A stretch of DNA of 64,000 bases from Dehalococcoidia bacterium. GTDB taxonomy: Bacteria > Chloroflexota > Dehalococcoidia > Lucifugimonadales > UBA3495. The notes beneath the pieces were generated by a model. The model saw nothing but the letters and a program-made list of their open reading frames with translations. It did no database searches and had not been told where the DNA came from. This document shows, piece by piece, positions 1 to 64,000 of the stretch (its first letter is position 1; every line of letters begins with the position of its first letter). The translations under genes were made by a program, and so were the position numbers. The DNA is taken from positions 65,593-129,592 of the forward strand of contig DAOULH010000025.1 in NCBI GenBank assembly GCA_034420475.1. Direction: 5' to 3'.

Positions 1-57
1 GCTTGTCCAAGTCGATCATCATCGTACACCTCACGGAATCGAGGCTATGGCAGCACG

Positions 58-285
58 TCATCCTCGTATTCCTTCCGCCTCCCGCAGGTCGGGCGGGAGC
101 AGGTTGGGTATGCCGTCGCTGATGGGATAGACCTCGCCGCAGGCGGCACAGGTCAACGTCCCGGTGAGCACCTCTCCGGCGTCCGGCGCGTCGTCCGGCG
201 CGATGGTCTCCGCTTCGAGGGTTAGGGCACCCCTGCAGACGGGGCAGGCCAGTATGTCCAGCAGGTCGGTTCTCAATTCGTTCAC
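58..285 (-). CDS. Trm112 family zinc-ribbon protein
   Basis: 75-aa ORF with LDILACPVCRG near the N-terminus and CAACGEVYPISDGIPNLL near the C-terminus, the typical Trm112/YcaR layout. Confidence 0.8.
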   Translation of the reverse strand: MNELRTDLLDILACPVCRGALTLEAETIAPDDAPDAGEVLTGTLTCAACGEVYPISDGIPNLLPPDLREAEGIRG

Positions 286-296
286 CCCCGGTCAGG

Positions 297-758
297 TTAT
301 CCCGCCAGCCCTTTCTCGAATAACCAGGTGAGGATGTCGGCCAGACCAATGACCAGCACGCCGGCTATGGTCAGCGCCACCGGCCCGGTCATCGCGCCCC
401 CGATGCCGCCGGACGGCCGATCCCGGCGTCGCGGCTGCAACCAGGCCACGATGAAAGCGTACACCGCCAGCAGGATTTTGGCGACCAGGACCATCGTATA
501 GGCCATGCCGGCAGCGTCGGATGTCAAGCGATCCACCGTCAGGATCACGCCGGACACAATGAGCACGGCTATAGCGGTGACGACGATGGGCCGGAACTCG
601 GTAGCCAGTGCCCTTCCCACCAGTCCGCTTGCGTCGGCGGTGCGCAGCGCGGGGAGGCCGGCCAGCAGCATGAACAGGCTGCCGCCGATCCACACCACCG
701 CGGCCAGCGCGTGCGCCCAGCGGATGATGAGCAGGATGATGCCCAGCACATCGACCAT
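297..758 (-). CDS. polytopic membrane protein of unknown function (possibly CopD-like)
   Basis: 153-aa ORF with 4-5 hydrophobic helices; start overlaps the stop of the upstream TlpA gene (TGATG at 756-760). Confidence 0.6.
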   Translation of the reverse strand: MVDVLGIILLIIRWAHALAAVVWIGGSLFMLLAGLPALRTADASGLVGRALATEFRPIVVTAIAVLIVSGVILTVDRLTSDAAGMAYTMVLVAKILLAVYAFIVAWLQPRRRDRPSGGIGGAMTGPVALTIAGVLVIGLADILTWLFEKGLAG

Positions 759-1300
759 CAGAGCAGGTCGTCCAGTATTTCGGTCAGCGTGTCGACATCC
801 ATTCGGCTGATCTCGATCTTGTGTATCCGGCCGGCTTGGTCGATGAAGTAGGTGGTGGGAAAAAACTGCACCGCGTATTCCTGGGCCACCATCGCGCGGA
901 CGTCGGTGGCGAAGTCGAAGGTCAGGCCGAACTCATCGACGAACTGCCGAGCCTCGACCTCGGTGTCGAAGCCCTGGGGCACGAACAGCCCGATGAAGCG
1001 CACGTCGCGGCCCTGGTGCTCCTCCCAAACCTCTTGGAAGGCGGGCATCTCGTCGCGGCAGGGCGGGCAGGACGGGTACCAGAAGTTGATGACCACGGCC
1101 TTGCCTCGTTGTTCGGACAGGCGGAACTCCTCGCCTTTGAAGGTTTTCAGGGCGAAGTCCGCGGCCGGCTGGCCGGTGGAGCAGGCTGCCAGGGAGATCG
1201 AGAACGCGAGGACTACGATCATCCCGGGCAGAGCGGGTCGCGGAAGAGAAAGCAACCGGAATGGGCGGCCAGGGGCGCGCAGCATTGTCAACATGAACAT
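758..1300 (-). CDS. TlpA/ResA-family thiol-disulfide oxidoreductase lipoprotein
   Basis: Lipobox LAAC; thioredoxin-fold active site WYPSCPPCRDEMP. Confidence 0.85.
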   Translation of the reverse strand: MFMLTMLRAPGRPFRLLSLPRPALPGMIVVLAFSISLAACSTGQPAADFALKTFKGEEFRLSEQRGKAVVINFWYPSCPPCRDEMPAFQEVWEEHQGRDVRFIGLFVPQGFDTEVEARQFVDEFGLTFDFATDVRAMVAQEYAVQFFPTTYFIDQAGRIHKIEISRMDVDTLTEILDDLL

Positions 1301-1386
1301 ATTTTACCGGAGCGCGCTTCGCGGATGGCTCATGTCACAGCGCCATCTCGTGCCGAAGCCGGCCCGTGCCAGCCGTTCAAGCCCAT

Positions 1387-2547
1387 CTACCCTTTGCTCT
1401 GGCCCGCCGTCTCCCCGAACTGGCGTCCGAAGAGGGTGGTCAGCAGGGCGCTGACGACGGTTGCGCCGACGCACATGTAGCCGATACCCATGTACCCTAC
1501 GTTCGCCAACAGCGCCCCCGCTATGGCAGCGCCCAGCATTCCGCCACCCTGGTTGCTGAAACCCATGAGGCCCACGCCGGTGGCCTTGGACTCGCCGGAA
1601 TATTCGGTGCTGGCGGCGATGAGGATCGGGAAAGACACGCTCAGCAGGCCGGTGCTCAGCGTCGCCACGGCCACGGTTGCCCACAGCCCCATATCCACGG
1701 AAAACACCACGAACCCGAATGCCCCGCCGGCGACGCCGCAGGCGGCGATGATCAGCGCGCGGTACCTCCGGTTTGCCACGTAGGATGCGCTGTAGTTGCC
1801 GGTCATCTGCCCAAGCGAGGTTATCGCCAGCGGCAGGGCCACGAAGCCCACGCTGAGGTCGAAGGTATTTATCAGGTAGGCAGCGAAGAAACTGATGCTC
1901 CCCCAGAAGGCGATGCGTTGCGTAACGTTTACCGGCACTGCCACGCGGAAGAACCGCAGCGACACCAGCGACTTGTACCTGGAAAGGTACGCGAAGTTCC
2001 GGACTCGCTCTCCCCGCTCCCTGGGGAGCCACAGGAAGTTTGCCACCAGCGCGAACACCAGCACGCTGCCGTACACGATGAACGCCAGTTCCCATCCGCC
2101 CACGTCAGCTAATACGGCTACCAGTGGTACGCTGATGGCCGCGGCCAGACCCTGGATCGACAGCAGGGCGCTCACCGCCCGCGCCCGCCTGGCGGGGGAA
2201 ATGACGTCGGCTACCGACCCCACAATGTTGGGTGGTATCACGCCCCCGCCCAGACCGGTCAGGACTCGCAGCACCATCAGCATTTCCAGGTTCGGCGCGA
2301 ATGCGCAACCCAGCATTGATATAGAGAGCACCGCCAGGCACACCAGTGCCACCGGGCGGCGGCCGAACGAGTCGGACAGCGGACCGGCCGATACTCCGGT
2401 GACCGCCCAGGCCGCGAAGGTTGCGGTGGCCAACTGACCGGCCACGGCCACCGATATGTCCAGATCGGTCGCGATTTCCACCAGAAGCGGCGGGACAATC
2501 AGGATCGCGCTGATGGTGGCGAAGACGGTGAGCGCCAGCACGGCCAT
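1387..2547 (-). CDS. MFS transporter
   Basis: 386-aa ORF with ~12 predicted TM helices; DSFGRRP loop motif between TM2 and TM3. Confidence 0.85.
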   Translation of the reverse strand: MAVLALTVFATISAILIVPPLLVEIATDLDISVAVAGQLATATFAAWAVTGVSAGPLSDSFGRRPVALVCLAVLSISMLGCAFAPNLEMLMVLRVLTGLGGGVIPPNIVGSVADVISPARRARAVSALLSIQGLAAAISVPLVAVLADVGGWELAFIVYGSVLVFALVANFLWLPRERGERVRNFAYLSRYKSLVSLRFFRVAVPVNVTQRIAFWGSISFFAAYLINTFDLSVGFVALPLAITSLGQMTGNYSASYVANRRYRALIIAACGVAGGAFGFVVFSVDMGLWATVAVATLSTGLLSVSFPILIAASTEYSGESKATGVGLMGFSNQGGGMLGAAIAGALLANVGYMGIGYMCVGATVVSALLTTLFGRQFGETAGQSKG

Positions 2548-2843
2548 GAACCATGCTTTGTTTATCTCCCGTTGCTCGACCTGCGCCGTTTGCGTGCTGA
2601 TAGTGTTGGTCCCCTATTGGACAATCGCCTGAATTGCGGCGACGCGGCTAAGGCGGCTTGAAGAAATCGTGCGGAATATTGGGCGCTTGCACACTTGGCT
2701 GGCAAGAGCCCTTCCCGCTTGCCATTGATTCTCCGATAATGCTGGCAAGATAGTATAACCCTGCCTCCGCCTGGGTGCTCAGTGAGCTGGCATAAAGAGT
2801 ATGGATCCGGGCCCACCGTTGGACGGGTCGCATCCCGTCGCGC

Positions 2844-2871
2844 TTGACTGGCCGTTGCGCTGGGCTACAAT
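2844..2871 (+). promoter_or_regulatory. candidate sigma70-type promoter for the SDR gene
   Basis: TTGACT (2844-2849), 16-nt spacer, TACAAT (2866-2871), about 75 nt upstream of the ATG at 2948. Confidence 0.25.
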
Positions 2872-2947
2872 CGAGGCGATCCGTTTGAACTGAAACGCAC
2901 AGCCAAAGTCGACCGCCGAGAAGGCGGGAAATCTCGAGGTGTTTGTC

Positions 2948-3700
2948 ATGCGCTTGGAAAACAAGGTTGCCCTGATCAGCGGCGGCTCGCGGGGGCAGGG
3001 GGCCGCCGAGGCCAGGCTCTTTGCTGGTGAAGGCTGCAAGGTGGTCATCGCCGATGTTCTCGAAGACGAGGGCCGGCAGCTGGAGGCGGAAATCAACGAG
3101 ACCGGCGGCGAGTGCGTCTTCGTGAAACTCGACGTCACCAGCGAAGACGAATGGAACGCCGCCGTCAGCACCGCCGTGGAGCGCTTCGGCAAGCTGGACA
3201 TCCTGGTGAACAACGCCGGCATCTACCGGCAGGTGGGCATCGAGGACACCAGCGAAGAGCTGTGGGACAACATCTTCGACATCAACGCCAAGGGGGTGTT
3301 CCTGGGTACCAAGGCCGTCATACCCGAGATGCGCAAGGCCGGCGGCGGCTCCATCATCAATATCTCCAGCGTGGCCGGCCTGATCGGAAGCTGGCGGGCG
3401 CCGGCCTACGGCGCGACCAAGGGCGCGGTGCGGCTGTTCACCAAGTCCACCGCCATCCAGTACGCTGCTGAGGGCATCCGCTGCAACTCGGTGCACCCGG
3501 GCATCATCGAGACGCCCATGACCACGCCCACGCTGCTGCGCGACGACGCGGCGCGGCAGGCGTCGCTGGACCGGACGCCCATCGGTCGGGTCGGGCAGGC
3601 CGAGGACGTGGCCTGGGGCGTCCTGTTCCTGGCGTCGGACGAATCATCGTTCATGACCGGCAGCGAGTTGGTGATCGACGGTGGCCTGTTCGCGCAGTAG
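2948..3700 (+). CDS. SDR family oxidoreductase (paralog 1)
   Basis: ISGGSRGQG cofactor motif, NNAG, S...YxxxK (YGATK). ATG at 2948 is preceded by GAGGTG; the ORF-track start at 2939 is GTG. Confidence 0.9.
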   Translation: MRLENKVALISGGSRGQGAAEARLFAGEGCKVVIADVLEDEGRQLEAEINETGGECVFVKLDVTSEDEWNAAVSTAVERFGKLDILVNNAGIYRQVGIEDTSEELWDNIFDINAKGVFLGTKAVIPEMRKAGGGSIINISSVAGLIGSWRAPAYGATKGAVRLFTKSTAIQYAAEGIRCNSVHPGIIETPMTTPTLLRDDAARQASLDRTPIGRVGQAEDVAWGVLFLASDESSFMTGSELVIDGGLFAQ

Positions 3701-3753
3701 CCCGTGGAACCGGATCCCACACGGCCCATGCGCCCGCGATGGAGTAGCGCCTC

Positions 3754-4545
3754 ATGGTCAACAAGTTATCAAGGCAGGTCGGCGCGCACCGCAATGAGAA
3801 TGAGGAGGTGGACGACCTATCCATCGATTATCCTTCCGCAGACGGTGAGCGCATGGCCGAAACCGACTTTCAGTACATCCCTTTGACCAACACCGTCTCC
3901 GCCCTCCGGGTTCGCTATCATGATCGGCCCGACGTGTACGTCGCCGGCGATATGCTGATCTATTACCGCATCAACCGCAATGACCTGAGCATCGCTCCGG
4001 ACGTTTATGCGGTTTTTGGCGCGTCCGGCAACCATCCTCGCGATTCCTGGCTGGTGTGGCGCGAGGGCAAGGCTCCGGATTTTGTGATGGAAATTGCGTC
4101 GCAAAGCACCTGGCGGCGGGACGTTGCCCAAAAGCGAGACATCTACGCCGGGATGGGCGTATCCGAATACTGGCGCTTTGACCCCACGGGCCGATTCTTT
4201 ACGCCGCCCCTGGTGGGCGAGCGTCTGGTGGATGGCGAGTATCGGCAACTGCCGGTCGCTGCGGATGAGGCCGGCATACTGCGGGGCTACAGCGCAATCT
4301 TCGAGTTGGACATCTGTGTGCTGCCCGGTCTGGACCTGCGGCTCTTTGACCCGGCGACGGGTGAATGGCTAACTACCCACCTGGAAAGCGAAGCTGGCCG
4401 GCGGGCGGCGGAAGCAGCCCTGCAATCCAGCGAGGCCGGCCGTCAGGCGGCGGAGGCGGCCTTGCAATCCAGCGAGGCCAGGCGTCTTGCCGCCGAAGCC
4501 GAAATCGCCCGGCTCCGCGAACAACTGTCACAACAGCAACCATAG
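3754..4545 (+). CDS. Uma2 (DUF820) family endonuclease with C-terminal coiled-coil repeats
   Basis: Uma2-like core (DMLIYY..., PDVYAVFG, PDFVMEIAS, Y...GV.EYWRFDP); C-terminal 14-aa repeats. Confidence 0.8.
   Translation: MVNKLSRQVGAHRNENEEVDDLSIDYPSADGERMAETDFQYIPLTNTVSALRVRYHDRPDVYVAGDMLIYYRINRNDLSIAPDVYAVFGASGNHPRDSWLVWREGKAPDFVMEIASQSTWRRDVAQKRDIYAGMGVSEYWRFDPTGRFFTPPLVGERLVDGEYRQLPVAADEAGILRGYSAIFELDICVLPGLDLRLFDPATGEWLTTHLESEAGRRAAEAALQSSEAGRQAAEAALQSSEARRLAAEAEIARLREQLSQQQP
4390..4515 (+). repeat. 42-nt in-frame tandem repeat (about 3 units) inside the Uma2 gene
   Basis: Units encode EAGRRAAEAALQSS / EAGRQAAEAALQSS / EARRLAAEAEIARL. Confidence 0.8.
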
Positions 4546-4549
4546 CGGC

Positions 4550-5137
4550 TTGGCGCTGATCTCGGCTAACCGACTGGCGCTGGTCGCAGGACTGGCCGCG
4601 GCGCTGCTGGCGTTACTGGCCGGAGCGGAACCGGCCCACGCCTGTTCCTGCGCTCGCTCCGGCTCGCCGGCCGAGGCTCTGGAGCGTGCCGATGCGGTGT
4701 TTGCCGGAGAAGTGACTTCGGTGAAATTCAGCGGCACTTCCCCGTATCGGCTCTCGTTGGCGGCGCTGGTGACGGTGGAGTTCCGGGTTACCCGGGTTTG
4801 GAAGGGGCCGCGCTGGCCCACCTTGACCGTCGAAACCGAGCGCAGCGAAATTTCCTGCGGCTACGAGTTCAAAGAAGGACAGAACTACATCGTCTATACT
4901 TGGAAAGGCAACAGAACGGGGCTGTGCACCCGCACCGCCCCGGCCTGGATGGCCTTTGCGGATTTCGTGGCGCTGGGGCCGGGACATCCGCCGGAAGCCT
5001 CTCCCGATGCCAAAACGGCTGAAGGAGGCGCCTGCGCAGCGCCGTCAAGCCGGGGCTCGAAACCGATGGACATCGCCAGCCTGTCCCTGCTGGCCGGCGT
5101 TATCGCCTTGGGCATCCGCCGCCGGCCTCGCCTATAA
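4550..5137 (+). CDS. secreted TIMP/NTR-like protein with C-terminal Cys-TM-Arg tail
   Basis: Probable TTG start at 4550 gives the signal peptide LALISANRLALVAGLAAALLALLAGAEPAHA. Predicted mature N-terminus is CSCARSGSPAEALERADAVFAGEV. The tail is GGACAAP...LSLLAGVIALGIRRRPRL. The ORF-track start at 4487 overlaps the Uma2 gene and is unlikely. Confidence 0.65.
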   Translation: MALISANRLALVAGLAAALLALLAGAEPAHACSCARSGSPAEALERADAVFAGEVTSVKFSGTSPYRLSLAALVTVEFRVTRVWKGPRWPTLTVETERSEISCGYEFKEGQNYIVYTWKGNRTGLCTRTAPAWMAFADFVALGPGHPPEASPDAKTAEGGACAAPSSRGSKPMDIASLSLLAGVIALGIRRRPRL

Positions 5138-5208
5138 TGAAGATGCGAAACGGTCGTCGTCGGCAGACCGTTAACTTGGCGCCTCCGTAGACATTTGGAG
5201 CTAATCCC

Positions 5209-5931
5209 ATGGTCAGCAAAACCACAAAGGTCCAGGTTCCTTACGAGGATGAGGCTGATGATCTCACCATCGACTACCCATCCTCGGACGGTGAACCCAT
5301 GGCCGAATCCGAAGCGCAGTACGCGCCCCTGACTGAAACGGTGTCCACGCTCCGCGTCCGATACCACGAACGCAACGACGTTTACGTCGGCGGCGACCTG
5401 CTGATCTACTATCAGATGAACCGCAACGACGTCAGAGTCGCGCCCGATGTCTTCGTCGTCTTTGGCGTCACCAGCCGCCACCCACGGGACTCCTGGCTGG
5501 TCTGGCGCGAGGGCCGGGTCCCGGATTTCGTTATGGAAATCGCATCCTCCAGGACTTGGCGGCGGGACGCCACCGAGAAGCGCCGCATCTACGCCGACAT
5601 GGGCGTTACCGAGTACGTGCGCTTCGACCCGACCGGAAACTACTTTACGCCGGCTCTCGTCATGGAAACGCTGGAAGGCACAGAATATCGGGAGCGGCCG
5701 CTCACCACGGACGACGCGGGAATCCTGCGCGGATACAGCGCGGGGCTGGAGCTGGAGATCTGCGTAACGCCAGACTTGAAGCTGCGGCTGTATGATCCAG
5801 CAGCCGGAGAATGGCTGCGGACGCATCAGGAAACCGAGGACGCCCGCCGAGAAAGCGAAGCTGCCCACCGGGCCGCCGAAGCCGAAATCGCTCGGCTCCG
5901 CGAACAACTGGAACAACTGCGACAGCAATAA
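5209..5931 (+). CDS. Uma2 (DUF820) family endonuclease (paralog 2)
   Basis: Collinear with 3754..4545 (DLLIYY, PDVFVVFG, PDFVMEIAS, GVTEYVRFDP, AEAEIARLREQLEQL). Confidence 0.8.
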   Translation: MVSKTTKVQVPYEDEADDLTIDYPSSDGEPMAESEAQYAPLTETVSTLRVRYHERNDVYVGGDLLIYYQMNRNDVRVAPDVFVVFGVTSRHPRDSWLVWREGRVPDFVMEIASSRTWRRDATEKRRIYADMGVTEYVRFDPTGNYFTPALVMETLEGTEYRERPLTTDDAGILRGYSAGLELEICVTPDLKLRLYDPAAGEWLRTHQETEDARRESEAAHRAAEAEIARLREQLEQLRQQ

Positions 5932-5950
5932 TCACAGCGAGGCATTGAAA

Positions 5951-6697
5951 ATGAGACTGGAAAACAAGGTGGCTTTCATCAGCGGCGGCGCTCGGGGCAT
6001 GGGCGCCACCGAGGCGCGAATGTTCTCCCGCGAGGGCTGCAAGGTGGTCATCGGCGACCTAAGGGACGAACTGGGGCGGCAGGTTGAAGCCGAAATCAAT
6101 GAGCTGGGCGGCGAGTGTCTGTTCGTCCACCTGGACGTGACCGACGAACAGTCCTGGAAGGACGCCATCGGGGCCGCGGTGGAGCGGTTCGGCAAGCTGG
6201 ACATCCTGGTGAACAACGCCGGTGTGTATATGCCGGAGCGAGTTGAGGACACCACGCTGGAGAACTGGGACGTCACGATGAGCGTCAACGCCAAGGGCGT
6301 TTTCCTGGGCACCAAGGCCGCCATCCCCGAAATGCGGCGCAACGGCGGCGGTTCCATCGTGAACATCTCCAGCGTAGCCGGACTGGTGGGCAACCACATC
6401 TCCTCCGCTTACACCGCATCCAAGGGCGCGGTGCGGCTGTTCACCAAGTCCACGGCCATTCAGCACGCCGGCGACGGCATACGCTGCAACAGCGTGCATC
6501 CCGGCACCATCGAGACCGACATGACTGCCGACCTGCTGGCGGCCGGCGGCCGGGAGGACCGGCTGAACCGGACCCCGCTGGGTCGCCTGGGCCAGGCGGA
6601 GGACATCGCCTACGGCGTGCTGTTCCTGGCGTCGGACGAGGCGTCGTTCATGACCGGGAGCGAACTGGTAATTGATGGCGGGCGGACCGCCATGTAG
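5951..6697 (+). CDS. SDR family oxidoreductase (paralog 2)
   Basis: MRLENKVAFISGGARGMG start at ATG 5951. The ORF-track N-terminal extension is an alternate-frame read of the Uma2 3' end. ERFGKLDILVNNAG is identical to paralog 1. Confidence 0.9.
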   Translation: MRLENKVAFISGGARGMGATEARMFSREGCKVVIGDLRDELGRQVEAEINELGGECLFVHLDVTDEQSWKDAIGAAVERFGKLDILVNNAGVYMPERVEDTTLENWDVTMSVNAKGVFLGTKAAIPEMRRNGGGSIVNISSVAGLVGNHISSAYTASKGAVRLFTKSTAIQHAGDGIRCNSVHPGTIETDMTADLLAAGGREDRLNRTPLGRLGQAEDIAYGVLFLASDEASFMTGSELVIDGGRTAM

Positions 6698-6797
6698 GGC
6701 CATCCGTCAGAAGCGGGATTAGCCGGATTTTGCGGTTGGCAGGATTAGAGCCGTCCGGCAGTAGAGAACACTTAATCCTGTCAATTCGTTGAATCCG

Positions 6798-6935
6798 CTC
6801 ACGCTTACCCGGTTTGTGATCGCGAGGAGCGCAGCGGCTTGGCGATCTCGTTACTGAAAGGGACCCTGTTGCAATCACGAGATTGCCGCGCTTCGCTCGC
6901 AATGACAACTCGAGCGAAACTGGGTACGCATGGGG
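6798..6935. repeat. palindromic intergenic repeat, subfamily 1, copy A (core 6816..6906)
   Basis: GTGATCGCGAGGAGCGCAGCGGCTTGGCGATCTCGTT ... CGAGATTGCCGCGCTTCGCTCGCAATGAC with inverted outer boxes CTCACGCTTACCCGGTTTGT / AAACTGGGTACGCATGGGG. Confidence 0.85.
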
Positions 6936-6983
6936 TCGAATCCGGTGAATCCTGCCTCTGACCATACCGGCGCACAGTAATCC

Positions 6984-7853
6984 ATGGGGATATTTTCCGG
7001 CGGGTTTTCCCTGCTGCAATGCCGGCTGCCCGACGCCAATCCATACGTGCGTCTCCAGCATGCGGTGTTTCACGTGCTGGAGGCGGACAGCGGCGGCGCG
7101 GCCAGGGTGGTCGACTTCACAATTTTCGGGCTGGTGCTGTTCAGCGCGGTGAACCTCGCCATCGGCAACAGCAGGCTGGAATTCTTTTTCGTCAGCGTGT
7201 TTGCCGCTGAATACCTCATCAGGTTGTGGTGCATCGTCTGGCACCGCAACTACCGGCAAGGAGGATGGAAGAGCCGGCTGCGGTACGCTACCACCAACGC
7301 CGCGGCGATAATCGATTTCATCGCCATCTGGCCGACGCTGGTGGTGATGATCGTCTTCGGCGAGGTCGAGGTGCTGCCGATCTTTCGGCTCGTGTCTCGC
7401 TTGATCATGACCGGGCGGCGCTTCCCGGCCATGCGCCTGATGGGGCGGGTGATGATGCGGTCGGCGTCGCAGTTGATCAGCGTGCTGGTGACGCTGAGCG
7501 TGTTCTGGCTGGCGGCGGGCTACCTGATGCACTCGGCGGAGACCAACCTGCCCAATGGGAACCACGAACAGTTCGGGTCCATCGGGGACTCGCTGTGGGC
7601 CTCGGTGGTGATCCTGACCACGCTGCCGTCCCTGGAGGTAGTGCCGGGCACGTTGGTCGGGAGGGTTATCGCCGGCTTCATCGCCCTGCTGGGCATCGGC
7701 CTGTTTGCGCTGCCAGCCGGCATCCTCACCTCCAACTTCATGGAGGCCTACCAACAGGCGCGGGAAAACGCGGGCAAAGTAGAGCTGAGCACGTGCTGGG
7801 TGCTGAGCGCGGCCCAGCGGAGGCAAACGCACTGGCCGCCGGCCCTGGGCTAA
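6984..7853 (+). CDS. six-TM voltage-gated-type ion channel with non-canonical pore filter
   Basis: S4-like FRLVSRLIMTGRRFPAMRLMGRVMMR. The pore helix plus filter reads SIGDSLWASVVILTTLPSLEVVPGT where K+ channels have TTVGYGD. Confidence 0.75.
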   Translation: MGIFSGGFSLLQCRLPDANPYVRLQHAVFHVLEADSGGAARVVDFTIFGLVLFSAVNLAIGNSRLEFFFVSVFAAEYLIRLWCIVWHRNYRQGGWKSRLRYATTNAAAIIDFIAIWPTLVVMIVFGEVEVLPIFRLVSRLIMTGRRFPAMRLMGRVMMRSASQLISVLVTLSVFWLAAGYLMHSAETNLPNGNHEQFGSIGDSLWASVVILTTLPSLEVVPGTLVGRVIAGFIALLGIGLFALPAGILTSNFMEAYQQARENAGKVELSTCWVLSAAQRRQTHWPPALG

Positions 7854-7907
7854 ACCTCCAGGAAACAGCGGTCAATCAGAGCGGCCCATAATCCGGCCGG
7901 CGGGCGA

Positions 7908-8828
7908 TCAGCGCAGTTCCCGGGGCAACGTGAAGGTGATGTCCTCTTCGGCACCCTCCAGCAGGGTGACCTTCTCGGGGGCCAGCGCTTCGATCACCGC
8001 TTCCACCAGGACTTCGGGCGTGGAGGCGCCGGAGGTAATTCCGGCCCGCCGGCATCCCAGCAACCAGTCAGGGTTGATTTCGTCCGGGCCGTTGATCAGG
8101 TAGGCCGGCGTGCCGTTGGCCTCGGCAACCTCCCGCAAGCGGTTGCAGTTTGACGAATTCTGCGCGCCGATCACCAGCACCACGTCAACCAGCCCCGCCA
8201 TTTGCGTGACCGCGTCCTGGCGGTTGGTGGTCGCGTAGCAGATGTCGTTCCGCACCACCGCGCCGGGGAACCGCTCCTGGATGGCGCCGATGGCGTTGGC
8301 GGTATCGCCTACGGACAACGTGGTCTGGGTGATGACTGCTACCTCGGTGTCCTCCGACCAGTCCATCTCGGCGCTGACTTCCTGCTCGGACAGGGGCGAG
8401 GAATCGTTGATGAGCGTCATGGGAGCCTGCCCCATGGTCCCGCGGACCTCCTGGTGGCCCTGGTGCCCCACCAGCAGCACTCTCTTGCCTTCGCGGTGGT
8501 ACTTCTTGGCCTCGTTATGCACCCGGGTCACCAGCGGACACACCGCGTCGATGACCCGGAGGTTGCGTTCGGCCGCTTTTTCAAAATCCTCCGGCGGCGA
8601 GCCGTGGGCTGAGAATACCACCAGGGAGCCGTCGGGAACCTCGTCAACCTCTTCCACCGTGATGGCCCCTTTCTGCTCCAGCTCAGCCACGACGTAGGGG
8701 TTGTGCACGATCTGATGCTTGACGTAAACGGGAGGGCCGAACCGCTCCAGGCATTCCTCCACGACGTCGATGGCCCGCACCACGCCGGCGCAGAACCCTC
8801 TGGGGGAACTCAATATCACTTCAACCAT
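7908..8828 (-). CDS. ispH: 4-hydroxy-3-methylbut-2-enyl diphosphate reductase
   Basis: MVEVILSSPRGFCAGVVRAIDVVE...; internal ATG at 8828 is preceded by GAGGA. The 20-aa ORF-track N-terminal extension is not IspH-like. Confidence 0.9.
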   Translation of the reverse strand: MVEVILSSPRGFCAGVVRAIDVVEECLERFGPPVYVKHQIVHNPYVVAELEQKGAITVEEVDEVPDGSLVVFSAHGSPPEDFEKAAERNLRVIDAVCPLVTRVHNEAKKYHREGKRVLLVGHQGHQEVRGTMGQAPMTLINDSSPLSEQEVSAEMDWSEDTEVAVITQTTLSVGDTANAIGAIQERFPGAVVRNDICYATTNRQDAVTQMAGLVDVVLVIGAQNSSNCNRLREVAEANGTPAYLINGPDEINPDWLLGCRRAGITSGASTPEVLVEAVIEALAPEKVTLLEGAEEDITFTLPRELR

Positions 8829-8933
8829 CTTGTAGTCCTCTCGCAGTGCACCTTCGCCCCTGCGGCCCACGATCCCTCGAATGCTCATTCAGTATTTCCT
8901 GCTTATCTTTGCTCGTGCGTGTCAATATCGTCT

Positions 8934-10109
8934 CTAGGCGTTGTCCGGCTCCCAGCCCCAGGGCCTTGGCCCCCAACCGGCTTCGAACACCTCGCCCTGC
9001 TTCACGGACAACACGGGAGTTACCGCCCGTTCCGACTGCCGGCCGTTGCCCAGCACGTCGTAAACCACCCAATCGCCGTCCTGGATGTCCAGCACCGAAA
9101 CGTCGGCTTGCTTGCCGACTTCCAGGCTGCCCAGGCGCTCTTCTTCGCCGATAGCCCGCGCCGGATTGATGGTGCACATCTCCACCACCCGGTCCAGGGT
9201 GAAGCCCATGGCCAGGAAGCGGGTCATCATTTCGGTCATGCTGTGGACGGTGCGGATGCGGCCGGGCACGGTGAGGTCGGTGCTGATGCAGTGGGGTTCC
9301 ACGCCCTGGTCCAGCACTCGCTCGCCGATGTCGAAGCTGAAGTTGGCGCGCCCGTGGGCGGTGTCCAGCCAGACCCCGCGCTCATGGGCCTCGCGCGCCT
9401 CGGGCACCAGGTTGCCGTCACTGTCCAGCACGCCGCCCGGGTTGGCGGTGAAGAAGTGAGTGACAATGTCTCCCGGCTCCATGAGGGGCAGCAGATCCCG
9501 GATCACCTCGGCGGGATAGCGTTTTTCGGTGTCGCCGATGTGCACCATGAGCCGCACGCCGGCCTCCCGGGCCGCGCGCTTGGCCAGGCGGGGCATCTCC
9601 ATACCCATGATCTCCAGGGCGGGAGAAACCATGCGGGCCTTGATGCCTCGAATGGTTCCGTTGCTCTCCTCGACTACCTGTATGGTTCTTTCGAGGTCGA
9701 TGCTGCTGGGCGAGAAGATGTCCGGCGTGGTGGCCAACCCCGTGCGACAGATGTGCAGGAAGGGGATGACCTCGGTGGCGTTGTTGGGAATGATGTGCGC
9801 CGGGAAACCGCCGTAGGTGTCGCAGCCGCTGCTGCCGGCGTCCACCATGGTGGTGACGCCGGCGCGGACGCCGCCCACGTCGGCGTTGACGCCGTTGCCG
9901 TTGACGCCCTCGTACACATGGGTGTGCAGGTCGATCAGGCCAGGGGTGACGTATCTGCCGCGCACCTCGACCACGCGGGAAGCCTCGTCGGCCGAGATGT
10001 CGGCGGCGACGGCGGCGATCTTGCCGTCGGTGATGGCGACGTCGTAAGCGCCGTTCAGGTTCTGCGTGGGATCGATTACCGTGCCGCCTTTGATGAGCAG
10101 GTCGTACAT
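8934..10109 (-). CDS. amidohydrolase/deacetylase family metallohydrolase
   Basis: MYDLLIKGGTVIDP...GLIDLHTHVYEG metal-binding HxH motif; ATG at 10109 is preceded by GGAGGGA. Confidence 0.85.
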   Translation of the reverse strand: MYDLLIKGGTVIDPTQNLNGAYDVAITDGKIAAVAADISADEASRVVEVRGRYVTPGLIDLHTHVYEGVNGNGVNADVGGVRAGVTTMVDAGSSGCDTYGGFPAHIIPNNATEVIPFLHICRTGLATTPDIFSPSSIDLERTIQVVEESNGTIRGIKARMVSPALEIMGMEMPRLAKRAAREAGVRLMVHIGDTEKRYPAEVIRDLLPLMEPGDIVTHFFTANPGGVLDSDGNLVPEAREAHERGVWLDTAHGRANFSFDIGERVLDQGVEPHCISTDLTVPGRIRTVHSMTEMMTRFLAMGFTLDRVVEMCTINPARAIGEEERLGSLEVGKQADVSVLDIQDGDWVVYDVLGNGRQSERAVTPVLSVKQGEVFEAGWGPRPWGWEPDNA

Positions 10110-10179
10110 GGGTGGGTCCCTCCAAATGGTACGATTAGTCGCTAGACGCTGCCTGTAACCGCCAACAGAATACCGGATT

Positions 10180-11001
10180 ATGAGCATTGCTGGCAAACTG
10201 GTATTCGGCAACAATGTTCGCCGATTGCGCGAATCTCTGGGAATGACTCAGGAGAATCTTGCCGAGTTTGCGGGGTTGGATCGATCATACATCGGCGGCA
10301 TTGAGCGTGGGGAGCGCAACCCAGCCTTAACCGCCATCTTGCAGTTGGCATCGGCGTTGGGAATTGAGCCAGGGCGTCTTTTCGAGGGTATTGGCGAAAA
10401 TACGCCGGACGTGATGCGCTCGATACTGGCCCGATGGAATTTCACCGATGAAGAACTGACACAGCTGATAGACAGCAACCCAAGTTTAAGGGGAATGGTG
10501 CTCGGATACTTGGCCGAGATGAAATTGGAACGTCTCTGGTTATCGGACCCAAGGTTTTCAGAAGTGTCCAAGCACGATGATCATGACCGTGCACACCACA
10601 ATGACCGAGTGGCTGTTTATAAGGGAAGGGGGTTCACCCTGGAGTCGAAATCTCTCCAGACTTCTACGGTTCAGAGAACCCCAGAAGGTTGGATCGGCAA
10701 GGCCCAAGTGGACGCGAGTGACCGTCGTGAGATAGCGTTCCCTGATGGGAGTGTCGTGAGCACTACTTGCCTGCTGCGTGGAGATTTCGACGTACTGGCC
10801 GTTAACCTGTTCGCTTTCGGTGATGAATGGCGCTTTTCGTTCGCCAAGAACTCAGATTTACCTGCGTCTAGATACTCTCGGTACACGGAGTACCAGAGGC
10901 AGCATTTGCTGGCTACTATGGTGGACGTGTCATGGCCACCCCGACCTCCGTTCCGGGCTGACCTTTTTGAGCTACTGGACGAGATGATAAGTCAAGATTA
11001 G
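10180..11001 (+). CDS. XRE-HTH fused to a putative PD-(D/E)xK type II restriction endonuclease
   Basis: N-terminal VRRLRESLGMTQENLAEFAGLDRSYIGGIERGERNP HTH. C-terminal domain has AEMKLE helix, D142 (HNDRVAV) and E155-S-K157 (FTLESKS). It is convergent with a DNA methyltransferase 6 nt away and visibly AT-richer than its surroundings. Confidence 0.6.
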   Translation: MSIAGKLVFGNNVRRLRESLGMTQENLAEFAGLDRSYIGGIERGERNPALTAILQLASALGIEPGRLFEGIGENTPDVMRSILARWNFTDEELTQLIDSNPSLRGMVLGYLAEMKLERLWLSDPRFSEVSKHDDHDRAHHNDRVAVYKGRGFTLESKSLQTSTVQRTPEGWIGKAQVDASDRREIAFPDGSVVSTTCLLRGDFDVLAVNLFAFGDEWRFSFAKNSDLPASRYSRYTEYQRQHLLATMVDVSWPPRPPFRADLFELLDEMISQD

Positions 11002-11007
11002 TCAGAT

Positions 11008-11781
11008 TCAGCGGGATCGAACCGGAGATTTCTCAAAGACTAAAAAATAAGAGTGATTCTTCCGCGCATGGTTCTGCTTCTTGATGCGACTGACACCCGG
11101 TTTGTTTGGCCTGACCACAACAAACAGGTCCTTGCAATAAAACCCCATCTGAGCGTATTCGTTGATTATCTCGACGTGCGTTAGGTGCTGTCGGTTGGCG
11201 CTTACTTCGTCCTGGCACTTAACAATCAGGACGCCCTTACTACGCAATACGCGATAAGCTTCGGTGCCTGATTGCTTGTACATTTCGAGCACGGCTCCAT
11301 GCCATTTTGCGCCGTTGGAAGCAGGTTCTTCGCTACCGTTTGAGTAGTGATCTCTAAAAGCCTTGTGAGTGCCACCGCCTGCTTTCTCTGAGTCGTTCTT
11401 CCGGTAGAACCCTTCCATATAAGGCGGATCTAACACGACACAATCTAACGAGTCGTCGCCGTATGGGAGTTCGCGGCAGTCTGTGCCGTCCGCTATGTCA
11501 GACGTGAACAGGGTATAATCCGTTGCTTGTACCTGCCGCCAGAATGACCCTTTTCCATAGGTAACGTCGGCGATGATCGATCCGGTGGGGACATGGAGTT
11601 TTAGTATCTCAGGAAAAACGTCGGCATTGTTGCCAACATGGGCGGAGAGCACCAACCGAGTAGTGGCTTGTCCCGACGGTGACCTACGCCTCTTGAGCGG
11701 CGCATCAGCAGTGATGCCGTCCTGATCTGGGGCAACTTGGGCGAAAAGGTCGGCAAAGGCGGGCGTAGACATGGCTGGCAT
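11008..11781 (-). CDS. site-specific DNA methyltransferase (N6-adenine or N4-cytosine, DPPY type)
   Basis: [11 protein letters not shown] (SAM-binding-like), [11 protein letters not shown] catalytic motif, C-terminal HSYFLVFEK; GGAGGA lies upstream of the ATG. Confidence 0.8.
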
Positions 11782-11879
11782 CCTCCAGCGCTGGCGTCCG
11801 GCAGTTTAGGGATTAGCTCCAGGCAATCCCCTTCGAAAACACCAGTTTGAGTGACGTCTATCGTTTTCAGTTCGGTCAT
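11782..11879 (-). pseudogene. remnant N-terminus of a second DNA methyltransferase
   Basis: The first ~30 codons of ORF 11601..11879 read [30 protein letters not shown], the usual lead-in to (V/I)DLIxTDPPY. The reading then degenerates and runs out of frame into the start of 11008..11781. Confidence 0.35.
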
Positions 11880-12050
11880 GGCTCGAAGGATCTTCGGGAC
11901 TGTGATTTCGTGGCGATGATAAATTGACAGTCTCTATTGACGCAAGGGGAGAATGTCAGCAATCTGGCGGCCTCTTCGCCGATGCCCTATACTGCCGGCC
12001 AGTAAACACGGCAGTATTTTCCTGCGGATTCACCGCGAAGGCAGGTTGTT

Positions 12051-13802
12051 ATGCCCATCGGACTCAGAAGCTACCGCCCCCTGGTGGGCGGTGTCACCCA
12101 CATGGTCAGCACCGGTCACTACCTGGCTACTGCGGCCGGCTACCGGATTCTCGAGCACGGCGGCAACGCCATTGACGCCGGCGTGGCGGCCGGCATCGTG
12201 ATCAACGTGACGCTGCCCCAGTACACTAGCTTTGGCGGCGTGGCTCCCATCATCATCCACCACGCCGAGTCCGGCGACACCAGGGAAATCAGCGGCCTGG
12301 GTCGTTGGCCGGCCGAGGCGTCCATCGACTATTTCCGGCGCGAACACGGCGGCGACATACCCCACGGGGTGATGCGCACCGTAACGCCGGCCGCGCCGGA
12401 CGCCTGGCTCACCGCGCTGAGCCGGTACGGCACCATGACCTTCGAGCAAGTGGTCACGCCGGCGCTGGAACTGGCCTCCCACGGCTTCCCGATCCCGGCC
12501 ACGCTGCACCGCGCCCTGGTCAGCAGCGGCGACAACATCATCCTCGACGAAGGAGATACCAGCCAGTGGGCCAGTACCATGGAGATCTTCTACCCCAACG
12601 GCAAGGCCCTGGGCGTCGGCGATCTCCTGGTGCAGTCTGACCTGGCCCGCACCTTCCGGCGCATGATCGACGCGGAGCGCGCCGCAGCCGGGCAAGGCCG
12701 TGAGGCCGCCATACGGAAAGCCCGAGACTTGTTTTACAAGGGTGACATTGCCGAGGAGATGGTCGCGTTCATCCGGAGCCAGGGCGGATGGCTGTCCATG
12801 AGCGACCTGGCGGCCTTCTCCGTGGGGGTGGACGCTCCGCCAATGATCGACTACAAGGGCATCGACGTGTACGCCTGCGGGCCGTGGTGCCAGGGGCCGA
12901 TGAACCTCCACGCCCTGCGCATCCTGGAAGGCTGCGACCTCCAGGGAATGGGCCACAACTCCGCCGAGTATATCCACACCGTGCTGGAGGCTCTCAAGCT
13001 GGCTTTCGCCGACCGTCACGCCTATTACGGCGACCCCGATTTCGTGGACGTGCCCATGGCCGGCCTGCTCTCCCGCGAATATGCGGAGATACGACGCAAG
13101 GAGATCGACCTCCGCCGGGCCCACCCCGAGATGCCCGACGCCGGAGATCCCTGGGCGTTCCAGGCGGGCAGCGGTCACGCGGCCCGCAAACCGGAGCCGG
13201 TGGCCGGCCCGTTGTCCGCTGACACCTCGTACATCTGCGCGGTGGACCGCTGGGGCAACGCTTTCTCGGCCACGCCCAGCGACGGGTTCGGCGGAGCGCC
13301 CATCGTGCCGGGCCTGGGGTTCATGGTGTCGGCTCGTGGCGCGCAGAACTGGCTGGATGAAGACCACCCCGCCGGCCTCGCCCCCGGGAAACGGCCGCGC
13401 CTGACTCCTAATCCGGCCATGGCGTTCAAGGACGGCAAGCCGTGGATGCCCTTCGGAACGCCGGGCGGCGACGTGCAGCCCCAGTCCATGGTGCAACTGT
13501 TCCTGAACGTCGCCGAATTCGGCATGGATGTGCAGCAGGCCATTGAGGCTCCCCGCGCCTCCACCTGGAGCTTCCCCAACTCTTTCTGGCCGCACGCCTA
13601 CCGTCCCGGCCTGGTGGGTGTCGAATCCCGCATCGAACCGTCCGTAGTGGACGACCTGCGGAAACGCGGCCACGACGTCGACGTGTGGAACGAGTGGACG
13701 CCACGGATGGGTTCGCTGTGCGCCATCGAGATTGATCGTGAGCGCGGCAGCCTGTTCGGCGGCGCCGACCTGCGGCGGGACGGCTACGCCATGGGGCGGT
13801 AG
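12051..13802 (+). CDS. gamma-glutamyltransferase family protein
   Basis: 583 aa; N-terminal GGNAIDAGVAAG; autoprocessing/catalytic Thr context DTSYICAVDRWGNAFSATPS; C-terminal GGADLRRDGYAMG. Confidence 0.9.
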   Translation: MPIGLRSYRPLVGGVTHMVSTGHYLATAAGYRILEHGGNAIDAGVAAGIVINVTLPQYTSFGGVAPIIIHHAESGDTREISGLGRWPAEASIDYFRREHGGDIPHGVMRTVTPAAPDAWLTALSRYGTMTFEQVVTPALELASHGFPIPATLHRALVSSGDNIILDEGDTSQWASTMEIFYPNGKALGVGDLLVQSDLARTFRRMIDAERAAAGQGREAAIRKARDLFYKGDIAEEMVAFIRSQGGWLSMSDLAAFSVGVDAPPMIDYKGIDVYACGPWCQGPMNLHALRILEGCDLQGMGHNSAEYIHTVLEALKLAFADRHAYYGDPDFVDVPMAGLLSREYAEIRRKEIDLRRAHPEMPDAGDPWAFQAGSGHAARKPEPVAGPLSADTSYICAVDRWGNAFSATPSDGFGGAPIVPGLGFMVSARGAQNWLDEDHPAGLAPGKRPRLTPNPAMAFKDGKPWMPFGTPGGDVQPQSMVQLFLNVAEFGMDVQQAIEAPRASTWSFPNSFWPHAYRPGLVGVESRIEPSVVDDLRKRGHDVDVWNEWTPRMGSLCAIEIDRERGSLFGGADLRRDGYAMGR

Positions 13803-13921
13803 CCTCTGAACGCTCTGACTTTGGCGGGGTGAATGATGTTCACCCCGCGTACTGCGCTGCTGTGGAGGATGGCGGAATGGTTACGAGAACCGACCAGTCG
13901 GAGTTGCCGAAAGACGACGCA

Positions 13922-14206
13922 ATGCCCCAGGCCGAGGAGTTTGAGGTACTGCTGCTGTCCTGTTCCGAGGAAACCGGATATGCAGTGTTCGTGCCCGCGC
14001 TGCCGGGCTGCGCGTCGCAAGGCGAAGACTGGGACGAAGCCCTGTACATGATTCAGGACGCAATCGAACTCTTTTTGGAAGTTGCTGAGCGTCCCCAAGT
14101 GGATGTGGCCGCTGAAACAGAACAGATTAAGCGGGATTGGGAGCCGCAGGGTTACTTGGTAGAGTCTGCGCAGGTGTGGGTTAACTGCGATGCCGGTTCC
14201 GATTAG
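13922..14206 (+). CDS. hicB: HicB-family antitoxin
   Basis: EEFEVLLLSCSEETGYAVFVPALPGCASQGEDWDEALYMIQDAIELFLE (UPF0150/HicB N-domain pattern). Start is uncertain (13829, 13877 or 13922). Confidence 0.7.
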   Translation: MPQAEEFEVLLLSCSEETGYAVFVPALPGCASQGEDWDEALYMIQDAIELFLEVAERPQVDVAAETEQIKRDWEPQGYLVESAQVWVNCDAGSD

Positions 14207-14522
14207 GAACGTGACATTCGCGGAAGCTCTAGCTGTCTTGCGCCGGTACGGATTCCGGATAGTCAGCGAGCGAGCCAGTCGCCGAAGACGTGGTCGGGGC
14301 AGTCATGTCAATATGACCAACGGCGTTGTCACCATCACACTCACCGATTGGGGCAGCGTTCCGATAAATGCCGCTTTGTTAGGCAGAGAAATAGAACGGG
14401 CCGGCATAGATATAACCGCTTTCCTCTGGGCCTTGGGCCGACATAACCGGCGGGGGCACCCGGCGCCCCGGGGCTGGCGTCCCGGTATGCCGGTTCCGGA
14501 AGGGGAGCGGGACCGGAGTTGA
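14190..14522 (+). CDS. hicA: HicA-family mRNA interferase toxin (C-terminally extended)
   Basis: LRRYGFRIVSERA...GSHVNMTNGVVTITL matches the HicA pattern; overlaps hicB by 17 nt. Confidence 0.65.
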   Translation: MPVPIRNVTFAEALAVLRRYGFRIVSERASRRRRGRGSHVNMTNGVVTITLTDWGSVPINAALLGREIERAGIDITAFLWALGRHNRRGHPAPRGWRPGMPVPEGERDRS

Positions 14523-14545
14523 GGCAACCCCAACACGCAGGCTCA

Positions 14546-15079
14546 ATGATGAACAGCCGGCAAGCCATCGCCGAACTGGTGCGCCCGCATATTCATCGCG
14601 GGCGGTTTGTCCTGGAGGACAACCGGACCATCGACTGGTACGTCAATGGGCGTGCATTCATGCTCACACCGGAGGGGAGTATTCTGGCCGGGCGGATCAT
14701 CGGCAACATGCTGGCCGACGAGGTGCGTTGCATCGGCGGACCGGCAACGGCGGCAATCCCCGTGGTGGCCGCGGTGGTACATCAATCCGGCGTGCCGCGC
14801 ACCGGGTTCTACGTGCGAGCCGAGGCCAAGGCATACGGGATGCTCAACCGGATCGAAGGCAACCTCGAGCCCCAGGTGGCAGTTGTGGACGACACTTGCT
14901 ACACCGGCGATTCGCTCATCCGGTGCATCCGGGCCGTGGAGGAAGCGGGCTCGGTGGTCAGGCAGGTTGTGGCCGTGTTTGACCGGGGGGACGGCGGCGA
15001 GCGCATTCGTGAGCTGGGCTACGACTACCGGTTCGTGCTGAGGATTGAGAACGGCCAGCCCGTACTGCCCTCCCGTTGA
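14546..15079 (+). CDS. orotate phosphoribosyltransferase-like PRTase
   Basis: PRPP-binding loop VAVVDDTCYTGDSL; start taken at MMNSRQ (14546). Confidence 0.7.
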   Translation: MMNSRQAIAELVRPHIHRGRFVLEDNRTIDWYVNGRAFMLTPEGSILAGRIIGNMLADEVRCIGGPATAAIPVVAAVVHQSGVPRTGFYVRAEAKAYGMLNRIEGNLEPQVAVVDDTCYTGDSLIRCIRAVEEAGSVVRQVVAVFDRGDGGERIRELGYDYRFVLRIENGQPVLPSR

Positions 15080-15132
15080 CCTCTCTGGGGCTTTTTTCGG
15101 GACAGTTCCGCAAGATTTGCCTTTGCCCCGAG

Positions 15133-15271
15133 CCCTCATGCGTACCCGGTTTGTCATCGCGAGGAGCGCAGCGACGTGGCGATCTCGTTCCCGCAGCAGC
15201 GTTCCTTGCCCCGACGAGATTGCCGCGCTGCGCTCGCAATGACAGTTTAGGCGAAGTGGTGCGCGTGAGGG
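15133..15271. repeat. palindromic intergenic repeat, subfamily 1, copy B (core 15153..15243)
   Basis: GTCATCGCGAGGAGCGCAGCGACGTGGCGATCTCGTT ... CGAGATTGCCGCGCTGCGCTCGCAATGAC. Confidence 0.85.
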
Positions 15272-15330
15272 ATTCCCGGCGATTGGTTGTTTGCCGCCAC
15301 CAGGGGTTTGAGGCTCGGCTGCCGTAAAAT

Positions 15331-16194
15331 GTGTGCGACTTTTCAACGCTGCAGCGCGGTCTCATGAATCAACTGGTCAAAATCTCGGCGGGCCTGGTCA
15401 ACTCCAGCTGGTTCGAGTATTTCATCATCGCCGTCATCATCGCCAACGGCGTTCTGCTGGGCCTGGAAACTATCGCGTCCATCGCTGACGCCTACGGACA
15501 CTGGTTGGAGTTGGGAAACCAGATCGCCCTGGGGATCTTTATCGTTGAAGCCGTTCTCAAGATGGTAGCGTTGTGGCCGCGGATGCAGGACTATTTCCGG
15601 GACGGCTGGAACATCTTCGACTTCATGGTGATCGTCTTTGCCCTGATACCCGCCACCGGCCAGTTTGCGATGATCGCGCGGCTGGCGCGTTTGCTGCGCG
15701 TGGTGCGCCTGATCTCGGCGATACGGGACCTGCGGCTCATCGTGGCGGCCCTGGTGCGCTCCATTCCGAGCGTCGGCCACGTGATCATGCTGATGAGCAT
15801 CGTGGTGTACATCTACGCCATCATGGGCTTCCACCTCTTCCACCAGCACGATCCCGAGCACTGGGGCAGCCTGGCGATTTCGCTTCTCACCCTGTTCAAC
15901 ATCATCACGCTGGACGGCTGGACCGACGTCATGGATACTGCGATGCAGCGACATTCCTTGGCGTGGGTATATTTCGTCAGCTTTGTCGTGGTGGGCACCT
16001 TCGTGGTCATCAATCTGTTCATCGCCATTATCATCAACAGCCTGGACGAGACCAAGAGAGGCAATCTTCAGGAAGGGCTGGAGCCGGTCTCCCGGCAGGA
16101 CCTGGTGCGCGAACTGCGAGCAACCCGGGAGACGCTCAAGCGCCTGGAAGAGCGGTTGAACGCGGATGATGCTGAGGACAAGGACAATCGCTAG
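15331..16194 (+). CDS. BacNav/NaChBac-type voltage-gated cation channel
   Basis: Single 6-TM repeat; S4 RLARLLRVVRLISAIRDLR; filter FNIITLDGWTDVM (15907-15927); C-terminal coiled coil. Alternative start at 15364 (MNQLVK). Confidence 0.85.
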   Translation: MCDFSTLQRGLMNQLVKISAGLVNSSWFEYFIIAVIIANGVLLGLETIASIADAYGHWLELGNQIALGIFIVEAVLKMVALWPRMQDYFRDGWNIFDFMVIVFALIPATGQFAMIARLARLLRVVRLISAIRDLRLIVAALVRSIPSVGHVIMLMSIVVYIYAIMGFHLFHQHDPEHWGSLAISLLTLFNIITLDGWTDVMDTAMQRHSLAWVYFVSFVVVGTFVVINLFIAIIINSLDETKRGNLQEGLEPVSRQDLVRELRATRETLKRLEERLNADDAEDKDNR

Positions 16195-16260
16195 CGCCGC
16201 CGAGCCGTTCCGCACTGGTGGTATCATTGGCCCGAACCACCCCAAATTGGAGGGATTGAC

Positions 16261-17277
16261 GTGCCTTTTGGAGATAATGACTGGCTGGCCCTGACCCAGG
16301 AAGACCCGATAGAGCCCGACATCCCGCTGTGCGACCCGCACCACCACTTCTGGGACCGGCGTATGCAAAGCGTCCCCTACCACCGCTACCTGCTTCACGA
16401 GCTGATGGCCGACCTTGATTCGGGCCACAACGTCCGGTCCACCGTCTTCGTCGAGGCCCGGTCGATGTATCGCGCCGACGGACCGGCGGAGTTGCAGCCG
16501 GTGGGCGAGGTGGAATTTGTGCAGGGGTTGGCGGCGGCCAGCGCCAGCGGCACTTACGGCGAGGCCCGGGCGGCGGCGGCCATCGTGGGTCACGCCGACC
16601 TCAAGCTTGGGGATGACGTGGCCCGGGTGCTGGAAGCGTTGCAGGCAGCGAGCCCGAACCGTTTCAAGGGCATCCGGCACAACGTGACCTGGAGCCCGGA
16701 CCCCCTGATTGAAAACCGCGAGACCCAGGGGATCATGTCCAACGAGACCTTCCGGACCGGAGCCCGGGCGCTGGCCCGCATGGGTCTGTCGCTGGACGTG
16801 ATGCTGTCCTTCCCCCAACTGAACGAGCTTGCCGAGTTTGCGCGGGCGGTGCCGGAGGTATCCATCATCCTCAACCACGTGGGCGGAGTCAGCCGCACCG
16901 GGATTTACGCCGGCAAGGACGACGAGGTCATACCGGCCTGGCGCGACGGCATCCGCGCGGTGGCGGAGTGTCCCAACGTCACGTGCAAGCTGGGCGGGTT
17001 GGGGATGCCCCGTTGGGGGTTCGGCTGGCACGCTCGCGCCGAGCCCATCGGGTCGGAGGAGTTGGCCGAGGCCATGACTCCGTGGATGTCCCACTGCATC
17101 GAACACTTCGGTCCGGATCGCTGCATGTTCGAGAGCAACTTCCCGCCGGACAAGGTCTCGTTCTCGTACAACGTGATGTACAACGCTTTCAAGCGGTTTT
17201 CCCGGAGTTACAGCGCCAGCGAGCGGGCGAACTTGCTGCATGATACGGCGGTCCGGGCATACCGCATCGACACGTAA
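16261..17277 (+). CDS. amidohydrolase family protein (Amidohydro_2-like)
   Basis: GTG start preceded by GGAGGG; CDPHHHFWD metal-binding motif; 338 aa. Confidence 0.8.
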   Translation: MPFGDNDWLALTQEDPIEPDIPLCDPHHHFWDRRMQSVPYHRYLLHELMADLDSGHNVRSTVFVEARSMYRADGPAELQPVGEVEFVQGLAAASASGTYGEARAAAAIVGHADLKLGDDVARVLEALQAASPNRFKGIRHNVTWSPDPLIENRETQGIMSNETFRTGARALARMGLSLDVMLSFPQLNELAEFARAVPEVSIILNHVGGVSRTGIYAGKDDEVIPAWRDGIRAVAECPNVTCKLGGLGMPRWGFGWHARAEPIGSEELAEAMTPWMSHCIEHFGPDRCMFESNFPPDKVSFSYNVMYNAFKRFSRSYSASERANLLHDTAVRAYRIDT

Positions 17278-17294
17278 CGCGAGGACGCGAGGGC

Positions 17295-18824
17295 ATGAAA
17301 TACGACGTGATCATCGTTGGCGCCGGATCAGCGGGCTGCGTGCTCGCCAACCGTCTGTCGGAAGACCCCAGCCGGTCCGTGCTGCTGCTGGAAGCCGGGC
17401 CCGACTATCCCGGCCCGGACCAATTGCCTGATGAGTTGAAATACGACATGAACCAGGCGGCGTCCGAGGAGGGAGCGGCGCACAACTGGTCACTGGTCGG
17501 GAAGTCCACCGCGCAGCAGACGCGCCCGCTGCACGTGGCCCGCGGCAAGGTCACGGGCGGGAGCAGCGCCATCAACCACCAGATCCTGCTGCGCGGAGCC
17601 CCGGAGGATTTCGACGGCTGGGCTCAGGCCGGCAACGACGAATGGAGCTACCAGAACACGCTTCCCTACTTCCGCCGGCTGGAAAACGACGCCGACATCC
17701 GGGACGACTTTCACGGCTCGGACGGGCCGATACCCGTTTGGCGTCATCACCGGGAAACCTGGCTGCCCCTGCAGGCGGCCTTCTACCGGGCGTGCCGGGA
17801 CGCCGGCTTCCCGGAAAGCCCGGATATGAATCACCCCGACGCCACCGGCGTTGGCGCCATGCCGTTGAACAACCCGGGCGGCGTGCGCATGAGCACGGCC
17901 ATCACGTATCTCGACGCCTGCCGCCACCGGCTGAACCTGACTATCCGGGCCAACGTGGTGGCGCGGCGCATCATGTTTGAAGACAAGCGCGCCACCGGAG
18001 TGGAGGTTCAGAGTGGGGGAGAGACATTCGTCATTGACGGCGACCAGATCCTGCTCGCCGCCGGAGCGATCGCGTCGCCGCAACTGCTGTTGCTATCAGG
18101 CGTGGGCGACGCGGAGCAACTGCGCCCGTTGGGTATCGAGCCGGTCCACGACCTGCCCGGGGTTGGCCGGAGCATGAAGAACCACCCGTCGGTGTCCATC
18201 GTGTTCCGCTCGCAACCCGACCACCACCTGGCTCCCGATGCGCCGCGCAACCAGGTGGGGCTGCGATTCACGGCCGACGGATCGTCCGACCGCAACGACA
18301 TCCAGGTCCAGCCCACGACCTCGTATCCGGAGAGCCGGGAGGCGCCCAACATCCGCGTCGGATGCCGGCTGGAATACCCCTACAGCGAGGGCCGGCTGAC
18401 CCTGGTGTCCGCTGACGTATCGGTGCAGCCGGACCTGGACTTCCGGTTCCTGTCTAATCCCAGGGATACCGCGCGTTTCCGCGACGCCGTGCGGCGCACG
18501 GCAGCGATTTTCGAGCATCCGGCTTTCAAGGACCTGCTGGCAGAGCGCCTGTCGCCCACCGATGCGGACCTGGCCGATGACGACTCCCTGGATGCCTGGC
18601 TGATGCAGAACGCTGGCATCGCCGGTCACACCTCGGTCACCTGCAAGATGGGTCCCGCGACGGACCCAACCGCCGTGGTGGACCAGTATTGCAAGGTGCA
18701 CGGCCTGCACAATCTCCGGGTGGTTGACGCTTCCATCATGCCGGACATAGTCCGGGCCAACACCAACGCCACCATCATAATGATGGCCGAGCGGGCCGCC
18801 GACTTCATCAAAGACGGCGATTAG
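17295..18824 (+). CDS. GMC family oxidoreductase (choline dehydrogenase-like)
   Basis: YDVIIVGAGSAGCVLANRLSED FAD motif; GGSSAINHQ; C-terminal VVDASIMP...NTNATIIMMAERAAD. Confidence 0.9.
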   Translation: MKYDVIIVGAGSAGCVLANRLSEDPSRSVLLLEAGPDYPGPDQLPDELKYDMNQAASEEGAAHNWSLVGKSTAQQTRPLHVARGKVTGGSSAINHQILLRGAPEDFDGWAQAGNDEWSYQNTLPYFRRLENDADIRDDFHGSDGPIPVWRHHRETWLPLQAAFYRACRDAGFPESPDMNHPDATGVGAMPLNNPGGVRMSTAITYLDACRHRLNLTIRANVVARRIMFEDKRATGVEVQSGGETFVIDGDQILLAAGAIASPQLLLLSGVGDAEQLRPLGIEPVHDLPGVGRSMKNHPSVSIVFRSQPDHHLAPDAPRNQVGLRFTADGSSDRNDIQVQPTTSYPESREAPNIRVGCRLEYPYSEGRLTLVSADVSVQPDLDFRFLSNPRDTARFRDAVRRTAAIFEHPAFKDLLAERLSPTDADLADDDSLDAWLMQNAGIAGHTSVTCKMGPATDPTAVVDQYCKVHGLHNLRVVDASIMPDIVRANTNATIIMMAERAADFIKDGD

Positions 18825-18826
18825 CT

Positions 18827-18956
18827 CCCTCACGCTTCCCCCAAACTGTCATTGCGAGCGCAGCGCGGCAATCTCGTTGGGGCAACGGACGCCGCCGCGG
18901 GAACGAGATCGCCGCGTCGCTGCGCTCCTCGCGATGACAAAATGGGTACGTATGGG
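18827..18956. repeat. palindromic intergenic repeat, subfamily 1, copy C (core 18848..18938)
   Basis: GTCATTGCGAGCGCAGCGCGGCAATCTCGTT-GGGGCAACGGACGCCGCCGCGGG-AACGAGATCGCCGCGTCGCTGCGCTCCTCGCGATGAC. Confidence 0.9.
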
Positions 18957-19018
18957 ATCGTGCCCGGTTGGAAACACCGCAGCAAGCTCATGGGAGCGGA
19001 AGCGGATATGAACCCCGG

Positions 19019-20479
19019 TCACTCGATGGCGTGCAGTACGCCGTCGTTGGTTCTGACGTAGAGCCGCCCGCCGGCGAATACCGGGGAGATCTCCACCGGG
19101 GCTTCCAACGGGAGATTCCAGATCAACTTCCCGTCGCGCCGGTCGAGAGCGTAGAAGCTGCCGGCGTCGGTCCCAAAGTACACCTGGTCTCCCACCACCA
19201 CCGGAGACCCGAATATGGCGCCGTCGGCCTCGAACCGCCACGTCTCCGTGCCGGAAATCGCGTCAGCCCCATAGAAGCCGCCCTTGAAACTCCCCGCATA
19301 CAGCGAGTCGGCCGTGACCGATGGGGTTGCCACCAGCCCCGTTGTAGACCATCGCCCGGTAGCGCGGTCGAATGCGAAATCGGGATCAAACAGCCACATC
19401 CTTCCCTTTTGCGCCGGCGGACGCGGCACGCCCGGCACCTTCCAGTCCCAAAACTGCTTCCAGACCAGCTTGAACTGGTATTCGCCGGCGATCTCCCGGG
19501 CGTCGGCATCTACCGCGTGCACCTGTCCCCCGGATGGGAAGTACGCCAGCCCGTTGGCGATGGCCGGGGACGCTTTGGTGTTCCCTTCGGTGCGGAAGCG
19601 CAGCTTGCTCTGTCCGGTCCTGGCGTCGAACACGTAGAGATTGCCGAGGTTGTCCGCGGCGTAAACGTGTCCGTCACTGACGGCCGGCGCTGCGCGGACT
19701 TCACCCGCGATGTCCTCCCGCCATAAAACGTCTCCGTTGGCGGCGTCCAGGGCGTAGAGCGCATTATCGCCCGATCCCACATAGACGATGCCGTCGGCCA
19801 CGATTGGCGACGAAGCGATAGGCCCGCCGGTTTTGACCGTCCAGCGGAACTGCCGGGTGTTTCGGTCCAGGGCGATGATCCGGTGGTCGGTCAAGCCAAC
19901 GTAGAGCAGGTCGCCGGCCAGAGCCACGGAATGGTCCAGCGGGCTGGGGACGGAAACCTCCCAGAGTTGTTCCCCGGTCGAGGCATCCAGGGCGCTGATC
20001 TTGAAGAACGCGCCGACGTACACCACCCCATCGTGCACGATAGGAGCAGCGCGGGTGGGAGTGCCCAGGTCATGGGACCAGAGCGCCTTTCCCTCCGGCT
20101 GGGCGGCCACAGTGGGGATGTGACGAGTGAGCTGGAGGTCCCGGCCGACCATGGACCACTGGTCCGGCAACGAAGCCGAGCTGAGCTTGGTGCTGGGCGA
20201 GTTGAACAGCAGTTTGATCGGGTTCGGAAAGAAAGGATAGTACAGCCATGCCAGGAAAAACAGGACGACCACAACCACCCCGATCCGGATCAATCGTCGC
20301 CGGCCCCGCCTGCTGAACCATCGCCGCCCGCGAGGGTCATCCTGGGCCCATTCGGGGAGGTTGGCGACCATGCGGTCGCATTCCCGGCACGCTTGCCCCG
20401 GTTCCTGGCCTTCGGCCCCGCACCAACCGCAGACCGCGGCGCTGTTTGACCCGGCATCGGGTCGGGTGGCTTCGTTCAT
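19019..20479 (-). CDS. membrane-anchored PQQ-like beta-propeller repeat protein
   Basis: N-terminal CGWCG...CRECD zinc ribbon, one TM (IGVVVVVLFFLAWLYY), then repeated ...YVG..DG.LYALDA.TG...W blades. Confidence 0.8.
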   Translation of the reverse strand: MNEATRPDAGSNSAAVCGWCGAEGQEPGQACRECDRMVANLPEWAQDDPRGRRWFSRRGRRRLIRIGVVVVVLFFLAWLYYPFFPNPIKLLFNSPSTKLSSASLPDQWSMVGRDLQLTRHIPTVAAQPEGKALWSHDLGTPTRAAPIVHDGVVYVGAFFKISALDASTGEQLWEVSVPSPLDHSVALAGDLLYVGLTDHRIIALDRNTRQFRWTVKTGGPIASSPIVADGIVYVGSGDNALYALDAANGDVLWREDIAGEVRAAPAVSDGHVYAADNLGNLYVFDARTGQSKLRFRTEGNTKASPAIANGLAYFPSGGQVHAVDADAREIAGEYQFKLVWKQFWDWKVPGVPRPPAQKGRMWLFDPDFAFDRATGRWSTTGLVATPSVTADSLYAGSFKGGFYGADAISGTETWRFEADGAIFGSPVVVGDQVYFGTDAGSFYALDRRDGKLIWNLPLEAPVEISPVFAGGRLYVRTNDGVLHAIE

Positions 20480-20655
20480 CGGGAATAGATTAGCGTGTCA
20501 ACGAGGTCGCGGCAACAACGTCGTGTCCGGCGTAGCTGTCGGCGCAGTGGCGCGGAGCGCAAACGACGGCGCGGATGCGCATTCCGCACCCGCGCCGGTC
20601 GGTTGTCTGACTGCCTCAATAGTCAGTGGGCTCTCTAACGGCAGCGCCGGAATGG

Positions 20656-21534
20656 CTACAGGTTCCGCTGCTTCGGGTCCAGCTTGTCGCGCAGCCAGTC
20701 TCCCAGCAGGTTCATCGACAGAACCGTGAGCAGGATGGCCAAGCCGGGGAAGAAGGACAGCCACCAGGCATCGGTCACGAACGACCGTCCGTCGGCCACC
20801 ATCACGCCCCATGCCGGCGTGGGCCGGGAAATGCCCGCTCCCAGGAAGCTCAGCGTTGCTTCCAGCACGATGACGAAACCCACCTGGAGCGTCGCCAGCA
20901 CCACAATGGTGTTCACAATGTTCGGGAAGATGTAGCGGAACATGATCCGCGGGTTGGACGCCCCGGCGACTCGGGCCCGGGAGATGTAGTCCTGCGCCCG
21001 GATGGTCAGCGCTTCGCCGCGAACCAGCCGCGCATAGCGAGACCATTGGCTCAACACCAGCACGGCGATCAGTATCTTCATGCTGGGCCCTGCCATTGCG
21101 GCGACCACAATTGCCACCACGATGATGGGCAGGGATAGCGAGATGTCCACCAGGCGCATCATGAGGTTGTCGGCCCAGCCCCCGTAAAAGGCGGACACAA
21201 TGCCGAAAGAGGTGCCGATTATCCCCGAAATCAGGATCGCCACGCTGGCCACCAGCAGCGACACGCGGGCTCCGTGCATGACACGGCTGAGTACGTCTCG
21301 CCCGATGTCGTCCGTGCCGAACCAGTGCTGCGCCGATGGTTCCGCGAAGCGATTTTTCATGTCGCCTTGCAGCGGGTCGTAGGGAGCAATCCAATTGGCG
21401 CCGAGGGCGGGGATGAGCAAGACTATCACCAGGACGGCCACTGGAATGACCGGGTAGCGGAAGACCTCCCTCGCGTAATGGCCGATTCGGGCCGTTGGAC
21501 GCGGGCTGCTGAGTTCTGGTAGTGCTATGGCCAT
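20656..21534 (-). CDS. ABC transporter permease (DppC/OppC-like)
   Basis: 292 aa, 6 TM, EAA-type loop region ...SRARVAGASNPRIMFRYIFPN. Confidence 0.85.
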   Translation of the reverse strand: MAIALPELSSPRPTARIGHYAREVFRYPVIPVAVLVIVLLIPALGANWIAPYDPLQGDMKNRFAEPSAQHWFGTDDIGRDVLSRVMHGARVSLLVASVAILISGIIGTSFGIVSAFYGGWADNLMMRLVDISLSLPIIVVAIVVAAMAGPSMKILIAVLVLSQWSRYARLVRGEALTIRAQDYISRARVAGASNPRIMFRYIFPNIVNTIVVLATLQVGFVIVLEATLSFLGAGISRPTPAWGVMVADGRSFVTDAWWLSFFPGLAILLTVLSMNLLGDWLRDKLDPKQRNL

Positions 21535-21565
21535 GGTTATCGTCCTCGCTTAAGCCCGTGTGGCA

Positions 21566-22486
21566 TCAGGTGTACCGAATGCGGGGGTCCAGGTAGGCAT
21601 AGGCTATGTCCACCAGCAGGTTCGCTACGATGTAGATCGTGGTGAAGGTGAGCATGATGCCCTGCAACAGGGCGTAGTCGCTGGACCGCGCCGCGTTGAA
21701 CAGGAGGAACCCCAAACCGGGCCACTGGAATACCGTTTCGATGGAAACGGAGCCCACCATCAGCGATCCCAGCGTGATGGCAAAGTAGGTCAGCGGGGCG
21801 ATGGCGGCGTTCCGCAGGCAGTGCTTCCAGAGTATCTTGCGCTCAGGAAGGCCCTTGATCCGCGCCAGCTTCACGTACTCGCTGTCCAGCACGTCCAGCA
21901 TGGACGACCGGACCAGGCGGAGCATGGCGGCTACCTGGAACCATCCGATGGCAATGGCGGGTAGGATCAGGTGCTTGATGCCGCCCTTCCCTGAGGTTGG
22001 GAACCAGTCCAACTGCACCGCGAAGATCCACATCAGGATGATGCCCAGCCAGAACACCGGGAGGGATTGCCCCAGGAGCGCGACCACCTTGCCGGTCCAG
22101 TCGAAGACGGTGTCCCGGTAGGTTGCGGTTAACACGCCGATGGGTAATCCCAGCGCGACGGCCACCAGAATGCCGGCTCCGGCTAACTGAATCGTGGCCA
22201 TGAATCGGTCGCTGATCAGTTCGGCTACGGTGAAGTGGGGGTACTTGAATGAATTGCCGAAGTCGCCCCGCACCGCGTTCCATACGTAAGTGAAGTACTG
22301 TTCGTGCAACGGCTTGTTGATGCCCCAGAATTCCTCCAGATCTGCCCGCACTTGGGCGTCGGCGTCGTCCGGCAGAATGGCGTCCAGGGGGTTGCCGCCG
22401 GCGTGGCCCAGGGCGAAAGCAATTACGCTAACTACCACCAGGACCAAGATAGCCTGGAGGATACGCATAATGATGTACCGTTGCAT
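21566..22486 (-). CDS. ABC transporter permease (DppB/OppB-like)
   Basis: MQRYIIMRILQAILVLVVVSVIAF typical N-terminus; ...YVKLARIKGLPERKILWKH. Confidence 0.85.
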   Translation of the reverse strand: MQRYIIMRILQAILVLVVVSVIAFALGHAGGNPLDAILPDDADAQVRADLEEFWGINKPLHEQYFTYVWNAVRGDFGNSFKYPHFTVAELISDRFMATIQLAGAGILVAVALGLPIGVLTATYRDTVFDWTGKVVALLGQSLPVFWLGIILMWIFAVQLDWFPTSGKGGIKHLILPAIAIGWFQVAAMLRLVRSSMLDVLDSEYVKLARIKGLPERKILWKHCLRNAAIAPLTYFAITLGSLMVGSVSIETVFQWPGLGFLLFNAARSSDYALLQGIMLTFTTIYIVANLLVDIAYAYLDPRIRYT

Positions 22487-22602
22487 CCCTAACTCCTGCC
22501 CCAGGGTTCAGCCGCGGCTATTTCCAATTCGCGCACCGCGACTGCCGGTTCCCCGGCAGTCGCGGCGCTTTCAAACCGGTATTGGTCAGACTGGCCGGGG
22601 GA

Positions 22603-24420
22603 TCAGCAAGGCGGTCCCTCGATCAGCTCATTGCTGCCCAGATCGCCGCCCTCCCAACCTGGGAAAGGCCATCCGCAGATGAATTCGGTGTTGACTATCG
22701 TCTCGATGGGCACCCAGAAGAGCGGTATCCACTCGTGCTGGTAGAACTTGATGTCGCCGATCTGGTACAGCACCTTTTCACGTTCCGCCGGGTCCACGGT
22801 GACCTGGAGCTCATGGTAGAGCTCCTGGAGCTCGGCAGTCTCGTACATGAAGACCGTGCCGCCGTCTTCCTTGGGGGTGTTGAACAGCATGATCTGCGCT
22901 TCCACCGCCTTGAAGGAAGGCGTGGTCGCCAATGCCGTTTCGTGATTGGACTTGTTCCGGCGGCGGGCAACCACGGCTGCGCGGTCTTCGTCACGGAGTT
23001 CCAGTTCCACTCCGATCTCCGCCCAAGCCAGCTGCATGAACTGGGCGATCTGGGGAAGCTCAGGGGCGCCGGGGAAGGGATACATCGGAACCGTGATCTT
23101 GAACCCTTCGGGGTAGCCGGCCTCAGCCAGGAGTTGCTTGGACGCCTCCAGGTCGTAGCCGTATTCCTCCTCCCAGTCCTCGTCCCACTTGGGATTCCAG
23201 GCCGTCAGGGTGGGATGGAAAGCGTGCACCTTGGAGTCCCAGACGCGGCCCTTGTAGAGTTCCTCCTTGAAGGTCTCGCGGTCCACGGCCTTGTTCAGCG
23301 CCTTGCGCACCTTGATCCCGATTTCGCCGGGCGCGGTCACCGGGAAGTCGGGGTCGTAGTTCTCGGCGTCGCCGTAGAACATGCCGCCGAAGCGGAAGGC
23401 CGTCTGCTGGGCGGGGCCGGTGCTGGGTATGATCTTGAACTTTCCGTCTTCCTCTGCCTCCAGCTTGTCGCCCAGGTCCCGGTTGACCTCGGTCATGTGC
23501 GTCTCCTCGGCGCGGAACTGAGCCAGGCGGGTGGACTCTTCCAGCACCCAGGTGTTGCGCATTTCGGGGTAAACCGGGTCATGCCGCCAGTGGCCGTCCG
23601 GGAAGGCCAGCGAGTAGTCCACGTGGACTTCGGGAACGCGGCCATCGTACTGATACGGCCCGGTGCCGGCCAGGTTCTCGTAGTACTCGTTGGTGCAGCC
23701 TTCACTGGCGATGTTCTCAGCATCGTCGAACCCGCCGGCCCCGTCGCACTGGGCCTTGCTGTAAATCATGTTGCCGGCTGACTCGGCGGCGTAGAACAGA
23801 TACTCAGCGGAGGGCTTCACCATGTGGACCTGGATGTTATAAGGATCCAGAATCTCCACGTGGTCGACGTTGCAGATGCCGCCCTTGTAGCTGGCGCGGG
23901 TGCCTTTCTGGCAAGTGAGCTTGAAGCTGTGCTCCACATCTGCGGCGGTGAACTCGCCAAACCCTCGATGGAACTGGATACCCTGCTCCAGCTCGAAGGT
24001 CCAAACATCACCGGTGGCGTTCATCTCCCAAGATTTTGCCAGCATGGGGATCCATTCGCTGGTGTTGGGATCCAGTTGCACCAGGTATTCCATGAACGGA
24101 CTGTGCTGGTACACGAAGTCCACACCACCCAACCATGGCACTACGGTGTCATCAATGGGAGTGATCAGCCCCAGGATGATCTTGTCAGTTGGCAACTGGC
24201 TCTCATCCACGACATTGCCGCTGGGCTGGTCCTGGGACTCGGGCATGGCGGTGGGCTGAGCCGCGGCCGCCGGGGCGCCTCCGGATGCCGGCTGGGCTGC
24301 CGCCGGCTGAGCGGTTTCCGCCGGGGCCTCGGCGCCTCCGCATGCTGCAACGAATGTCAGGAGCAGCAGCGCTGGTAAAAGCAGCAACGCCGATCTAATC
24401 TTCATTCCGTAGCGGTTCAT
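22603..24420 (-). CDS. ABC transporter substrate-binding lipoprotein (family 5, peptide/nickel type)
   Basis: Lipobox LTFVAACGG, low-complexity linker, 605 aa; immediately upstream of the two permeases. Confidence 0.85.
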   Translation of the reverse strand: MNRYGMKIRSALLLLPALLLLTFVAACGGAEAPAETAQPAAAQPASGGAPAAAAQPTAMPESQDQPSGNVVDESQLPTDKIILGLITPIDDTVVPWLGGVDFVYQHSPFMEYLVQLDPNTSEWIPMLAKSWEMNATGDVWTFELEQGIQFHRGFGEFTAADVEHSFKLTCQKGTRASYKGGICNVDHVEILDPYNIQVHMVKPSAEYLFYAAESAGNMIYSKAQCDGAGGFDDAENIASEGCTNEYYENLAGTGPYQYDGRVPEVHVDYSLAFPDGHWRHDPVYPEMRNTWVLEESTRLAQFRAEETHMTEVNRDLGDKLEAEEDGKFKIIPSTGPAQQTAFRFGGMFYGDAENYDPDFPVTAPGEIGIKVRKALNKAVDRETFKEELYKGRVWDSKVHAFHPTLTAWNPKWDEDWEEEYGYDLEASKQLLAEAGYPEGFKITVPMYPFPGAPELPQIAQFMQLAWAEIGVELELRDEDRAAVVARRRNKSNHETALATTPSFKAVEAQIMLFNTPKEDGGTVFMYETAELQELYHELQVTVDPAEREKVLYQIGDIKFYQHEWIPLFWVPIETIVNTEFICGWPFPGWEGGDLGSNELIEGPPC

Positions 24421-24846
24421 TACCAGACCTCCAGACTGTGATTGTCACGCCCGTGACCTGGGGTCAGGACGCACGTCCTCCATGTTCTCTGAAGCCGGAG
24501 CCAATGATGATCCTGGCTCATTTATCCGGTTGCGAAATCAGTTGGCCGTTCCAATATGCGTGCCGTACCTCGTTGCCTGGCATACTGAATCGTATGGTGA
24601 GGATGCCATTTGCGGTTGTTTATCGTGACCTAAGTTACGAAAAACGACTATCCTATCAGTTCTCCATGCCGGGTAGCGTGCAACCTGTGAATGGAATAGC
24701 GGCATTTCGCAAAGTAGGCCGACTTTATCCCAGCCACATCGCCCATGTCAATAGCGTCGATATTGACCGACTGGGCTCGCCAAGTCGTGAGGCTCCCGGC
24801 TGCGCGTGACCCTGAGCAGCAGAAACCGTTACCGATAGGACCCGGA

Positions 24847-27800
24847 CTATGGAGCTTCGATGACGGTTAACTGTTGATTGGCCGGCACGTCATGGAGGGT
24901 CTGGACGATGCCGCTGGGCCATCGAATCTGAACGGAGTCTGCCCGGGACGCCAAGCCGAGGCCGAAGTGGGCCGGCAGCATGTTCTGGCTCTTATTGCTG
25001 GAGCCGGCCGTGATCTCCCGGATCTGCGTGCGGCCGCCGGCAACCAGCGTAACCCGGGCGCCGATGCCGTCGCGGTTACTCACCGTTCCCACAGTCTGAA
25101 CGCGGAGCCAGTTGGCATCCCCGGCGCAGCGATTCTGGAACAGGCGGGCGCTTTGAGCCTCTTCGCCGGCGAGGCCCAGGTTTGCCACGTACAAATCCAG
25201 GCAGCCGTCGTCGTTGAAGTCGGCGTAAGCCACGCCGCGGCCGACGCCCCGGTCGTCGGCGCCGCTGATGGACGACACGTCCTCGAACCTGGCGTCGCCG
25301 GTGTTGCGCAGGAGCAGGTTGGGTTGGCGCCGGTGATTGGTCGGCGCATCGCTGTCCAGGTGACCGCTGGCAACGTAGAGGTCCTCCCAGCCGTCATTGT
25401 CATAATCGAAAAACACGGTGCCCCAACTGACTCGCTGCCGCCTTTGAAAGGCGCCCATTCCCGCCTCGGCATCGGCGGCCGTCTCGGTGAAACTGATCCC
25501 GTCGCCATTATTTTTCAGCAGGACGTTGTCTTCGATGTTGGTGACGTAGAGGTCAAAGTGCCCGTCGAGATCGTAATCGCCCACCGCCAGGCCCATGCCG
25601 AACATGGCCACGTCGGCGCGAGAGTCGCGGGAGATGTCCTCGAACCGCCAGGTTCCGTCGGCAGTGGGACCATCGTTGCGCCACAGGACGTTGGGCTGAG
25701 CGTCGTGCCCGAAGTCGTTCACAACGTACAGGTCGGGGTCGCCGTCGTTGTCGAAGTCGAGCCAGCCCGGCTGGAACCCGGCTCCCCACAGATTGCCATA
25801 CTCCCCCGGGATTTTTTGCGGAGAGCTGATGTCGCCCAGCAGGTGCGAAACCTCGGTGAAGGTGCCGTCGCCGTTGTTGTGGAAAAGACCCAGCGGTCGC
25901 ACGGCAAGGTAAAAGGCCCGGAGATCCAGGACTTCCATGTCCGATTCCTCCATGTGCCGGACGACGACGAAGTCCAGATGGCCGTCCCGATCATAGTCGC
26001 CCCAGGCGCAGCCCATGGATCGGTAGCTGGGATCGGGGTCACCCAATCCGGCAAGGTCCGTCACGTCAGCGAAGGTTCCTGATCCGTTGTTGCGAAAGAG
26101 TTTGCTTGCGCCCCAATTGGTGACGTAGAGGTCCTGATCGCCGTCGTTGTCATAGTCGGCGGCGCACCCGCCATTGGACAGGCCCATCAGCTCATCGACC
26201 CCGGCTTCCGCCGCGATGTCGGTGAATGTGCCGTTGCCATCGTTCCGGTACAACGCGTTGGCCCCGTCGATCTGGTCCGGCGACTCGCTCCAGGAGGGCT
26301 TGGACGCGACGTAGATGTCCTGCCAACCGTCGTTGTTGTAGTCAAAAACGACCACGCCCGCCCCCAGCGGTATGCGGTCCACCGGGTCGCGGTAATGCTG
26401 GAAAGCGACACCGGCCTCTTGCGCTACGTCGGCAAACAACGGTTGGAGGTAGGTGAATCCCCCCGGCAAAATACCGGAACGACCGTCGGGGTTGGTTATC
26501 GCCACATCGACGACGCCGGCCCGGCGCGCCGGCGCCAGCACGGTCATAGTTTGGGAGTCCAGGAACTCCAGGACCATCGCCTCCACTCCCCCGATGGCGA
26601 CGCGGCTGCCGGCCTCCATGCCGGCGCCGGAGACGGTCACCAGGCTGCCCCCGGAGGTGGCGGCAGCAGCAGGCTCCAGGGCCGAAATCCGCGGCCCGTG
26701 GGTGTTGGGAGGAGCGAGGTCCCCAAGCCTCCACGCCGGTGCGTTGTCGGCGCCGGGGCCGTGGCTGAGGTTGACCCGGTGCGACCCGTCGGCGTTCATC
26801 ATCATGATCTCCGGGTCTCCGTAGCGGTCGCTGCTGAAGGCTATCCGAGCGCCGTCGGGCGACCAGGAGGGCCAGTAGTCGTTGAAGGCGTCCCCGGTAA
26901 GCTGCACCGGGTTCGAGCCGTCAGCATCCATGACGTACACGGCGGGGCGGCCGGTTCGGCTGGAAGAAAAAGCAATTTGGGAACCGTCGGGCGACCAGGC
27001 GGGAAATCCGTCGGAGGTCGCATTCCGGGTCAGACGGACCTGGTTGGAGCCGTCGGCGTCCATCACGTAAATCTCCAGGTTGCCGTCGCGTCGGGAGTTG
27101 AACAGGATGCGCTGCCCGTCGGGGGACCAGGCGGGTGACGAGTCGTACCCCGGGTCGTTGGTCAGGTTGATCGGGTTGGAGCCGTCGGCGTCCATCACGT
27201 AGATCTCGCGGTTGCCGTCGCGCTCGGAGGAATAGGCGATCCGGCTGCCGTCGGGAGACCAGGCCGGTAGCGCGTTGTCCGGGCCATTGTCCTCGGTGAG
27301 GCGACGCGCGCGCGCGCCGTCGGCGTTCATCACGTAGATCTCAGGGCTGCCGTGACGGTCGGACACGAACGCGATCTTTTTGCCGTCGGGCGACCAGGCC
27401 GGCATGTCGTCGTGGTTGGTGTTGTTGCTGAGCCGTTTCAGGTCGGAGCCGTCCGGCAGCATCGAGTAGATCTCAAAGTCGCCGTCCCGGTCCGAGCTGA
27501 AAACGATGCGGGAGTCGGAGTTGTCCAGGAAGAACGGGCCGACGAACAGCAGGCCCACGCCGCCCACCATGCTCAAGGTCCAGGTGCCGGCGGCAAAGGC
27601 GGCCACCGCTTTCTTGGGCATGACCCGGGCCAGGCCCCATAAGGTGAAGGGGCCGGCCGCCGCCGCGCCGAACAGCAGCGCCGCCGCCGGGGCCGCGCCC
27701 ATGCCGACCAGCATCAGCACGGCGACCAGCGGGATCTCGAACAGCAGCGGCACGTTGATGAGGATGCCCAGGGTGGCGGCTACTGCAATTCCGGATAGAT

Positions 27801-28620
27801 CGTCGCCCAGGTAGGCAGCGACGGTCTCCGGCGTAATCCATTGGATCACCAGGCCGCCGGCGAACCCCGCCAGTATCATGGCGGGTCCCAACCGCCACAG
27901 GTAGCGGAGGCTGGACTTCAGCCAGTCCTTCAATCCGGCGGAGGCGATGTCTCGCCAGGCGGCTGGTTCCTCCTGGGCCTGACCGTCGGCGGCGTTGCCG
28001 AAGATGTCCGCCAGACGCACTTGACGCCGGACGAGCAACGCCACCAGCGGGCCGAGCACCAGCACTCCTGCGATGCTGACCGCGATGCGCGTGCTGGCCA
28101 GCATGGGCGTGAAGACCAGGGCCGCCATCACCAGCGCCGGCACGTTCAGCGTGGAGGAACCCTGGGTGATGGCGATGGCGGTTTCCACCGGCGCGCCCCG
28201 GTTCCGAAAGGCCGACGCGATGGGAACGATGCAGGCGGAGCACAGGTTCATGGAGGAGCCGACGGCAAAGCCGCGCAATACCCCCTTGATGCCGCCGCCG
28301 GTGAACCGGGAGCCGCCGCTATTGGGGAACAGGAACACCTCGGTGATGCCGGCGGCGAGGAAGGCGAAGATCATCCCCACCGTCACCAGCTTCAGGTAGC
28401 TGGTGGAGAAGTCCCACCACCGTTGGAAGAAGCCGTTTTCAGGCTCCCGGTTGATGCAAAACCCCTGGAAACACTCGGCCCGGGGCGCGTTGACGCCGGC
28501 AAGGTCGGCCTCGACCGTATCCAGCTTGGGGATCCGGTTGAAGGCCAGGAACAGGGCTAGGATGACGGCCAACAGCACAATGCCGATGACCCGCTTCTTT
28601 TTCAGCGCCGTATCAAACAT
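24847..28620 (-). CDS. multidomain fusion: N-terminal permease + PD40 beta-propeller + IPT/TIG + FG-GAP/VCBS repeats + ASPIC/UnbV C-terminus (CRTAC1-like)
   Basis: aa 1-~365 are polytopic with NLCSACIVPIA (DUF318/ArsP-like permease). There are about six repeats of WSPDG..IAF.S.R.G..EIYVM.ADGS. An IPT-like segment reads ISALEP...VTVSGAGM...AITNPDG. Repeated DYDNDG.QDLYV FG-GAP units follow, and the C-terminus is NWLRVQTVGTVSNRDGIGARV...IRWPSG. Confidence 0.85.
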   Translation of the reverse strand: MFDTALKKKRVIGIVLLAVILALFLAFNRIPKLDTVEADLAGVNAPRAECFQGFCINREPENGFFQRWWDFSTSYLKLVTVGMIFAFLAAGITEVFLFPNSGGSRFTGGGIKGVLRGFAVGSSMNLCSACIVPIASAFRNRGAPVETAIAITQGSSTLNVPALVMAALVFTPMLASTRIAVSIAGVLVLGPLVALLVRRQVRLADIFGNAADGQAQEEPAAWRDIASAGLKDWLKSSLRYLWRLGPAMILAGFAGGLVIQWITPETVAAYLGDDLSGIAVAATLGILINVPLLFEIPLVAVLMLVGMGAAPAAALLFGAAAAGPFTLWGLARVMPKKAVAAFAAGTWTLSMVGGVGLLFVGPFFLDNSDSRIVFSSDRDGDFEIYSMLPDGSDLKRLSNNTNHDDMPAWSPDGKKIAFVSDRHGSPEIYVMNADGARARRLTEDNGPDNALPAWSPDGSRIAYSSERDGNREIYVMDADGSNPINLTNDPGYDSSPAWSPDGQRILFNSRRDGNLEIYVMDADGSNQVRLTRNATSDGFPAWSPDGSQIAFSSSRTGRPAVYVMDADGSNPVQLTGDAFNDYWPSWSPDGARIAFSSDRYGDPEIMMMNADGSHRVNLSHGPGADNAPAWRLGDLAPPNTHGPRISALEPAAAATSGGSLVTVSGAGMEAGSRVAIGGVEAMVLEFLDSQTMTVLAPARRAGVVDVAITNPDGRSGILPGGFTYLQPLFADVAQEAGVAFQHYRDPVDRIPLGAGVVVFDYNNDGWQDIYVASKPSWSESPDQIDGANALYRNDGNGTFTDIAAEAGVDELMGLSNGGCAADYDNDGDQDLYVTNWGASKLFRNNGSGTFADVTDLAGLGDPDPSYRSMGCAWGDYDRDGHLDFVVVRHMEESDMEVLDLRAFYLAVRPLGLFHNNGDGTFTEVSHLLGDISSPQKIPGEYGNLWGAGFQPGWLDFDNDGDPDLYVVNDFGHDAQPNVLWRNDGPTADGTWRFEDISRDSRADVAMFGMGLAVGDYDLDGHFDLYVTNIEDNVLLKNNGDGISFTETAADAEAGMGAFQRRQRVSWGTVFFDYDNDGWEDLYVASGHLDSDAPTNHRRQPNLLLRNTGDARFEDVSSISGADDRGVGRGVAYADFNDDGCLDLYVANLGLAGEEAQSARLFQNRCAGDANWLRVQTVGTVSNRDGIGARVTLVAGGRTQIREITAGSSNKSQNMLPAHFGLGLASRADSVQIRWPSGIVQTLHDVPANQQLTVIEAP

Positions 28621-28782
28621 CCGCAGTCGCTCTTTGGCGATATTCCGTCAGCCCCTGGGCCGGGAAGTTTGGCAAGTCGGAGGGTGGAGGGGCGATTACT
28701 CCGGGTTTTGCCGGAATGCGCGGATGTTATGCGCGCCGCAATATGCCGTCAATGGCGAGGCGACATCCCGCACGGGCGATCT

Positions 28783-28916
28783 CGCGCATACCCACTTCGC
28801 TTAAACCGTCATTGCGAGCGCAGCGCGGCAATCTCGTTGGGGCAACGGACGCCGCCGCGGGAACGATATCGCCGCGTCGCTGCGCTCCTCGCGATGACAA
28901 AATGGGTATGCGTGAG
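28783..28916. repeat. palindromic intergenic repeat, subfamily 1, copy D (core 28808..28898)
   Basis: Core differs from copy C by a single base (AACGATATC vs AACGAGATC). Confidence 0.9.
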
Positions 28917-28986
28917 CACGCGCGGTTCGTTGACTCCCGCAAAACGGCGATGCTACGGTGAGCCACCCTGACGAACCGGAGCCGCG

Positions 28987-30228
28987 ATGCGCCGGACCGA
29001 TTACCGCTGGACCATCCTGGGCACGGGGTTCGCGATCCTCTTTTTCAACGGCGGCTCGCGCTCTACCCTGGGGCTCATGCTGAAGCCCATGGTCGACGAC
29101 CTGGAATGGAGCCGGTCGGCCCTTTCGCTGGGAATCACGGCGTACATGGTGGTCTCCGCGCTGGCGATGCCCTTCGTCGGCCGGCTGGCGGACCGCTACG
29201 ATCTGCGCTGGATCATGGGGGCCGGCGTAATCGTGAGCGCCGTGGGCGTAGGGCTGATGAGCCTGATCGCCGCGCCGTGGCAGCTGTTCGCCGTCTATGG
29301 CCTGGTCTTCGCCCTGGGGAACGCCGGGATTTCCAACCCCATCGTCAGCGTCATGATCGTCCGGTGGTTTCCGGACCGCCGGGGCGTGGCCAACAGCGTG
29401 GCCGTATCGGGCAATGCCATCGGCCAACTGGTGATCATCGGGCTGCTGGCCCAGTCGTTGGACGCTTTCGGCTGGCGGGTATCGTACGCGGCGCTGGGCC
29501 TGGCCAACCTGGTGATCCTGGCGCCCGTGGTGTTCGCGGCGGTCAGGGCGGCGCCGGCTCCGGTCGCGCAAGCGGAACGGCCGCCGGGCGGCAACCCACT
29601 CCCGGCGGCGCCGGCAACCGATCTGCGGCAGGTTCCGCTGCTGACCTCGGTGCAACTCTGGTTGCTGGGCGGCATCTACGCCATCTGCGGGTTCCAGGAC
29701 TTTTTCGTGGCGACCCACGTGGTGGCCTTCGCCCTGGACATCGGGTTCGGCACGCTGGTCGCCGGGAACCTGCTGGCGCTGATGGGTGTGATGGGTCTGC
29801 TGGGAGTGCTGGTCTCGGGGTTCCTGGCCGACCGCATGGGGCCGGGCCGGCCAACGCTGCTCTGCTTCGTGATGCGGATCGGGATCTTCCTGCTGGTGCT
29901 GGTGTCGCAGGACAAGCCGGCGGTGATGATCTACGCGCTGCTGTACGGGTTCACCTTCCTGATGACCGCGCCGCTGACGGTAATCTTCTCCGGGAACATC
30001 TTCGGCACGGCGCGGCTGGGTCGGATCAGCGGGACGATCTCGATGATCCACCAGATCAGCGGCGGCCTTGGCGCGCTGGCGGGGGCGCTGGCCTTCGATA
30101 TCTGGGGCAGCTACGACCGGGCGTTCGCGCTGATGCTGGCCCTGTCGGTGGTCGCCACCGTGGGCACCCTGCTGGTTCGGGATAAGGAGGCCAGGGGCGC
30201 GCCGCAGCACGGGATGATCTGCCTCTAG
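28987..30228 (+). CDS. MFS transporter (oxalate/formate antiporter-like)
   Basis: 413 aa, 12 TM, GRLADRYDLRW loop motif. Confidence 0.85.
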   Translation: MRRTDYRWTILGTGFAILFFNGGSRSTLGLMLKPMVDDLEWSRSALSLGITAYMVVSALAMPFVGRLADRYDLRWIMGAGVIVSAVGVGLMSLIAAPWQLFAVYGLVFALGNAGISNPIVSVMIVRWFPDRRGVANSVAVSGNAIGQLVIIGLLAQSLDAFGWRVSYAALGLANLVILAPVVFAAVRAAPAPVAQAERPPGGNPLPAAPATDLRQVPLLTSVQLWLLGGIYAICGFQDFFVATHVVAFALDIGFGTLVAGNLLALMGVMGLLGVLVSGFLADRMGPGRPTLLCFVMRIGIFLLVLVSQDKPAVMIYALLYGFTFLMTAPLTVIFSGNIFGTARLGRISGTISMIHQISGGLGALAGALAFDIWGSYDRAFALMLALSVVATVGTLLVRDKEARGAPQHGMICL

Positions 30229-30293
30229 GTGCGCTAGGGTCGTCGCCATAAGGGGTGCTCTAATCGACGAAACGCGGCATCCCAGTTCGTAAA

Positions 30294-30405
30294 TCGTCAG
30301 AATCAGGATTTACGGGATTTTATGATTTGACAGGATTGGGAGATTCCCATCACAGACGGTTCCAATCCTGATAATCCTCAAATCTTGAAAATCCTGATTC
30401 TGACG
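30294..30405. repeat. 112-nt AT-richer palindromic element with 17-bp perfect terminal arms
   Basis: CGTCAGAATCAGGATTT (30294-30310) ... AAATCCTGATTCTGACG (30389-30405); internal GGATT/AATCC iterations. It is followed by CAAACTGGGTACGTGTGAGGG, which resembles the outer box of the subfamily-1 repeat. Confidence 0.7.
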
Positions 30406-30538
30406 TTTCCCCGCCGCAAACTGGGTACGTGTGAGGGTGACGGCAATGTTGTTTTAGTGGGCTACGCAGCGCGTCACAGAGCGGCCATCATCTGCGGGCA
30501 TCTATGGTGATCTCACTGTAGCATCATCAGGCGTCCGC

Positions 30539-31081
30539 CTACCGATCCACCAGGCACGCGATCACCTGCGGAGCCGCCGTGGCCGCCCGCTCGGAGAGTT
30601 CGGCGTCGGTCAGGGTGACGATGGGGTGCTCGATGATTGCCAGCCCGTACTCCGGGTCGCCGCGCATTCGGGACATGGCGTGGGCTTGACTCACGAAGGG
30701 CCGGGTGGTCAGCACGGTGGACGGGATGCCCAGCAGTTCGGTTTCCATTGCGTCGTGCACACTGCACGCGGTGCAGGACCCTCATTCCGCCGTGGCGTGT
30801 ATTGCCACGTCAATGCTCTTGGCGGTGCGTTGCAGGTCCTCGATTCGGGCCGGCCACTGCCATCCGCCCTTGTTGTGTTCCACGGTGCCGGCGATGTCGT
30901 ACCGCTCGCCGATGATGGCGGCGATGCGACGCAGCAGGTCCTCGGAGTGCGGCTTGTTGTTGGCGAACAGCCCGATGACCTTGCCGTCCAGGGTCGCCGG
31001 ACGCTGCGCCAACCGCGACGGGGCCGGCGGCGAGTCGTCGCGCGGGTCCAGCGTGACGATGGGAGTGGATTGTGTTGTCAT
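30539..31081 (-). CDS. UGSC-motif selenoprotein candidate (in-frame TGA at 30782-30784 read as Sec)
   Basis: ORF-track pieces 30782..31081 and 30539..30760 are in one frame: ...DVAIHATAE-TGA-GSCTACSVHDAMETELLGIPSTVLTTRPF... A paralog at 45186..45725 has TGA at the same column. Confidence 0.75.
30754..30768 (-). promoter_or_regulatory. candidate SECIS-like hairpin
   Basis: mRNA CGUGCA-GUG-UGCACG begins 13 nt 3' of the UGA; an alternative CUGCAC-CGC-GUGCAG pairing overlaps it. Confidence 0.35.
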
Positions 31082-31137
31082 GCGATGACCTCCTGGTTAG
31101 GGACCGGCCCGATGGATAACGCGGGAACGCGGTGGTG

Positions 31138-32139
31138 TCAGTTGGGTACGGCAACTTGCCGAATGACCGAGCGGCTGGAGCCCCAGGTGGCGATGAGACT
31201 GACGAAAGCGCCGGCCATGCCGCCGCCGGGCAGCACGGTGATCCGGTCGGCTTCGGGAACTACCGGAACCAGTCGGTCGTGATCGAGTTCGTGGCCCATC
31301 CGCTTCCAGCGCATCCACTCGGACACGGGTAGCCGCGCCTTGTCGTGCAGGAAGTCGGCCACCTGCTGGCGCGACCAGCCGGCCGCCGCCACGTGCTGCA
31401 TGGTCTCCGGGCTGATGACGCAGATCACTTCCGGCATACCCGGGCCGAAGGCCAGCATGGCGTGGGCCACGGTGGTCAGGAACTCGGCCGGGTCGCGGCC
31501 GCTGTGCAGGGTCACCTGCAATGGCGCCAGGGTGGCAAAGGCTCTCACGATGGTAGCGTCGTCGCCGTAGCCCAGTTCCGAAGCCAGCGATGGCCACGGG
31601 CTGATGGCCAGGTTCTCGGGGAAGCTGAAGGTGATCTTGCCGGCGTGGCCGAAGGTGCTGTTGTCCATCACCACCGGAACCGATCCGTAGAAGTTGGACT
31701 TGAACAGGTTTACCGCCCGACCGATGGCGGCGTTGGCGCGACTGCCGTTGCCCATCATCTCCACGCCGGCGTTCATGCCGATGGTCTCGGCGTAGGGGCC
31801 ACTGACCACCGTGAGCACCGTTGCGCCGTTGGTGGACGTGCTGCTGGCGTGGAGGTTGAAACTCCGCTCGGTGATCGCCGACAGCGCCGCCATGACCACC
31901 GGAAAATGCTCCGGCAGGCAACCGGCCATCACCGCGTTCACCGCCGCCTTGCCGGCCGTGAACCGCTTCTGCCGGATGATCTCCGTGCCCAGGTCGTGGT
32001 CGGCGTCCACGCCGGCGTAGTCCAGCATGGCCTGCACGCGGTCGGGAGTGGGCGGAACAATCGGCAGCCCATCGGTGAGGCCGTTGGCGAAGTAGTAATC
32101 CTGGGCGTCGTTCCAGTCGGCGAAGCTGAGGGTGGTCAT
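31138..32139 (-). CDS. conserved protein of unknown function linked to the UGSC gene (paralog of 43315..44397)
   Basis: 333 aa; shares TDGLPIVPPT and AVNAVMAGCLPEHFPVV blocks with the second copy; ends 56 nt upstream of the UGSC gene. Confidence 0.75.
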   Translation of the reverse strand: MTTLSFADWNDAQDYYFANGLTDGLPIVPPTPDRVQAMLDYAGVDADHDLGTEIIRQKRFTAGKAAVNAVMAGCLPEHFPVVMAALSAITERSFNLHASSTSTNGATVLTVVSGPYAETIGMNAGVEMMGNGSRANAAIGRAVNLFKSNFYGSVPVVMDNSTFGHAGKITFSFPENLAISPWPSLASELGYGDDATIVRAFATLAPLQVTLHSGRDPAEFLTTVAHAMLAFGPGMPEVICVISPETMQHVAAAGWSRQQVADFLHDKARLPVSEWMRWKRMGHELDHDRLVPVVPEADRITVLPGGGMAGAFVSLIATWGSSRSVIRQVAVPN

Positions 32140-32224
32140 GTGGCAATCACTCGCGGGGTTGGGTCTGGGGCGATACGGGATTATGCCATCAATCGCCGTT
32201 ACCCGCGAGTGTCCGCCGCCCGGT

Positions 32225-33622
32225 TCAGTTGCGCAGACCGCCCCGCCGGAAGTCCGGGGCCTCCATGGGCATTTCGGTGACCACCAGGGGATCCTGCAGG
32301 CGGGAGGCGATGCGCGGGCGGGCGGACGCGATGGTCTCGATCTGCTGTGACGTGGTGATGATGGTGGGCAGCCGCTCCTCGTAGCGATAGCCTACGATCT
32401 GGAACAGCTTGTCTTCCGCAAAGGGCGTGCTCCGCTCCGCGCCCATGTCGTCCAGCACCAGCACGTCGGCGTTGCGGATCCGGTCCAGCAGGTCGTCGTG
32501 GTTGACGTCGCTGTCCGGCGCGAAGGTGGCCCGCAGGTAGTCCAGCAGGTCGGCCACCGTGGCAAAAAAGACCTCGTCGCCCCGGTCTTCGCGCTCGCTT
32601 GCGGCCGCAACCGCCAGATGGGTCTTGCCGACGCCGTAGGGTCCGTGAAGGCTCAGCCAGCCATCTGGACTGTTGGCCCACCTTTGGACGTAGGATTTGG
32701 CCTGCTGCAAGCTCCGTTGTTGGTCGTGGGTCAAGCGGCCGTTGCCGGCTGGATCGAACGCCGGGAAGGTCATGCGAGCTCTCATATTGGGCGGGATTGC
32801 GCCAATGGATCGGCCGGTGGAACCACCCACTCTGCCCAGCCGGTAGAGCCGCCCGAACCCGTCCGGCGATTCCAGCCGGGTGCGCAGGAAGTCGTCCAGT
32901 CGGTTGGGGTCGCCGCGCAGAGTGACCACCGTGGGCAGGCGCGCCGCGTGCCTGGAGGCCAGGAGTTGGAACAGCCGCTCTTGGGTCCAGGGAGTCGACG
33001 GCCGGGTGGGCAGGTCATCCAGGACCAGCAGCGGCGCGTGACGTACCTGATCGAAAAGGTCAACAAATGGCTGGTCGGCATCGTCGTCGAACCCGCTGCG
33101 CAGGTAGTCGATCAGGTCCGCCGCGGTGATGAACAGAGCCGGATTGCCCGTCTCGATGCGGCGGTTGGCGATGGCGGCGGCCAGGTAGGTTTTTCCGCTC
33201 CCGCTGGGGCCGACAAGGGTAAGCCAACCCTCGGGGTTCTCAGCATAGGCGACGGCGGCCGACAGCGCATTCCGAAAAGCCTGACGCGCCGCTGCCTCCG
33301 GGCTCAGGCCGTCCGGATCGGCGTTCTCAAACTTGGCCTGGCGCAGGGACCCGAGGTTGCTGTACCGCTCCAGGGCTTCGATCCGCTGGCGTCGGTCAAT
33401 GTCCTGCTCCTGGCATTGGCATGGAAACACCTTGCCGAAGTCGGGATTGGTTACGTGGACCCTCCGCCTGACCCAGCCCGCGCCGCCGCACCGCTGGCAG
33501 TCTTCAGCCCCGTTCCGGCTCTCCGGATTCCCAGGGTAGTCGGCCGTATCGGCGTCGATAGCTGTCCAGGTATCCCGTGCGGCTATCCGGCGCAGTATCG
33601 CGCCCAGGCTCTCCATGCTCAT
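32225..33622 (-). CDS. DnaC/DnaI-like helicase loader with zinc ribbon and two tandem AAA+ modules
   Basis: CQRCGGAGWV...FPCQC. Module 1 has GPSGSGKT and LLVLDDL; module 2 has GPYGVGKT and VLVLDDMG. Start taken at MSMESLG (33622), which overlaps the dnaD-like gene by 119 nt. Confidence 0.75.
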   Translation of the reverse strand: MSMESLGAILRRIAARDTWTAIDADTADYPGNPESRNGAEDCQRCGGAGWVRRRVHVTNPDFGKVFPCQCQEQDIDRRQRIEALERYSNLGSLRQAKFENADPDGLSPEAAARQAFRNALSAAVAYAENPEGWLTLVGPSGSGKTYLAAAIANRRIETGNPALFITAADLIDYLRSGFDDDADQPFVDLFDQVRHAPLLVLDDLPTRPSTPWTQERLFQLLASRHAARLPTVVTLRGDPNRLDDFLRTRLESPDGFGRLYRLGRVGGSTGRSIGAIPPNMRARMTFPAFDPAGNGRLTHDQQRSLQQAKSYVQRWANSPDGWLSLHGPYGVGKTHLAVAAASEREDRGDEVFFATVADLLDYLRATFAPDSDVNHDDLLDRIRNADVLVLDDMGAERSTPFAEDKLFQIVGYRYEERLPTIITTSQQIETIASARPRIASRLQDPLVVTEMPMEAPDFRRGGLRN

Positions 33623-34325
33623 GACTGGTATCTCTGGCTCGTTCGGGCATCCCTGTCCTGTAGGCGGTCGGTCGCTCTTGCTTCCAGCCACGCAGCACCG
33701 CGTCGATATAGCGCCAACTGCGGGCGTTTCGCTCCGCGGCGACGGCAATGGCTTCGGCGATCCAGTCCGCCGGGTACTGCTCTTCCGCCGCCCGCAACTG
33801 CTCCGCGACGCTGTGGCCATACGGGCCGATGTGCTGTTCGTACAACGCGAATATGTTAGCACGCGGTTCCCCGGTTGTCGGCGGCTGCGGCAACGGTTCC
33901 GACGCATTGGCGTCCGCTGGTCCGGTCAGGTCGGCGGCAGTCAACTCCGTGACCCCGGCGGTCTCCACGTAGCGCCGGCAGCCCACGTCGTTCAGGAATA
34001 CGCGGACCTCGCCGCCGGACTGAACCGCCAGCAGTGTTCTCCGCGCGATGGCCGACGCCAATCCCTGCCGGATCGCTGTACCGTCTATCCCTGCTTCCAG
34101 AAAGGGATCGTCCAGCAGTTCGTGGAGGCTGATGCCGGGCGGAACGGGTCCGCGGGCTGGCGTTTCGGACAGCAGGGCCAGCGCCCGCAGCGTCACCTTG
34201 AGTTCGACGATGTCGTCAATGTCGGCCAGCCATTGCGCCATGGCCGCCGCCGGTATCGGGATCCGGCGTGCGTTGGCCGGCAAGGGCTTTTGATCAATCA
34301 GGGCTTTGCCAGCGACGTCACTCAT
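33504..34325 (-). CDS. DnaD-domain replication protein
   Basis: C-terminal ANIFALYEQHIGPYGHSVAEQLRAAEEQYPADWIAEAIAVAAERNARSWRYIDAVLRGW is a DnaD-domain pattern; the ATG directly abuts the dnaB stop. Confidence 0.75.
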   Translation of the reverse strand: MSDVAGKALIDQKPLPANARRIPIPAAAMAQWLADIDDIVELKVTLRALALLSETPARGPVPPGISLHELLDDPFLEAGIDGTAIRQGLASAIARRTLLAVQSGGEVRVFLNDVGCRRYVETAGVTELTAADLTGPADANASEPLPQPPTTGEPRANIFALYEQHIGPYGHSVAEQLRAAEEQYPADWIAEAIAVAAERNARSWRYIDAVLRGWKQERPTAYRTGMPERARDTSHEHGEPGRDTAPDSRTGYLDSYRRRYGRLPWESGEPERG

Positions 34326-35711
34326 CTAGGCGACGGATTCCTCGTAGCGCGCCAACTCGTCGAACCGCATCAGGTTGTCACGGAAGTAGAGGTGAAAGCT
34401 CCCCGTGGGGCCGTGGCGATGCTTGGCAACGATCAGCTCCACCAGGTTGCGGGGGTAGGGCTGGCCGGGCGCGTGCTGCTCCCACTCTTCCTCGGTGAAG
34501 TTGCGGTCCTCCCGATAGAGGAAAGTCACTACGTCGGCGTCCTGCTCGATGCTGCCGCTGTCGCGCAGGTCGGAAAGCTGCGGGCGGTGGCCGGGGCGGT
34601 TTTCCACCACCCGGCTGAGCTGGGAACAGGTGAAAACCGGCACGTTCAGGTCCCGGGCCATGCCCTTGAGGGACCGGGAGATCTCGCTGATTTCCTGCAC
34701 CCGGTTCTCGCCATAACCCTGCCGCCGGCCGCCGCCCATGATCAGCTGGAGGTAATCGACCACCAGGAAGTCCAGCCCGTGTTCGAGTTGTAATCGTTGG
34801 GCTTTGCTCCGCATGTCCATGGTGGTCTGGAACGGCGTATCGTCGATGAAGATGGGAAGGCCGGAGAGCAAGCCCACCGCGTCGGAAATCACGTTCTGCT
34901 CAGCTTCCGACAGCAGGCCGAGTCGCAGGCGGTGGGAGTCGACCCCGGATTCGGCGACGAGCATCCGCATGGCCACCTGTTCGCGGCTCATTTCCAGGCT
35001 GAAGATGCCGCAGGTCTGGCCGGATTTCGCCGCGTTGGTGCAGATGTTGAGGGCCAGGCTGCTCTTGCCCAGGCCGGGGCGCGCGCCCACGATCAGCAGG
35101 TCGGACCGCTGCATCCCGCCCAGCAGGCTGTCGAAGTCGCTGTAGCCGCTTTGCAGGGGCGGTTCGTCGGTCAGCGACACGTCGCCGATGTCGCCTTGCA
35201 GGTAAACGTCCAAAATGGAGCTGAGCGGGATAAAGCCTCGGTCGTCGGCCGCGGGGCGCACTCCAAACAGGACCTCCACCGACTGGCGCATGGTCTCGTC
35301 CATGTCCGAGCTTTCATCGAAACCCAGCTCGGCGATGCGGTTTCCCGCTTGGATGATCCGCCGCTTGGCCGCGGTCTCGGCGACGATGGCGGCGTAGTGC
35401 TCGACGTTGACCGAGGTGGGGGTTCCGGCGATGAGCTGTCCCAGGTAGGGCAGCCCGCCCACCTGCTCCAGGCGTCCCTGGGTTTGCAGCTCGCGGGCGA
35501 CGGTGATCTGGTCGATGGCCTCCTGGCGGGAGAAAACCGCCAGGCAGGCGGCAAAGCAGAACTGGTGCCGGGCCCGGTGAAAGTCCTCGGGCTTGATCAC
35601 CGGGGTGACGCGATGCAGCGCGTCGCCGTCAATGAGCAACGCGCCCAGCACCGCCGCCTCGGCCTCAAGGTCGTGGGGCAATTGCCGTTCGCTGTACGGG
35701 TCGGCAACCAC
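34326..35711 (-). CDS. dnaB: replicative DNA helicase
   Basis: LPHDLEAEAAVLGALLID N-terminus; Walker A GARPGLGKSS; 461 aa. Confidence 0.95.
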   Translation of the reverse strand: MVADPYSERQLPHDLEAEAAVLGALLIDGDALHRVTPVIKPEDFHRARHQFCFAACLAVFSRQEAIDQITVARELQTQGRLEQVGGLPYLGQLIAGTPTSVNVEHYAAIVAETAAKRRIIQAGNRIAELGFDESSDMDETMRQSVEVLFGVRPAADDRGFIPLSSILDVYLQGDIGDVSLTDEPPLQSGYSDFDSLLGGMQRSDLLIVGARPGLGKSSLALNICTNAAKSGQTCGIFSLEMSREQVAMRMLVAESGVDSHRLRLGLLSEAEQNVISDAVGLLSGLPIFIDDTPFQTTMDMRSKAQRLQLEHGLDFLVVDYLQLIMGGGRRQGYGENRVQEISEISRSLKGMARDLNVPVFTCSQLSRVVENRPGHRPQLSDLRDSGSIEQDADVVTFLYREDRNFTEEEWEQHAPGQPYPRNLVELIVAKHRHGPTGSFHLYFRDNLMRFDELARYEESVA

Positions 35712-35779
35712 GGCGTACCGGTCCTTTTTCAGATAGCCGCAGCAACATGCGCTGCGACGAGTTGGCGGCTACAGGCGAA

Positions 35780-36229
35780 CTACTCTTCCACCGCCGCGAT
35801 GACGTTGATGGTCGCCCGGATCTCGCTGGAGAGGTTCAGCACGACCTCGTATTCGCCGGGCTCGCGGATGGGTTCGACGTTGTTGGTGATGCGGCGGTCG
35901 ATGTCGCGCTCCAGCATCTCGCCGATGGCGTCGGCGATGCCGATCCCGCTGATGGCTCCGTAGTAGCGTCCCGTGGGGGTGACGCGGCCCGGAATGGTGA
36001 CGGTGAGGTTGTCCAGCGCTTCGGCCAGTTCTTCCACGACCTGCGTTTCCCGCGCCCGCTGCTGATCGCCCTCAACCTTGATCTTGTCCAGGCGCTTCAT
36101 CGTCTCGTCGGTGGCGATTTCGGCCAGGCCCTTGGGCAGCAGGTAGTTGCGAGCGTAGCCGCGCGAAACGCGCTTGACCTCGCCGGCCCGCGCCTGGTCG
36201 GGAACGTCGTGCAGAAACAACATCATCAT
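35780..36229 (-). CDS. rplI: 50S ribosomal protein L9
   Basis: LFLHDVPDQARAGEVKRVSRGYARNYLLPKGLA; located upstream of dnaB as in many bacteria. Confidence 0.9.
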   Translation of the reverse strand: MMMLFLHDVPDQARAGEVKRVSRGYARNYLLPKGLAEIATDETMKRLDKIKVEGDQQRARETQVVEELAEALDNLTVTIPGRVTPTGRYYGAISGIGIADAIGEMLERDIDRRITNNVEPIREPGEYEVVLNLSSEIRATINVIAAVEE

Positions 36230-36367
36230 GGGGAGGGCCTCTCTGTGCTTGCGGCAGCCGGCAGCGGTTCGTCTGTACGCGCCGGCGTCCGCGAATTTTG
36301 GGGTTCAGTTCCAGTTTGACCATTATAGACCATCGGAGTTCCGGGCGGGACGAGCAGCTGTCACCGG

Positions 36368-36526
36368 GTAACTGTTCAGAATTCAGGAGGTTGTCATTGC
36401 GAGCGTAGCGCGGCAATCTCGTCAGTGCCGGAGAGTCCTTCGGGGCAGACGTTGCGGCTGCGACGTCGAGATTGCCACGGCGCAAGCGCCTCGCAATGAC
36501 ACTTTCCCGCAACCCTGAACAGTTAC
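36368..36526. repeat. palindromic intergenic repeat, subfamily 2, copy E (core 36393..36500)
   Basis: Outer inverted arms GTAACTGTTCAGAATTCAGGAGG / CCTGAACAGTTAC; core GTCATTGCGAGCGTAGCGCGGCAATCTCG ... CGAGATTGCCACGGCGCAAGCGCCTCGCAATGAC. Confidence 0.85.
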
Positions 36527-36624
36527 ATCACCGCAGATGCCGATCTGGCGCAGCGATCTCGTCGAGGCGCTCGGTGCGTTAGAATGGGCTGAGATCAACA
36601 CTGCGCCAATCCCGGAGGAACCTG

Positions 36625-37290
36625 ATGTCTTTCTGCGATGAGATCGAGCGAGAGTCCCAGCAACAACGCGACGCCATGGCGTTCCATCCGTTCGTGCAGG
36701 GTATCGGCGACGGGACGCTGCCGTTGGACCGGTTCAAGCACTTCATCACCCAGGACTACGTGTATCTCATCGACTTCGCCCGCGTCCTGGCCCTGGCCTC
36801 GGCCAAGGCCCCCGATCTGCCGGCCATGTCGTGGTTCGCCCGCGCAGTGGACTACATCCTGAACACCGAGATGGACCTGCACCGTTCGTACTGCGCCCAG
36901 TTCGGCATCACCGAGGCGGAACTGGACGCGACCCGGCACGCGCCGACCTGCTACTCGTACACCAGCTACCTGCTGCGCGTCGCCCACCAGGGAACCTTCG
37001 GTGAAGTGGTGGCGGCCGTGCTGCCCTGCATCTGGGGATACTGGCGCGTGGGCGAACGGTTGGCCGACCAGGGCCTCCCAGATCACGACGGCTACGCCCA
37101 GTGGATCGAGATGTACGCCGCCGCCGAGCAGCAGTCGGTGGCGGAAGAATGCCGCGCTATCTGCGACCGCATCGCCGCCACGGCCGGGCCCGCCGAGATC
37201 GCGGCGATGAAAGAGGCGTACATCACGTGCACGCGGTACGAGCAGGCTTTCTGGGAGATGGGCTGGACGCTGGAGGACTGGCCGGTTTAG
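36625..37290 (+). CDS. tenA: TenA family thiaminase II / aminopyrimidine aminohydrolase
   Basis: HPFVQGIGDGTLPLDRFKHFITQDYVYLIDFARVLALA and CIWGYWRVG are TenA-like motifs. Confidence 0.85.
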   Translation: MSFCDEIERESQQQRDAMAFHPFVQGIGDGTLPLDRFKHFITQDYVYLIDFARVLALASAKAPDLPAMSWFARAVDYILNTEMDLHRSYCAQFGITEAELDATRHAPTCYSYTSYLLRVAHQGTFGEVVAAVLPCIWGYWRVGERLADQGLPDHDGYAQWIEMYAAAEQQSVAEECRAICDRIAATAGPAEIAAMKEAYITCTRYEQAFWEMGWTLEDWPV

Positions 37291-37335
37291 CCGTCTCGCG
37301 GATCGGAACTAATCCTCCGGGACGGTTGATTGGCC

Positions 37336-37410
37336 TGGTCGGGGTGGGCAGATTCGAACTGCCGATCTCCTGCTCCCAAAGCAGGCGCCTTGCCGCTAGG
37401 CCACACCCCG
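37336..37410 (-). tRNA. tRNA-Pro (anticodon TGG)
   Basis: CGGGGTG acceptor / CACCCCG-A-CCA, anticodon loop TTTGGGA, T-arm GGCAGTTCGAATCTGCC; CCA is encoded. Confidence 0.9.
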
Positions 37411-37447
37411 ACGTCCTTGCCGCCATCAGCCCGGCGATCCGACAAAG

Positions 37448-37519
37448 TACCCCCGCGGAGACTCGAACTCCGGTCTCTGGCTCCGGAGGCCAGCACTCTA
37501 TCCACTGAGCTACGGGGGC
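37448..37519 (-). tRNA. tRNA-Arg (anticodon CCG)
   Basis: GCCCCCGTAGCTCAGTGGATAGAG..., anticodon loop CTCCGGA, T-arm CGGAGTTCGAGTCTCCG; no encoded CCA. Confidence 0.85.
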
Positions 37520-37636
37520 ACTTTCGATTGTAGCACAACTGCCCGGCGCGACAATTCGCGTTGCCGGATCAGTGATCATGCCGGCCGTATGCGAACCCGC
37601 CCAAGCTCCGGCTGGCCAGACCGGTGAGACGGTCAG

Positions 37637-37667
37637 CAAAAAACGGCCCACCAGCGTGAGCCGTTTC
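37637..37667 (-). terminator. intrinsic terminator after tRNA-Asp
   Basis: Minus strand reads AAACGGCTCAC-GCTG-GTGGGCCGTTT followed by TTTTG, starting 12 nt after the tRNA 3' end. Confidence 0.8.
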
Positions 37668-37678
37668 AAGAATTGCAA

Positions 37679-37754
37679 TGGCGACCCGGAGCGGATTCGA
37701 ACCGCCGATCTCTGCCTTGACAGGGCAGTATGTTAACCGCTACACCACCGGGCC
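37679..37754 (-). tRNA. tRNA-Asp (anticodon GTC)
   Basis: GGCCCGGTGGTGTAGCGGTTAACAT..., anticodon loop CTGTCAA, T-arm GGCGGTTCGAATCCGCT; CCA is encoded. Confidence 0.9.
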
Positions 37755-37831
37755 ACAAAACACGCGAGATCCTCGCGTGTGCAATTATTGTAGTCAGCAG
37801 CCCTTGGTATTGTCAAACAGATTTCCAAACT

Positions 37832-38060
37832 GTAAGTGTTCAGAATCCAGGAGGTTGTCATTGCGAGGCGCTTGCGCCGTGGCAATCTCGACGCCGCAGC
37901 CGCAATGTCTGCCCCAACGGACTCCCCTACGCCAACGAGATTGCCGCGTTGCGCTCGCAATGACAAGGGTAGGGCGCTCGCAATGACGAGGGTGGGGCAC
38001 TCGCAATGACAAGGGTGGGGCGCTCGCAATGACCCTTTCCCTGCAAGCCTGAACAGTTAC
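37832..38060. repeat. palindromic intergenic repeat, subfamily 2, copy F (inverted relative to E) with internal tandem expansion
   Basis: GTAAGTGTTCAGAATCCAGGAGG ... GTCATTGCGAGGCGCTTGCGCCGTGGCAATCTCG ... CGAGATTGCCGCGTTGCGCTCGCAATGAC ... CCTGAACAGTTAC. Confidence 0.85.
37951..38033. repeat. 23-nt tandem repeat (about 3.6 units) of the right arm of repeat copy F
   Basis: CTCGCAATGAC recurs ending at 37964, 37987, 38010 and 38033; the unit is (A/G)AGGGT(A/G)GGGC(G/A)CTCGCAATGAC. Confidence 0.85.
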
Positions 38061-38147
38061 TCCAAACTTGTGGATATGCCCCAGCCAATCGACCGCGCCG
38101 ATGGCCGGCTATAATTGCCGGAACCGATAACCAACAGGAGGAACCCC

Positions 38148-38672
38148 TTGATTCGCAGCATTGACGGCAAGTCGCCGCAAATCCACCCCAGCGTGTTCGT
38201 CAGCGAGGCCGCGTATATCGTCGGCGACGTGATAATCGGCGAGGGGACCAGCATCTGGCCGGGCGCGGTGATACGGGCCGACTATGGCCAGATCGTCATC
38301 GGCAAGAACTGCTCAATCCAGGACAACTGCGTCCTGCACACCGACGACTACCTGGAACTGGGCGACAATGTGCTGATGACCCACGGCGCGGTAATCCACG
38401 GCGGCATCGTCGGCAACAACGTGATGGTCGGGGTCAACGCCGTTTGCTTGGAGGACTGCAAGGTGGGTGACTACGTGCTCATCGGCGCCGGCGCCATCGT
38501 CACCGGAACGCCCATCCCCAACGAATCGCTGGTAGTCGGCGTGCCCGGCCGGATCCGGGAACTGCCCGAGGTGCACCGCAAGCGGCTGGAGAACCCGACG
38601 GCGCGCTACCAGGAAAACGGCCGGCGCTTCATCGCCGCCGGGCTGGGTCTGCAGATCCCCGAATCAGACTGA
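38148..38672 (+). CDS. gamma-class carbonic anhydrase family / hexapeptide-repeat protein
   Basis: IRSIDGKSPQIHPSVFVSEAAYIVGDVIIGEGTSIWPGAVIRAD; TTG start at 38148 lies 4 nt after AGGAGGAA. The ORF-track start at 38115 is also TTG. Confidence 0.85.
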   Translation: MIRSIDGKSPQIHPSVFVSEAAYIVGDVIIGEGTSIWPGAVIRADYGQIVIGKNCSIQDNCVLHTDDYLELGDNVLMTHGAVIHGGIVGNNVMVGVNAVCLEDCKVGDYVLIGAGAIVTGTPIPNESLVVGVPGRIRELPEVHRKRLENPTARYQENGRRFIAAGLGLQIPESD

Positions 38673-38709
38673 GCCTCCGCCAATGGCGAGGGCCGGCGAA
38701 TACCTGACG

Positions 38710-41700
38710 CTATCCGGCCTTCGCCGGGTACTCCGTGCAGCTTTCGTCCTGGAGCAGCAGGTCCTGGACGCGCTGCTGGAGTTCGTCGCAGACCGCCGTT
38801 GACACGGTGGGGATCTCCATCAGGACCTTGCGCCCTTCCTTGAGGTTGAGCTCCAGGTAAACCTTGTCCTCGCCCGTGTACTCCAGCATGACCCGGATGG
38901 CCTGCCGCAGCCGGTACCGGTCCTCGTCCGGCTGGTCGGTCTCCATCATCCGGATCAGGACTCCAGCTTCCCGGTGTCCGTTGGTCGGAGCGGGCGCCTC
39001 CGGGGAAGGAGTTGGCCGGTTCCCGTTGGACCGAGCCGGCTTGGGCGGAGCGCTTGTACCCGCCGGCGCCGGCTTGCCGGCGGGTTTGGGCTCAGGCTCA
39101 GCCGCGGGCGCCATCGGAGCGTTCTCCGGAAGCTGGAACTCCTGCGCGTCGTAGCAGGCGATGGAGAAGTCGTCCCCGCGGATCTGGAGCCGTCCCGTGA
39201 CCCGGGCCACTCGACCCGTCTGCCAGACATGAGCGGTCTTTTCCAGCGAGTCGGGCCAGACCATAGCCTCAACCTGCCCGCCCACCATGGCCAGGTCAAC
39301 ACGCAGGAACTTTCGGTTGTCGCGCGTGTACCGTTCGGTGACGCCGGCGATATGCCCCAGCAGCGTTACCGTGCTGCTGATCATCTCCTCGTCCAACTGG
39401 TCCACCGAGTTGTAGGCGTCGCCCGGGCTGATGGCAGCCAGGGCCAGCAGCGGGTTGTAGGACAGCGCAACCCCGAGGTACTCCTTTTCCAGGTTGGCTT
39501 TTTCCTGCGGGGTGTAATCGGCGTGGGACGTGTCCAGTTCCAGCAATGTGCCGCCGGCGCCGCTGTCCATCTCTTCTCCGAACATGCCGACCTGCCCGGA
39601 GTTGCGGTTTCGCGTTTCCTGCTGCGCCAGCGCCCAGATGCGGTCCAGGTTGCCCATCACGGTGGCCCGCGGCACCAGGGAGTCGAAGGCCCCGGCCTTG
39701 GCCAGCCCCTCCAGGGTGCGGCGGTTCAGACCCGACACGTCCACCCGCCGGCAGAAGTCGGTGATTGAAGCATAGGGGCCCTTGGCAACGCGCTCGGTCA
39801 CAATGGGCGTGATGGCCGCCTCGCCGACGGTCTTGATCGCGGCCAGGCCGATGCGGAGCTTGCCGCTTTGCGCCCGGTCCGTTGGCGTGTCGATGGTGTA
39901 ATGGATGCCGGAGCGGTTCACGTCGGGCAACTCGATCCCGATGCCCATGCGCGTGCACTCGTTGATCGACGCGACGTAGCGGTCGCCGTGATCCAGGCGG
40001 CAGTTGAGCACCGAGGCCATGTACTCCAGCGGGTAATGGGTCTTGAAGTAGGCGGTCCAGTAGGAGATCAACCCGTAGCTCACGCTGTGGGCCTTGTTGA
40101 AGGCGTACCCGGCGAAGGGCTCGATCAGGTTGAAGATCTCCGCGCCCATCTGCTCGGAGTAGCCTTTCTGCACCGCGCCGGACACGAATCGTTCTCGCTC
40201 CTCGGCCATCAACTCCGGTATCTTTTTCCCCATGGCCTTGCGGACGGTGTCGGCTTCGCCCAGGGAATAGCCGGCGAAGTTCTGCAGCACGTGCAGCACC
40301 TGGTCCTGGTACACGATGACGCCGTAGGTCTCATCCAGCAGTTCCTTCATGCTGGGATGGGGGTAGGTGACCTGCTCCCGGCCGTGCTTGGAACGGATGA
40401 AACGGTCGATGTGCTCCATTGGGCCGGGGCGGTAGAGGGCGATCATCGCGGCGATGTCGCCCAGGTCGGAGGGTTTCAGTTCCTTGATGTACCGCTGCAT
40501 CCCGGCGCTTTCCAGCTGGAACAGGTCGGTGGTGTTGCCGGTGCCCAGCAGATCGTAGGTGGCTTCGTCGTCCAGCGTGAGCCGGCTCAGGTCGATGCGG
40601 ATGCCCCGTTCCTCGTCCAGCAACTTGATGGTCCGGTCCAGGATGGTGAGGTTGGTGAGGCCCAGGAAGTCCATCTTGAGCAGGCCCAGCTTGGCCACCG
40701 GGTCCATGGAGTACTGGGTCATCATCACCGGGCTGCTCTCGTCACCGCGGGAGGGACGTTGCAGCGGGACGGTTTCGGTCAGCGGCTCGTCGGCGATCAG
40801 CACGCCCGCGGCGTGGGTGCTGACGTGGTGGACGATGCCCTCCAGGGCCTGGGCGTTGTCCACCAGTTCCCGGATCGCGGCGTCACGCACGTAGGTGTCC
40901 GCCATTTCCTGGTTGGCCGTCATGGCGTCCGAGATCGTGCGGGACTTGAAGGGGACCATCCGGGCGATGCGGTCGACGTCGCCGTAGCTCATGCCCAGAC
41001 CCCGGCCCACGTCACGCAGGGCGGCCTTGGGCCCCAGGGTTCCGAAGGTGATGATCTGGGCCACCCGGTCACTGCCGTAGCGGTCGATGACGTAGCGCAG
41101 CACCTCGTCCCGCCGGTCGTCCTGGAAGTCCATGTCGATGTCGGGCATTTCCTTGCGCTCGAAATTCAGGAAACGCTCGAACACCAGGTTGTACCGCATG
41201 GGGTCGATGTCGGTGATCCCCAGGCAGTACAGCACCACGCTGGCGGCGGCGCTCCCCCGCACGCCGAAGAGGATCTGCTGCTTGCGGACGAAGGAGATGA
41301 TGTCCCACACCACCAGGAAGTAGTTGGCGAAGCTGGTCTGACGCACTACCTCCAGCTCGTACTCCATGCGGGCGCGGGCGTCGTCGTTGTTGATCCCGTA
41401 CCGCAGGTTGAAACCCTCCCAGCAGATGCGTTCCAGGTAGGCGTCGGCATCCTCGTTGTTCGGCGTCGGATACCGGGGCAGGTGCATCTGCCCGAATCCC
41501 AGCGAAACGTTGCATTGCTGGGCCACCTCGCCGGTGATGTCCACGGCCTGCGGGAAATCGTGGAACAGCGCGGCCATCTCGTCGGCGGACCGGATGTAGT
41601 AGGAAGAGTCCTCCATCCGCAAGCGGTTGCCGTCCATCACGTTGGTGCCCGTCTGGATGCAGATGTACACGTCCTGGTACTGGTAATCGGACTGGCGAAC

Positions 41701-42318
41701 GTAGTGGGCGTCGTTAGTGACCAATAGTGGCACGCCGGTCTCCCGGTTCAATCGCGCCAGCCCGTCGTTGATCCGGGGCAACTGCTCGATGTGCTCGTGC
41801 CGCTGCAACTCCAGGAAATAATTCTCGCCGAAGAGTTCGCGATACCAGCCGACCATTTGCTTCGCATCCTGGAAATTGCCGTCGGCCAGCAGGGTGGGCA
41901 CCTCGGCGGAAGGGCACCCGGAGAGGCAGATCAGACCCTGCCGGTGCCGCTCGATCAGTTCCTTGTCAATGCGCGGGCGGTAGTGGAAGCCCTCCAGGTG
42001 GGAGAGGGTCACCAGTTGCAGCAGGTTGCGGTAGCCGGCGTTGTCCTTGGCGATGAGCACCAGGTGGTTGGCGGTGCGCTCGTTGGGAGTGCGGTCGTGG
42101 CGGCTGCCGTGGGCAACGTAGAACTCGCACCCGATGATGGGCTTGATGCCGGCGTCCTTGCACTCGGAGTAGAAATCGACCACGCCGTAAAGCGAACCGT
42201 GGTCGGTGATGCTCATGGCGTCCATGCCCAGCTCGCGGGTCCGGTTCACCAGGTCCGGGATGCGGCTGATGCCATCAAGCATGCTGTATTCGGTGTGAGT
42301 ATGCAGGTGAGTGAACAC
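38710..42318 (-). CDS. dnaE: DNA polymerase III subunit alpha
   Basis: MFTHLHTHTEYSMLDG PHP domain start; 1202 aa; collinear polymerase core, HhH, OB and C-terminal domain. Confidence 0.95.
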   Translation of the reverse strand: MFTHLHTHTEYSMLDGISRIPDLVNRTRELGMDAMSITDHGSLYGVVDFYSECKDAGIKPIIGCEFYVAHGSRHDRTPNERTANHLVLIAKDNAGYRNLLQLVTLSHLEGFHYRPRIDKELIERHRQGLICLSGCPSAEVPTLLADGNFQDAKQMVGWYRELFGENYFLELQRHEHIEQLPRINDGLARLNRETGVPLLVTNDAHYVRQSDYQYQDVYICIQTGTNVMDGNRLRMEDSSYYIRSADEMAALFHDFPQAVDITGEVAQQCNVSLGFGQMHLPRYPTPNNEDADAYLERICWEGFNLRYGINNDDARARMEYELEVVRQTSFANYFLVVWDIISFVRKQQILFGVRGSAAASVVLYCLGITDIDPMRYNLVFERFLNFERKEMPDIDMDFQDDRRDEVLRYVIDRYGSDRVAQIITFGTLGPKAALRDVGRGLGMSYGDVDRIARMVPFKSRTISDAMTANQEMADTYVRDAAIRELVDNAQALEGIVHHVSTHAAGVLIADEPLTETVPLQRPSRGDESSPVMMTQYSMDPVAKLGLLKMDFLGLTNLTILDRTIKLLDEERGIRIDLSRLTLDDEATYDLLGTGNTTDLFQLESAGMQRYIKELKPSDLGDIAAMIALYRPGPMEHIDRFIRSKHGREQVTYPHPSMKELLDETYGVIVYQDQVLHVLQNFAGYSLGEADTVRKAMGKKIPELMAEERERFVSGAVQKGYSEQMGAEIFNLIEPFAGYAFNKAHSVSYGLISYWTAYFKTHYPLEYMASVLNCRLDHGDRYVASINECTRMGIGIELPDVNRSGIHYTIDTPTDRAQSGKLRIGLAAIKTVGEAAITPIVTERVAKGPYASITDFCRRVDVSGLNRRTLEGLAKAGAFDSLVPRATVMGNLDRIWALAQQETRNRNSGQVGMFGEEMDSGAGGTLLELDTSHADYTPQEKANLEKEYLGVALSYNPLLALAAISPGDAYNSVDQLDEEMISSTVTLLGHIAGVTERYTRDNRKFLRVDLAMVGGQVEAMVWPDSLEKTAHVWQTGRVARVTGRLQIRGDDFSIACYDAQEFQLPENAPMAPAAEPEPKPAGKPAPAGTSAPPKPARSNGNRPTPSPEAPAPTNGHREAGVLIRMMETDQPDEDRYRLRQAIRVMLEYTGEDKVYLELNLKEGRKVLMEIPTVSTAVCDELQQRVQDLLLQDESCTEYPAKAG

Positions 42319-42508
42319 GATCAGCGAACCCGTTATCGGTCAAGGATGCAAAATATGGTGGCTCGGAAATGATAGCAGGGGACGGTTCTCCGCGCCATTA
42401 CCCGGAGCGATTGCCGCGACTCCCCGGGGCTTCGCGTCGCGGGGTTAATTTATGGACCGCCGCAGCGATGAGCGGCGAGCCGATGCTGAACCGCAGCCCT
42501 GGCGGGAC

Positions 42509-42949
42509 CTACCCCGGAGTTTGACGGGCGAGGTCGGCAACGCGGGCTACGGTGGAGAGGGGTGGAATGACGCCGGGCGGGGTTGGCGTGTTGGCAACCC
42601 GGAGCAGCTCTGCTATCGGGATGCGGAGGTGTCGGTGCAGGGCCTCGGCCATCGCCAGCGTCATCTCCTGTTCGCCGGCCAGCAACTCTTCAATGTTGCC
42701 CTGGTCGCCCAGCAGTTGATTGATAGCCTGCACCGTCCAGCCCTTTTCCTCAACCCAGAACCTGATGAGCGCCCGGCCTTCGGGCACAGGCATCGGTATG
42801 TTGCGGTATTCGTAGAGCAGAACCAGATCGACCAGGAGGTCAAGCTCCTCATCCTCCGGGGTATCAGGTTCGGCATCCATCAGAATTTCAATGCGAGCCA
42901 GAGCCGCTTCATATTCCTCTTCGGTCCGGACTGGCTTGATATTACACAT
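42509..42949 (-). CDS. higA: HigA-family antitoxin (HTH)
   Basis: IKPVRTEEEYEAALARIEILMDAEPDTPEDEELDLLVDLVLLYE plus C-terminal HTH; 3 nt downstream of higB. Confidence 0.8.
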   Translation of the reverse strand: MCNIKPVRTEEEYEAALARIEILMDAEPDTPEDEELDLLVDLVLLYEYRNIPMPVPEGRALIRFWVEEKGWTVQAINQLLGDQGNIEELLAGEQEMTLAMAEALHRHLRIPIAELLRVANTPTPPGVIPPLSTVARVADLARQTPG

Positions 42950-42952
42950 TCC

Positions 42953-43246
42953 TCAAACCTCCGCGGCATTGATACGGTCGTACTCGGCGTGGGTGCCGAT
43001 AAAGCGGATGTAAACTGCTCGCCGCCTGTAGTTGATGTTGACCACCAGCCGATAGTCGTTGCCTTTGATGTTGAACACCACCCGGTTACCAGCAATGATA
43101 CTGGCGCTGGCAAATTGAGCCCTCACTGCTGCTGGCGTGTCCCAGTTTGCATCGTCCGCATCCTGATACCAACTGCGCAAGGGCCGTTCTGCATCAGCAT
43201 GGCGTTCCCAAAACTCCCGCAGTGTCCTCTTGGAGAAGACCCTCAT
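42953..43246 (-). CDS. higB: HigB-family toxin
   Basis: MRVFSKRTLREFWERHADAERPLRSWY...VFNIKGNDYRLVVNINYRRRAVYIRFIGTHAEYDRI. Confidence 0.85.
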   Translation of the reverse strand: MRVFSKRTLREFWERHADAERPLRSWYQDADDANWDTPAAVRAQFASASIIAGNRVVFNIKGNDYRLVVNINYRRRAVYIRFIGTHAEYDRINAAEV

Positions 43247-43314
43247 CGCAGCGCTCGGTTCCAGTCACTGGAATTTCATAGTGCCATATCTACTCACTTC
43301 GGTTCTCCGTGCGA

Positions 43315-44397
43315 TCACCCCGGAATCTCTATCTTCTCCGTCACCACCCGGGTCACTCCCCAGCCGGCCAGCCAAGCCGAATGGCGACCGTCGCCCCCGG
43401 CCACGACCACTACGATGTCGTCAGCGTCCAGCGCGATGGGCACCATGGTGTTCGGGTCCTCGTCGTTCACCCAGTCCGGGTAGTTGCGGTTGCCCCAGTG
43501 TCCCAGGCCCGACAGGTCGGCGATGGACATGCGCGCGTTGGCGAACACGTACTCGCGAACGTCCTGCTTGGTGAACCCGTCCGCCGCGATTTCGGCCGCG
43601 TGCTCCGGGCTCAGCACCAGCGTCACCTGCGCGCCGGTCCCGATCTGGTAGAAATTGGAGAAGCCGGTGGCCCGGGTCGCCTGCACCAGCGTGTTGAGCA
43701 CGTCCGTGCCCCGCGAAACCGTGGTTTCCATGACCGGATAGAAGGCCCGGATCGCGTGGAGGGTCACCATGCTGTCTTGCGGATCCAGCCCCAGTTCCAC
43801 ATGCCTCGGCTCCCAGGGACTGTGCGCCTCGTTCTCGGCGAAGCAGAAGGAATACCTGCCCGGCATGGCCAGGGTCGCCTTGTCCATGTCGCCGATGATG
43901 AGGCCGGCCACGTTGCGCACGAACAGGCGCAGGGCCCGGCCGATGGTCGCGTTGGCGCGGTAGCCGGGTCCGAACGCCCCGGAATCGCCGTTGATGCCCA
44001 GCCGCTCCGCGATGGGGCCGTTCACGATCACCACCGGGGCCGCGCCTCCGGTGGTGGCCTGGCAACCGGCCAGGTTGAACGGCGTTTGCAGGGCCGCTTT
44101 CACGCAGGCCACCACCACCGGAAAATACTCGGGACGGCACCCGGCCATCACGGCGTTGATGGCGACTTTCTCAATATTGACTTCCGAATTGGAGGGTTGC
44201 GCCATGCCCAGGGACAGCGAAGGATCTTCGCCCCACGGGCCCAGCATCCGTTGCACGGCGTCCACCGTGGCCGGAACCACGGGCATTCCGTCGGTCCACC
44301 CCTGCTCTTCGTAGTAGTCCTGGATGGCGTCGTAGGTGTCAGGCACGTCGATGCGGCGCGAGTTCAAGGCTCGACTGTTGGTTGTCATAAGGCTCAC
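43315..44397 (-). CDS. conserved protein of unknown function linked to the UGSC gene (paralog of 31138..32139)
   Basis: 360 aa; TDGMPVVPAT and AINAVMAGCRPEYFPVV blocks shared with the first copy; collinear over the whole length. Confidence 0.75.
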   Translation of the reverse strand: MSLMTTNSRALNSRRIDVPDTYDAIQDYYEEQGWTDGMPVVPATVDAVQRMLGPWGEDPSLSLGMAQPSNSEVNIEKVAINAVMAGCRPEYFPVVVACVKAALQTPFNLAGCQATTGGAAPVVIVNGPIAERLGINGDSGAFGPGYRANATIGRALRLFVRNVAGLIIGDMDKATLAMPGRYSFCFAENEAHSPWEPRHVELGLDPQDSMVTLHAIRAFYPVMETTVSRGTDVLNTLVQATRATGFSNFYQIGTGAQVTLVLSPEHAAEIAADGFTKQDVREYVFANARMSIADLSGLGHWGNRNYPDWVNDEDPNTMVPIALDADDIVVVVAGGDGRHSAWLAGWGVTRVVTEKIEIPG

Positions 44398-44419
44398 TCT
44401 TCTCAGGTGGTTTCTTTGG

Positions 44420-45157
44420 TCAGGCGCCGGTGGACAGATCGGCTACGACGCCGAAGTGGTCGGACAGGCGTCGCTCGCCGTCCATGTTGTCAATCGTCGC
44501 CAGGGACACGGCAGACAGTTCTCCGCTGATGGCGATGTGGTCAATGGCGCGTCGCCCCTGCAATCCAAGTCCGGCAGTCACGATGGTCAAGCCCGGGGGT
44601 CGTGCTGCCGCCATGGTCTCCTGCAATCTGGCGCGCACCGGATGGGACAGCGGAGGGTAAGGTCTCGGCCGTTGTCCAATTTGCTGGTTGAAATCGCCAA
44701 GGACGATCAATCGTCCGTTCGATTTGTTGCTCAATATCGACGCCAAACCGTCCAAGTAAGTTTCATGCTCCTGCCACGGGGCTTTGTCCTTACGGCCAAC
44801 GTTCACATTCGCATTGTGGTACGGGATGCAGACCCCTATTACCCCGAGCTGACCAACCGATGTTTCGGTGGTTCCGGCAACGAACCTTCCGGCAGGCAGA
44901 TCCTTGTCGCCGACGGCATCGACGTCGCGCCATTCGTGCTTAGACCAGAGCAGTACTTTGCGCCTATTCAGGTTGGCGCCAGGCCCGTCGGCGGGCTTGC
45001 AACAGATCGTGTGCCCTTTCAATTCGTCCAGCAAGTGTGCGTGCGCTTCGGTCAGACAGATCACCTCCGCGTCATGGCTCTCGATGCGGGACAAAATTTC
45101 TGGGCTACGCGCCGCGCCGGGCGTAGCCCATTCAACATTCCAGTTGACCACTTTCAT
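44420..45157 (-). CDS. endonuclease/exonuclease/phosphatase (EEP) family protein
   Basis: MKVVNWNVEW..., VICLTEAH, LGDFNQ, C-terminal SDHFGVVADL. It looks AT-richer than both neighbours. Confidence 0.8.
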   Translation of the reverse strand: MKVVNWNVEWATPGAARSPEILSRIESHDAEVICLTEAHAHLLDELKGHTICCKPADGPGANLNRRKVLLWSKHEWRDVDAVGDKDLPAGRFVAGTTETSVGQLGVIGVCIPYHNANVNVGRKDKAPWQEHETYLDGLASILSNKSNGRLIVLGDFNQQIGQRPRPYPPLSHPVRARLQETMAAARPPGLTIVTAGLGLQGRRAIDHIAISGELSAVSLATIDNMDGERRLSDHFGVVADLSTGA

Positions 45158-45185
45158 GACGAAAGCGGCACCCTGACCGGGGCGA

Positions 45186-45725
45186 CTAATCGCCGTTGGT
45201 CAGCATCTCGGCGATCCGGCCGGCAAAGTCGTGGGCCAGCTGCTGCACTTCCGGTATCGACCGGGAGGCCAGCGGGCTGGGCAGAGCCAGGATCTGGACG
45301 CCGGGCATTCCCAGCGAGGAGGCGCGGGCGTGCGCCGCCCGGGTGAAACTCTCGGTGATGACGCTCACGGAGGGAACGCCGCGGGTTTCGGTAACTACTG
45401 TGTCGTGGAGACCCCACGCCGTGCAGCTCCCTCAATCCGCGATTCCGTGCACCACCGCGTCGCATTGCTCGATCAACTCGTCGATGGTCTCGTCAGAGCA
45501 GGGGGCGCTGAAGCTGAACTTCCGCAGGTAAACCACCTTCTCGACGGCGTATTCCTCCTCCAGGATTACCTGGAGTTCCTGCAAGAAGTTGTCGGAGTGG
45601 TACTTGCGGTTTTCCAGCAGGCCGATGGTCTTGCCCGCGAGGCCGGGCAGCCGGTCGGTCGCCGCCCGCTCCTCGGTCTTCTGCTCCGGACGCGGGTCCA
45701 GGATCTGGATGGTTGCGGTCGTCAT
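45186..45725 (-). CDS. UGSC-motif selenoprotein candidate (in-frame TGA at 45432-45434 read as Sec)
   Basis: ORF-track pieces 45432..45725 and 45186..45368 are in one frame: ...DAVVHGIAD-TGA-GSCTAWGLHDTVVTETRGVPSVSVITESF... Confidence 0.75.
45404..45418 (-). promoter_or_regulatory. candidate SECIS-like hairpin
   Basis: mRNA CGUGG-GGUCU-CCACG begins 13 nt 3' of the UGA, the same spacing as at the other locus. Confidence 0.4.
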
Positions 45726-45779
45726 GGTTCCTCCGTTTGTTCTTCAACCGTCATTCCCGTTTTCACGGGAATCCAGCGT

Positions 45780-46916
45780 TTATCCCATCATCTGGTAGTG
45801 CTTGCCCTCGGTCTTGATGGCCGGGGCGATGACCATTTCGGTCTTGTGGAAGTCGCGCACCGTGTACGCGCCGCACATGCCCATCGCCACACGCAAGGCG
45901 CCGACGAGGTTCTGCGTCCCGTTGGTAACACTGGACGGCCCGTGCATCAGCTGCTTCAGGCTGCCCTTGGTGCCGACGTTGATGCGCGTCCCCCGGGGCA
46001 GTTCCGGGTGGGCGTTGGCCATGCCCCAGTTGTAGCCGCGGCCCGGGGCCTCGGCCGCTTGAGCGAAAGGCGTGCCCAGCATTACGCCGTCGGCGCCGCT
46101 GGCCATGGCCTTGCACACGTCGCCGCCGGTGCGCAGGCCGCCGTCGGTGATCACGCTGACGTACCGGCCGGTGCGCTGGAAATAGTCCTCGCGGGCCGCC
46201 GCGCACTCCAGGGTCGCGGTAACCTGGGGAACCCCCACGCCGGTAACTTCCCGCGTGGTGCAGGCCGCGCCGGGGCCGACCCCGATCAGTATGGCGTCGA
46301 TCCCGGTTTCCATCAGTTCGCTGGCGACGGCGTAGCTGACGCAGTTGCCCACCACCACGGGGACGTTGAGCGATTCGATCAGCTCGGAAAAGATGAGGCC
46401 CCGGTAACTGCGGGACATGTGCCGCGCCGTGGTCACGGTGGACTGCACGACGATGATGTCGGCGCCGGCCTCCACCGCCAGCGGGCTGAACCGCTTGGTG
46501 GTCTGGGGAGTGAACGCGATGGCCGCTATCGACCCGGACTGCTTGATCTCCTGGACGCGCTCGCCGATCAGATGGTCCTGCACCGGCTGGCTGTAAACCT
46601 CTTGCAGGTACTCGGTGACCTCGCCCTGGTCCATGGAGATGATCTCTTCCAGCACGGAGTACGGGTCTGCGTAGCGGGTGTAGAGGCCCTCGCCGTTCAG
46701 CACGCCGAGCCCGCCCATCTCGTGCATCAGTGTCGCAAAGCGCGGCGACACCGAACCGTCCATCGCCGAGGCCATCACGGGGGATTCAAAGGAGTATTGG
46801 CCGATGCTCATCTGGGTGGATGTCATTTCCGGGTTGATCGTGACCTCGCCCGGGACGATTGCAACCTCGTCAAACCCGTAGGATCGTTCCAGTTCTTTGA
46901 GCAAACGCCTGGCCAT
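45780..46916 (-). CDS. GuaB3-family IMP dehydrogenase-related protein
   Basis: [18 protein letters not shown]..., no CBS insert, 378 aa, [23 protein letters not shown]. Confidence 0.85.
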
Positions 46917-47052
46917 AGTTTCACCTCAAAGTTTGCCGTGAAGAGCGCTGAAATATAGTGAGAGAGACCTGCCGCGGTCAAATGCGGTTGGGTTGCATTG
47001 ACGGGGCGGTGATGTCATCCGCCCCGGTCTTGACCTGCTGAATTGTAGCATT

Positions 47053-47080
47053 CGGGGGCGCCTGTTTCTAAGCGCCCCCG
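47053..47080 (-). terminator. GC-rich hairpin downstream of clpC (possible terminator, no U-tract)
   Basis: CGGGGGCGC-N10-GCGCCCCCG, 27 nt after the clpC stop. A second hairpin CGGGGCGG-N9-CCGCCCCG lies at about 47003-47027. Confidence 0.3.
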
Positions 47081-47106
47081 ATGCTCGTTCGCCACTAAAT
47101 CCCGTG

Positions 47107-49581
47107 TTAGGCCACAGGCAAGGCAGCCATCTCGCCCTTACGAACCTTGATGCAGACCTTGCCGTCCTCGTCCATATCGACAATCGCGGTGTCTCCCGGC
47201 TCGAACTTCCCTCCGAGGAGTTCGTCGGACAGCCGGTCCTCGACCTCGTTCTGGATCAGGCGGCGCAATGGCCGCGCTCCCAGGACCGGATCGAAACCGT
47301 TTTCGCCCAGGTACTCCTTGGCCGGCTCGGTCAGCTCAACGCTGATCTCCCGTTCCTTGAGCTCGTCGCGAACCATGTTCATCATCAGGTCCACGATCTG
47401 GTGGATCTCGTCCCGGCTCAGGGCGTGGAACACGATGGTGGCGTCCAGGCGGTTCAGGAACTCGGGGCGGAAGAAGCGCTTGACTTCGTCCATCACCTTG
47501 TCCTTCATCCGCTCGTAAGCCTGGTGGTCCGTCTGCGACTGTTCGGACTTCACGGCGAACCCCAGCGAGGTGTCGCGCTTGATCAGGTCGGAACCCAGGT
47601 TGCTGGTCATGACGATGATCGAGTTGCGGAAGTCCACGCGGCGGCCGCGGGCGTCGGTCAACTGGCCGGCGTCGAAGATTTGGAGCAGGATGTTGAAAAT
47701 CTCCGGGTGCGCCTTTTCGATTTCGTCCAGCAGGATCGCGCAGTAGTTCTTCTTGCGCACGCCTTCGGTTAGCTGGCCGCCCTCATCGTAGCCGACGTAG
47801 CCCGGAGGCGCGCCGATGAGACGGGCGGTGGTGTGGCGTTCCTGGAACTCCGACATGTCCAGCCGGATCATGTTGTCCTCATGGCCGAACAGGAACTCCG
47901 CCATGGCGCGCACCAGCTCAGTCTTGCCCACGCCGGTGGGGCCCAGGAACAGGAACACGCCGATGGGATGGCGCGGGTCCTTGAGGCCGGCCCGGGCGCG
48001 GCGCACGGCTTTGGAGATGCCGATGATGGCTTCGTCCTGGCCGATGATGCGCTTGTGCAGTTCCTCTTCCATTCGGAGCAGCCGCTCGGTTTCTTCCTGC
48101 GCCAGCCGCGTCACCGGGATGCCGGTCCACATGCTGACCACCTCGGCGATGTCGTCCTCGGTGACCTGCGTTCGTTCCTTGCTGCGGTCCGCCTTCCACT
48201 CGCGCTCCATGTCGCCCACGTTCTGGGACAGGTGGAGCTCGCGGTCACGCAACTCGGCGGCGACTTCGTACTGCTGTGAAGCGATAGCCTCGTCCTTTTC
48301 CTTGCGCACGCGCTCCAGGACTTCCATCGCGTCCTTGACTTCCTGCGGGGCGTGGCTGCCGCGCAGGCGCACCCGTGAGCCGGCTTCGTCCAGCAGGTCG
48401 ATGGCCTTGTCGGGCAGGAAGCGGTCGGGGATATACCGGGTCGACAGCGTGGCCGCGGCCCGCACTGCGTCCTCGGTTATATCCACGTTGTGGTGTTCCT
48501 CGTACTGGCCCTTCACGCCGCGGAGGATGTCCACGGTCATGTCGGCGTCGGGCTCTTCCACCCGCACGGGCTGGAGCCGGCGCTCAAGGGCCGGGTCGCG
48601 CTCCACGTACTTGCGGTAGTCGTCCAGCGTGGTCGCGCCGATGCACTGGATCTCGCCGCGAGCCAGGGAGGGCTTCAGGATGTTGGAAGCGTCCACGGCG
48701 CCTTCGGCGGCGCCGGCCCCGACCAGCGTATGAATTTCGTCAATGAAGAGGACGCAGTTGCCGGAGGTCTTGATTTCCTCGATGACCTTCTTCAACCGCT
48801 CTTCGAACTCGCCGCGGTACTTGGTGCCGGCGACCAGGGCGCCCATGTCCAGGGTGACCAGGCGCTTGCCTTGCAGGGTGTCCGGGACGTCGCCCGAGGA
48901 GATCTGCTGGGCCATCGCTTCCACGATGGCGGTCTTGCCGACGCCGGGCTCGCCCACCAGGACCGGGTTGTTCTTGGTCCGGCGGCTGAGGATCTGGGTC
49001 ACGCGCTCGATTTCGGTGTCACGGCCGATGACCGGGTCAAGCTTGCCGCCCAGGGCCGCGTTGGTCAGGTCAACGCCCAACTGGTCCAGGGTGGGGGTGC
49101 GCGTGGACGAACTCCGGCTGCTGGAGCTTCCGGTGCCGGAGTTGCTGAGGATCCGGTGGGTCTCGGCGCGTACCTTTTCGAGGTTTACGCCCAGGCTCTC
49201 CAGGACGCCGGCGGCGACGCCTTCGCCCTCGCGCAGGAGGCCGATCAGCAGGTGCTCCGTTCCAATGTAGGTGTGGTTCATCCTGCGGGCTTCGTCGACG
49301 GCCAGTTCCACGACCTTCTTGGCCCTGGGGGTGAGGCCGATCTCGCCCTGCGCCGGGCGCTCGCCCCGCCCGATGATGAACTCGACGGCCGAGCGCACCT
49401 TGGTCAGGTCAACGCTCAACCCCGACAGCACTCGAGCGGCTACGCCCTCGGTCTCCCGTACCAGGCCAAGCAGGATGTGCTCGGTCCCGATGTAGTTGTG
49501 GTTGAACCGCTGCGCTTCTTCCTGGGCCAGGGACAGAACCCTGCGTGCCCGTTCTGAGAACTTCTCGAATCTGCTGCCCAT
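47107..49581 (-). CDS. clpC: ATP-dependent Clp protease ATP-binding subunit ClpC
   Basis: [40 protein letters not shown] double Clp_N repeat, two AAA+ modules ([16 protein letters not shown]), UVR-like linker. The ATG at 49581 is chosen over the ORF-track 49611. Confidence 0.95.
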
Positions 49582-49796
49582 GAGACTCTCCCTGGGTTGA
49601 GGTCGGGCCAACCGATGCGTGTTGGCGGCGCTATTTTACCGTATTCAGGCAAAAATAAAAGCGGCCCTGCCCCCGAATCGTAACGGGGAAGCCGCTCGGT
49701 TGATGTTTCAACCTATCGCGTTACGTGGCCTACAGTCGCCTGCGATTCCTTGCTGCGCCATCACGCCCGCCCGACTAACTTTGTGAGTTTTGGTAC

Positions 49797-49915
49797 TTTC
49801 CGGCGGTGACCTATTTTCCCACTCCGTCACCAGAGCAGTATCGTCGGCGCTGGGGCGTTTCACTTCCGTGTTCGGGATGGGTACGGGTGGTGCCACCCCG
49901 CTTGAACCACCAGAA
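49797..49915 (-). rRNA. rrf: 5S ribosomal RNA (stand-alone)
   Basis: Minus strand reads CTGGTGGTTCAAGCGGGGTGGCACCACCCGTACCCATCCCGAACACGGAAGTGAAACGCCCCAGCGCCGACGATACTGCTCTGGTGACGGAGTGGGAAAATAGGTCACCGCCGG. This gives a helix I pairing CTGGTGG/CCGCCGG and the universal CCGAAC...GAAGT loop. Confidence 0.9.
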
Positions 49916-49927
49916 AGTAACGCCGCA

Positions 49928-49956
49928 ATTATGCCTCATGTCGGATGGCTTGGCAA
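49928..49956 (-). promoter_or_regulatory. candidate sigma70-type promoter of the 5S gene
   Basis: Minus strand TTGCCA (49956-49951), 17-nt spacer, CATAAT (49933-49928), 12 nt upstream of the 5S 5' end. Confidence 0.5.
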
Positions 49957-49990
49957 GGGCAGCCGCACTGGGAATTTTCCGGCATTCCCA

Positions 49991-50016
49991 GGGGCCTCAA
50001 AACGGGGCCTCAAAAC
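49991..50016. repeat. 2 x 13-nt direct repeat between the divergent 5S and tRNA-Lys genes
   Basis: GGGGCCTCAAAAC GGGGCCTCAAAAC. Confidence 0.7.
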
Positions 50017-50059
50017 GCCTATGCTATACTGGCACTCACCCGCCGGCCGCCGCGTGAGA

Positions 50060-50135
50060 GGGCCGTTAGCTCAGCTGGCAGAGCACCGGACTTTTAATCC
50101 GGGTGTCGTGGGTTCGATCCCCACACGGCCCACCA
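50060..50135 (+). tRNA. tRNA-Lys (anticodon TTT)
   Basis: GGGCCGTTAGCTCAGCTGGCAGAGC, anticodon loop CTTTTAA, T-arm GTGGGTTCGATCCCCAC, ACGGCCC-A-CCA. Confidence 0.9.
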
Positions 50136-50525
50136 CCGTAATCCAATATGCGAACGCCGCCTCACAGAACGCCCTCGGCGGCGTCCTTACCCCTATAATT
50201 AGGCTGTCCTGCGGCGTGGAATAGTTCAGATGACAGCCGCCCCGCCGGGCCTGACCGGCGCCTCCTTGACGCAGAACCGGATTGACGAAGAACCGGACGC
50301 AGAACCGCACGCAGGCTTTGGTCGCGGTGAGTTTGCCGGTCCTGAGGAACCCGCTCGCGTCCCGGGCAAAGGCGGCGATGGTGTCGGCGCTGTCCGGCAG
50401 TTCCCGCCCTGCCGGTCGAAGCCAAGCGCTGGAAAACGGTCAGACCGTCACAACCCGCAACGTGCGCCGCTTTGCGCCGACCGGCGTTCCAACATTGAGC
50501 CCACTAGAGTAAACTTGCTCACGGG

Positions 50526-50664
50526 CATCGCACGTACCCAGTTCGTCATCGCGAGGGGCGCAGCCACGTGGCGATCTCGTTCCCGGAGCAGCGTTCCTTG
50601 CCCCGACGAGCTTGCCGCCCTGCGCTCGCAACGACGGCTCGTGTGAAACTGGGTGCGCATGAGG
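50526..50664. repeat. palindromic intergenic repeat, subfamily 1, copy G (core 50545..50635)
   Basis: GTCATCGCGAGGGGCGCAGCCACGTGGCGATCTCGTT ... CGAGCTTGCCGCCCTGCGCTCGCAACGAC with outer boxes CATCGCACGTACCCAGTT / AAACTGGGTGCGCATGAGG. Confidence 0.85.
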
Positions 50665-50727
50665 CTCACGGGCCGCTTGAAGACCCTGACCGACGCCCAA
50701 AGGTTCGCGGGACGAAGAATAATCTGC

Positions 50728-51918
50728 ATGTTGGAATTGAGAAACATCACCCCCGACGAGTTTGAGCGGTGGATGAGCACCGAGTCGCGGGCCCACGGCA
50801 ACCGCCTGGCCCACGATCCCGAGCATCTGCGGCCCCGCTTTGACTTGAGCCGTTCCATCGCCGTGCTCGAGGACGGGCAGATCGTCGGCGGATGCCACTC
50901 CCACCTGCTGGAGATGTCGATACCCGGAGGCGCGTCAGCGGTGGCCGGGGTGTCCAACGTGGAAGTGCAGCCCACCCACACCCGGCGGGGCATCATGACC
51001 CGGATGATGCGCCACCAGATCGACGGCATCCACGAGCGCGGCGAACCCCTGGCCGCGCTGTTTGCCACCGAGAGCGGTATCTACGGGCGTTTCGGCTACG
51101 GCATCGGCGCCGTGCACGAGCAGTGGACCATCGAAAAGCGCCACAGCGCCTACGACCGCCGCCACGACAGCCCCGGCCGCCTGGAGTTTGTGGCGGCCGC
51201 AGACATCATGCAGAAGCTGCCCGACGTTTCCCGCCGGGGCACCCGGGGCCGGCCGGCCGTGTTCCAGCGCGCCAGGCACCACTGGGAGGATGCGGCCAAC
51301 GATCCCATCCATTCCCAGGGAGGGTCCGGCGGCGTGTTCTACGTGGCCTACGTGGAGGACGGGCGCATCGACGGCTACGCTTCCTACCGCACCCAGCGGC
51401 CCACGGTGACGGTCAACGAGTTGGTGGCAACGACCCGCGAGGCGTCCGCCGCCCTGTGGCGGTTCTGCTTCGACCTGGACCTGTACGAGCGAACCGAGGC
51501 CATGAGGCGGCCCGTGGACGATCCCCTGCCCTGGATGCTGGCCGACCCGCGCCGGCTCCAGCGCTCCACTCGCGACGGCCTGTGGGTTCGCGTGGTCGAT
51601 GCCCGCGCCGCGTTGGAGCAGAGGACCTACGCATCCAGCGACCGCCTGGTGCTGGAAATCCGCGACGACTTCTGCGAATGGAACCGGGGGTGCTGGAGTC
51701 TCGAGATGTCGCCGGAGGGCGGCGACTGCCGGCCCGTCACCGGCGGCGCAGACCTGTCAATCGACGTATCCGCCCTGGCATCGGTTTACCTGGGAGCGGC
51801 CAGTTTCGGCACGTTGCAGGAGGCAGGATTGGCGGACGAGGCGACCTCGGGGGCGGTGCCGCGGGCGGATCGGACATTCGCCGTGCCGTTGAAGCCGTGG
51901 ACGCCCTACAATTTCTGA
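50728..51918 (+). CDS. GNAT family N-acetyltransferase (Eis-like, with SCP2-like C-terminal domain)
   Basis: MLELRNITPDEFERW...VEVQPTHTRRGIMTRMM acetyl-CoA motif; ~397 aa as in Eis/UPF0256 proteins. The ORF-track N-terminal 25 aa lie in repeat G. Confidence 0.8.
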   Translation: MLELRNITPDEFERWMSTESRAHGNRLAHDPEHLRPRFDLSRSIAVLEDGQIVGGCHSHLLEMSIPGGASAVAGVSNVEVQPTHTRRGIMTRMMRHQIDGIHERGEPLAALFATESGIYGRFGYGIGAVHEQWTIEKRHSAYDRRHDSPGRLEFVAAADIMQKLPDVSRRGTRGRPAVFQRARHHWEDAANDPIHSQGGSGGVFYVAYVEDGRIDGYASYRTQRPTVTVNELVATTREASAALWRFCFDLDLYERTEAMRRPVDDPLPWMLADPRRLQRSTRDGLWVRVVDARAALEQRTYASSDRLVLEIRDDFCEWNRGCWSLEMSPEGGDCRPVTGGADLSIDVSALASVYLGAASFGTLQEAGLADEATSGAVPRADRTFAVPLKPWTPYNF

Positions 51919-51929
51919 TTGCGCTCGTT

Positions 51930-52022
51930 GTCATTGCGAGGAGCGACAGCGACGTGGCAATCTCGTTCCCATGGACGATGCCCGTTGTCGCAACGAGATT
52001 GCCGCGCTGCGCTCGCAATGAC
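51930..52022. repeat. palindromic intergenic repeat, subfamily 1, copy H
   Basis: GTCATTGCGAGGAGCGACAGCGACGTGGCAATCTCGTT ... AACGAGATTGCCGCGCTGCGCTCGCAATGAC. Confidence 0.85.
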
Positions 52023-52060
52023 AAGCGGGGCGAGAACTATTTTAAACGAGGTGATTCGGC

Positions 52061-52819
52061 ATGGGCAGGATGGACGGCAAGGTCGCCTTGATCAGCGGCG
52101 GCGCACGCGGTATGGGAGCAACCGAGGCCCGGCTCTTCGCCGGCGAAGGCGCGGCGGTGGTCATCGGTGACGTGCTGGATGAGGAGGGCGAAGCGACCGC
52201 CGCGTCCATCGCGGCCGACGGTGGTCGTTGCCGTTACGTGCACCTGGACGTCACCCAGGAGGCCGACTGGCAGGCGGCCGTGGCCCAGGCGGTGTCGCAG
52301 TTCGGCAGCCTGGACGTGCTGGTTAACAACGCCGGCATCGGCAGCAACTCGTTCGAAATCCACGAGGAACCGGTGGAAATGTGGGACCGCACCATCGACG
52401 TGAACCTCAAAGGCGTGTTTCTGGGCACCCGCACCGCCGTCCCCGCGATGCTGGATGCCGGCGGCGGCTCCATCATTAATATATCGTCGCAGCTGGGCAT
52501 CGTCGGGGTGCCCTACAACGGCTCGGCGTACCAGACCTCCAAGGGTGGTGTTCGCATCTTCACCAAGGCCGCCGCGCTGCAGTACGCGAACCGGGGCATC
52601 CGGGTCAACTCGGTGCATCCCGGCCCCATCGTCACTGAAATGACCCGTATCGGCCGCGACGATCCGGAACGGTTGTCGATGATGCTGGCCCGCATCCCCA
52701 TGGGCCGATACGGCGAGCCGGAGGAGGTCGCCAGCGCCGTGCTCTACCTGGCCTCCGACGAATCTTCTTTCGTCACCGGCAGCGAGGTGGTGGTGGACGG
52801 AGGCTGGACGGCCCAGTAG
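52061..52819 (+). CDS. SDR family oxidoreductase (paralog 3)
   Basis: GKVALISGGARGMGATEARLFAGEG, NNAG, YQTSK; collinear with 2948..3700 and 5951..6697. Confidence 0.9.
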   Translation: MGRMDGKVALISGGARGMGATEARLFAGEGAAVVIGDVLDEEGEATAASIAADGGRCRYVHLDVTQEADWQAAVAQAVSQFGSLDVLVNNAGIGSNSFEIHEEPVEMWDRTIDVNLKGVFLGTRTAVPAMLDAGGGSIINISSQLGIVGVPYNGSAYQTSKGGVRIFTKAAALQYANRGIRVNSVHPGPIVTEMTRIGRDDPERLSMMLARIPMGRYGEPEEVASAVLYLASDESSFVTGSEVVVDGGWTAQ

Positions 52820-52820
52820 C

Positions 52821-53738
52821 TCAAGGGCGGTCCACCGCCGTGAACCGTTCCAGCTGATCGATCATTTGCTCAGGCGTAGCGGCCCTGGGTTCTATCACGA
52901 GATAATCGAGGCCGGCCTGGGCGTACTCCGCCACGTCGCCGGCTACCTGCTCCGCCGAGCCTCGCAGCGGAGTTCGTGACGCGCCGGTGAAAGCGTCGTC
53001 GGTGACATCCAGACCGGCGCGCAGCGAGATGGTGAAACCCTCCATGCTCGTGCCACGAGGCGCGCGCAGTTCGCCGATGCGACGAGCCACCCGTGAAACG
53101 TCCTGCGGGCTTTGACGGACGCCGTGCCACCCGTCGGCCAGGTTGGCCGCGCGACGCAGCGCCGGCGGGCTGATGCCGCCCGTCCAGATTGGCGGATGGG
53201 GTTGGGAAACGGGCATGGGCGCCATGCTCAGGCCGGCGACGCTGTAGTGTTCTCCACTAACGTCAGGGGCAGGATTGGTCCAGTAGGCTTTCAGCATTTC
53301 GATGTGCTCATCGGTAACGTCGCCGCGGGCGTCAAATTTGGCGTCCAACGCATCGAACTCCTCGGCCATCCAGCCGACGCCGGCGCCGACGATGAGCCGG
53401 CCGTTGGAGATCACATCCAGCGTGCCCAGCATCTTGGCGTTGAGCACGGGATGGCGGTAGGGCAGCACCAGCACGCTGAAACCGAGATGCAGGCGCGTGG
53501 TGACCGCCGCCAGGTAGGCCAGGGTCGTGACCGGTTCCAGGATGCGGTCGGCGGCCGTCAGCGGGAACTTGCCGTCGCTGCGATAGGGGTACGCCGAACG
53601 GAGGTGCCTGGGGATGGCGATGTGGTCGCTGAGGAACACTCCGTCGTAGCCCAGACGCTCGGCGTGTCGGGCGATGCGGGCCAGCGATTCGATGTGGGCC
53701 AGGGGGCCGACGTTGGGCAGGATCACGCCGTATTTCAT
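52821..53738 (-). CDS. LLM-class (luciferase-like) F420-dependent oxidoreductase
   Basis: MKYGVILPNVGPLA...LGYDGVFLSDH...; ATG at 53738 is chosen over the ORF-track 53789. Confidence 0.85.
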   Translation of the reverse strand: MKYGVILPNVGPLAHIESLARIARHAERLGYDGVFLSDHIAIPRHLRSAYPYRSDGKFPLTAADRILEPVTTLAYLAAVTTRLHLGFSVLVLPYRHPVLNAKMLGTLDVISNGRLIVGAGVGWMAEEFDALDAKFDARGDVTDEHIEMLKAYWTNPAPDVSGEHYSVAGLSMAPMPVSQPHPPIWTGGISPPALRRAANLADGWHGVRQSPQDVSRVARRIGELRAPRGTSMEGFTISLRAGLDVTDDAFTGASRTPLRGSAEQVAGDVAEYAQAGLDYLVIEPRAATPEQMIDQLERFTAVDRP

Positions 53739-53896
53739 ACTCAAAACCTCGGGCCGGGAGGCTCGCCCGGCGACAGTTTCAGTTGACACTCCGCCGAACC
53801 CGATGCTAGCATAATCAACCGCCGGATCGGGCGATTCCCGCCGGCGTTAACGGGGCGGCGCCCCGTCGCCAAGCCCCTCACCAAGGAGTACTACAG

Positions 53897-55033
53897 ATGG
53901 CCGACCAGCCTGAACTGCACCGCGGTTTGATGAACGTGTACATGGACACGACGGAGTCCAGTTTCATCGACGGCGAAATCGGAAAACTGCTCTATCGTGG
54001 CTACGACATCCACGATCTGGCCGAGAAGTCCACCTTTGAGGAAATCATTCACCTGGTGCTCTACGGAGAGTTGCCGACGCAAGCGGAGCTGGCGGAAACG
54101 GACGGCTACCTGCGCGCCAACCGGCGCATCCCCGATGAAATCATCACGGTCATCGACGCGGTGAAGTCGGCCCATCCCATGGATGTGCTCCAGACCGCTC
54201 TCATCGGCATGGCCGCGTTTGACGAAGAATCGGAGGACAACTCCAGGGAAGCCAACGTCCGCAAGGCTTTGCGCCTGACCGCCCAGGCTCCGACCATCGT
54301 TACGGCCCACCATCGTGTCCGGTCCGGCCTGGAGCCGGTTGCGCCCAACCCCGACCTGAACCACGCCGGCAACTTCCTCTATATGCTCTTCAACGAGGTG
54401 CCGGACGAAGAGACCATCTCGCTGATGGACGTGGACTTCATCCTGCACGCCGAGCACGGCGTCAATGCTTCATCCTTCGCGGCCCGGGTTTCCGCCTCCA
54501 CCAACTCGACGCTGCACGCCGCCGTCTCCGGCGCGGTGGGCACGCTGAAGGGCCCGGCCCACGGCGGCGCGGCCGAAGAAGTGATGAAGATGTCGATGGA
54601 GATCGGCAACCCCGAGAACGCGGAGGAATACGCCCGCAACAAGCTGAACAACCGCGAGCGCATCATGGGGTTTGGCCACCGCGTTTACCGGGCTGAGGAC
54701 CCCCGGGCGCGGCATCTGCGCGAACGCTCCCAAGCCCTGGGCGAGAAGCGCGGCGACCCTCGCTGGTTCCAGATCCTGACCCACCTGTCCGAGGACGTGA
54801 TGGCCCCGTACCGTGACCGAGGCATCTACGTCAACGTGGACTTCTATGCCGGCTCCATCTACCATCTGCTGGGCATCCCCTCTGACCTGTTCATCCCCAT
54901 CTTCGCGTTGGGTCGCGTGCCCGGCTGGTCGGCGCAGTGCATCGAGCAGTACGAAAACAACATCCTGCTGCGGCCGCGACTACACTACGTTGGCCCGATG
55001 GACCGGGAGTACGTGCCCATCGAACAGCGGTAG
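53897..55033 (+). CDS. citrate synthase (short, 2-methylcitrate/citrate synthase type)
   Basis: LYRGYDIHDLA, HAEHGVNASSFAARV, GFGHRVYRAEDPRA catalytic motifs; 378 aa. Confidence 0.9.
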   Translation: MADQPELHRGLMNVYMDTTESSFIDGEIGKLLYRGYDIHDLAEKSTFEEIIHLVLYGELPTQAELAETDGYLRANRRIPDEIITVIDAVKSAHPMDVLQTALIGMAAFDEESEDNSREANVRKALRLTAQAPTIVTAHHRVRSGLEPVAPNPDLNHAGNFLYMLFNEVPDEETISLMDVDFILHAEHGVNASSFAARVSASTNSTLHAAVSGAVGTLKGPAHGGAAEEVMKMSMEIGNPENAEEYARNKLNNRERIMGFGHRVYRAEDPRARHLRERSQALGEKRGDPRWFQILTHLSEDVMAPYRDRGIYVNVDFYAGSIYHLLGIPSDLFIPIFALGRVPGWSAQCIEQYENNILLRPRLHYVGPMDREYVPIEQR

Positions 55034-55055
55034 TGCGGGCACGATCTCGAAACGC

Positions 55056-55090
55056 GCCGGGGCGAATGTACATTCGCCCCGGCATTTTTT
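55056..55090 (+). terminator. intrinsic terminator (bidirectionally placed between convergent genes)
   Basis: Perfect 13-bp stem GCCGGGGCGAATG-TA-CATTCGCCCCGGC followed by ATTTTTT. Confidence 0.8.
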
Positions 55091-55109
55091 GGCCGCGTGT
55101 GACACCGCC

Positions 55110-56084
55110 CTACGGGTACACTTCCAAGTTTCCCAGGTGGACCTCGGCGATAATCTCACGCTGGCCGGGAGTCCCGTGAGAGTGCCCGTGCCCGTCGTGA
55201 CCTTGTTCAGGTTGGCTGTCGCCGTGCCCCTGCCCGACGTCCGGGATGGTAACGGTTACCGTGGACTCGACCCTCTGCCCGTCGAATGCCAGTTCGCTGT
55301 GGTCGTTGGTGTTGAGAGACACGCGGATTTCGTGGTCGCCTGGAGCCAACTCCGATATGTGGTACTGCTCCTCAAAAACCCTGCCCAGCTTCACTCCGCC
55401 GACGTAGATATGGGCATGTCCCGCGCCGGGCGTATGGGCCTGGTCCGCCAGCTCCGGGGCGAAGCGGAAGCCTTCCGGCGCGATACGGACGTCCACGCCG
55501 CCATTCGCATCCGGTTCCGCGGTTATGGCGACGCTTACCGGAGTTTCCGACGCGACGAGTTCAGGAGCGTTGGCCCCGTGATGGTCGGCTGACGCTGCGG
55601 CGTTGGCGGCTGCAAAGACATGGAAGTTCAGGGCGAACGCCCCGGCGGTGGCTGCCTCGAAGACAAGCTCGCCCGGATGCCCGGGAGCGACCTCAGCCGT
55701 GAGGTCGTAGCCGTGCAGGTGGATCTCGCCGTCCTCGTCTGACTCAAAGACCAGACGCACGGTGTCCCCCTGGGAAACGCGCAGGTCGTCGCGGGTCGCG
55801 GTGGTCGAGCGGCCGGCGATGGGCAAGTTGATGACCACCGCGCCGGTTGCGGCCCCATTTTCCGTGCTGTTGCCGGAATCTGCATCCTGACTGGACGAAG
55901 CGGCGCCGGCGTGGTGATCGTTTCCTTGCTCGGTCATGGTTTGAGACTCGGTGGCGGGCGGCGCGGTGGTGGGGGCTGGCTGGGCTGCGGAGCCGCAGGC
56001 CAGTGTCGTGAGCAGTGCGGTCAGGGCAATCGCCAGAGCGAGGGCGACGGCCGGCCGGCGAAACACAGGGTGTTGGCGCTGCAT
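55110..56084 (-). CDS. secreted lipoprotein with His-rich motifs (putative metal-binding)
   Basis: ATG at 56084 follows GAGGAGGA; lipobox LTTLACGS. Motifs are EIHLHGYDL, GHAHIYVGG and the C-terminal GHGDSQPEQGHDGHGHSHG. Confidence 0.6.
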   Translation of the reverse strand: MQRQHPVFRRPAVALALAIALTALLTTLACGSAAQPAPTTAPPATESQTMTEQGNDHHAGAASSSQDADSGNSTENGAATGAVVINLPIAGRSTTATRDDLRVSQGDTVRLVFESDEDGEIHLHGYDLTAEVAPGHPGELVFEAATAGAFALNFHVFAAANAAASADHHGANAPELVASETPVSVAITAEPDANGGVDVRIAPEGFRFAPELADQAHTPGAGHAHIYVGGVKLGRVFEEQYHISELAPGDHEIRVSLNTNDHSELAFDGQRVESTVTVTIPDVGQGHGDSQPEQGHDGHGHSHGTPGQREIIAEVHLGNLEVYP

Positions 56085-56182
56085 TGAAGAATCCTCCTCT
56101 GGATTCTCGTGACCGTCGCGCAGCCACACGGCTGCCGCGGACAGGGAGAATGTCAAAAGTGATCGGGACGGGGAAGGAGGAT

Positions 56183-56668
56183 TCAGGCGGCGGGCGGGCG
56201 CAACGCCGGTGGAACGTGCGCACCGGGCGGCGGCCGCAACGCCGCCACAAAACCCGCCAGCGGATTGTCGTGTCGGGCGTGCGAAGGGGGAGAGCGGAGC
56301 GCCTCCGGGGCCGGATGGCAGGGCGCGTTCATCGAGGACAGCATCAATCCCGAGGCGACCGGGCTGAGGAGCACCGTCCCGGCAACGGGCCGTTGGCTGC
56401 CGGTTTCGGAGGCAACGTCATGGGGCGCTGAGTGCGGGTGGGCGCTACCGGTCTGGTAGAAATGATCGTGCTGCACCGGCCAACCGTTCAGGTAGATGTG
56501 GTCATGGTTGTGCGCCCGCTCCACGAAGTGGTGGTCGTCCAAAGGTCCGATGACCGGGAGCGCCAGAGAAAACAGGGCGACGGCCAAGAGGAGCATCCAA
56601 CCCAGTGAGGGCGGAGCTCCCGCCTGGCTCGGCGCCGGCGAAGGCATGGTTGACAAAGCGGAGCGCAT
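56183..56668 (-). CDS. hypothetical His-rich membrane-anchored protein
   Basis: One TM (WMLLLAVALFSLALPVI), then DDHHFVERAHNHDHIYLNGWPVQHDHFYQTGSAHPHSAPHD. Start is uncertain and coding status is only moderately supported. Confidence 0.4.
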   Translation of the reverse strand: MRSALSTMPSPAPSQAGAPPSLGWMLLLAVALFSLALPVIGPLDDHHFVERAHNHDHIYLNGWPVQHDHFYQTGSAHPHSAPHDVASETGSQRPVAGTVLLSPVASGLMLSSMNAPCHPAPEALRSPPSHARHDNPLAGFVAALRPPPGAHVPPALRPPAA

Positions 56669-56675
56669 GTCGGGA

Positions 56676-57161
56676 TCAATCCGCCCGATTTCGCAGCAGA
56701 ACCGTTATGGCAAAGGCCCGGCGAATAGCCGCCGGCGTTGATGTCGTCTGCTCGATTGCCAGTTCGGCCCGGCTGATGATTTGAGATACTAACGACGGGG
56801 AGAAGTTGGACAGAGGGTTGTAGTCGGCTTGGTTACGGTGGCCCTGGGTTTCCACAAAAACGCGGGCAAACTCCTTGATTTCCGTTGGAAAAGGAGCCAT
56901 CACGCTGGCATTGCGGCACTGATTCCTGGCATGAGCGTGCTCCGGCCCCCGATAAGCTTGAAGCCAGGCAGCGACGGTGGCTGCATCGGTGGCGCCGCCC
57001 GGCAATAATTCTGCCGCGTTGGCGCAGACGGCATGAAACATAGCGTAATAAGCAGAACTAACGGCGCGCTTCAGGTGGGTCTGGGCCTGCTCTGGGTTGA
57101 TTTCCTGTAAGGCTGCGTTGAACAGTACCCGCGCTGTAGTGATAAGGTTAGAGGAGGCCAA
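56676..57161 (-). CDS. HEPN-like domain protein
   Basis: AVSSAYYAMFHAVCANAA helix and GHRNQADYNP (R-x-x-A-D-Y) resemble HEPN-family motifs; 14-nt overlap with the upstream small gene. Confidence 0.5.
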   Translation of the reverse strand: MASSNLITTARVLFNAALQEINPEQAQTHLKRAVSSAYYAMFHAVCANAAELLPGGATDAATVAAWLQAYRGPEHAHARNQCRNASVMAPFPTEIKEFARVFVETQGHRNQADYNPLSNFSPSLVSQIISRAELAIEQTTSTPAAIRRAFAITVLLRNRAD

Positions 57162-57471
57162 CGTACCCGCTCCCGACGAGTTGAGGCCACTCTGACCTGG
57201 GTATGAAGCCTTTGGTCAACACCTCAGGGCTGGAGTCTTCACCTAGTTCCGCTGCCAGGAGTCCGAGGAATTGTATGTCCTTGCGGATGTCGATTCTGGA
57301 TATGTCTCCGTCAAATACCATGTACACATGGAGATAAATCTCGCCGTCGCCGTCGTCTCTGGGGACGACGACGATGGGGTCGAACACCATGTCTGGACCG
57401 TACTGCTCGGCCAGGACTTTGGCGACGGCGGCTTTGACCTTCGCGGCGACCGCTGCTTTTACGGTGGTCAT
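57148..57471 (-). CDS. hypothetical protein, translationally coupled to the HEPN-like gene
   Basis: 107-aa ORF with no recognisable nucleotidyltransferase (GS...D.D) motif; overlaps the downstream gene. Confidence 0.45.
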   Translation of the reverse strand: MTTVKAAVAAKVKAAVAKVLAEQYGPDMVFDPIVVVPRDDGDGEIYLHVYMVFDGDISRIDIRKDIQFLGLLAAELGEDSSPEVLTKGFIPRSEWPQLVGSGYVGLL

Positions 57472-57608
57472 GTCGTTGGCCTCCGGTGTACGGGTGGTCG
57501 TCAGCCGAAGCGCAGGAGCGTCGTTGACAGAGGAGCGTCGTTGACAGGTAGATAAAGCATATCAGATAATACCCGGCACCAATGCCAACACACACAGGAG
57601 GCAAAAAG

Positions 57609-59012
57609 ATGGCATCTCAGGACATCGCTTTGATGGCCCATCTGATGCGGCGAGCCGGTTTCGGGGCCACCCGGGACGAATTGGAAGCGCTCGTTGAGAA
57701 AGGGTACGAGGCTACCGTTGAGGAGCTGTTGAACCCGGAGAGCCAGCCGGCTATTGACCGCTACGAACTGGTCCGCTACCAGCCGTGGACCTGGCGCCCG
57801 GGCACTATTCAGGGCATGGGTTCGGCCGAATGGCTGCACTTCATGATCAACACCAAGCGGCCGCTGGAAGAGAAAATGGCGCTGTTCTGGCACCAGATCT
57901 TCGCCACCGGCGTGTCCAAGGTCGACCACTACGACGAGATCACCCGCATGGTCGCCCTGTTCCGCGAGAAGGGCATGGGCAACTACAAGGATCTCCTGCT
58001 GGAGGTCGCCAAGAACCCGGCGATGATCTACTGGCTGGACAACTTTGAGAACCATGCCGACGCCGTCAACGAGAACTGGGGCCGCGAGCTGCTGGAGCTG
58101 TTCAGCATGGGCGTCGGCACCTACACCGAGGTTGACGTTCGCGAGGCTTCCCGCGCCTTCACCGGCTGGACCTTCGAGCCCAAGCTGCCGCGCGGTCCCA
58201 TCGGCCGCCACGACTGGCAGTTCCAGTACCTGTCCGAAGACCATGACGATGGGGAAAAGACCTTCCTCGGCGAGACCGGCAACTTCAACGGCGAGGACAT
58301 CATCAGCATCGTCTGTGAACACCCGGCCACCGCCACGTTCATCGCCCGCCACCTGTACAACTTCTTCGTCGCCGACGAAGCCCAGGTTCCGGCCTGGCAG
58401 GTGACGCCGCCGAAGGATGAGGACGCCATCGACCTGCTGGCCGACACCTTCATCGACTCCGGTTGCGACATGACCGCAGTGCTGCGCGTCCTGTTCAACA
58501 GCGACTTCTTCAAGAACGCGCGCTACGCCCGCCTGAAGAGCCCCGCCGAGGTGGTGGTTGGCACCCTGCGGCTGGTCGGCGGCTACGAGTTCCCCGGCCC
58601 CGGCCTGGGCGAGATGGCCCGCCAGCCCACCTACATGGGCCAGGACCTGCTCAACCCGCCCAGCGTGGAAGGCTGGCACACCGGTGTCGAGTGGATCAAC
58701 AGCGGCTCCCTGATGCGCCGCATCAACTTCACCGCCGACATGGTCAGCGACATCAACCGCCCCGGCATCCGGTCGATGATCAACCGCATGCAGGCGCAAG
58801 GCGACCTTACAGCCGATGCCATGGTGGATAACTGCCTCGACCTGATGGGCCCGCTGGAAGTTGACGCGGACACCCGTCAGGAGCTCGTTGCCCACGCCCA
58901 GACTTCCGGCAACATCTCCTGGGCCACGGATGCCGACGTCAGCGCCTCCGAGGAACGCATCTCCGAAATGCTGCAGCTGATCGTTTCACTGCGCGATTAC
59001 CAGTACGCCTGA
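57609..59012 (+). CDS. DUF1800 domain-containing protein
   Basis: MASQDIALMAHLMRRAGFGATRDELEAL typical DUF1800 start; AGGAGG upstream of the ATG at 57609. Confidence 0.8.
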   Translation: MASQDIALMAHLMRRAGFGATRDELEALVEKGYEATVEELLNPESQPAIDRYELVRYQPWTWRPGTIQGMGSAEWLHFMINTKRPLEEKMALFWHQIFATGVSKVDHYDEITRMVALFREKGMGNYKDLLLEVAKNPAMIYWLDNFENHADAVNENWGRELLELFSMGVGTYTEVDVREASRAFTGWTFEPKLPRGPIGRHDWQFQYLSEDHDDGEKTFLGETGNFNGEDIISIVCEHPATATFIARHLYNFFVADEAQVPAWQVTPPKDEDAIDLLADTFIDSGCDMTAVLRVLFNSDFFKNARYARLKSPAEVVVGTLRLVGGYEFPGPGLGEMARQPTYMGQDLLNPPSVEGWHTGVEWINSGSLMRRINFTADMVSDINRPGIRSMINRMQAQGDLTADAMVDNCLDLMGPLEVDADTRQELVAHAQTSGNISWATDADVSASEERISEMLQLIVSLRDYQYA

Positions 59013-59103
59013 CGAGACCAGTGCGGCGACGCCCGCAACGCGTCGCCGCCAGCACCGTCTCGCAATCCGCGTTGGCGGAACGATATCCACAGGAGCAAGC
59101 AAA

Positions 59104-60231
59104 ATGACCTCTACGAAGAAAGATCCGGTTCTGGTGGTGTTGCAGCTCACCGGCGGCAACGACTACATGAACACCGTCATCCCCCACGCCGAGCCCCTGT
59201 ACCGCGACAAGCGGCCCGTGGTCGGCGTGCCGGACGAGCGCATCCTCAAGCTCAACGACAGCATCGGCTTCCACCCTGAGTTGGCCCCGCTGCGTCGCTT
59301 CTGGGATGCCGGCGACATGGCCATCATTCACGGCGTCGGTTACGCCAACAGCCCCCGCAGCCACTTCCGCAGCATGGACATCTGGCACACCTGTGAGCCG
59401 GACAAGCTGGGAACCGAGGGCTGGCTGGGTCGCGCCACCCGCGACATCGACCCCAACAAGGAAAACGTGGTCACTGCCGTCAGCTTCGGCCCGAGCCTGC
59501 CTCGCGCCCTGGCGCTCCCCGGCGTCCCCGTGGCCTGCGTGGACGACCTGGAGAACTTCGGGATGCTGACCAGCATCCAGGAAGAGATGCAGCGGGACAA
59601 GATCATTGACCGCTTCACCCGCCTGTACTCCCCCACCATCGGCAACGGCTTCGTGATGGACTACCTGGGCCAGACCGGTCTCGACGGCCTCAAGGCTGCC
59701 GACATCCTGAAGGTTGCACCGGAGACGTACAGCAGCACCGTTGAGTATCCGGATACCCCCATCGCCCGCAAGTTGAAGGGCATCTCGCAGGTGCACCAGG
59801 CTGATCTGGGCGCTCGTGTCCTCTACTGCGACCACGGCAGCTTTGACAGCCACTCCAACCAGGTTGGGATGCACGACGGACTGTGGCGGGACGTCTCCGC
59901 CGCGGTCTCGAGTTTCTTCGACGACCTGCGCGAGAACAACGCCAGCGACAACGTCATCCTGATGATGTTCTCCGAGTTCGGCCGCCGCGTTCACGACAAC
60001 GGCAGCGGCACCGACCACGGCGCGGCCGGCCTCGTCATGGTCATGGGCGACCAGATCAAGGGTGGCGAGTACGGCCAGTACCCGTCCTCCAAGCCTGAGG
60101 ACCTGGAACAGGGCGACCTGGTTCCCGGCACCGACTTCCGCGGCGTCTACTCCACCATCCTGGAAGACTGGATGGGCCTGGACGCCAACCCCATCGTCAG
60201 CGGGACCTTCGAGAAAGTCGCGTTTGTCTAG
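59104..60231 (+). CDS. DUF1501 domain-containing protein (sulfatase-fold)
   Basis: VLVVLQLTGGNDYMNTVIP..., FDSHSNQ, GTDHGAAG; the usual partner of DUF1800. Confidence 0.8.
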   Translation: MTSTKKDPVLVVLQLTGGNDYMNTVIPHAEPLYRDKRPVVGVPDERILKLNDSIGFHPELAPLRRFWDAGDMAIIHGVGYANSPRSHFRSMDIWHTCEPDKLGTEGWLGRATRDIDPNKENVVTAVSFGPSLPRALALPGVPVACVDDLENFGMLTSIQEEMQRDKIIDRFTRLYSPTIGNGFVMDYLGQTGLDGLKAADILKVAPETYSSTVEYPDTPIARKLKGISQVHQADLGARVLYCDHGSFDSHSNQVGMHDGLWRDVSAAVSSFFDDLRENNASDNVILMMFSEFGRRVHDNGSGTDHGAAGLVMVMGDQIKGGEYGQYPSSKPEDLEQGDLVPGTDFRGVYSTILEDWMGLDANPIVSGTFEKVAFV

Positions 60232-60382
60232 GGGATCACGGGTTCCGGTCAACCGGACGCGCTGATTGGCAAAACCGACCGGGGCCAGTGGGTTTGAATC
60301 TGCTGGCCCCGCAGTTATGGACGGCCGGGGAAACCTCCGGGACGTACCAACCAAGACACACAGGCAACGAGCAGGTAAAAAT

Positions 60383-61447
60383 ATGCTTACGCAAATAGCC
60401 AAGGGCCGAGTGTACGACTACAGCCACTCGGTGGGCCGGGGCGCCGCGTCCGGCATGGGTTTCAGCCAGCCCACTTCAATGGCCTTTGAAGGGAACACGG
60501 TCTACGTATTGAACCGGGGAATCGAAGGCATTTCCAACGTGCCGTGGAACCGACTCGCCTACGGCGCTCGGGTCAGCATCATCGACCTGGGTGACAATGA
60601 GGGTGACGAAGAGTTCACCGGCGAGTTCGGCAAGTACGGCGACCGGGAAGGCGAGTTCATCTGGCCCTCCGGCATGGTTCTCGCCCCCAACGGCCACATC
60701 TACGTGGCCGACGAATGGATGAACATGGTGTCCGAGTTCGAAAAGGACGGCACCTTCATCAAGCGGTGGAACGCCGTTCCCGCGGACGACGGCAAGGAAC
60801 ACGGCACCTCCAGCCTGGCGGTGGACGCCGACGGCAACCTGTACCTGACCGATGGCCGCAGCCACGAGGTGCGCAAGTTCACCGCCGACGGCGCGTTCGT
60901 CACCGGCTGGGGCTCCCTGGGCGTGGGCGACGGCGAGTTCAACTCCCCGTGGGGCATCACCGTTGACCAGAGCGACGGCTCCGTGTACGTAGCGGACCAC
61001 CGGAACCACCGGGTGCAGAAGTTTACCGCCGACGGCAAATGGCTCATGCAGTTCGGCGAGCCGGGCACCAAGCGCGGCCAGATGCACCTTCCCGTGCAGG
61101 TCACGGTGGATCACACCGGCGATGTCTACGTCGCTGACTGGAGCGACAACGGGATGCACCCGGGCAAGGTCCACGTCTTTGACAAAGACGGGAGTTTCAT
61201 CATCTCGCTCATCGGCGACGCCCAGTGGCTGAGCAAGTGGGCGGACATGACCGTCGTCGCCAATGCCGACTACCTGAAGCGCCGCCGCGAGGTGCCCACC
61301 ACCGAGTCGGAATGGCGGTTTGCATGTCCCACCGACGTCCACTTCGACGAGAGCACCGGCCGTCTAGTGGTGCTGGACGCGCAGCGCAGCCGGCTCCAGA
61401 TCTACAACAAGATGGAAAATTACATGGTTCCCCAGATGAACCTGTGA
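60383..61447 (+). CDS. NHL-repeat beta-propeller protein
   Basis: Repeated G.G.G.F..P.G...D..G..YVAD....RV..F blades; start taken at MLTQIAKG (60383). Confidence 0.75.
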   Translation: MLTQIAKGRVYDYSHSVGRGAASGMGFSQPTSMAFEGNTVYVLNRGIEGISNVPWNRLAYGARVSIIDLGDNEGDEEFTGEFGKYGDREGEFIWPSGMVLAPNGHIYVADEWMNMVSEFEKDGTFIKRWNAVPADDGKEHGTSSLAVDADGNLYLTDGRSHEVRKFTADGAFVTGWGSLGVGDGEFNSPWGITVDQSDGSVYVADHRNHRVQKFTADGKWLMQFGEPGTKRGQMHLPVQVTVDHTGDVYVADWSDNGMHPGKVHVFDKDGSFIISLIGDAQWLSKWADMTVVANADYLKRRREVPTTESEWRFACPTDVHFDESTGRLVVLDAQRSRLQIYNKMENYMVPQMNL

Positions 61448-61453
61448 TGATCC

Positions 61454-61780
61454 GTGATTACCCAGGAGCAGGAACCCGAATACGTTCGGATGGCGGAGGA
61501 GTCTCCCGGTATGCTTTGCCGGGAGGCTCCCCCGGAAATCCTGGAGGCGTGCGCGCTGGACAACGAGCCCACGCCCTTCCTGGAGCAGCTCTTTGAAGCG
61601 GGAATTCGCGCCCACGCTCGCATGGAGCACGGTCGCGAGCTCCCGCAAATGTATGTCAACAACGCCATCCTGGTGCTGTGGCTGAGGTCGTGCCGCCTTT
61701 ACACCAACGGCCTCCTGGGCGTGGCTGACCCCGACCTGGACAAGCAGTTTTTCTCCGGCGCGGATGCAACCCCAGCTTGA
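61454..61780 (+). CDS. hypothetical protein
   Basis: 108-aa ORF starting 7 nt after the NHL gene; no recognisable motif. Confidence 0.35.
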   Translation: MITQEQEPEYVRMAEESPGMLCREAPPEILEACALDNEPTPFLEQLFEAGIRAHARMEHGRELPQMYVNNAILVLWLRSCRLYTNGLLGVADPDLDKQFFSGADATPA

Positions 61781-62219
61781 GTTCAGCGCCGGTCTGACGG
61801 CAACCTGCTGCAGTGCGCTACAATATCTTGAAGGCGCGGCTTACATCGCCATTGTGCTGGCCGTCTTTGGAGTACCGCAGTTGCTGACTTACTACCTTGA
61901 CCGCAGGGACCGTCGCCGCGACCGCCGGGAAGAGCGGGCGGAAACTGAGCGTCTGCGCCAGGAAGAGCGAGCGGAAGCCGAGCGTCTGCGCCAGGAAGAG
62001 CGGGCGGAAGCGGAACGCCGGCACCAGGAGATGATGACTGCGCTGACCGGCACGATAACCGCGCTGACTGCCGTATTGGAGCGGAATGGGCATACTCCGG
62101 CAGATCAATCCGCAGCCATTGAGCGGTTGCAGCGGCGCATTGCGGAACTTGAGGCGGAAATAGCCCTCCTTCGCAACGGCAACAACGGCAGCCCGCCGCA
62201 CGGCTCCACCAGTGAATGA
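61764..62219 (+). CDS. hypothetical membrane-anchored coiled-coil protein
   Basis: One TM (AAYIAIVLAVFGVPQLLTYY), then a charged repeat region and RRIAELEAEIALLR; overlaps both neighbours by a few nt. Confidence 0.45.
   Translation: MQPQLEFSAGLTATCCSALQYLEGAAYIAIVLAVFGVPQLLTYYLDRRDRRRDRREERAETERLRQEERAEAERLRQEERAEAERRHQEMMTALTGTITALTAVLERNGHTPADQSAAIERLQRRIAELEAEIALLRNGNNGSPPHGSTSE
61929..62027 (+). repeat. 33-nt in-frame tandem repeat (3 units)
   Basis: Units encode EERAETERLRQ / EERAEAERLRQ / EERAEAERRHQ. Confidence 0.8.
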
Positions 62220-63058
62220 TGGCAGGAATACTGGATCCCAAAGCCGCCGGCGCCCGGCGTTTTGAAGGCCAGGTCGCCGTAGTAACCGGCGGAGGTCAAG
62301 GCATCGGATCCGCCACCGCCCGGCGCCTGGCCCAGGAAGGCGCGTCTATAGTCATTGGCGACATGGTCGCGGAGACCTCGGAGCGCGTCCGCCAGGAGAT
62401 TCGCGATTTCGGCGGCGCGTGCGAGGTGTCCATCGGCGACCTCTCCAAATGGGAAAACGCCGAGGCTCTCATGGCGAGGGCCAACAACGCCTTCGGCCGG
62501 ATCGACGTGCTCGCCAACATCGCGGGCGGAACCATCTGGTTCCAGTCGTTGCAGTACTACACCCCGGACCAGATACAGGCAGAGATCGACCGGAGCTTCT
62601 GGACCGCCATGTGGTGCTGCCGCGCTGCGCTGCCGTACATGATCGATCAAGGATCGGGGTCCATAGTCAACATCGCCACCCACGCTGTGACCGGCCGGTT
62701 CCGGGTGCCCTACGCGGCTGCCAAGGCCGGCCAGATTGGGCTGACCACATCTCTGGCGCGCGAGGTGGCCCACCTGGGCATACGGGTGAATTGCGTGGCC
62801 CCCAGCGGAACCGCGGCGGACGACCGGGTCACGCCCCGGGATTACGGCGTTGGGATCATCCCGCCCGAGCTGCCGGCCAGCGAGCGCGCCGCACAGGACG
62901 AGTACCGCTCGGCAACCCGCAACTCGGAGATCCCCATGGGTCGGCGCGGCGAGGCCGACGAGCAGGCGGCCGCCATCGCCTTCCTCGCTTCCCACGACGC
63001 CTCTTACATCACCGGCCAGGTTTTGGCGGTGGGCGGCGGCCAGCCGTATCCTTTCTAG
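62216..63058 (+). CDS. SDR family oxidoreductase (divergent, 4th copy)
   Basis: VAVVTGGGQGIGSATARRLAQEG, NIAGG, YAAAK; 280 aa. Confidence 0.85.
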   Translation: MMAGILDPKAAGARRFEGQVAVVTGGGQGIGSATARRLAQEGASIVIGDMVAETSERVRQEIRDFGGACEVSIGDLSKWENAEALMARANNAFGRIDVLANIAGGTIWFQSLQYYTPDQIQAEIDRSFWTAMWCCRAALPYMIDQGSGSIVNIATHAVTGRFRVPYAAAKAGQIGLTTSLAREVAHLGIRVNCVAPSGTAADDRVTPRDYGVGIIPPELPASERAAQDEYRSATRNSEIPMGRRGEADEQAAAIAFLASHDASYITGQVLAVGGGQPYPF

Positions 63059-63141
63059 GCTTAAGCCTGATCGGTTCTCGGCGCGTTGCGAGGTCGCACT
63101 ATCGTTCGGCCCTAATTGCTCCGTAACTCTCACGGCTCCGT

Positions 63142-63300
63142 GTAGCTGTGCAGAGTTCAGAGGTTGCCATTGCGCGGCGCTTGCGACGTGGCAATCTCGA
63201 CGCCGCAGCAGCAGCGTCTGCCGTAAAGGACTCCCTTGCGCCAACGAGATTGCCGCGCTGCGCTCGCAATGACACTTTCCCCGCAACTCTGAACAGCTAC
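63142..63300. repeat. palindromic intergenic repeat, subfamily 2, copy I (core 63166..63273)
   Basis: GTAGCTGTGCAGAGTTCAGAGG ... GCCATTGCGCGGCGCTTGCGACGTGGCAATCTCG ... CGAGATTGCCGCGCTGCGCTCGCAATGAC ... CTCTGAACAGCTAC. Confidence 0.85.
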
Positions 63301-63384
63301 GACTCGTTCTGAGTGGCGCGCTGCCCCTTGACCGTTCTGCTAATATGGCGGGAACCGAACACGCCACGACATGGGGGCAACGGT

Positions 63385-64000
63385 ATGGGACTCAAAAGCC
63401 TTTTGCTGAAGCCGCTATCCGGTTATCCCGGCGGCTACAAGAAGATGCGGCGAGGCACGCAGGGGTTCAACTCCACTCCGCCGTTCCAGGTTCCCGACAA
63501 CCCCCGGGACCGCCGCAGTCGCATCCCTCCTTTGGGGTTTCGCGAGTACTGGTACCCGGCCCTGCCGGCCAAGGACGTCAAGAAGAACCAGCCCACCATG
63601 CTGCGGATGCTGGGCACCGACGTGGTGTTCTTCAAAGACAAAGCGGGCGAGGTGCAGGCGCTTCTGGACTGGTGCCCCCACCGGGCCGTTTACCTCTCCA
63701 TGGGCCGCTGCTACTTCGAGGGCTTCCTGACCTGCCCCTACCACGGCGCCACTTTTGACGGCGACGGCAACTGTGTCGCTTTCCTGACCGAAGGCCCCGA
63801 CTCCATGATGGTGGGCGCACCCGGCATGAAGGCTCGCAAGTACCCCACCGTTACCCTCAAGGGCATGGTCTTCGTGTGGATGGGCGAAGGCGAGCCCGTC
63901 GCTCCCGAGGAGGACATCCCGCCGGAGATGTTCGAGGAGCACAACATCTGCCGCCCGTCCTTCACCATGTTCGACTGCAACTGGGTGCTGGTGCTCGAGA
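63385..64000 (+). CDS. Rieske [2Fe-2S] oxygenase, alpha-subunit-like (3' partial, runs off the window)
   Basis: Not in the ORF track because no stop is reached. My translation from ATG 63385 gives MGLKSLLLKP...DWCPHRAVYLSMGRCYFEGFLTCPYHGATFDGDGN (CxH...CxxH Rieske motif). Confidence 0.8.
   Translation, partial: MGLKSLLLKPLSGYPGGYKKMRRGTQGFNSTPPFQVPDNPRDRRSRIPPLGFREYWYPALPAKDVKKNQPTMLRMLGTDVVFFKDKAGEVQALLDWCPHRAVYLSMGRCYFEGFLTCPYHGATFDGDGNCVAFLTEGPDSMMVGAPGMKARKYPTVTLKGMVFVWMGEGEPVAPEEDIPPEMFEEHNICRPSFTMFDCNWVLVLE

Follow-up and report, generated by a model that had tools for sequence, protein, structure and literature searches.

The stretch of DNA analysed here, a window of 64 kb in total, contains on its minus strand a UGSC gene (UGSC-2) which, as judged from comparative sequence data, encodes a true selenoprotein whose UGA is recoded via a downstream hairpin. 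UGSC genes are almost always located next to, or are fused with, a gene encoding one partner protein of about 355 amino acids, and the pair probably constitutes a single redox enzyme. The locus (locus 2) appears to be a vertically inherited guaB3-UGSC-partner-dnaE arrangement of a SAR202-type, often sponge-associated lineage of Dehalococcoidia. Two passengers would have entered it, namely a gene of the endonuclease/exonuclease/phosphatase (EEP) family, inserted into the spacer between UGSC and partner, and a HigBA module, inserted into the downstream intergenic region. To this combined reading of inherited locus, true selenoprotein, redox enzyme and passengers we assign a probability of about 0.6.

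UGSC-2 and its in-frame UGA

The UGSC family has been known since 2005-2008 (Zhang and Gladyshev; PMC2398784, PMC1976440). With 255 Sec sequences in GOS it is among the most abundant selenoproteins of ocean and freshwater metagenomes, and in several non-marine samples it ranks first among the selenoprotein families (PMC2398784). A UGSC gene has been reported for the cultured bacterium Hyphomonas neptunium (ABI76733.1; PMC1976440). Reviews as recent as 2026 count the family among the selenoproteins with largely uncharacterised functions (PMC13188914). UGSC-2 (45186..45725, minus strand) comprises 179 codons and resembles the known family members in its match to the curated models, in the U-G-S-C motif and in the in-frame UGA. 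With U entered as C for the scoring, it reached 130.6 bits against NF041046 (cut-off 125; profile positions 2-147 of 147) and 171.5 bits against PF24696 (cut-off 25; E 2e-50). The sole in-frame TGA of the gene (45434-45432, minus strand) is codon 98 and is read as the selenocysteine (Sec) of U-G-S-C, in the context HGIAD-U-GSCTAWGLHD; elsewhere at locus 2 TGA is a stop, for example at the end of the EEP gene. The preliminary description had recognized a second UGSC selenoprotein locus in this stretch, and the curated models as well as all coordinates and reading frames bear this out.

The assignment of UGSC-2 to the selenoproteins is based on the passing of the curated models, on the invariance of the TGA, on the coding-like C-terminal half and on the conservation of the hairpin. 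TGA occupies the Sec codon in all 75 UGSC genes of 73 related loci, without any replacement by sense codons, and of 80 metagenome loci nearly all carry it as well. The reading frame runs past the TGA, and the C-terminal half is conserved, displays ordinary synonymous variation and evolves as coding sequence. Among 80 Sec-type pairs of UGSC and partner, U and G of the motif were retained in every case, S in 76 and C in 77.

The SECIS-like hairpin CGUGG-GGUCU-CCACG (45404..45418, minus strand) has the loop GGUCU, and its stem begins 16 nt after the U of the UGA. In all 72 orthologs codons +5 to +10 (45419-45402) are free of synonymous variation, while neighbouring codons vary freely. Paralogs carry a hairpin in the same register, with 97.5% of cells pairing and compensatory changes at three of the five pairs. 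The case for the hairpin was built on these comparative data, and not on folding energy or Rfam: no Rfam SECIS family reached its gathering score anywhere in the 64-kb window, and single-sequence folding of the 60 nt following each UGA was no better than that of shuffles (z-scores 0.5-0.9).

That the TGA genuinely terminates the gene, or disrupts it as a mutation, with the two families adjacent by coincidence, is hardly credible. The missing Rfam match and public gene calls ending at 97-99 aa would fit such a stop, but the TGA is invariant, the downstream frame is under purifying selection and the hairpin is conserved. Moreover, the curated UGSC model covers both halves, and adjacency or fusion with the partner is seen in about 90-100% of cases. 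The gene calls expose a systematic misannotation of UGSC genes in public data: UGSC is either ended at the UGA, which leaves fragments of 97-99 aa, or, in fused forms, begun after it. Homologs retrieved with full-length UGSC-2 were almost all N-terminal fragments ending at the UGA. Genes for tRNA-Sec or Sec insertion were not found within the 64-kb window; at another locus (L125) a selB gene (TIGR00475, 436 bits) lies at most 2 kb from a UGSC pair.

Association of UGSC with the partner protein

Partner-2 (43315..44397, minus strand) belongs to an unnamed family. Its probable start is the ATG at 44388, which results in a protein of 357 aa, as in database homologs. Partner-2 gave no match in Pfam, NCBIfam or PADLOC, and neither single-protein nor profile searches against PDB sequences returned anything for partner, UGSC or EEP. 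The family comprises 4976 representatives at 50% clustering, derived from soils, sediments, lakes, oceans and sponge symbionts. Conserved elements are C87, R154, C185, E188 and a TDGLPxVPPT motif; in the 80 Sec-type pairs, C87 was retained in 78 partners, R154 in 79, E188 in all 80 and C185 in 69. C87 and C185 are the only conserved cysteines. Since C185 is missing in 11 of the 80 partners and its position is occupied by Ser in partner-1, the paralog from the same window, a C87-C185 disulfide cannot be universal.

A UGSC gene on the same strand, adjacent or fused to the partner, was detected in all 73 related Dehalococcoidia loci and for 77 of the 86 partner genes on 80 diverse metagenome contigs, where the spacers are mostly 10-190 nt long. 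As the adjacency recurs in 73 of 73 related genomes and in about 90% of the 86 diverse partner genes, the arrangement is far beyond chance. Within the diverse loci the order UGSC-then-partner occurs 32 times as separate genes and 16 times in fused form, and partner-then-UGSC occurs 27 times. Natural fusions exist in both orders, and among the top-ranked partner representatives roughly one in three is a fused UGSC-partner polypeptide. Furthermore, the distance matrices of UGSC and partner correlate (r=0.75; Mantel 0/999). The functional coupling that had been proposed from the pairing is thereby upheld by synteny in related genomes, by fusions in both orders and by correlated divergence. Clustering of the neighbour genes in the 80 diverse loci yielded no third gene conserved beside the pair; scattered neighbours were TctC binding proteins, TPP enzymes, Amidohydro_2 and TrxR.

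A further pair is encoded at locus 1 of the window, where partner-1 (31138..32139, minus strand) lies upstream of UGSC-1 (30539..31081, minus strand; TGA 30784-30782), as had already been described. The hairpin of UGSC-1 (30768-30754; CGUGCA-GUG-UGCACG) matches that of UGSC-2 in register. Partner-1 and partner-2 are true paralogs with 36% identity (E 2e-59), and the two UGSC proteins share 30% identity, which is in line with the moderate similarity estimated before. The mutual distance of the two pairs is no smaller than their distance to unrelated family members, which supports the old duplication postulated in the preliminary description, where different substrates of the two pairs had been mentioned as a possibility. 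The gene order of locus 2 had also been interpreted as a rearrangement of locus 1. This part did not hold, as both orders are common ancestral layouts throughout the family (32+16 versus 27).

The idea of a pairing is not wholly new, because the family is catalogued (NF041046, PF24696; PMC2398784) and a protein in which UGSC is fused to a conserved domain named 'Unknown_1', possibly the partner, was reported in 2008 (PMC2398784). A near-obligate pairing of UGSC with one family of about 355 aa in both orders is nowhere described in the literature found.

Predicted fold and proposed redox chemistry

Structural modelling of a related domain predicts that the fold of UGSC is flavodoxin-like rather than thioredoxin-like. 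The AlphaFold model (pLDDT 91.4) represents the Cys-type UGSC domain of the fusion protein P0169 and not the window protein, the halves of which were included in the alignment. Many of its top 50 PDB matches have a flavodoxin-like fold, as do flavodoxin, WrbA, azoreductase, SsuE and PTS IIB; the TM-scores of these matches, normalised to the query, lie at about 0.35-0.55. No thioredoxin-fold protein was among the 50. The prediction differs from the literature, where the UGSC fold was called 'likely Trx-like' (PMC2398784).

Several family members link the pair to thiol redox systems. In P0269 the position of UGSC is occupied by an AhpC/TSA redoxin with the motif C-A-T-C. A partner homolog is fused to a TrxR-like domain with C-A-V-C in P0207, and partner homologs are fused to the catalytic beta domain of ferredoxin-thioredoxin reductase (FTR) in P0188 and P0189. 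At one locus (L079) the gene immediately upstream of the pair is TrxR-like, and members of its ORF cluster are located near the pair in three other loci.

We propose that UGSC and the partner form one two-subunit enzyme. The partner would be the catalytic subunit, acting via Cys87 together with Arg154, Glu188 and usually Cys185. UGSC would be a dedicated selenol/thiol redox subunit, a flavodoxin-like alpha/beta domain with U-G-S-C on a loop preceding a helix. As to the direction and the chemistry of the redox relay, we infer that UGSC would resolve or reduce the partner cysteine and form a U-x-x-C selenenylsulfide, which a donor of the thioredoxin-reductase or ferredoxin:thioredoxin-reductase type may re-reduce. 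Because of the near-constant partner, the replacement by or fusion with redoxin, TrxR-like and FTR modules, and the flavodoxin-like fold, an orphan selenoprotein can now be tested as part of a two-subunit redox enzyme for which candidate active-site residues are named. A wider proposal stands somewhat short of even odds: UGSC and partner would together be a selenoenzyme, widespread and either two-component or fused, whose catalytic subunit has a fold without solved or catalogued relative. The enzyme would carry out a reduction that is so far undescribed and depends on the thioredoxin system, and its substrate may be an organic compound with a carboxylate group.

Glycine and D-proline reductases contain the small selenoprotein GrdA (CxxU) and GrdB/PrdB (UxxC), with the thioredoxin system as donor. 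The mechanism of UGSC was proposed by analogy to these enzymes, with which the pair would share a small Sec/Cys-motif protein, a larger substrate-specific subunit and re-reduction of the TrxR type. However, neither UGSC-2 nor partner-2 has a GRDA or GRDB match (Pfam, NCBIfam, E<=0.01), genes for a pyruvoyl-type proprotein or protein C are absent near UGSC pairs, and the UGSC host is an aerobic or marine member of the Chloroflexota and not a Stickland fermenter. Msr, ArsC and Prx, thiol reductases that depend on thioredoxin, use a resolving cysteine. The proposed pair would resemble them in the nucleophilic Cys at a helix N-terminus, the Arg/Glu pair and the CxxC/UxxC regeneration, but this likeness is purely mechanistic, as the fold is unrelated and HMM matches were not obtained.

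For the partner, the AlphaFold model (pLDDT 94.7) gave weak PDB matches only. The best match in Foldseek was 7xky_A (E 1.5e-4; TM 0.31/0.37; identity about 10%), the alpha subunit of the two-subunit fumarate hydratase of M. jannaschii, followed by Toblerone-fold hydrolases and PrpD. These weak matches are Fe-S or carboxylate-handling hydro-lyases and not thiol reductases, an observation that runs against the redox reading.

UGSC and partner could accordingly be seen as a non-redox metallo- or Fe-S enzyme of hydro-lyase type, in which Sec, the Cys of UGSC and Cys87 would ligate a cluster or metal with the substrate at an open site; we regard this as unlikely. Apart from the fold matches, the division into a large and a small subunit with fused variants, which in the UGSC family occur in both orders, is reminiscent of two-subunit hydro-lyases such as the class I Fe-S fumarate hydratases (PDB 7xky, 6uqn). 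A three-ligand cluster could be held by the three conserved Cys/Sec residues, namely C87 and the U and C of the UGSC motif, and the invariant Arg and Glu fit carboxylate substrates. Nevertheless, the TM-scores are just 0.31-0.37, neither a Pfam match to Fe-S hydro-lyase families nor any other family HMM match was obtained for the partner, and the partner itself has only two conserved cysteines. Sec would be unusual as a cluster ligand, and the CxxC redoxin in place of UGSC as well as the fusions to TrxR-like and FTR modules point to dithiol exchange, as assumed for the redox enzyme.

Insertions between guaB3 and dnaE

The upstream flank of locus 2 is guaB3 (IMP-dehydrogenase-related; 45780..46916, minus strand; TIGR01304, 434.8 bits); synteny of this gene extends to nearly all orthologous loci, L074 and L077 among them. 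The downstream flank is dnaE (DNA polymerase III alpha; 38710..42318, minus strand), for which Pfam domains were found in the copies of relatives and which is syntenic in most orthologous loci. Long ORFs on the plus strand, for example 45231..46958, were rejected as antisense artefacts of the high G+C content; the minus-strand genes have family or homolog support.

The EEP gene (44420..45157, minus strand) was assigned by PF03372 (47.3 bits, cut-off 24.5), and its catalytic motifs NWN, CLTE, GDxNQ, IDH and SDH are conserved to at least 95% in 39 copies. With 15.7 bits it remained below the cut-off of 99 of the Exodeoxyribonuclease III model TIGR00633. PADLOC gave no match for EEP, as for partner and UGSC, and a defence-system reading of EEP is therefore unsupported. 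Its G+C content is 56-59%, compared to 63-69% for the neighbours (59.5% versus 63-65% across relatives), which confirms the A/T-richer composition noted previously. EEP fills the slot between UGSC and partner in about 45 related genomes, where it has diverged to 40-77% identity; neither the deeper orthologs nor any of the 80 diverse loci contain it. The insertion suggested in the preliminary description is thus supported relative to the ancestral order guaB3-UGSC-partner-dnaE, but it is neither recent nor private to this genome.

EEP is a fast-evolving, lineage-specific passenger outside the UGSC-partner system. That it is instead a functional third component of a UGSC-EEP-partner operon, a phosphatase or nuclease that would share its substrate or pathway with the pair, seems quite improbable to us. 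The three genes share one strand with spacers of 28 nt and about 22-31 nt, no terminator-like site was found on the minus strand from guaB3 to dnaE, and EEP has been kept with intact catalytic motifs, even homologs of 51-54% identity still occupying the slot. On the other hand, the gene is absent from the deeper and diverse pairs, and several close relatives have lost it or keep a degraded copy. AIM24 or PIN genes are found in the slot in other lineages, and one EEP homolog occurs in an unrelated context. EEP also evolves about 8-12x faster than its flanks (dN 0.45 versus 0.04-0.06), and its dN/dS of 0.23 is 4-7x that of the flanks (0.03-0.05), in addition to the lower G+C content. Positive selection on EEP overall is unsupported at a dN/dS of about 0.23. 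In some genome pairs EEP exceeds its flanks in dS by a factor of 2-3, a hint of allelic exchange.

The HigBA module directly downstream of partner-2 was likewise confirmed as an insertion relative to the ancestral order. The HigB-type toxin gene (42953..43246, minus strand; PF09907, E 2e-32) is a variable insertion in the interval between partner-2 and dnaE, and only some of the close relatives carry it. An antitoxin-like gene (42509..42949, minus strand; 146 aa) starts 3 nt after the HigB stop, so that the HigBA layout of a HigB toxin domain with a small gene directly downstream is present. PADLOC matched HigB to PD-Lambda-2_A at full length (E 8e-40). The antitoxin-like gene, for which no Pfam or NCBIfam match, to a HigA-type HTH domain or otherwise, was obtained at E<=0.01, matched PD-Lambda-2_B only at positions 1-122 of the 402-position profile; the full-length B component that a PD-Lambda-2 defence system has alongside A was not found. 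In three loci (L010, L022 and L071) the antitoxin-like gene is kept without HigB.

The guaB3-dnaE region and its selenoprotein gene

All genes of the second UGSC locus are located on the minus strand. Downstream of guaB3 (46916..45780; TIGR01304, 435 bits) follow UGSC-2 (45725..45186), with a single in-frame TGA at 45434-45432 in the context HGIAD-U-GSCTAWGLHD (U, selenocysteine, Sec), a gene of the endonuclease/exonuclease/phosphatase (EEP) family (45157..44420; PF03372), partner-2 (44397/44388..43315; 357-360 aa) without Pfam or NCBIfam match, HigB (43246..42953; PF09907), a gene for an antitoxin-like protein of 146 aa (42949..42509) and dnaE (42318..38710). The preliminary description of this layout was accurate in coordinates, frames and in-frame TGA, and correctly placed a HigBA module downstream of partner-2 and an AT-richer EEP gene (G+C 56-59%) between its neighbours (63-69%). 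With a six-frame motif scan one further UGSC-type gene was detected in the window, UGSC-1 (TGA at 30784-30782), just downstream of the 333-aa paralog partner-1 (31138-32139). As estimated before, similarity between the loci is moderate: the partners share 36% identity (E 2e-59) and the UGSC proteins 30%. No terminator-like site was found on the minus strand between guaB3 and dnaE, and promoter-like sites occur upstream of guaB3; the evidence for a putative co-transcription from guaB3 to dnaE is weak. A 5S rRNA gene (49798-49914) stands alone between clpC and tRNA-Lys; 16S and 23S rRNA genes are absent from the entire 64-kb window, so that the 5S gene is unlinked from other rRNA genes here.

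For scoring with family models, U was written as C. UGSC-2 exceeded the cut-off of NCBIfam NF041046, 'UGSC family (seleno)protein' (130.6 vs 125 bits), and matched Pfam PF24696 (E 2e-50), in each case over both halves. The comparison set consisted of 73 related loci taken from MAGs of Dehalococcoidia / SAR202 type, of which many are sponge-associated. TGA is retained at the Sec codon in all 75 UGSC genes of this set, no replacement being seen, and the region 3' of it shows coding-type evolution with conserved amino acids and free synonymous variation. Otherwise TGA serves as stop codon here, e.g., at the end of the EEP gene. A hairpin, CGUGG-GGUCU-CCACG (45418-45404), is located 16 nt 3' of the UGA. 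The six codons that cover it (GCG TGG GGT CTC CAC GAC) show zero synonymous change in 72 of 72 distinct orthologs, compared with a codon entropy of 1-1.9 bits at the gene's other four-fold degenerate codons. UGSC-1 and two paralogs of locus L072 keep a hairpin in the same register despite different sequences; 97.5% of the cells are paired, compensatory changes occur in three of the five pairs, and shifting the register gives nowhere near this degree of pairing. The window matched no Rfam SECIS family and Sec machinery was not found within its 64 kb; the single-sequence folding energy of the hairpin region is unremarkable. Judged from its sequence, UGSC-2 is a real selenoprotein gene, as proposed previously, and a member of the known UGSC family.

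Knowledge of this family dates back to the Sargasso Sea and GOS analyses; it ranks among the major selenoprotein families of aquatic environments, still without assigned function (PMC2398784, PMC1976440, PMC9312934, PMC13188914). A fusion of UGSC to a conserved 'Unknown_1' domain, which very likely is the partner, was mentioned in 2008 (PMC2398784). Locus 2 is a further member of a known and curated family and therefore, with the family modelled and the fusion mentioned, not new in kind. New are the near-obligate two-gene or fused UGSC-partner architecture in either order, the definition of the partner family with candidate active-site residues, the predicted flavodoxin-like fold of UGSC, architectures with redoxin, thioredoxin reductase (TrxR)-like and ferredoxin:thioredoxin reductase (FTR) domains pointing to a dithiol/selenol relay, and the insertion history of EEP and HigBA. 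Unsurprising in kind, the finding opens a long-standing orphan selenoprotein to experiment.

UGSC genes are systematically mis-called in public protein collections (P0271-P0390; P0123, P0125, P0127 etc.), either as 97-99-aa fragments stopping at the UGA or as fused proteins beginning just 3' of it, and Sec-type UGSC proteins are for this reason almost invisible in protein databases. At locus L125 a selB gene (TIGR00475, 436 bits; L125:10897-12921) lies less than 2 kb from a UGSC-partner pair.

Pairing of UGSC and partner across the family

The partner gene lies 3' of UGSC on the same strand in each of the 73 related genome loci. Searches with partner-2 yielded over 7900 close relatives, none of them named, and the family comprises 4976 representatives at 50% clustering. 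About a third of the top 150 representatives carry a UGSC fusion, in three forms: full-length Cys-type UGSC-partner proteins (e.g., P0145, P0152), gene calls that begin just past the UGA with the C-terminal UGSC half followed by the partner (e.g., P0125, P0127), and partner-UGSC proteins terminating at the UGA (e.g., P0126, P0139, P0197). A diverse set of 80 metagenome contigs was chosen by the partner alone (37-71% identity). Here, 77 of 86 partner genes have an adjacent or fused UGSC gene on the same strand, the rest being mostly at contig ends or having one UGSC half detected; only two pairs are of Cys-type. The distance matrices of UGSC and partner are correlated (r=0.75, Mantel 0/999). 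The pairing is thus a property of the whole family.

The order is UGSC-then-partner in 32 cases of the diverse set, partner-then-UGSC in 27 and fused in 16. Both orders are old and common layouts; the difference between loci 1 and 2 is therefore not a local rearrangement, as had been assumed. The proposed old duplication stood with regard to age: the two pairs of the window resemble each other no more than they resemble unrelated family members, so their origin is ancient, by duplication or by acquisition. Two pairs within 6 kb with opposite internal orders (UGSC-partner, then partner-UGSC) occur in L072:6007-11710 and L073:6007-11913; both pairs contain the TGA and their hairpin sequences differ.

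Insertions at locus 2

The suggested insertion of the EEP gene is borne out by an EEP-free order guaB3-UGSC-partner-dnaE, which is found with a 35-170-nt spacer in L002-L004 (85% partner identity) and likewise in the deeper relatives L005/L006, L062, L066-L068, L074 and L077. The insertion is not recent: about 45 of ~57 closer-clade genomes carry EEP in exactly the same slot, and five more have spacers of ~410-500 nt, two of them with weak EEP similarity left. At 85% identity, 27 clusters are obtained from the 39 full-length copies, whose mutual identity is mostly 40-77%; UGSC, partner and guaB3 of the EEP-bearing genomes are 77-99% identical to those of the window. Median dN is 0.45 for EEP vs 0.06 and 0.04 for the flanks, and dN/dS 0.23 vs 0.05 and 0.03 (Nei-Gojobori). 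Since the catalytic motifs of the superfamily are conserved (at least 95%) in these copies, signal peptides were found in none and dN/dS is 0.23, EEP is predicted to be a functional, weakly constrained and fast-evolving cytoplasmic enzyme and not a pseudogene. In some genome pairs EEP dS is two to three times the flank dS, hinting at allele exchange.

None of the 80 diverse UGSC-partner pairs contains EEP, and a homolog (47% identity) occurs in an unrelated context (L156:2545-4717), divergent from a 407-aa HTH and Peptidase_M78 protein. In deeper Dehalococcoidia, the spacer holds an AIM24-family gene (PF01987; L058-L065, e.g., L058:6598-7362), in L065 (6601-8882) together with an unknown 173-aa ORF and a PIN-domain toxin, and in L060 (6525-11687) an insert of ~5 kb. 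The spacer looks like an insertion-tolerant, recurrent insertion site. A functional link of EEP to UGSC and partner confined to the window's lineage, where the gene is widespread, is quite improbable; because of its patchy occurrence, the homolog elsewhere and other cargo in the same spacer, EEP reads as a passenger.

Only some close relatives have both HigB and antitoxin; the nearest relative, L010 (OZ242004.1), kept the antitoxin and lacks HigB. Such orphan antitoxins were seen in L010:8436-8861, L022:8393-8830 and L071:8420-8857, whereas the window has both genes (42509-43246). HigB matches PADLOC PD-Lambda-2_A (E 8e-40) and the antitoxin matches PD-Lambda-2_B over its first 122 positions (of 402), i.e., the first third only; the module resembles a cut-down version of this candidate defence system. 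In domain make-up, the 407-aa protein of L156 corresponds to the full-length PD-Lambda-2_B type.

Predicted folds and a putative redox function

An AlphaFold model of the UGSC domain of the Cys-type homolog P0169 (motif ADCGSCTAWSVHD; pLDDT 91.4) adopts a predicted alpha/beta fold of flavodoxin-like type, in which the motif lies on a strand-helix loop. Many PDB neighbours are flavodoxin-like (flavodoxin, WrbA, azoreductases, SsuE, PTS IIB; TM ~0.35-0.55) and thioredoxin-fold proteins are missing among the top 50 matches, so the model contradicts the previously described 'likely Trx-like fold' (PMC2398784). For the partner (pLDDT 94.7) all PDB matches are weak, the best being the alpha subunit of a class I fumarate hydratase with two subunits (TM 0.31-0.37), followed by Toblerone-fold hydrolases. 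Conserved partner residues are an N-terminal TDGLPxVPPT motif, Cys87 at a helix N-terminus, Gly153-Arg154, Cys185 and Glu188. Among 80 Sec-type pairs C87 is kept in 78, R154 in 79, E188 in 80 and C185 in 69, and in UGSC U and G in 80 each, S in 76 and C in 77.

The most informative functional clue comes from the domain architectures seen in other partner homologs. An AhpC/TSA redoxin takes UGSC's position in P0269 (C-A-T-C) and P0254 (C-P-T-S), P0207 is a fusion to a TrxR-like flavoprotein with C-A-V-C, P0188 a fusion to the catalytic beta domain of FTR, and P0189 combines this domain with UGSC and partner. In L079 a TrxR-like gene (L079:6413-7393; TIGR01292, 319 bits, just under the cut-off) lies directly 5' of the pair, and members of the same TrxR-like ORF cluster occur near the pair in three other loci. 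The 80 diverse loci have no conserved third gene, and a variety of catabolic or transport genes surrounds the pairs. On the grounds of these architectures and the nearby TrxR-like genes, UGSC-partner is probably a redox enzyme, in which the partner would be the catalytic subunit and UGSC its dedicated selenol/thiol redox subunit, cycling via a U-x-x-C selenenylsulfide and re-reduced by a donor of the TrxR or FTR type. The logic would be that of selenoprotein A of glycine reductase or of resolving-cysteine reductases, as an analogy with no sequence relationship. The main rival, a non-redox Fe-S or metal hydro-lyase with U, C and C87 as ligands, would fit the weak match of the partner model to fumarate hydratase; it does not fit the redoxin, TrxR and FTR architectures.

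Within the putative redox enzyme the two systems of the window may differ in mechanism, as partner-1 has Ser at the position of Cys185, which partner-2 possesses, and keeps Cys87, Arg154 and Glu188. Tandem partner-partner fusions (P0124 with 717 aa, P0178, P0205, P0150) suggest that the partner may act as a dimer or pseudo-dimer.
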